Assembly (NCBI GenBank): GCA_042216675.1
Contig: JBDGTS010000024.1
Coordinates: 1-19,323 of the forward strand
Source of the DNA: Halobacteriaceae archaeon
GTDB taxonomy: Archaea > Halobacteriota > Halobacteria > Halobacteriales > Halobacteriaceae
Direction: 5' to 3'
Length of the DNA: 19,323 nucleotides
The notes under the pieces are model-generated. The model was not told where the DNA came from. It saw nothing but the letters and a program-made list of their open reading frames with translations, and searched no databases. The position numbers were made by a program, and so were the translations under genes. Shown piece after piece: positions 1 through 19,323 of this stretch; within the stretch, counting starts at the first letter, position 1, and every line of letters starts with the position of its first letter.

Positions 1-773
1 TCGTGGAGCGCGAACCACGCGACCGAGGAGCGCTCGCCGATGCGGCAGTAGGCGATAGTCGTCTCGTCGCCGTCGATGCCGTGTTCGGCGTACAGCTCAG
101 CCAGCTCGTCGGCGGTCTTGAAGCGACCGTCGTCCTGGGTCACGGCCGCCCACGAGATGTTCTCCGCACCGGGGACGTGGCCGCCGCGCTGGGCCGTCTC
201 CTGCAGTCCCGGGGGCGCGAGGACCTCGCCGCTGAACTCCTCGGGCGAGCGGACGTCGACGAGGGGCAGGTCGCGCTCGATGGCGTTCTCGACGTCGTCG
301 CGGTAGGCGCGGACGCCCTCGCGCGGGCCGCTGGCGTTGTACTCCTGCACGGAGAAGGACGGCTCCTCGTCCGTGGTCGGGTAGTCGTTCTCGATCCAGT
401 ACTCGCGGCCGCCGTCGAGGAGCTTCACGTCCTCGTGGCCGTAGTACTTGAACTGCCAGTAGGCGTAGGCGGCGAACCAGTTGGAGTTGTCGCCGTACAG
501 GACGACGGTGGAGTCCTCGGTGATGCCGTGGGACCCGAGCAGGTCCTCGAAGTCGGACTTGTCGAGGACGTCGCGTGTCGTCTGGTCCTGCAGTTGGGAC
601 TCCCAGTTGAAGCCGATGGCGCCGGGGGCGTGTTCCTCCTCGTAGGCCTCGGTGTCGACGTCGACCTCCACGAGTCGGAGGTCCGGGTCGTCGGACTGGA
701 ACGAATCGAGGTTGTCCTCGACCCAGTCGGCACTCACGAGAACGTCTTTAGCGTAATCAGTGTCTTCGACCAT
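1..773 (-). CDS. Thiosulfate sulfurtransferase (tandem rhodanese, TssA/CysA-like); 3' end runs off the window
   Basis: Not in the ORF track; translated by hand from ATG at 773: MVEDTDYAKDVLVSADWV...HAPGAIGFNW...VVLYGDNSNWFAAY...LLDGG...GHVPGA...YCRIGERSS (catalytic Cys loop). TATA-like ATTATA on the - strand at 801-806. Confidence 0.93.
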   Translation of the reverse strand, partial: MVEDTDYAKDVLVSADWVEDNLDSFQSDDPDLRLVEVDVDTEAYEEEHAPGAIGFNWESQLQDQTTRDVLDKSDFEDLLGSHGITEDSTVVLYGDNSNWFAAYAYWQFKYYGHEDVKLLDGGREYWIENDYPTTDEEPSFSVQEYNASGPREGVRAYRDDVENAIERDLPLVDVRSPEEFSGEVLAPPGLQETAQRGGHVPGAENISWAAVTQDDGRFKTADELAELYAEHGIDGDETTIAYCRIGERSSVAWFALH

Positions 774-994
774 TGCGCTCGTTCGTTACACGGCCGAACC
801 TATAATCCCCCACTACCTCGGCAGATTCCCCCGTGCCTCCCCTGTAGAGGCAACATCTGCCGGAAACATCCCCGCAGGGCCGTCTCCGACCTGTACGGAA
901 AGCGATGGGTCGGCCCGGAGCCGGCAACAAGTGTCGGGGACTACGAGCGGGCGACGAGCGAAATCGTAATCGGCGTGGGCCATGTTGCCCCGCT

Positions 995-1792
995 ATGGAC
1001 GAAGACGCTGTCGTCACGGCAGACTGGCTAGCCACGACCCTCGACGACGTGCGAGTGGTGGACGTGCGCGACGCGTGGGAGTACGACGGCATCGGGCACG
1101 TCCCCGGGGCGGTGAACATTCCCTTCGACGCGTTCCGGGCGGAGGAGGGCGCCGAGGGAATGCTCCCGAGCGCCGACGACTGGGCCGAACTGCTCGGCGA
1201 GGCGGGCATCACCGCCGACGACACCGTGGTAGCGTACGACGACACCCACGGCGTGTTCGCGGCGCGGTTTCTCGTGACGGCGCTGCTGTACGGCCACGAG
1301 GACCTGCACCTGCTGAACGGCGACTTCAGCGCGTGGCAACGCGAACACGAGGTGTCTCAACAGGCGCCCGACGTGGAGCAGACGACGTACGAGGTGCGCA
1401 AACCCGAGGCCACCCCCCTCGTCGGCGCCGACGAGGTGGCCGCGGCGCGCGAGGACGATGACGCGGTCCTCGTCGACACCCGCGACCCCGAGGAGTACGA
1501 GGCGGGGCACATCCCCGGCGCCGTCAACCTCGACTGGCGCGAACTCGTCGACGAGGAGACCCGCGGCCTGAAGGACCGCGCGGAGGTGGGGGCCATCCTC
1601 GACGACAGGGGCATCGTCCCCGAGAAGCGGATCGTCCTCTACTGCAACACGGCGCGGCGCATCAGCCACACCTACGTCGTCCTGCGGTGGATGGGCTACG
1701 AGGACGTAGCGTTCTACGAGGGGAGTCTCACCGCGTGGCTCCGGGAGGGGCGCGAGGTAACCGGCGACGTGACCGTCGAGGACGTGCGCTAG
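995..1792 (+). CDS. Sulfurtransferase (tandem rhodanese), 265 aa
   Basis: Motifs VVDVR, GHVPGAVNI, VVAYDD, LLNG, LVDTR..EEYEAGHIPGA, YCNTARR (catalytic Cys) and FYEGS..W. Start trimmed to ATG 995 (MDEDAVVTADWL), which parallels the rhodanese N-terminus. Confidence 0.92.
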   Translation: MDEDAVVTADWLATTLDDVRVVDVRDAWEYDGIGHVPGAVNIPFDAFRAEEGAEGMLPSADDWAELLGEAGITADDTVVAYDDTHGVFAARFLVTALLYGHEDLHLLNGDFSAWQREHEVSQQAPDVEQTTYEVRKPEATPLVGADEVAAAREDDDAVLVDTRDPEEYEAGHIPGAVNLDWRELVDEETRGLKDRAEVGAILDDRGIVPEKRIVLYCNTARRISHTYVVLRWMGYEDVAFYEGSLTAWLREGREVTGDVTVEDVR

Positions 1793-2769
1793 TCGGTGCC
1801 GTCGGCCAGCAGTTCCCCCGCCTCGACGACGAGAGCGACGACGAGCGGACCGGCGATGATGCCGATGGCCCCGACGGTGAGGAGGCCGCCGACGAAGCCG
1901 ACGTAGTAGAGACTGCCCGGCAGACGCGTCGCTTCGCCCGCGAACCGGGGGCGGATGACGAGGTCCGGAAGCGCCCCGATGACGACGAGGCCGACGACGG
2001 CGACGACGGCGGCCGAGGCGGCGGCGCCGGCGCTGAGTTCGTACAGGGCGAGTGCGCCGACGAGGAGACTCGGGCCGATGATGGGGAGAAACTGGAGGAG
2101 GCCGGCGATGATCGAGAGCGGGATGGCGTACTCGTAGCCGAGCAAGTAGAACACGGGGAAGGCGAAGGCGACGGTGCCGATGCCCGTCACCACCTGCAGG
2201 ACGTAGATGGCGAAGAGCGTCTTCCGGGTGCGCTCGTGGAGACTCGTCACGACGTCGTGGTAGTGGCCGGGCACGGTGGCGAAGATGGCTCGTGCCACCT
2301 CCTGCCGGCGAACGAGGAGGCCGAAGACGACGAGAACGAAGAGGCCGAACTTCAGCGTCAGCGAGGGGGCAGACTGCGCCACTTCGACTGCGGCCCGCCG
2401 TATCGTGGCGATGGCCTCCGACTGGAGTGACGCGAACGTGAGCGTGTAGGCGACGCCCCCGACCTCGATACTGAGTTCCGTCGGTAGGCCACGCACCAAC
2501 GCCACGAGGTTCTCCCGGCGCTGGTAGGTGAGCAGACCGATGACGAGAAGCGGAATCACCGCGACGACGAGCGCCCCCGTCGTCGTGACGGCGCTGGCTA
2601 TCTTCGGTGGGACCCCGCGACGGGACAGCCTGTCGTGGACCGGCGTCAGCAGGTAGGCGACGGTGACCGCGAGGAACACCGTCCAGATGACGTTGAACAG
2701 GACTGCGGCCGCGAGAGTGACGAACGCGGCGAGGAGCGCGGCGAGCACGTACTGTCGCGAGACTGGCAC
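1789..2769 (-). CDS. AI-2E (PerM/UPF0118) family transporter
   Basis: Multi-TM protein with AYLLTP near the N-terminus, GLLQFLPIIGP, LVIRP and GAIGIIAGPLVVAL, all typical of AI-2E. GTG start. Confidence 0.88.
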   Translation of the reverse strand: MPVSRQYVLAALLAAFVTLAAAVLFNVIWTVFLAVTVAYLLTPVHDRLSRRGVPPKIASAVTTTGALVVAVIPLLVIGLLTYQRRENLVALVRGLPTELSIEVGGVAYTLTFASLQSEAIATIRRAAVEVAQSAPSLTLKFGLFVLVVFGLLVRRQEVARAIFATVPGHYHDVVTSLHERTRKTLFAIYVLQVVTGIGTVAFAFPVFYLLGYEYAIPLSIIAGLLQFLPIIGPSLLVGALALYELSAGAAASAAVVAVVGLVVIGALPDLVIRPRFAGEATRLPGSLYYVGFVGGLLTVGAIGIIAGPLVVALVVEAGELLADGTD

Positions 2770-2800
2770 GACACCCCCTTCGTCGTCATCTGCGAAAACT

Positions 2801-3481
2801 CTACGGGACGACGCCGACGGTGAGCAGGGTGCCCAGTTCCCGGTAGCGCTCGACCATCGCCTCGCGCGTCTCGAAGTCCTCGGTGGGGAACGCCGACTCC
2901 GGGGGGATGGTCGTCTCGCGGTCCGGGATGTTGTCCTGCGCGGCGACGTGGAAGCCGGCGTCGCGGAGCGCTGTCCGGTAGTCGTCCGCGCTCCACAGCA
3001 CCATCGGCACCTCCACGAGTTCGTCCCACTTGTGGGAGTAGACGTTCTCCTCGTAGTAGTTCACCGCGCAGTAGAAGGTGCCACCGGGCTTCAGGACGCG
3101 GCGGAGTTCCGAGAGGGTGGCGTCGGGGTCGCGGGCGTAGAAGAACGCCTCCATCGACCAGCAGTGGTCGAGGCTGTCGTCGGGGAACGGGAGATGGTCG
3201 AAGTCGCCGACGAGGAAGCCCACGTTCGGGTCGTCGGTGTACGACCGGGCGTTGCGCGCCATCTTCGGCGCGGCGTCGAGGCCGTAGACGCGCCCGGCGT
3301 CGGCGGTGTCCCGGAGCGCACGGCCGGCGTAGCCGCTCCCACAGCCCAGATCGAGGACTCGGTCGCCCGCCTCGACGGGCATCCGCGCGAGGGCGTGCTT
3401 GGCGGTGTGCCAGTGGCGCTCCTCCATCCCCTCGTCTTTGCCCTCGCGGGCCCAGCGGTCGAACTCCTCGCTGACGCTCAT
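2801..3481 (-). CDS. Class I SAM-dependent methyltransferase
   Basis: Motif I VLDLGCGSG, YGLD, GDFDHLPFPDDSLD and RVLKPGG. Confidence 0.92.
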   Translation of the reverse strand: MSVSEEFDRWAREGKDEGMEERHWHTAKHALARMPVEAGDRVLDLGCGSGYAGRALRDTADAGRVYGLDAAPKMARNARSYTDDPNVGFLVGDFDHLPFPDDSLDHCWSMEAFFYARDPDATLSELRRVLKPGGTFYCAVNYYEENVYSHKWDELVEVPMVLWSADDYRTALRDAGFHVAAQDNIPDRETTIPPESAFPTEDFETREAMVERYRELGTLLTVGVVP

Positions 3482-3517
3482 GGCGGCTACTCGGGGGCGG
3501 CCGGCAAAGGAATGTCG

Positions 3518-4429
3518 CTACTCGTTGACGAGGCGCGACACGTCGTCGTCCGGTTTCCACTCCCCGAGTTCCTTCGGGTCGACGTGGACGAACACGTCGT
3601 CGACGGCTGGCAGGTCCCGGATGGCGGCCACCACGTCCGACTCGATGTCGTGGGCCTCCCGGAGCGTCAGGTCGCCCTCGACTTCGACGTGGAGGCTCAC
3701 GTCGATTTCCGGGCCGACGTAGTGGGCGATGACGTCGTGGGCGCCCTCGACTTGGGGATGTGCGAGCGCCCGGCGGAGAATCTCCGCGCGGAGGTCCGCG
3801 GGCGGCGCGCGGCCGACGAGGTAGTTCACGTTGTCGCGCACGATTTCGTAGCCGGTGTAGAAGATGCTCACCGAGACGACGGCCGCGGCCGCGGGGTCGA
3901 GGAGCGGATACCCCGCCCCGGCGCCCAGAAAGCCGACGAGGGCCGCCGCGGCGGTGAGGATGTCGTTGCGGTTGTCCAGCGCCATCGCCGTCAGCGCGGG
4001 GGAGTTGCGCTCCTCGCCGGCCCGCCGACAGAAGCGATAGAGGCCGTACTTCGCGCCGGCGGAGGCGACGAGGACGCCGACGGCGAGGGGGCTCCGGGTG
4101 ACGGCCGCGCCGCCCGTGAGCGCCGCGTCGACGGCGCCCCAGAGCACCCAGCCACCGGCCGCGACGACGCCGACGGCGACGACGAGCGAGACGAACGGTT
4201 CGATGCGCTCGTGGCCGTGGGGATGCTCGAAGTCCGGCGGGCGCGTCGTCAGGTAGAGGCCCGCGAGGACGACGAGGCTGTAGACGCTGTCGCCGAGGCT
4301 GTTGACGGTCTCGGACCCGACGGCGAGGCTCCCGGTGAGCGTCCACGCGCCCGCCTTCCCCACCACGAGGACGAGATTGACGAGGAAGACGACGGCGCCG
4401 ACCCGCCGGACGGCCGCGGAGCGGTCCAT
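3518..4429 (-). CDS. Cation diffusion facilitator (FieF-like) transporter
   Basis: TGSLAV..E.VNSL.D, PPDFEHPHGHERIE, DNRND and a C-terminal dimerisation domain (LHVEV...EAHDI...VFVHVDP). Confidence 0.93.
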   Translation of the reverse strand: MDRSAAVRRVGAVVFLVNLVLVVGKAGAWTLTGSLAVGSETVNSLGDSVYSLVVLAGLYLTTRPPDFEHPHGHERIEPFVSLVVAVGVVAAGGWVLWGAVDAALTGGAAVTRSPLAVGVLVASAGAKYGLYRFCRRAGEERNSPALTAMALDNRNDILTAAAALVGFLGAGAGYPLLDPAAAAVVSVSIFYTGYEIVRDNVNYLVGRAPPADLRAEILRRALAHPQVEGAHDVIAHYVGPEIDVSLHVEVEGDLTLREAHDIESDVVAAIRDLPAVDDVFVHVDPKELGEWKPDDDVSRLVNE

Positions 4430-4498
4430 CTGTGCCCGGCTACGGGACTGGGCGGCTTAAGCGGTGGGCTTATCCCCGTGACGGGCGCGTGTCGTGGC

Positions 4499-4927
4499 AT
4501 GGTCGAGGAGGGTGGCACGCGCCGGTACGCGCTGGCGGACACCGCCCAGCAGATCGTCGGCGGCTTTCTGCTCGCGGGCCCGTTCGTCGTCACCGAGGAG
4601 GTATGGACGCTCGCGGACAACATGACGTGGCTCCACGCGCTGGCGACGGTGACCATCGTCGCCGGCATCGGCTACGGGGCGCTCTACGGCGCCGACGACG
4701 ACAGGGACCCCGACGAGGAGGCACAGGTCGGCGTCGTGCCCCTCCGTTTCATCTCGCTGTTGGCCGTCGCCTACGGGTCGGTCCTCGTCCTCGCACTCGC
4801 GCTGACGGCCCCGCGGACCTTCGTGGACGGCGAGCCGATTCGCACCGCCGCCGTCACGTCGAAGGCGGTGAGCGTCGGCGCCATCTTCAGCGTCGTCGGC
4901 GCGGCCACGGCGGACTCCGTGTTCTGA
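4499..4927 (+). CDS. DUF2391-type integral membrane protein, 142 aa
   Basis: Real coding part of ORF 2663..4927 starting at ATG 4499. D.AQQIVGGFLLAGPFVVTEEVW.LA and C-terminal VGAIFSVVGAATADS match this haloarchaeal family from memory. TTAT box at ~4470. Confidence 0.8.
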   Translation: MVEEGGTRRYALADTAQQIVGGFLLAGPFVVTEEVWTLADNMTWLHALATVTIVAGIGYGALYGADDDRDPDEEAQVGVVPLRFISLLAVAYGSVLVLALALTAPRTFVDGEPIRTAAVTSKAVSVGAIFSVVGAATADSVF

Positions 4928-4966
4928 GCCGAGAGCTATAAGTCACTGCCTCCGGAGAGACGGGAC

Positions 4967-5545
4967 ATGGATTACGACCTCGCCATCGAGGGCGCGCCGG
5001 CCTCGGTGCCCGGCGGCACGGCCATCCTTCTCCTGCACGCCAGCACGGGCGAGACGGACCGCATCGACACCGACTTCCTGAAACTCGACACCGACCGCTT
5101 CCTCGTCGTCTCCACCCGAACGACCGCCCGCGAGGTGAAACAGAAACTCGACTACTACGACGTGGACGCGGACCGCGCCGAGATTCTGGACACGCTGAGC
5201 GTCGAACGCGGCCTCTCGCGGCGCCGCGCCGACGACATCCACTACGCCTCCGCGCCGGAGGACGTCGAGGGCATCCTCTCGAAGACGGAGGCGTTCCTCG
5301 ACGACCACGACGGGAAGCGACGGGTCAGTTTCGACTCCATCACCGAACTCGCCTACTACGCCGACGAGGACAGAGCGCTCGACGCGCTCGAACGGATGGC
5401 GGCCCTGCTGGACGCGTACGACGCCGTCGGCCTGTTTCACGTGGACCGGGAAGTCCACGACGAGGACACCATCGCGGCGTTCCGGAGTCGCTGTGACGCC
5501 GTCGTCGAACTCGGCGCCGACGGCGACGTGACCTGCTCGTTCTAG
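4967..5545 (+). CDS. Conserved haloarchaeal protein with a degenerate KaiC/RecA-like fold
   Basis: GGTAILLL followed by a degenerate P-loop (HASTGETD), Walker B-like RVSFDSITEL and C-terminal CDAVVEL. TATAAG at 4937-4942. Confidence 0.75.
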   Translation: MDYDLAIEGAPASVPGGTAILLLHASTGETDRIDTDFLKLDTDRFLVVSTRTTAREVKQKLDYYDVDADRAEILDTLSVERGLSRRRADDIHYASAPEDVEGILSKTEAFLDDHDGKRRVSFDSITELAYYADEDRALDALERMAALLDAYDAVGLFHVDREVHDEDTIAAFRSRCDAVVELGADGDVTCSF

Positions 5546-6312
5546 TCGCGAACCTTCTCGGCCCAGCGCACGGCGTAGTCAGCGCCGTGGTCTCGGAACG
5601 CGTCCACGTCGAGGGCGTCGAACGGCGCCGGCACGTCGAGGCCGTGTTTCACGCCCGCGCAGGCCAGTTCCGCGGCGTCGCCGAAGTCCGTGTCGCCGCG
5701 CGCGACGGCGCGCATGAGGCCGTCGAGGCGGGGTTGGAGGCGGGACCCGGCGTCTGACCACGCCGCGAACAGTCTGTCGTGGTCGCCGCCCCACTCGGAG
5801 AAGACGGGCCGGGTGTGGAGGCCGCGGTAGGCGTCGCAGACGGCGGCCGCCACCTGATACGTCGTCCCCGGCGCGGCGTCGAGGGCGTCGGCGAAGTCCC
5901 GGTACTGCGCGCCGAAGAGGCCGAGAAACTGTTCGGGCACGTCCGCGCCGACTTCGACGAGGGCTTCGGCGACGAGGAAGTCCACGAAGTCCTCGGGCGA
6001 GCCCTCGATGCGCGGTTTCACGATGACCGTCGGAGGCGCCGTCTGCGTCGTCCACGCCACGGCACCGTCGCCGGGCATCCCGATGGTGAGGTCCGACCCC
6101 GCGAAGCGAGCGAGCAGTTCCGGCGCGTCCGGCGGGAGCCACGACTGGTCGTAGGTCACCGGGTCGAGGGCGTCCGCGCGCGTCGCCAGTTCGTCGCGGG
6201 CGGCGGGCGGGAGCGTCTCGAAGTCGCCGTCGCTGTCGAGGATGGCCGCGTCGGGCGCGTGGGCCGCGCGCACGGCGGCCACGTCCGGCGGGAGGTCCCG
6301 GTCGCTGAACAT
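5542..6312 (-). CDS. Conserved hypothetical haloarchaeal protein, 256 aa
   Basis: Acidic protein with GC3-rich codons. Start trimmed to ATG 6312 (MFSDRDLP), which overlaps the upstream small-ORF stop (TGATG). Confidence 0.8.
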   Translation of the reverse strand: MFSDRDLPPDVAAVRAAHAPDAAILDSDGDFETLPPAARDELATRADALDPVTYDQSWLPPDAPELLARFAGSDLTIGMPGDGAVAWTTQTAPPTVIVKPRIEGSPEDFVDFLVAEALVEVGADVPEQFLGLFGAQYRDFADALDAAPGTTYQVAAAVCDAYRGLHTRPVFSEWGGDHDRLFAAWSDAGSRLQPRLDGLMRAVARGDTDFGDAAELACAGVKHGLDVPAPFDALDVDAFRDHGADYAVRWAEKVRD

Positions 6313-6398
6313 CAGGCCGCGAGTTGCACGACGATGCCGCCGGCGAGGACGGCCGACGCGAGTACCGTGAGCAACACGACCTTGGTCGCCTGACTCAT
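6312..6398 (-). CDS. Small single-TM membrane protein, 28 aa (MSQATKVVLLTVLASAVLAGGIVVQLAA)
   Basis: ATG at 6398 lies ~25 nt downstream of TTTAAG (6423-6428, - strand). It has one hydrophobic helix, and its TGA overlaps the next ATG by 1 nt. Confidence 0.7.
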   Translation of the reverse strand: MSQATKVVLLTVLASAVLAGGIVVQLAA

Positions 6399-6433
6399 GG
6401 CCGGCGGTTCGGGCAGGCCACACTTAAATCCGG

Positions 6434-7891
6434 TCAGTCCGCCGTCGCCGCGGCGCCGATGGCGCGCCACTTCCCCGAGCGGAAGCGCACGACGTTGACC
6501 GCCGCGCGGACGTACATGTCGGCCGTGATAGCGGCGAAGACGCCCCAGAGACCGAGGCCGACGCCGGGCGCGAACGCGACCGGACCGACTGTCAGCGCAA
6601 GGCCGGCGGGCAACGAGAGCGCCGCCAGCGGCAGGCGGACGGCGTAGGTCCCGAGGATCGCGCCGTAGAGCGGCCAGCGCGTGTCTCCCGCGCCGCGCAG
6701 GCCGCCGCGCATCGTCCGCGCGACGCTGAACCCGGCGACGCCGAGGCCGAAGACGCGGATGAACGTCACCGTCAGGCCGACGGAGTCGGTTCCGAATGCG
6801 GTGGCGACGGGACGCGCCGCGACGACGATGGCGCCCGCGATGACGAGTTGGGTCACGAGGGCGATGCGGAGCGTCTGCCACCCGTAGTCGGCCGCTTCGT
6901 CCGGGTCGCCGGCCCCGAGTCGCTGGCCGACGAGCGTGCTGGCGGCGGTGGCGTAGCCCCACGCCGGCATCAACGCGAGGAGCATCACGCGGCGGCCGAT
7001 GGCGTAGGCGGCCACTACGTCGGTGCCGAGGACGCCGAGGACGAACAGGAACGGGAATCGGCCGAGCGTCCGCGAGAGGCGCGTGCCGGCCAGCGGAAGG
7101 CCGACGCGCACGAGTTCGGCGGCGATACCGGTGTCGAACTGCCGGCCGCGGAGGCGCAGGCGCACGTCCCACCGACCCGAGAGCAACACGGCGAGGAAGA
7201 CGACGCCCGCGAGCGTGTTCGCCGCGGCGGTGCCCCACGCCGCGCCCGCGATTCCCATCGGCGGGACCGGCCCGAGGCCGAAGATGAGGACGGCGTTCAA
7301 CGCGATGTTCGTCGGGAGCGTCACGAGGCGGACGTACATCGGCGTCGTCGTGTCCCCGATGCCCGCGAGCGCTCGGGCGGCTATCATCGACCAGAAGCGG
7401 AAGACGACAGAGAGCATCACGATGCGGAGATACGTCGCGCCCGCCGCGACGACGGCCGGGTCGCCCGTGAGTAGCGCTATCATCGGCTCCGCGTACAGCC
7501 ACGTCGCGAGCGTGATGGGCGCCGAGAGCGCGAGTGCCACCCACAGCGACACCTTCACCGCGAGGTCGGCGCGCGCGGGTTCCTCGGCGCCGGTGAACCG
7601 GGAGACGAGGCTGATGGTGCCGCTGGTGAGGGCGAGCGCCAGTCCGAACGGGATGAAGTAGTACTGAAAGCCGAGTTCGAGGGCCGCGACGGCCGCGCCG
7701 CCCCCGGTGGCGACGCTGACCATGAAGAAGTCCGCGGCGCGCAAGACGGTGCGGAGGCCGCCGGTGACCATCGCGGGCATCGCGAGTTCGAACGCGTCGC
7801 TGCCCTTCTCACGGTCGACGACGCCGAGGCTGGCGAGGAACGCGGGGAACCGGTCGAGGAGGGCGACGAGTCGGCGGCGCAGTCCTGCCAT
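6434..7891 (-). CDS. MATE family efflux transporter (MOP superfamily)
   Basis: About 12 TM with two repeats: LAMPAM..., D.FMV, G.GDT.TPM, LIFG.GP.P.MGIAGAAWGT, VGQRLGAG and GAGDTRWP. Confidence 0.93.
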   Translation of the reverse strand: MAGLRRRLVALLDRFPAFLASLGVVDREKGSDAFELAMPAMVTGGLRTVLRAADFFMVSVATGGGAAVAALELGFQYYFIPFGLALALTSGTISLVSRFTGAEEPARADLAVKVSLWVALALSAPITLATWLYAEPMIALLTGDPAVVAAGATYLRIVMLSVVFRFWSMIAARALAGIGDTTTPMYVRLVTLPTNIALNAVLIFGLGPVPPMGIAGAAWGTAAANTLAGVVFLAVLLSGRWDVRLRLRGRQFDTGIAAELVRVGLPLAGTRLSRTLGRFPFLFVLGVLGTDVVAAYAIGRRVMLLALMPAWGYATAASTLVGQRLGAGDPDEAADYGWQTLRIALVTQLVIAGAIVVAARPVATAFGTDSVGLTVTFIRVFGLGVAGFSVARTMRGGLRGAGDTRWPLYGAILGTYAVRLPLAALSLPAGLALTVGPVAFAPGVGLGLWGVFAAITADMYVRAAVNVVRFRSGKWRAIGAAATAD

Positions 7892-7935
7892 CCGGCGACA
7901 GTCGGGGCGCGCCTGTCAAGAGTGTCAGGGTTCCG

Positions 7936-8556
7936 CTACCCGTCGTGCCACGCGTCGGGCACTTCGATGACGTACCGGCCGTTCTCCTGCAGGGCGATGA
8001 TGTACTCCTCGCGGTCGTACAGTTCCATCAGGTTGAGTTCGTACTGGCCCTTGTCGACGATGCGGATGCTCTCGAACTGGGAGTTGAGTTCCTCGCGGAG
8101 TTCGTCGATGTCGGGACGGTCCTCGTCCTCGGGTTCGATGACGTTCGCCTCGTCGGGGTCGGGCAGCGAGTCCTTGTCCACGACTTCCGAGCGGGCGTCG
8201 GCCTGTGCGCTGTCCTCGGGTGGGTCGGATGGGGAATCGTCGGTCGAGTCGACGGCGTCGCCTCGGCCGTCGGACGTCCCGGCCGGTTCGGACCGCTCCG
8301 TGGACTCCGCCGGCGCCGCGCCGGGCGACTCGGCCGGGGGCGCGTCGGCGTCGCTCCCGACGAAGTCACGGACCGTCTCGGCGGCTTTCCCGACGACGCC
8401 GCCCTCCTGCTCTGGCGGCGCAGCGTCCGTCGGTTCGTCGGGCACGCCCTCCGGGTGAAACTGAAACTTCGTGCCGCCACACTCCGGACAGCCCGATAGC
8501 ATCTCCTTGGAGCCGTCGGGGAACGTGTGGCCGCAGTTCGTACACTGGTGGGGCAC
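7936..8556 (-). CDS. oapC: Origin-associated protein OapC/ArvC, Zn-ribbon protein
   Basis: MPHQCTNCG...GCPECGGTKFQF Zn ribbon, acidic linker with EDSAQA.ARSE and C-terminal FESIRI...GQYELNL. Third gene of the operon next to oriC. Confidence 0.9.
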   Translation of the reverse strand: MPHQCTNCGHTFPDGSKEMLSGCPECGGTKFQFHPEGVPDEPTDAAPPEQEGGVVGKAAETVRDFVGSDADAPPAESPGAAPAESTERSEPAGTSDGRGDAVDSTDDSPSDPPEDSAQADARSEVVDKDSLPDPDEANVIEPEDEDRPDIDELREELNSQFESIRIVDKGQYELNLMELYDREEYIIALQENGRYVIEVPDAWHDG

Positions 8557-8559
8557 GGG

Positions 8560-8943
8560 CTATCGACGCACGAGTGTGCTGATGAGGTTCTCGTCCTTGT
8601 GCAGCGTCTCGATGCGGTCGGCCGGGCCGATGACCGTCAGCTTCGTGTCCTGCTGTTTGCCCATCAGCCGGCCGATGAGTCCCTGCTCGGAACTGTTCGA
8701 GGAGGGGTAGCTCTCGATTTCGATGCCGTTGAACCCGTCGGGGTTGATTTCGGACATCGTCACCTCGATGAGTTTCGACTCCTCGTCGGGAGTGAGCCCC
8801 TGTTCGAGCACCACGATGTTGCCCTCGTGGACGCTGTCGAGGATGGTCCGGATCTTCTCCATGCTGGTGAGTCCGTCCATCCGCTCGCCGCTGATCAGGT
8901 CGATCTGGACCCCGCGGTCGTCCGGTTCAGTTGTTTCTGGCAT
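8560..8943 (-). CDS. oapB: Origin-associated protein OapB/ArvB (DUF2073)
   Basis: SMEKIR.ILD.V..GNIVVLE.GL.PDEESKLIEVTM and LTVIGPA. It lies 3 nt from both oapA and oapC. Confidence 0.9.
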   Translation of the reverse strand: MPETTEPDDRGVQIDLISGERMDGLTSMEKIRTILDSVHEGNIVVLEQGLTPDEESKLIEVTMSEINPDGFNGIEIESYPSSNSSEQGLIGRLMGKQQDTKLTVIGPADRIETLHKDENLISTLVRR

Positions 8944-8946
8944 CGT

Positions 8947-9591
8947 TCACCCGAAGTACTCCGCGATTTTCGAATACACTTCGTCCATGTTGTCGCCCTC
9001 GAGCGCCGAGAGCGGAATCGTCTCGTGCTGGGGGAAGGCGTTTTGAATCCGCTGGACGCTGCTCTCCTCGAGGTCGGTCTTGTTCGCGAGGATGAGCACC
9101 GGCAGGTCGCGGCTCTCGATGATGCCGATGAGCATCGTGTTGACCTGCGTGAACGGGTCGTTCGAACTGTCGAGAACGTAGATGACGCCGTCGACGTCCT
9201 CGCGGAGCCAGTGCATCGCCTCCGCGACACCCTCGGTGGCCTCGCGGGAGCGACGGACCGCCTCGTCCTCTTCCATGTCGTGGTCGAGGAAGTCCTCGTA
9301 GTCGACCTTGGTGGAGACGCCGGGCGTGTCCACGATGTCGATCGTCACTGTCTTGCCGTCGCGCTCGATTTCCACGTCTTCCTTTCGGCGGGCGCGGCGC
9401 GTTTCGTGTGGAATCGCGCTCTCGGGTCCGATGGCGTCTCCGGTCCAGTCCCGCGCGATGCGGTTGGCGAGGGTCGTCTTCCCGGCGTTCGGGGGGCCGT
9501 AGATGCCGATGCGCTTTGGCTCCGAGTCGTCGGCGAACAGCTTGTCCCGCACCGAGGAGATGCTGTCTCTGAGTCCTGTGAGCAGTCCCAT
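8947..9591 (-). CDS. oapA: Origin-associated small (Era-like) GTPase OapA/ArvA, 214 aa
   Basis: G1 GPPNAGKT, G2 HETRR, G3 DTPG, G4 NKTD and G5 SAL. Start trimmed to ATG 9591 (MGLLTGLRDS). Divergent from cdc6 across the origin. Confidence 0.92.
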   Translation of the reverse strand: MGLLTGLRDSISSVRDKLFADDSEPKRIGIYGPPNAGKTTLANRIARDWTGDAIGPESAIPHETRRARRKEDVEIERDGKTVTIDIVDTPGVSTKVDYEDFLDHDMEEDEAVRRSREATEGVAEAMHWLREDVDGVIYVLDSSNDPFTQVNTMLIGIIESRDLPVLILANKTDLEESSVQRIQNAFPQHETIPLSALEGDNMDEVYSKIAEYFG

Positions 9592-9621
9592 CCTGTTCCT
9601 CCCGTCTGCGTGGTGAAACGG

Positions 9622-9689
9622 CTTAAATCCACCGTCGCAGACGCTTGGAAGGAGCGTCGACGGCGTCTGACTTAAACCTATGTCAGACG
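9622..9689 (-). promoter_or_regulatory. Tandem TATA boxes of the oap operon; the distal one is enclosed by an 8-bp inverted repeat
   Basis: TTTAAG on the - strand at 9622-9627 and 9671-9676. CGTCTGAC (9664-9671) and GTCAGACG (9682-9689) form the inverted repeat. Confidence 0.6.
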
Positions 9690-9743
9690 GGGGTGCCGAC
9701 AGCCGTCGTGACGAGGTGTGGTACGCCACGACGGGGTACGGGA

Positions 9744-9772
9744 CCCCCCCACCCCTTCGTTTCGGGTGCAGA
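9744..9772 (-). repeat. ORB with G-string
   Basis: The - strand reads TCTGCACCCGAAACGAAGGGGTGGGGGGG. Confidence 0.88.
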
Positions 9773-9801
9773 GTGGAAACGGAGGGGTGGGGGAGGGAGG
9801 G
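9769..9801 (+). repeat. ORB with extended G-string pointing into the DUE
   Basis: CAGAGTGGAAACGGAGGGGTGGGGGAGGGAGGG. Confidence 0.8.
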
Positions 9802-9910
9802 TCTATAGGATAGGAAGCTATAAGTAGTAATGCCAAAAACAGCATCTGCAAACTAGCAACAACCGCTGTTTTGTTGTTGTTTCCGTCTCGCCGCCTCTAG
9901 CTAGTTGATA
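9802..9910. other. DNA unwinding element (AT-rich)
   Basis: Markedly AT-rich compared with the flanking genes (CTATAAGTAGTAATGCCAAAAAC...TGTTTTGTTGTTGTTT), located between inward-facing G-strings. Confidence 0.8.
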
Positions 9911-9954
9911 CGTCCCACCGTCTGTACTCGTCCCCACCCCACCCTTCGAGCCGT

Positions 9955-9980
9955 CTCCACCTGAAACGGAGGGGTGGGGG
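9955..9980 (+). repeat. ORB with G-string, preceded by an inverted half-site/G-string at 9931-9948
   Basis: CTCCACCTGAAACGGAGGGGTGGGGG. The - strand at 9931-9948 reads CGAAGGGTGGGGTGGGGA. Confidence 0.88.
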
Positions 9981-10104
9981 TGTCCGACTCGTGCCGGACC
10001 GGTCTCGACTCGAAACGGCCGGCGCCGACTCCTCCTCGCCCCAGCGCTATGCGCCGACCTCGATAGTCCACACATCGGTCGGGACCACGGACTCCCCCGT
10101 CGTT

Positions 10105-10146
10105 CGAAACCTTTTTGTCACTCCCGTTTCCTGTGTTTCACCTGCA
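10105..10146 (+). promoter_or_regulatory. Putative cdc6 promoter (BRE/TATA) with an inverted mini-ORB over the predicted start site
   Basis: CGAAACCTTTTTG at 10105-10117. The - strand at 10130-10146 reads TGCAGGTGAAACACAGG. Confidence 0.55.
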
Positions 10147-10230
10147 TCAACTGGAGCGGGGATAACCCCGAACCCCTGCGTTCGTGCTTCTCTCGCTCGA
10201 ACGTGGGTGTTTCGGGGACGCGTTCGCTCC

Positions 10231-10252
10231 CTCCACCTGAAACGAAGGGGTC
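10231..10252 (+). repeat. ORB immediately upstream of cdc6
   Basis: CTCCACCTGAAACGAAGGGGTC, 13 nt before the ATG at 10266. Confidence 0.88.
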
Positions 10253-10265
10253 ATCAATCGGCATC

Positions 10266-11741
10266 ATGGCACACGACGACCACACTTCCGACGGCGGCAA
10301 TCTCGGCTCGGAGCGGGACTTTCAGGTAGACGTCGACGACGTCCTCGAGGACGAGAACGAGGGCCTCTTCGACGACCTGTTGAGCGGCGAACCCATCTTC
10401 GACAACAAGGAGGTGCTTCGCCCGTCCTACACGCCCCACGAGTTGCCCCACCGCTCGGAACAGATCAACAGCATGGCAACGATTCTCGTGTCCGCCCTCC
10501 GCGGCGACACGCCGTCGAACATCCTCATCTACGGGAAGACGGGGACGGGGAAGACTGCGAGCGCGAAGTTCGTGAGTCAGGAACTCGAGTCGACCTCCCA
10601 GAAGTACGACGTGCCGTGTGAGGTCGAGTACATCAACTGCGAGGTGACGGACACCCAGTACCGCGTCCTCGCCCAACTCGCGAACACGTTCATCGAGCAG
10701 AACCGCACGCACGCCGAGGCCCGCATCGACGAACTCGAAACGCTCCGCGCGGACGCACGCGACGACCCGTCAGTTCTCGCGGACACGGAGTTCGACTCCG
10801 CGGACGCCGTCGGTGACCGCGTGCACGAACTCACCGAGGAGCGCGAAGCGATGGAGGACGTGCCGATGACCGGGTGGCCAACCGACCGCGTGTACGAGGC
10901 GTTCTTCGACGCCGTCGACTACCTCGAACGCGTCGCGGTCATCATGCTCGACGAAATCGACAAACTCGTCGAGAAGAGCGGCGACGACACCCTCTACAAC
11001 CTCTCGCGGATGAACTCCGAACTCGACAACTCTCGGGTCTCCATCATCGGCATCTCGAACGACCTGAAGTTCACCGACTTCCTCGACCCGCGGGTCAAGT
11101 CGAGCCTCGGCGAGGAGGAAATCGTCTTCCCGCCGTACGACGCGAATCAACTCCGCGACATCCTCCAGCACCGTGCGGAGACGGCGTTCAAGGCCGACGC
11201 GCTCTCCGACGACGTGATCCCGCTCTGTGCGGCCTTCGCCGCGCAAGAACACGGCGACGCCCGCCGCGCCCTCGACCTCCTGCGCACCGCCGGCGAACTC
11301 GCCGAACGCGACCAGACGGACGAAGTCGAGGAGGAACACGTCCGGCAGGCACAGGACAAGATCGAACTCGACCGCGTCGTCGAAGTCGTGCGCACGCTCC
11401 CCACGCAGTCGAAACTCGTCCTCTACGCCATCATCCTCCTCGAACGCAACGGCGTCCACAACATCAACACCGGCGAGGTGTTCAACATCTACAAGCGCCT
11501 CTGCGAGGAAATCGACGCCGACGTACTCACCCAGCGACGGGTCACGGACCTCATCTCCGAACTCGATATGCTCGGCATCGTGAACGCCGTCGTCGTCTCG
11601 AAGGGCCGCTACGGCAGAACGAAGGAAATCAGCCTCTCCGTGCCACGCGAAGAGACTGAGACGGTTCTGCTCACGGACTCGCGACTCAGCGAGGTCGAGG
11701 ACGTCCAACCGTTCGTACAGGCCCGCTTCGACGAGGACTAG
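10266..11741 (+). CDS. cdc6: Orc1/Cdc6 replication initiator (oriC1-associated type), 491 aa
   Basis: IF.NKEVLRPSYTP..LPHR, Walker A GKTGTGKT, Walker B IMLDEID, RVKSSL, HGDARRALDLLR and a winged helix (ISELDMLGIV...GRYGRT). Start trimmed to ATG 10266. Confidence 0.97.
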   Translation: MAHDDHTSDGGNLGSERDFQVDVDDVLEDENEGLFDDLLSGEPIFDNKEVLRPSYTPHELPHRSEQINSMATILVSALRGDTPSNILIYGKTGTGKTASAKFVSQELESTSQKYDVPCEVEYINCEVTDTQYRVLAQLANTFIEQNRTHAEARIDELETLRADARDDPSVLADTEFDSADAVGDRVHELTEEREAMEDVPMTGWPTDRVYEAFFDAVDYLERVAVIMLDEIDKLVEKSGDDTLYNLSRMNSELDNSRVSIIGISNDLKFTDFLDPRVKSSLGEEEIVFPPYDANQLRDILQHRAETAFKADALSDDVIPLCAAFAAQEHGDARRALDLLRTAGELAERDQTDEVEEEHVRQAQDKIELDRVVEVVRTLPTQSKLVLYAIILLERNGVHNINTGEVFNIYKRLCEEIDADVLTQRRVTDLISELDMLGIVNAVVVSKGRYGRTKEISLSVPREETETVLLTDSRLSEVEDVQPFVQARFDED

Positions 11742-12508
11742 CGCGTCGCCGCCACGGCCCCGGCGGCCAGCGCACCCGTCCCCGCCTTCGCGAGGCTCAG
11801 ACTCGACACCAACAGCCGCACGTGGCCGAGATACGGGATGCGGACCATCGCCCGCCCGCGAATCCACGACGGCCGCACGACGGGCGCGATGCCCTGCACT
11901 TGATCGTACCGGGCGTTGTTGTCGCCCTTCGTGATGAAGCCGTCGTGGGGCGCCGGACACGTCGAGAGGTCGCCACACTGCCTCCCGCCGAGGTAGTTCG
12001 GGTTCGCGTCCTGCACCCAGTTCTCCCCGTCCTCGACCCACATTCGGGCGCGGTGGATGATTGGTGAGCCGCCGCGTGCGGGCGGCATGAACACAAACAC
12101 GTCGCCGTAGTCGCCGAACTGCTTGTAGCCCGACTCCGTCGCGACCTGATAGGGGACGACGCCGGTACCGGCGACGGCGCTCCCGCCGTTGTACCGGTGT
12201 TCCTCGACCACGAACACGAGGTCGCCACGGTGCATGTTCGGCTCCATACTCCCGCTCTCGACGGCGACCATCGGGGGCCAGACCCCGCTGATGGTGAACA
12301 AGAGCAGTCCGATAACCGCCACGGCCGCGGCGCTCTTCACGAGTTCGCGGCCGAAGACCACCCACTCGTCGTCGGTGTGCCAGAGCCATCTGAGCGCGGG
12401 CCCGATCCCGTCTCGTGGCCTCGGTGGTCCGTCGTCGGATGCCACGTCGGGGCCGTCGCGGACCTCCGTCTCGGCCGCGGTGGGCCCCTCGTGGTCGCCG
12501 TCCGTCAT
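11738..12508 (-). CDS. sec11: Signal peptidase I, S26 family (Sec11-like)
   Basis: TM followed by VESGSMEP (catalytic Ser), GDLV, IIHR, TKGDNN and IPYLG. Confidence 0.92.
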   Translation of the reverse strand: MTDGDHEGPTAAETEVRDGPDVASDDGPPRPRDGIGPALRWLWHTDDEWVVFGRELVKSAAAVAVIGLLLFTISGVWPPMVAVESGSMEPNMHRGDLVFVVEEHRYNGGSAVAGTGVVPYQVATESGYKQFGDYGDVFVFMPPARGGSPIIHRARMWVEDGENWVQDANPNYLGGRQCGDLSTCPAPHDGFITKGDNNARYDQVQGIAPVVRPSWIRGRAMVRIPYLGHVRLLVSSLSLAKAGTGALAAGAVAATR

Positions 12509-12592
12509 CGCCCCCCACTTCCCGTGTCGGCCGCATCAACCTTCTGGGTCGGTCCGCCACACTTTTGCTCGCGCTTCCCCTCTCAGCGTCTT

Positions 12593-14080
12593 GTGCCGAG
12601 CGAACGCGCGGTCGGCGTCGTCCGCAAACTCGCGAGCCACGGCTACAACGCCGAACGCGAGGCCGTGACGCTCCTCGCGGGCGCCGAGGACACCGTCGCC
12701 GCAATCGAGCGAACGCTCGACGGCGTGCCCGACGACGCCCTCACCGTCCGCGCCGACCACGTTCGGGACGCGCTCGATGCCACCGCTTCAACTCCACCCG
12801 AAGTCGTGAACGAATCGGACGAATCCGAAGGGGAAATGACCGCATCTGCACCTGAAACCAAGGGGGTAGACGGCGAGCGGTCCGTCGAGGTGGCTGGCGA
12901 CGTGACCGGACAGTCCACCGGGACCGGCGCCTATTCGGATTTCGTGACGCTGTTCCGCGACCGCTACGATAGTCTCGCCGGCTTCCTCCGCGGGCGCGTC
13001 AACCACCGACCCACCGACGCACTCGAAAAGATGGCCGGCGGCGACGAGGCGGCGCTCGTCGGGATGGTGGACGACGTGCGCTCGACGGCGAACGGCCACT
13101 GGATTCTCGACTTGGAGGACACCAACGGCACCTTCCCTGTCCTCGTGATGAAAGACCGCCCCATCGCGGACCTCGTCGGAGAAATCCTGTTAGACGAGGT
13201 CATCGCCGTCGAGGGAACGCTCTCCGACGACGGCTCTATCGTCTTCGTCGACGACGTCCACTTCCCCGACATCCCCCGGACCCACAACCCCTCGACGGCG
13301 GACCGTCACGTGCAGGCCGCCCTCGTCAGCGACGTACACGTCGGCAGTCAGGAGTTCGCCGCCGACGCGTGGGAGGCGTTCGCGGAGTGGCTCCACACCG
13401 AGGAGGCTGAGGCCGTCGAGTATCTGCTCATCGCTGGCGACATGGTGGAGGGTGTCGGCGTCTACCCCGACCAAGACGACGAACTCGACATCGTGGACAT
13501 CTACGATCAGTACCGGGCGTTCTCGGAGCGTCTGAAGGCCGTGCCCGCGGACCTCGAAATCGTGATGATTCCGGGCAACCACGACGCGGTTCGCCTCGCC
13601 GAACCCCAACCCGCGTTCGACGAGGAACTCCGGGACATCATGAGCGCCCACGACGCCCGCATCGTCGGCAACCCTTCGACTGTCTCCATCGAGGGCGTCT
13701 CCGTCCTGATGTACCACGGGATGTCCCTCGACGAGGTCATCGCCGAGGTGCCAGACGAGAAAGGGACCTACGACGACCCGCACCTCGCGATGCAACTGCT
13801 CCTCAAGAAGCGCCACGTCGCGCCCCAGTACGGCGGCGGGAACCGCATCGCCCCCGAGAAGGAGGACTACCTCGTCATCGACGAGGTGCCCGACGTGTTC
13901 CACGCGGGCCACGTCCACAAACTCGGCTGGGGCCAGTACCACGACGTCCTCGCCGTCAACACCGGCTGCTGGCAGCGACAGACGGACTTCCAGCGCCGCA
14001 ACAACATCGACCCCGACTGGGGGTTCGCGCCCATCCTCGATTTGGACACGCTCGATCTGACCGTCAGGAAGTTCCGCTAA
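12593..14080 (+). CDS. polD1: DNA polymerase D small subunit DP1 (3'-5' exonuclease), ~495 aa
   Basis: GYNAEREAV N-terminus, OB fold (FRDRY...GMV.DVRST..GH) and calcineurin-like motifs SDVHVGS, GDMVEG, GNHD, YHG and HAGHVH. GTG start at 12593, ~26 nt after CTTTTG. Confidence 0.96.
   Translation: MPSERAVGVVRKLASHGYNAEREAVTLLAGAEDTVAAIERTLDGVPDDALTVRADHVRDALDATASTPPEVVNESDESEGEMTASAPETKGVDGERSVEVAGDVTGQSTGTGAYSDFVTLFRDRYDSLAGFLRGRVNHRPTDALEKMAGGDEAALVGMVDDVRSTANGHWILDLEDTNGTFPVLVMKDRPIADLVGEILLDEVIAVEGTLSDDGSIVFVDDVHFPDIPRTHNPSTADRHVQAALVSDVHVGSQEFAADAWEAFAEWLHTEEAEAVEYLLIAGDMVEGVGVYPDQDDELDIVDIYDQYRAFSERLKAVPADLEIVMIPGNHDAVRLAEPQPAFDEELRDIMSAHDARIVGNPSTVSIEGVSVLMYHGMSLDEVIAEVPDEKGTYDDPHLAMQLLLKKRHVAPQYGGGNRIAPEKEDYLVIDEVPDVFHAGHVHKLGWGQYHDVLAVNTGCWQRQTDFQRRNNIDPDWGFAPILDLDTLDLTVRKFR
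12845..12867 (+). repeat. ORB-like element inside the polD1 coding sequence
   Basis: TCTGCACCTGAAACCAAGGGGGT, compared with origin ORBs TCTGCACCCGAAACGAAGGGGTG and CTCCACCTGAAACGAAGGGGTC. Confidence 0.75.
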
Positions 14081-14460
14081 GCCGGGTCCAGTCGAAACCG
14101 ACGGGTCCGCGTTCCCTCGAACTGCGGGCCGGCGCCGGCGTCCTCGAACCCCTCGTCGGCCGCCACGTCGGCGGCGGGGTCCCCCGCCGGCACCACCAAC
14201 TCGACGGCCATTCCTTCTCGTTTGGCGAACCGAATCGGCTCCGCCAGCAGACCCGGCAGCACGTCCGGGTCACCGGAGAGACGGGTGACGTGAACCACGT
14301 CGGGGCGGGCATCGAAGGCGACGACGCCCACCACCTCGTCCTCGTGGACGGCGACCCGCACCGACCGGTCGTGAAGCAACTCCCGCGCGGCGGCGGTGGG
14401 CAACCCCGTCAGGTCGGCCATCGCCGCGGCGTCTTCCTCGACGGCGTCCCGAACGTCCAT
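14077..14460 (-). CDS. GNAT-fold-like hypothetical protein, 127 aa
   Basis: MDVRDAVEEDA..., VRVA...EVVGVVAF, VVHVTRL and GFED.G. The acetyl-CoA-binding motif is not evident. TTTATC box at ~14483-14488. Confidence 0.7.
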   Translation of the reverse strand: MDVRDAVEEDAAAMADLTGLPTAAARELLHDRSVRVAVHEDEVVGVVAFDARPDVVHVTRLSGDPDVLPGLLAEPIRFAKREGMAVELVVPAGDPAADVAADEGFEDAGAGPQFEGTRTRRFRLDPA

Positions 14461-14577
14461 GCCCGCCGGCTTCGGGTCCCGACGATAAAGAACCCGCGGC
14501 CGGATGAACACAGTTATCCCCCCACCTCGGCTATCGGGGGGTATGAGCCAGCGGTTCACACGCACGGGTGGTCAGCC

Positions 14578-15771
14578 GTGCGCGTAGTTGCGAAGTTCGG
14601 CGGAACCAGTCTGGGCACCGGCAACCGAATCGACCGCGCCGCGGACTCCATCGCGGACGTCGTCGCGCAGGGCCACCAGATAGCCGTCGTCGCCTCCGCC
14701 ATGGGGTCGACGACGGACGAACTGCTCGAGGACATCACGTTCGAGACGGAACAGCAGGACCGCGCCGAAATCGTCAGCATGGGCGAACGCACCAGCGTCC
14801 GCATGCTGAAGGCGGCGCTCGCGTCCCGCGACGTGAACGCCACGTTCATCGAACCGGGCGACCCCCGGTGGCCCATCGTCACCAACGACGTAGGCGAAGT
14901 CGACGTCGAGGAGACGAGGGCCCGCGCGAAGAGGCTCGCCGAGGAACTCGACGACGTGGTGCCGGTCATCACCGGCTTCCTCGCCGAGGATGCGGAGGGC
15001 AACGTCACGACTCTCGGTCGGGGCGGCTCCGACACCACCGCCGTGATGCTCGGCAAGTACCTCGACGCCGACGAAGTCGTCATCGTCACCGACGTCGAGG
15101 GCATCATGACGGGCGACCCGCACGTCGTCGAGGGCGCCCGCAACGTCGGCGAAATCACCGTCGACGAACTCAGGAACCTCTCGTTCAGGGGCGCGGAAGT
15201 CATCGCCCCCTCGGCGCTCGCGTACAAGGACGCCGACCGCGAGATGCGCGTCGTCCACTATCAGCACGACGACCTGCTCAAGGGCGGCACCCGCGTCGAG
15301 GGCGAGTTCAAGAACATCATCGACATGCAGGAGTCGCCGGTGGCCTGTGTCACCGTCGCCGGGCGCGCCATCCGGAATCAGCCCGGCATCCTCGCGAAAC
15401 TGTCGAACGCGCTCTACGAGGGCGACATCAACGTCGACGCCGTCGCGAGCGGTATGGACTCCATCAGCTTCTACGTCTCGGAGGACGAGTGTGAACGCGC
15501 CGAGCGCATCCTCCACCGTCAGGTCGTCGACGACGCCGTCCTCTCCTCGGTGACGGTCAACGAGGGCCTCGCCGTGGTGCGCGTCCTCGGCGGCGAACTC
15601 CCGAACCGGCCGGGCGTCATCGCCGAAATCGTCAACCCACTCGCGGAGGCCCACATCAACATCCACGACCTCATCACGTCCGCCACGTCCATCACCGTCG
15701 CCGTGGACTGGGAGGACGGCGAAGACGCCCTCGACATCGTGCAAGAGCACTTCGGCAACGTCACTCAGTAA
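14578..15771 (+). CDS. lysC: Aspartate kinase, 397 aa
   Basis: GTG start (MRVVAKFGGTS), VVASAMG.TTD, SMGE, ITGF, TTLGRGGSDTTA, TDVEGIMTGDP and two ACT domains. Confidence 0.96.
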   Translation: MRVVAKFGGTSLGTGNRIDRAADSIADVVAQGHQIAVVASAMGSTTDELLEDITFETEQQDRAEIVSMGERTSVRMLKAALASRDVNATFIEPGDPRWPIVTNDVGEVDVEETRARAKRLAEELDDVVPVITGFLAEDAEGNVTTLGRGGSDTTAVMLGKYLDADEVVIVTDVEGIMTGDPHVVEGARNVGEITVDELRNLSFRGAEVIAPSALAYKDADREMRVVHYQHDDLLKGGTRVEGEFKNIIDMQESPVACVTVAGRAIRNQPGILAKLSNALYEGDINVDAVASGMDSISFYVSEDECERAERILHRQVVDDAVLSSVTVNEGLAVVRVLGGELPNRPGVIAEIVNPLAEAHINIHDLITSATSITVAVDWEDGEDALDIVQEHFGNVTQ

Positions 15772-16424
15772 CCTTCTCGCAGCCGCGTGCCCGTTCGCTC
15801 GGGCAGGCCCGCGTCCCGCACCGCCGCCACGACTGTTTCGACGTCGTATTCGACGCGCCGCGCCTCGACCGACAGGTCTGTGAGGTCCACCAGCGCGTAC
15901 GCCGCCCGCGGGTCGTCGTCGCGCGGTTGCCCGACGCTCCCCGGGTTCAGCACCACGCCGGCGTCGTATGATTCGTGGTGTTGGACGTGCGTGTGGCCCA
16001 TCACCAACACGTCCTCGTCGCCGAGGAGGCGGGGGCCGAACTCGTGGGGGCGGGTGTAGTGGTCCGGGTCGTCGGGGTGACCGTGGACCACCTTCAGGCG
16101 CCCCTCGAAGAGGGTCCGCTCCGTCGGCAGGCCGGCCAGCCACGTTCGCTGGCCGTCGGTCAGTTGCTCGCGGGCGTACTCGACGCCGGCGGCGGCCATG
16201 TGGTTCCCGCGGAAGTTCCCCGACCCGACGACCATCCGGTCGTGGTTGCCCTGCACCGTCGGAATCTCTCGCTCACGCATCTCGGCGACGCACTCGGCCG
16301 GCCACGGATTGTACCCCACCACGTCGCCCGCGTTCACGATCGCGTCCACCGACGGCATGTCGTCGAGAACGGCCTCCAGCGCCACCCGGTTGGCGTGGAC
16401 GTCCGAGATGACGCCGACGAGCAT
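15765..16424 (-). CDS. Metallophosphoesterase (YfcE/MJ0936-like)
   Basis: SDVHAN, GDVVGY, GNHD, VHG, GHTH and NPGSVGQPRD. Confidence 0.93.
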   Translation of the reverse strand: MLVGVISDVHANRVALEAVLDDMPSVDAIVNAGDVVGYNPWPAECVAEMREREIPTVQGNHDRMVVGSGNFRGNHMAAAGVEYAREQLTDGQRTWLAGLPTERTLFEGRLKVVHGHPDDPDHYTRPHEFGPRLLGDEDVLVMGHTHVQHHESYDAGVVLNPGSVGQPRDDDPRAAYALVDLTDLSVEARRVEYDVETVVAAVRDAGLPERTGTRLREGY

Positions 16425-17009
16425 CTATTCGTTGACGACGGCCGTCTCCACGTCGCCGTTCACGCGGACGCCCGCGGCGCAGACCCGATGCTCGAAGTCC
16501 GCGTCGTAGACGGTCCGTGCGGCGTCTTCGGCCGTGGCGGCCGGCAGGTCGAACGCCTCGGGGCGATCTTTCTCGTAGGTGGCGACGAGCGTGGGTTCGT
16601 CGACCTCCTCCACGAGGAGGGCGTCGCGGCGCACCGTGCCGATGGTGGCCGTCTCGGCCCCGACGACGCCCGCGATGCGGGGCGTGTCGTAGTCGTCTTT
16701 CTCGTAGTCGAGTGCGAGGAGGCTCTCCGCGAGGGCGTCCCGGGCGGGGTATCCCAGCCCCACCTTCTCCGCGATGGGGTCGACGTGACTCCCGTTGCCC
16801 ACGACGGCGACGGGGCCGCCCGCCGGCGGTTCCACCTCTCGGACGCAGTTGTAGGAGATGTAGGGGTTGTCCGTCTCCGGGGCGTCTTCGGTAGGGGTGA
16901 CGGTCAGCGTGTCCCCGCGCGCGACGATTCGGCGGTTCGGGAACGACCGGGACGAGACGCGGTAGGCGCCCAGTCCGGGGCCGACGACGATGAAGCGACC
17001 GACGTACAT
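16425..17009 (-). CDS. purO: Archaeal IMP cyclohydrolase
   Basis: [47 protein letters not shown] and ATYE. TATAAG at 17034-17039. Confidence 0.95.
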
Positions 17010-17195
17010 GTCCGGTGGTCGGACGCTTCGGTGCTTATACGTGGCGGTCGCCCACGGACGCCAACCGCTAGCCCGCCCGAGCGTCCGACGCGGCCGCGTG
17101 GCTCGCCGTCGCCGACACCGCGGGTGGATTCACCGGCCGCTGACGGCCCGAACGCGCAACGCTTACAAGGGGCTACCGACTACGGAGAGGTGCGC

Positions 17196-17268
17196 AGTCC
17201 CATGGGGTAGCGGCCAATCCTGAAGCCTTCTGGGGGCTTCGACCCAGGTTCGAATCCTGGTGGGACTA
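17196..17268 (+). tRNA. tRNA-Gln (anticodon CTG), intron-less, CCA not encoded
   Basis: Acceptor stem AGTCCCA/TGGGACT plus discriminator A (A1-U72 pair typical of archaeal tRNA-Gln). Anticodon arm AAGCC-TTCTGGG-GGCTT and T arm CCAGG-TTCGAAT-CCTGG. TTACAAG box at 17163-17169. Confidence 0.97.
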
Positions 17269-17332
17269 CTTCTCGCCGTCAATTTTCGCCTGAGAGCGGG
17301 ACGCTTTATTCGCTTGTGAACCAATCACAAGC

Positions 17333-18070
17333 GTGCCGGGACGGTCACGAACCGCGCTACTCCGACGGCCCCTCCTGCGGCCGCTCACGGCGTTCGTCGG
17401 CGTCGTCGTCGCCGGCGTGGCCGGATTCAGCGCCCTCGCGGGTGTCGGTCCGGTGGAGGCGCTGTTCTGGCTCGTCGACCCGTCGAGCATCGCGGTCCAC
17501 TTCCGCCGGCACGGCGGGCCCGGAACGCTGACGAAGGGGTACGCCGTCGTCGTCACGTCGGCGCTCGTGGTCGCCAGCCTCTGGTTCGGCGAAACGGTCC
17601 TCTCGGCGACGTTCGGCGGCACGATAGCACGGGAGTTCAGAGCGATGCACGCGAAACGGACCATCGAGCGCCTCGACGGCCACGTCGTCATCTGTGGCTA
17701 CGGCACGTTCGGTCGGACTGTCGCCGAGCGACTTGACGCCGCGGGCCGCGACGTGGTCGTCGTCGAGGCCGACGACGCGCAGTATCGAGACGCGATGGAC
17801 GCCGACCACCTCACGGTGCAGGGAGACGCCAGACGGCCCGAGACACTCACCGAGGCCGGAATCGAGCGCGCGTCGGCGGCTGTCGGTGCCGTCGACGACT
17901 CCAACGTCAACATCTAGATCGCCATCGCGACCCGCCAACTCGCGCCCGACCTGCATCTCGTCGTCCGCATCGGCGACGAGGCGTACGAGACGCTCGCTCG
18001 CCACGCCGGGGCCGACGAGGTCATCGTCCCCGAAGTCGTCAGCGGCGAACGGGTGACGGACGCCCTCTGA
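17333..18070 (+). pseudogene. TrkA-N/RCK (K+ channel-like) membrane protein interrupted by an in-frame TAG at 17915-17917
   Basis: Two TM segments plus HVVICGYGTFG and GDA...TL.EAGIERA...DDSNVNI. After the TAG the same frame continues IAIATRQLAPDLHLVVRIGDEAYETLARHAGADEVIVPEVVSGERVTDAL to TGA 18068-18070, completing the RCK domain. Confidence 0.8.
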
Positions 18071-18835
18071 TCACAGCGTCGCCGCGTAGTCGTCTATCTC
18101 CGCGACGTACTCCCGGTCGTACGTCCACGCGCCCCGCCACTCGTTGTCATCCGTTTTCACCGCCACGAGCGCCGCGTGGCCCGGTCCCCCTTCGGGCGGC
18201 CGGTACACGACGCACCACGAGTCCCGATACGGGGCGCTAGCCCCCTCGTGGACGACGAGGTCCGAGTCCGGGGGCGGCGACCAGTTGTCCGCGCGGCCGT
18301 ACACGTGGAAGTCGAGGTCGGCGTCGGTGAGTTGGTGGTACACCTCGCGGGTCCCGCGCTCGTCGTCGATGCGGGAGAGCCGCTGGAACAGGGTACGAAT
18401 CGTCCCCTCACCGCCGTCGAGGGCGCGCCGCTCGACGTGGCGGGAGATGACCGTCAGGAGCAGTTTCTCCTTGTTCGAGGCGGGGTAGCCTCGCACCTCG
18501 AACACCGTCTCGTCGAGTGCCGTCAGCACCTCCGGCACGCCGTCCTCGAACCCGGTGGTGCCGGTCCGAAAGCTGTCGCTGTTGATGGTCAGAAACGACT
18601 CCATCAGCGACTCCAGCGACGACGTGGCCACCACGTCGCCGTCCTCGACCACCACGACGACGTCCTCGGCGTCCGAGGGAACCTCGACGTCTTCGACTGC
18701 GACTGGTTGGTCAGTGAACGCCTCGGAGACGAGGTTCTGGACCGGCTCCGGCTGAGTCCAATTGATGGTACAGACGGTTCGTTCGGGGGCCTCGAATCGG
18801 TCGAGCCACCGCTCGAAGCCCGTCTCCGATGACAT
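18071..18835 (-). CDS. DICT sensory domain-containing protein
   Basis: KLLL..ISRHVERRAL..G.G.....FQRLSR...E...R.VY..L......HVYG, SWCVVY and W.G.WTYD match the haloarchaeal DICT pattern. Confidence 0.85.
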   Translation of the reverse strand: MSSETGFERWLDRFEAPERTVCTINWTQPEPVQNLVSEAFTDQPVAVEDVEVPSDAEDVVVVVEDGDVVATSSLESLMESFLTINSDSFRTGTTGFEDGVPEVLTALDETVFEVRGYPASNKEKLLLTVISRHVERRALDGGEGTIRTLFQRLSRIDDERGTREVYHQLTDADLDFHVYGRADNWSPPPDSDLVVHEGASAPYRDSWCVVYRPPEGGPGHAALVAVKTDDNEWRGAWTYDREYVAEIDDYAATL

Positions 18836-18911
18836 CGGCCAAATCCACGGTACCCCGGCGTAAAGCGCTTATGTCCGGCCATTTATGTCTCCGGCGGCGG
18901 TATTCTCGACG

Positions 18912-19323
18912 ATGGCGGCGTACACAATCCGATACGACGTGGATGCAACGTTCGAGGAGGCCGTGGCCGCGACGCAGGACGCCCTCGCCGACGAGGGCTT
19001 CGGCGTCCTCTGTGACATCGACGTGCAGGCGACGCTTCGGGAGAAACTCGACGCGGACTTCCGTCAGTACCGCATTCTCGGCGCCTGCAACCCGCCGCTG
19101 GCCCACGAGGGGATGTCCGCCGAACTCGAACTCGGGGCGCTGCTCCCCTGCAACGTCATCGTCTTCGAGACGGACGAGGGCGGCGTGGGCGTCAGCGCCG
19201 TTGACCCGCGCGTGTTGCTCTCTGTCGTCCCAAACGACGACCTCGATCCGGTGGCCGAATCGGTTGCGGAGTCGATGGAAACCGCGCTCCAGTCGCTTCC
19301 CGGCGCCGAATCCGCCGCGGAGT
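18912..19323 (+). CDS. DUF302 domain protein; stop lies beyond the window end
   Basis: Not in the ORF track; translated by hand: MAAYTIRYDVDATFEEAV...EGFGVLCDIDVQATLREKL...YRILGACNPPLA...GALLPCNVIV...VSAVDP. TTTATG at 18882-18887. Confidence 0.9.
   Translation, partial: MAAYTIRYDVDATFEEAVAATQDALADEGFGVLCDIDVQATLREKLDADFRQYRILGACNPPLAHEGMSAELELGALLPCNVIVFETDEGGVGVSAVDPRVLLSVVPNDDLDPVAESVAESMETALQSLPGAESAAE

Follow-up and report, generated by a model that had tools for sequence, protein, structure and literature searches.

The window, by which we mean the whole stretch of 19,323 nt that was analysed, contains a replication origin (oriC), the initiator gene orc1 and, downstream of both, the gene polD1 for the small subunit of PolD. 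The genes of this region and the origin recognition boxes (ORBs) that lie outside polD1 are as follows; ORB scores are in bits of the matrix described below.

9748–9771, minus strand: oriC ORB, left of the AT-rich stretch, 34.1 bits
9797–9893, no strand: AT-rich stretch flanked by the inverted oriC ORBs, presumably the unwinding element, read from sequence
9955–9978, plus strand: oriC ORB, right of the AT-rich stretch, 35.6 bits
10231–10254, plus strand: oriC ORB, its end 12 nt before the orc1 ATG, 32.7 bits
10266–11741, plus strand: orc1/cdc6 initiator gene (Pfam Cdc6_C, Cdc6_lid and AAA; coordinates from tblastn)
11738–12508, minus strand: S26 signal-peptidase-like gene between orc1 and polD1 (Pfam Peptidase_S26, a weak match of 23.9 bits)
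12593–14080, plus strand: polD1, encoding DP1, the small exonuclease subunit of PolD (495 aa, GTG start)
14086–14109, plus strand: ORB-like site, 6 nt past the polD1 stop, 13.6 bits

The AT-rich stretch has the lowest GC content (0.545–0.565) across the profiled region, 9000–14200. The polD1 product carries the Pfam domains DNA_pol_E_B and Metallophos, and DNA polymerase II small subunit is the name given to its homologues. In 9 of the 81 sequences that are compared below, the 200 nt past the polD1 stop contain a site scoring at least 10 bits. The gene itself contains one ORB and one half-site, the latter overlapping what is left of another ORB:

12774–12797, minus strand: decayed ORB, box A, the inverted upstream partner of box B; it encodes ..ATASTP.. 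where other species have DPSVSTG
12792–12804, plus strand: mini-ORB-like half-site CTCCACCCGAAGT, overlapping the decayed box A
12846–12869, plus strand: oriC1-type ORB, box B, in frame in the polD1 linker, codons 84–91 (SAPETKGV)

In a PDB sequence search, DP1 chains align only from residue 116 on, that is, downstream of box B.

An earlier note on this DNA had described a sequence close to the oriC ORBs at 12845–12867, about 2.6 kb from the nearest origin ORB, and had read it as SAPETKG in the variable linker of DP1. All of these statements are borne out. The 24-mer of box B contains the 23-mer TCTGCACCTGAAACCAAGGGGGT (12845–12867, plus strand), of which the window has a single copy even at a tolerance of 3 mismatches, and which was matched in none of 200 shuffles. 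The reading frame is confirmed, with TCT GCA CCT GAA ACC AAG GGG as codons 84–90, and the nearest oriC box ends at 10254. Box B has 0 mismatches to the core pattern CACCTGAAACNRAGGGG, and the other matches to this pattern in the window with at most 1 mismatch are the three oriC boxes (9752, 9958 and 10234); when up to 3 mismatches are allowed, 5 matches are found against 0.20 expected. Compared directly with the window's own oriC boxes, box B shows 3 mismatches in 21 positions.

For scoring we used an ORB matrix of 24 nt, trained exclusively on 199 sites from 62 orc1-upstream regions, and with this matrix box B scores 20.7 bits. A Markov-1 simulated background yields 0.01 matches per window at a threshold of 14 bits; in 5 Mb of such background, 3 matches passed this threshold and none reached 20 bits, so that equally good matches are rare in simulated sequence. 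A chance match is ruled out by the shuffles, the mismatch counts and the simulated background. Note that the score of box B lies below that of at least 90% of the orc1-upstream sites (10th percentile, 23.9 bits), and that two of its features depart from the ORB, namely the C at position 14 and the phase of the G-run. It is also situated in a gene body with no adjoining AT-rich unwinding element, and so lacks this part of the origin context of an oriC1-type ORB.

Upstream of box B, weaker ORB-like remnants had been noted on both strands. Both strings are in place, and the term remnant suits the one on the minus strand, which is what is left of one member of a conserved inverted pair; the one on the plus strand, CTCCACCCGAAG at 12792, scores 12.7 bits as a half-site (matrix positions 1–13). 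Half-site matches of at least 10 bits number 9 in the window against 0.71 expected. The decayed box A scores -8.3 bits as a 24-mer and 1.2 bits as a half-site, its start is offset from that of box B by 72 nt where 60 nt is usual, and it retains GCT TCA ACT of the consensus GTT TCA ACT GGA.

The comparison set consists of 81 sequences, namely the window and loci surrounding polD1 from 80 other species of Halobacteria; these sequences are related, and counts over them overstate the number of independent events. Box B, the plus-strand site, reaches at least 14 bits at the same linker position in 79 of the 81, and box A, inverted and upstream of it, does so in 70; both reach this score in 68. Among these 68, the offset between the starts of A and B is 60 nt in 57, 57 nt in 7, 78 nt in 3 and 48 nt in 1. 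The linker around the boxes varies in length (62–94 codons before them and 16–47 after), and the spacer between the boxes, 36 nt with 67% GC, is not conserved in sequence. Altogether, the polD1 linkers of the 81 sequences hold 149 matrix matches of at least 14 bits, to be set against the 3 per 5 Mb of simulated sequence. As judged from sequence, box B of the window is a copy of the downstream element of a module present in almost all Halobacteria polD1 genes.

Position by position, the dp1 sites resemble the oriC sites in information content, with r = 0.90 for box B and r = 0.83 for box A, so that the same positions are conserved and free in both. The median scores of the dp1 sites are 27.3 and 26.3 bits, as opposed to 35.8 for oriC1 boxes, and the dp1 sites have no extended GGG tail of the kind typical of oriC1 boxes. 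From these sequence differences, the dp1 sites could bind more weakly than oriC1 boxes, or could bind another Orc paralogue. There are 70 further ORB-like matches near the region, many of them between orc1 and polD1 or just past polD1. In 12 loci, the same DNA word occurs in the same frame inside a variable insert of orc1, where it gives SPVETKGS-like peptides; the ORB word is seen inside orc1 itself in one order. When the peptide signature was sought among 150 representatives at 50% identity, only three halo-like proteins (59–68% identical to the query) carried it and none at 48% identity or below, although this is a weak, protein-only test, as other lineages may use other frames or ORB words. 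Six stray signature matches were inspected; one of them, P0222, was submitted to the PDB sequence search and is no close Thermococcales relative.

The codons of the boxes allow selection on DNA to be separated from selection on protein. The GC3 of polD1 is 0.869, and A/T-ending codons are densest in the 12-codon windows starting at codons 75–80, in agreement with the A/T-ending codons pointed out earlier in this GC3-rich gene. Across the comparison set, rare codons are fixed in both boxes. In box B, the Glu codon is GAA in 81 of 81 sequences (34% of Glu codons in the background), Pro is encoded by CCA in 75 of 75 cases (8.5%) and Gly by GGG in 78 of 80 (24.5%). The codon preceding Pro encodes seven different amino acids, yet ends in T in 81 of 81, where T makes up 7.5% of background third positions. 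In box A, Val is GTT in 66 of 66 (6.9%), Thr is ACT in 59 of 60 (6.5%) and Gly is GGA in 65 of 65 (8.6%). As a control, invariant DP1 motifs elsewhere vary synonymously; for example, Gly in STGTG is GGG in 39, GGA in 26, GGC in 8 and GGT in 8. The check that had been proposed, conservation at synonymous positions in orthologous linkers, is thus strongly positive in 80 other species, and the idea of a dual-coding site under a constraint at the DNA level is upheld.

It could be argued instead that PSVSTG and PVETKG are short functional motifs of DP1, whose likeness to ORBs is a by-product or due to chance. Both peptides are indeed conserved within an otherwise hypervariable linker, and of 120 database homologues, 104 have the strict form of the B peptide and 64 that of the A peptide. 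Because rare codons are fixed in the boxes while the control motifs vary freely at synonymous sites, we reject selection at the peptide level, to which we leave only a very slight chance. The residue ahead of Pro changes and its codon still ends in T, the positions that admit amino-acid substitutions are exactly the degenerate ORB positions, the two peptides are reverse-complement readings of each other, and the same DNA gives the same peptide inside orc1. Selection at the polD1 boxes acts on DNA, not on protein, and the "conserved motifs" PSVSTG and PVETKG of DP1 are not to be taken as protein motifs.

Selection on DNA might also concern a nucleic-acid structure formed by pairing of the two arms, either a hairpin in the mRNA or a cruciform in the DNA, in which case the ORB likeness would be secondary. 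The arms are reverse complements of each other, 85.7% of cells pair over 21 positions, and ORB position 8, the one position that covaries between arms A and B, does so (AU 21, GC 19) with a same-genome agreement of 0.70 against 0.45 when shuffled. However, the arms pair no better than arms exchanged at random between genomes (85.2 +/- 0.4%, the observed value being attained in 53 of 500 such shuffles), and positions 6–7 and 14–16 are mismatched in roughly half the genomes. Since position 8 falls on the third base of a codon in both arms, a shared GC3 bias can explain its covariation. In addition, the window has B without A, its RNA fold is unremarkable (z = -0.89), and an Rfam scan of the whole window matched 0 families. 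We regard this reading as very improbable. A second origin inside polD1 was considered as well and rejected, the spacer being short, GC-rich and variable and the window lacking one arm.

For the window itself, the module may be decaying in its lineage and the remaining box B may be inert. This is suggested by the score and the broken offset of box A, by the rank of box B among the lowest 10 of the 81 plus-strand scores, and by the next relative (L001), in which A has also been lost (-16.0 bits) and B scores 16.9 bits. Against it, box B of the window retains the rare codons TCT GCA CCT GAA .. GGG, and SAPETKGV is kept in proteins 91% and 84% identical to the window's DP1. Moreover, L001, whose DP1 is only 70% identical, has the same flanks (TCTGCA...AAGGGGGTA), and its differences from the window fall on degenerate ORB positions. 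We therefore regard an inert relic as unlikely, while the module in this organism, having lost one partner, may be running down.

The remaining alternatives concern the relation of the boxes to the origin; the earlier note had offered titration of the initiator, looping to oriC and a block of polD1 transcription as candidate functions. In 66 of the 81 sequences, the window included, polD1 follows orc1 on the same strand at a distance of 843–2834 nt, and orc1 is bracketed by the oriC ORBs on one side and the dp1 ORBs on the other. By analogy with the DnaA-box clusters flanking dnaA in Bacillus subtilis, a two-part origin of this kind has been proposed for Pyrococcus (PMC1904270). Applied here, oriC1 would have two parts, and Orc1 bound at both would form a loop or higher-order complex that aids initiation. 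Besides the bracketing, which is as in Thermococcales (PMC1904270), the further ORB-like sites scattered round the region fit this idea. Ten species or loci, however, have a full 5 kb upstream of polD1 with no orc1 and still keep the A/B pair with its 60-nt offset, at scores of 12.9–31.3 bits for A and 19.4–32.3 bits for B; in 6 of the 10 the locus has no other ORB reaching 10 bits, and in the other 4 there are other strong ORBs nearby. Haladaptatus and Halorarius are examples in which polD1 and oriC1 are unlinked. The absence of orc1 within 5 kb is compatible with an origin farther off, but the persistence of the pair argues against short-range looping and somewhat in favour of a function tied to polD1. 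In addition, the description of the autonomously replicating oriC1 fragments of H. volcanii centres on the intergenic region at orc1 and names DP1 just as a gene nearby (PMC1868953). We consider a two-part oriC1 less likely than not. We consider it improbable that the boxes act as an initiator sink, soaking up free Orc1 and thereby buffering initiation in the manner of datA. They are high-scoring non-origin boxes with no unwinding element between them, as a sink might be; on the other hand, one or two sites are few beside the at least three strong oriC boxes in the window, and a sink needs neither a fixed 60-nt offset nor a fixed position in one gene.

We therefore return to the reading of box B as a genuine oriC1-type ORB set in frame into the disordered linker of DP1, to which we assign a probability of roughly 75%. 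The complete module comprises a reverse-complement ORB (D-P-S-V-S-T-G), a free spacer of 36 nt and a forward ORB (x-P-V-E-T-K-G-S), and its G-rich ends point outward, in the same relative orientation as the two inverted ORBs of the window's oriC on either side of the AT-rich stretch. In the lineage of the window, the upstream partner has decayed, leaving box B and the half-site. Orc1, the oriC1 initiator, would bind the polD1 boxes as it does those of oriC, normally as two head-to-head monomers, so that the module would provide a second, origin-independent landing pad for the initiator about 250 nt into polD1. That the module is a selected one and is bound by Orc1 seems very likely to us; for occupancy by Orc1 of the haloarchaeal polD1 boxes, the likeness to ORBs and the precedent of Pyrococcus provide the grounds. 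More tentatively, the effect might be exerted in cis on polD1, whose transcription would sense or be impeded by initiator occupancy. Since the pair is at full strength where polD1 lies away from orc1 and oriC, a cis effect on polD1 is favoured over a loop with a neighbouring origin, although a function specific to polD1 is itself only a tentative proposal.

The closest precedent is the dp1 gene of Pyrococcus abyssi, in which a cluster of an ORB and mini-ORBs binds Cdc6/Orc1 in vivo (ChIP) and in vitro; the ChIP binding is comparable to that at oriC, and four Thermococcales share the cluster (Matsunaga et al. 2007, PMC1904270). It is also mentioned by Berthon et al. (2008, PMC2643942). The likeness is one of ORB-type repeats within the coding sequence of the PolD small subunit, downstream of cdc6/orc1 and conserved taxon-wide, and it holds at the level of the gene. 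The architectures differ: Halobacteria have two full inverted ORBs with a 36-nt spacer, in frame in a disordered linker, whereas Thermococcales are described as having one 23-bp ORB with several 13-bp mini-ORBs. The halobacterial pair is further set apart by surviving the unlinking of polD1 from orc1, and its binding is predicted from sequence where that of the Pyrococcus cluster was measured (PMC1904270). A dp1 ORB cluster has thus been known since 2007, and what appears to be new is its counterpart in Halobacteria.

With the ORBs of haloarchaeal oriC1 (Norais et al. 2007, PMC1868953; Wu et al. 2012, PMC3528665), the dp1 sites share the core TTCCA-NNN-GAAAC-NNN-GGGGT. Both are inverted with their G-rich ends outward. 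They differ in that the dp1 sites are intragenic and the oriC1 ORBs intergenic, in that the dp1 spacer has no AT-rich unwinding element, in the extended halophile G-run (positions 22–24), which the dp1 sites lack, and in the preference for CCAGTY over the CCAC(C/T)(C/T) of oriC1 boxes. In the literature searched, including PMC3528665, PMC7776575, PMC1868953, PMC3936714, PMC4010727, PMC3119063, PMC12890983 and PMC3984812, no prior report of ORBs inside haloarchaeal polD1 was found; subscription journals lay mostly outside the search, and an earlier report is possible. The origin prediction in PMC4640148 searched intergenic regions only, and would therefore have missed sites such as the dp1 boxes.

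More distant parallels exist in which an initiator acts away from origins, such as datA and the control of nrdAB by DnaA in Escherichia coli. In Sulfolobus, Orc1-2 is described as binding promoters after DNA damage (PMC12890983). In all of these, an initiator or its paralogue binds off-origin and buffers initiation or controls genes of DNA metabolism; their sites are in promoters or non-coding DNA, however, and among these cases an in-frame pair within a coding sequence is found in Halobacteria only, where a regulatory effect is a conjecture. In the origin of B. subtilis, DnaA-box clusters lie on both sides of dnaA and both are needed for the origin to function (as cited in PMC1904270). An initiator gene between two groups of initiator boxes is likewise seen in the 66 of 81 sequences here; the B. 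subtilis initiator is the bacterial DnaA, whereas the second group in Halobacteria lies inside a polymerase gene and outlasts separation from the initiator gene.

The function of the Pyrococcus dp1 cluster has been a question since 2007, and a second whole class now has boxes at a codon-exact place in polD1. With fixed spacing and rare codons found even where polD1 has left the origin, what had been a peculiarity of a single order becomes a feature of wide conservation. The question thereby becomes testable: the polD1 genes of the tractable Haloferax and Haloarcula carry the A/B pair, and the DNA signal can be separated from the DP1 protein by synonymous recoding. Speculatively, Halobacteria, and because of the Thermococcales case perhaps Euryarchaeota generally, may maintain in the polymerase small-subunit gene a docking site of fixed geometry for two head-to-head Orc1 molecules, which would work independently of origins and provide feedback between initiator occupancy and the supply of PolD. 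If true, this would be a link between initiation and elongation capacity of a kind undescribed in archaea, and the DP1 linker would be an extreme example of protein sequence set by a binding site in the DNA.

The ORB in the polD1 linker is not peculiar to the window: judged from the aligned sequences, Halobacteria carry a conserved ORB there that is selected as DNA and that usually forms an inverted pair, its spacing fixed and its G-rich ends facing outward. ORBs were scored with a 24-nt matrix that was seeded with the window's three oriC boxes and refined solely on orc1-upstream regions of 1.5 kb from 62 sequences, giving 199 sites; polD1 sites were excluded. The consensus of these 199 sites is TTCCACTTGAAACGAAGGGGTGGG, and 5 Mb of simulated sequence contained three matches scoring 14 bits or more, none of which reached 20 bits. 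The origin of the window is flanked by a GTPase gene on the minus strand and orc1/cdc6 on the plus strand, as follows.

Features of the origin region and polD1 in the window
8947-9729, minus strand: GTPase gene, left edge of the origin region
9748-9771, minus strand: oriC ORB, strong matrix match
about 9797-9893: AT-rich stretch with strong ORBs around it
9955-9978, plus strand: oriC ORB, strong matrix match
10231-10254, plus strand: oriC ORB, strong matrix match
10266-11741, plus strand: orc1/cdc6, right edge of the origin region
11738-12508, minus strand: S26 peptidase-like gene (weak match)
12593-14080, plus strand: polD1 (DP1), GTG start, 495 aa

The box at 10231-10254 ends 12 nt before the ATG of orc1, and Orc1 bound there could affect expression of orc1 itself; in the frame of the upstream ORF it translates as PPPETKGS, the peptide also seen in polD1. 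A fourth, weak box of 7.5 bits at 9768-9791 (plus strand) begins within the last bases of the box at 9748-9771 and retains the GAAACGGAGGGGTGGG half, the TCCA half being gone. Half-sites, that is, 13-nt mini-ORB-like matches to matrix positions 1-13, number nine at 10 bits or more in the window versus 0.71 expected; they include 9401-9413 (minus strand, 21.4 bits, within the GTPase gene adjoining the origin), 10004-10016 (plus strand, 17.6 bits) and 5434-5446 (minus strand, 13.6 bits). A scan of the whole window returned no Rfam families.

The earlier note had described a 23-mer resembling the oriC ORBs at 12845-12867. It is present there, is reproduced by no shuffle, matches the core pattern with 0 mismatches, as do two oriC boxes, and encodes SAPETKG as claimed (TCT GCA CCT GAA ACC AAG GGG, codons 84-90). 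Both ORB-like strings named upstream of it were also found, and the A/T-ending codons are indeed clustered, at codons 61-91 of a gene with a GC3 of 0.869. With the orc1-upstream matrix, this box (B; 12846-12869, plus strand) scores 20.7 bits against 32.7-35.6 bits for the window's oriC boxes, which is below the 10th percentile (23.9 bits) of the orc1-upstream sites. It shares its CTGCA start with the oriC box at 9748, and deviates at position 14 (C) and in its G-run, which reads GGGGGTA. Its inverted upstream partner (A; 12774-12797, minus strand) is ruined, scoring -8.3 bits at an offset of 72 nt, with GCT TCA ACT still there; a half-site of 12.7 bits lies at 12792-12804.

The DP1 homologues were from Halobacteria in every case, the closest named one being that of Natronomonas sp. 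EA1 (70% identical), with metagenome proteins at 91% and 84%. Aligning 38 DP1 proteins shows a linker that is hypervariable, in sequence as well as in length, with two islands as exceptions: PSVS(T/G)G and P(V/P/H)ET(K/E/G)G. A genome scan with this alignment yielded 80 polD1 loci (L001, L002 and so on) from 80 species of many genera, or 81 sequences with the window. Across these, island B reads nCT CCA GTY GAA ACG RRG GGG TC, a plus-strand ORB, and island A reads gAC CCC TCY GTT TCR ACT GGA, the reverse complement of TCCAGTYGAAACRGAGGGGT, a minus-strand ORB. The two conserved peptides correspond to a single DNA word read on its two strands.

The best plus-strand linker match scores 14 bits or more in 79 of the 81 sequences (all but L027 and L069), and the best minus-strand match does so in 70, falling below in L001, L021, L042, L050, L055, L060, L063, L064, L075, L080 and the window. 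Both strands reach this score in 68/81, among which the start-to-start offset is 60 nt in 57, 57 nt in 7, 78 nt in 3 and 48 nt in 1. Since the boxes are 24-mers, an offset of 60 nt leaves 36 nt between them; this spacer is 67% GC and unconserved in sequence, and the linker varies from 62 to 94 codons before the pair and from 16 to 47 after it. The dp1 boxes in all loci lack the extended GGG at positions 22-24 of the oriC1 boxes, and favour CCAGTY where oriC1 boxes favour CCAC(C/T)(C/T). CCAGTY is nearer to the general euryarchaeal consensus as quoted in a passage of PMC1868953. These differences could stem from the constraints of the reading frame, from weaker binding or from recognition by another Orc paralogue.

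Codon use argues that the islands are under selection as DNA. In the background, consisting of polD1 and orc1 of the same sequences, CCA makes up 8.5% of Pro codons, GAA 34% of Glu, GGG 24.5% of Gly, GTT 6.9% of Val, ACT 6.5% of Thr and GGA 8.6% of Gly, and T occupies 7.5% of third positions. Island B, by comparison, uses GAA for Glu in 81/81, CCA for Pro in 75/75 and GGG for Gly in 78/80, and the codon preceding Pro ends in T in 81/81 whether it encodes Ser, Ala, Thr, Val, Ile, Phe or Pro. Island A uses GTT for Val in 66/66, ACT for Thr in 59/60 and GGA for Gly in 65/65 (77 sequences, leaving out L054, a pattern mis-hit, and three without a match). Note that the 81 sequences are related, so that these counts do not represent independent events. 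Synonymous sites nevertheless had time to randomise, as is shown by third positions that vary freely in invariant DP1 motifs elsewhere (mean entropy 0.91 bits, 44 codons). Within the islands, the third positions that vary are the degenerate ORB positions, and information content per position correlates between dp1 and oriC sites (r = 0.90 for B, 0.83 for A). The DNA-level constraint suspected in the earlier note is thus borne out by rare codons fixed across the 81 sequences, against control motifs that vary synonymously.

A hairpin formed by the two arms is not supported. In the alignment, 85.7% of cells pair, compared with 85.2 +/- 0.4% when arms are shuffled among genomes, and pairing as high as that observed arises in 53 of 500 shuffles. 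Covariation is confined to ORB position 8, a third codon position in both arms, for which shared GC3 bias is a sufficient cause. Moreover, the window has kept B after losing A, and its RNA fold does not stand out (z = -0.89).

As to function, orc1 lies upstream of polD1 on the same strand in 66/81 sequences, 843-2834 nt away, and is absent from both strands of the full 5 kb upstream in ten loci (L002, L016, L026, L034, L038, L048, L060, L061, L065 and L067); five more loci also lack an orc1 match, but their flanks are short and they are not counted as unlinked. The ten retain the 60-nt offset without exception, with B never below 19 bits and A below 14 bits only in L060 (12.9 bits); in six, the locus contains no further ORB scoring 10 bits or more. 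A two-part origin, a live alternative that resembles the role proposed for Thermococcales, would place the polD1 boxes in the service of initiation. Retention of the pair without orc1 within 5 kb upstream argues against a function that needs a neighbouring origin, although a more distant origin is possible. Because the pair outlives the linkage, an effect on polD1 itself seems more likely than one on an adjacent origin; a sink for initiator is also a live alternative. One unlinked locus, L026 (Halomicrococcus gelatinilyticus), has two strong ORBs (8015-8038, 33.7 bits; 8323-8346, 37.3 bits) about 3 kb past the polD1 start, where its GC content is also lowest; these may constitute an origin without an adjacent orc1.

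Decay of the module in the window's lineage is a further live alternative. The near relative L001 lacks A and has B at 16.9 bits with the same flanks as the window's, and another, L002, scores 15.2 bits for A and 22.8 bits for B; the ruined A of the window, together with like erosion in its nearest relatives, indicates a lineage reduced to one box. SAPETKGV is retained in the DP1 proteins 91% and 84% identical to the window's, and the one box left looks constrained still.

Similar words occur in other genes. A variable insert of the orc1 coding sequence contains an ORB of 16-33 bits in 12 loci (Natrinema, Natronococcus, Halobiforma, Halopiger and similar), in 11 of them in the frame giving SPVETKGS-like peptides, as in polD1, so that the initiator gene itself bears an in-frame initiator box.

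ORB-like words in other coding sequences (locus:coordinates)
In orc1: L025:1573-1596, L029:1711-1734, L030:1554-1577, L042:1633-1656
In orc1: L050:2620-2643, L051:2482-2505, L056:2049-2072 (minus strand), L059:2707-2730
In orc1: L066:2856-2879, L072:2400-2423, L076:1404-1427, L078:1221-1244
In a HAD-family hydrolase gene: L007:8849-8872 (minus strand); same place in L009, L015, L018, L022, L023, L028 and L040

The hydrolase-gene word (15.6-21.9 bits, read as AALETEGV), about 3.8 kb past the polD1 start, is found in eight Haloarcula loci, whose close relationship means that shared descent alone may explain it. An ORB-like site of 13.6 bits also begins 6 nt past the polD1 stop codon of the window (14086-14109, plus strand). 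Such post-stop sites reach at least 10 bits in 9/81 sequences and at least 14 bits in eight loci (L001, L038, L043, L045, L052, L060, L065 and L069), so that in these eight and the window polD1 is bracketed by putative boxes. Haladaptatus (L060, L065) has boxes on each side of polD1.

ORBs inside the PolD small-subunit gene are common to Halobacteria polD1 and Thermococcales dp1. According to the passages on dp1 in Matsunaga et al. 2007 (PMC1904270), the gene of Pyrococcus abyssi contains an internal cluster of an ORB and mini-ORBs that Cdc6/Orc1 binds in ChIP and gel-shift experiments, the ChIP signal being comparable to that at oriC and present in both growth phases; three Pyrococcus species and T. 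kodakarensis share this organisation, and a role in initiation, possibly via looping, was proposed by analogy with B. subtilis. The corresponding passages of Berthon et al. 2008 (PMC2643942) restate the cluster for 'the four Thermococcales' and extend cdc6-dp1 linkage to Halobacteriales, reporting no haloarchaeal dp1 ORBs. We found no mention of ORBs in haloarchaeal polD1 in the accessible portions of haloarchaeal origin papers and reviews. At least one origin-prediction study (PMC4640148) covered intergenic regions only. The Halobacteria boxes have a cleaner anatomy than the Thermococcales cluster.

The site in the window is thus the local trace of a class-wide feature of a kind already known from Thermococcales. 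From the matrix matches and the P. abyssi analogy, Orc1 probably binds the polD1 ORBs, and its occupancy about 250 nt into polD1 may have an effect on polD1 itself. The question of what the boxes do is sharpened by the unlinked loci, which amount to a natural experiment.
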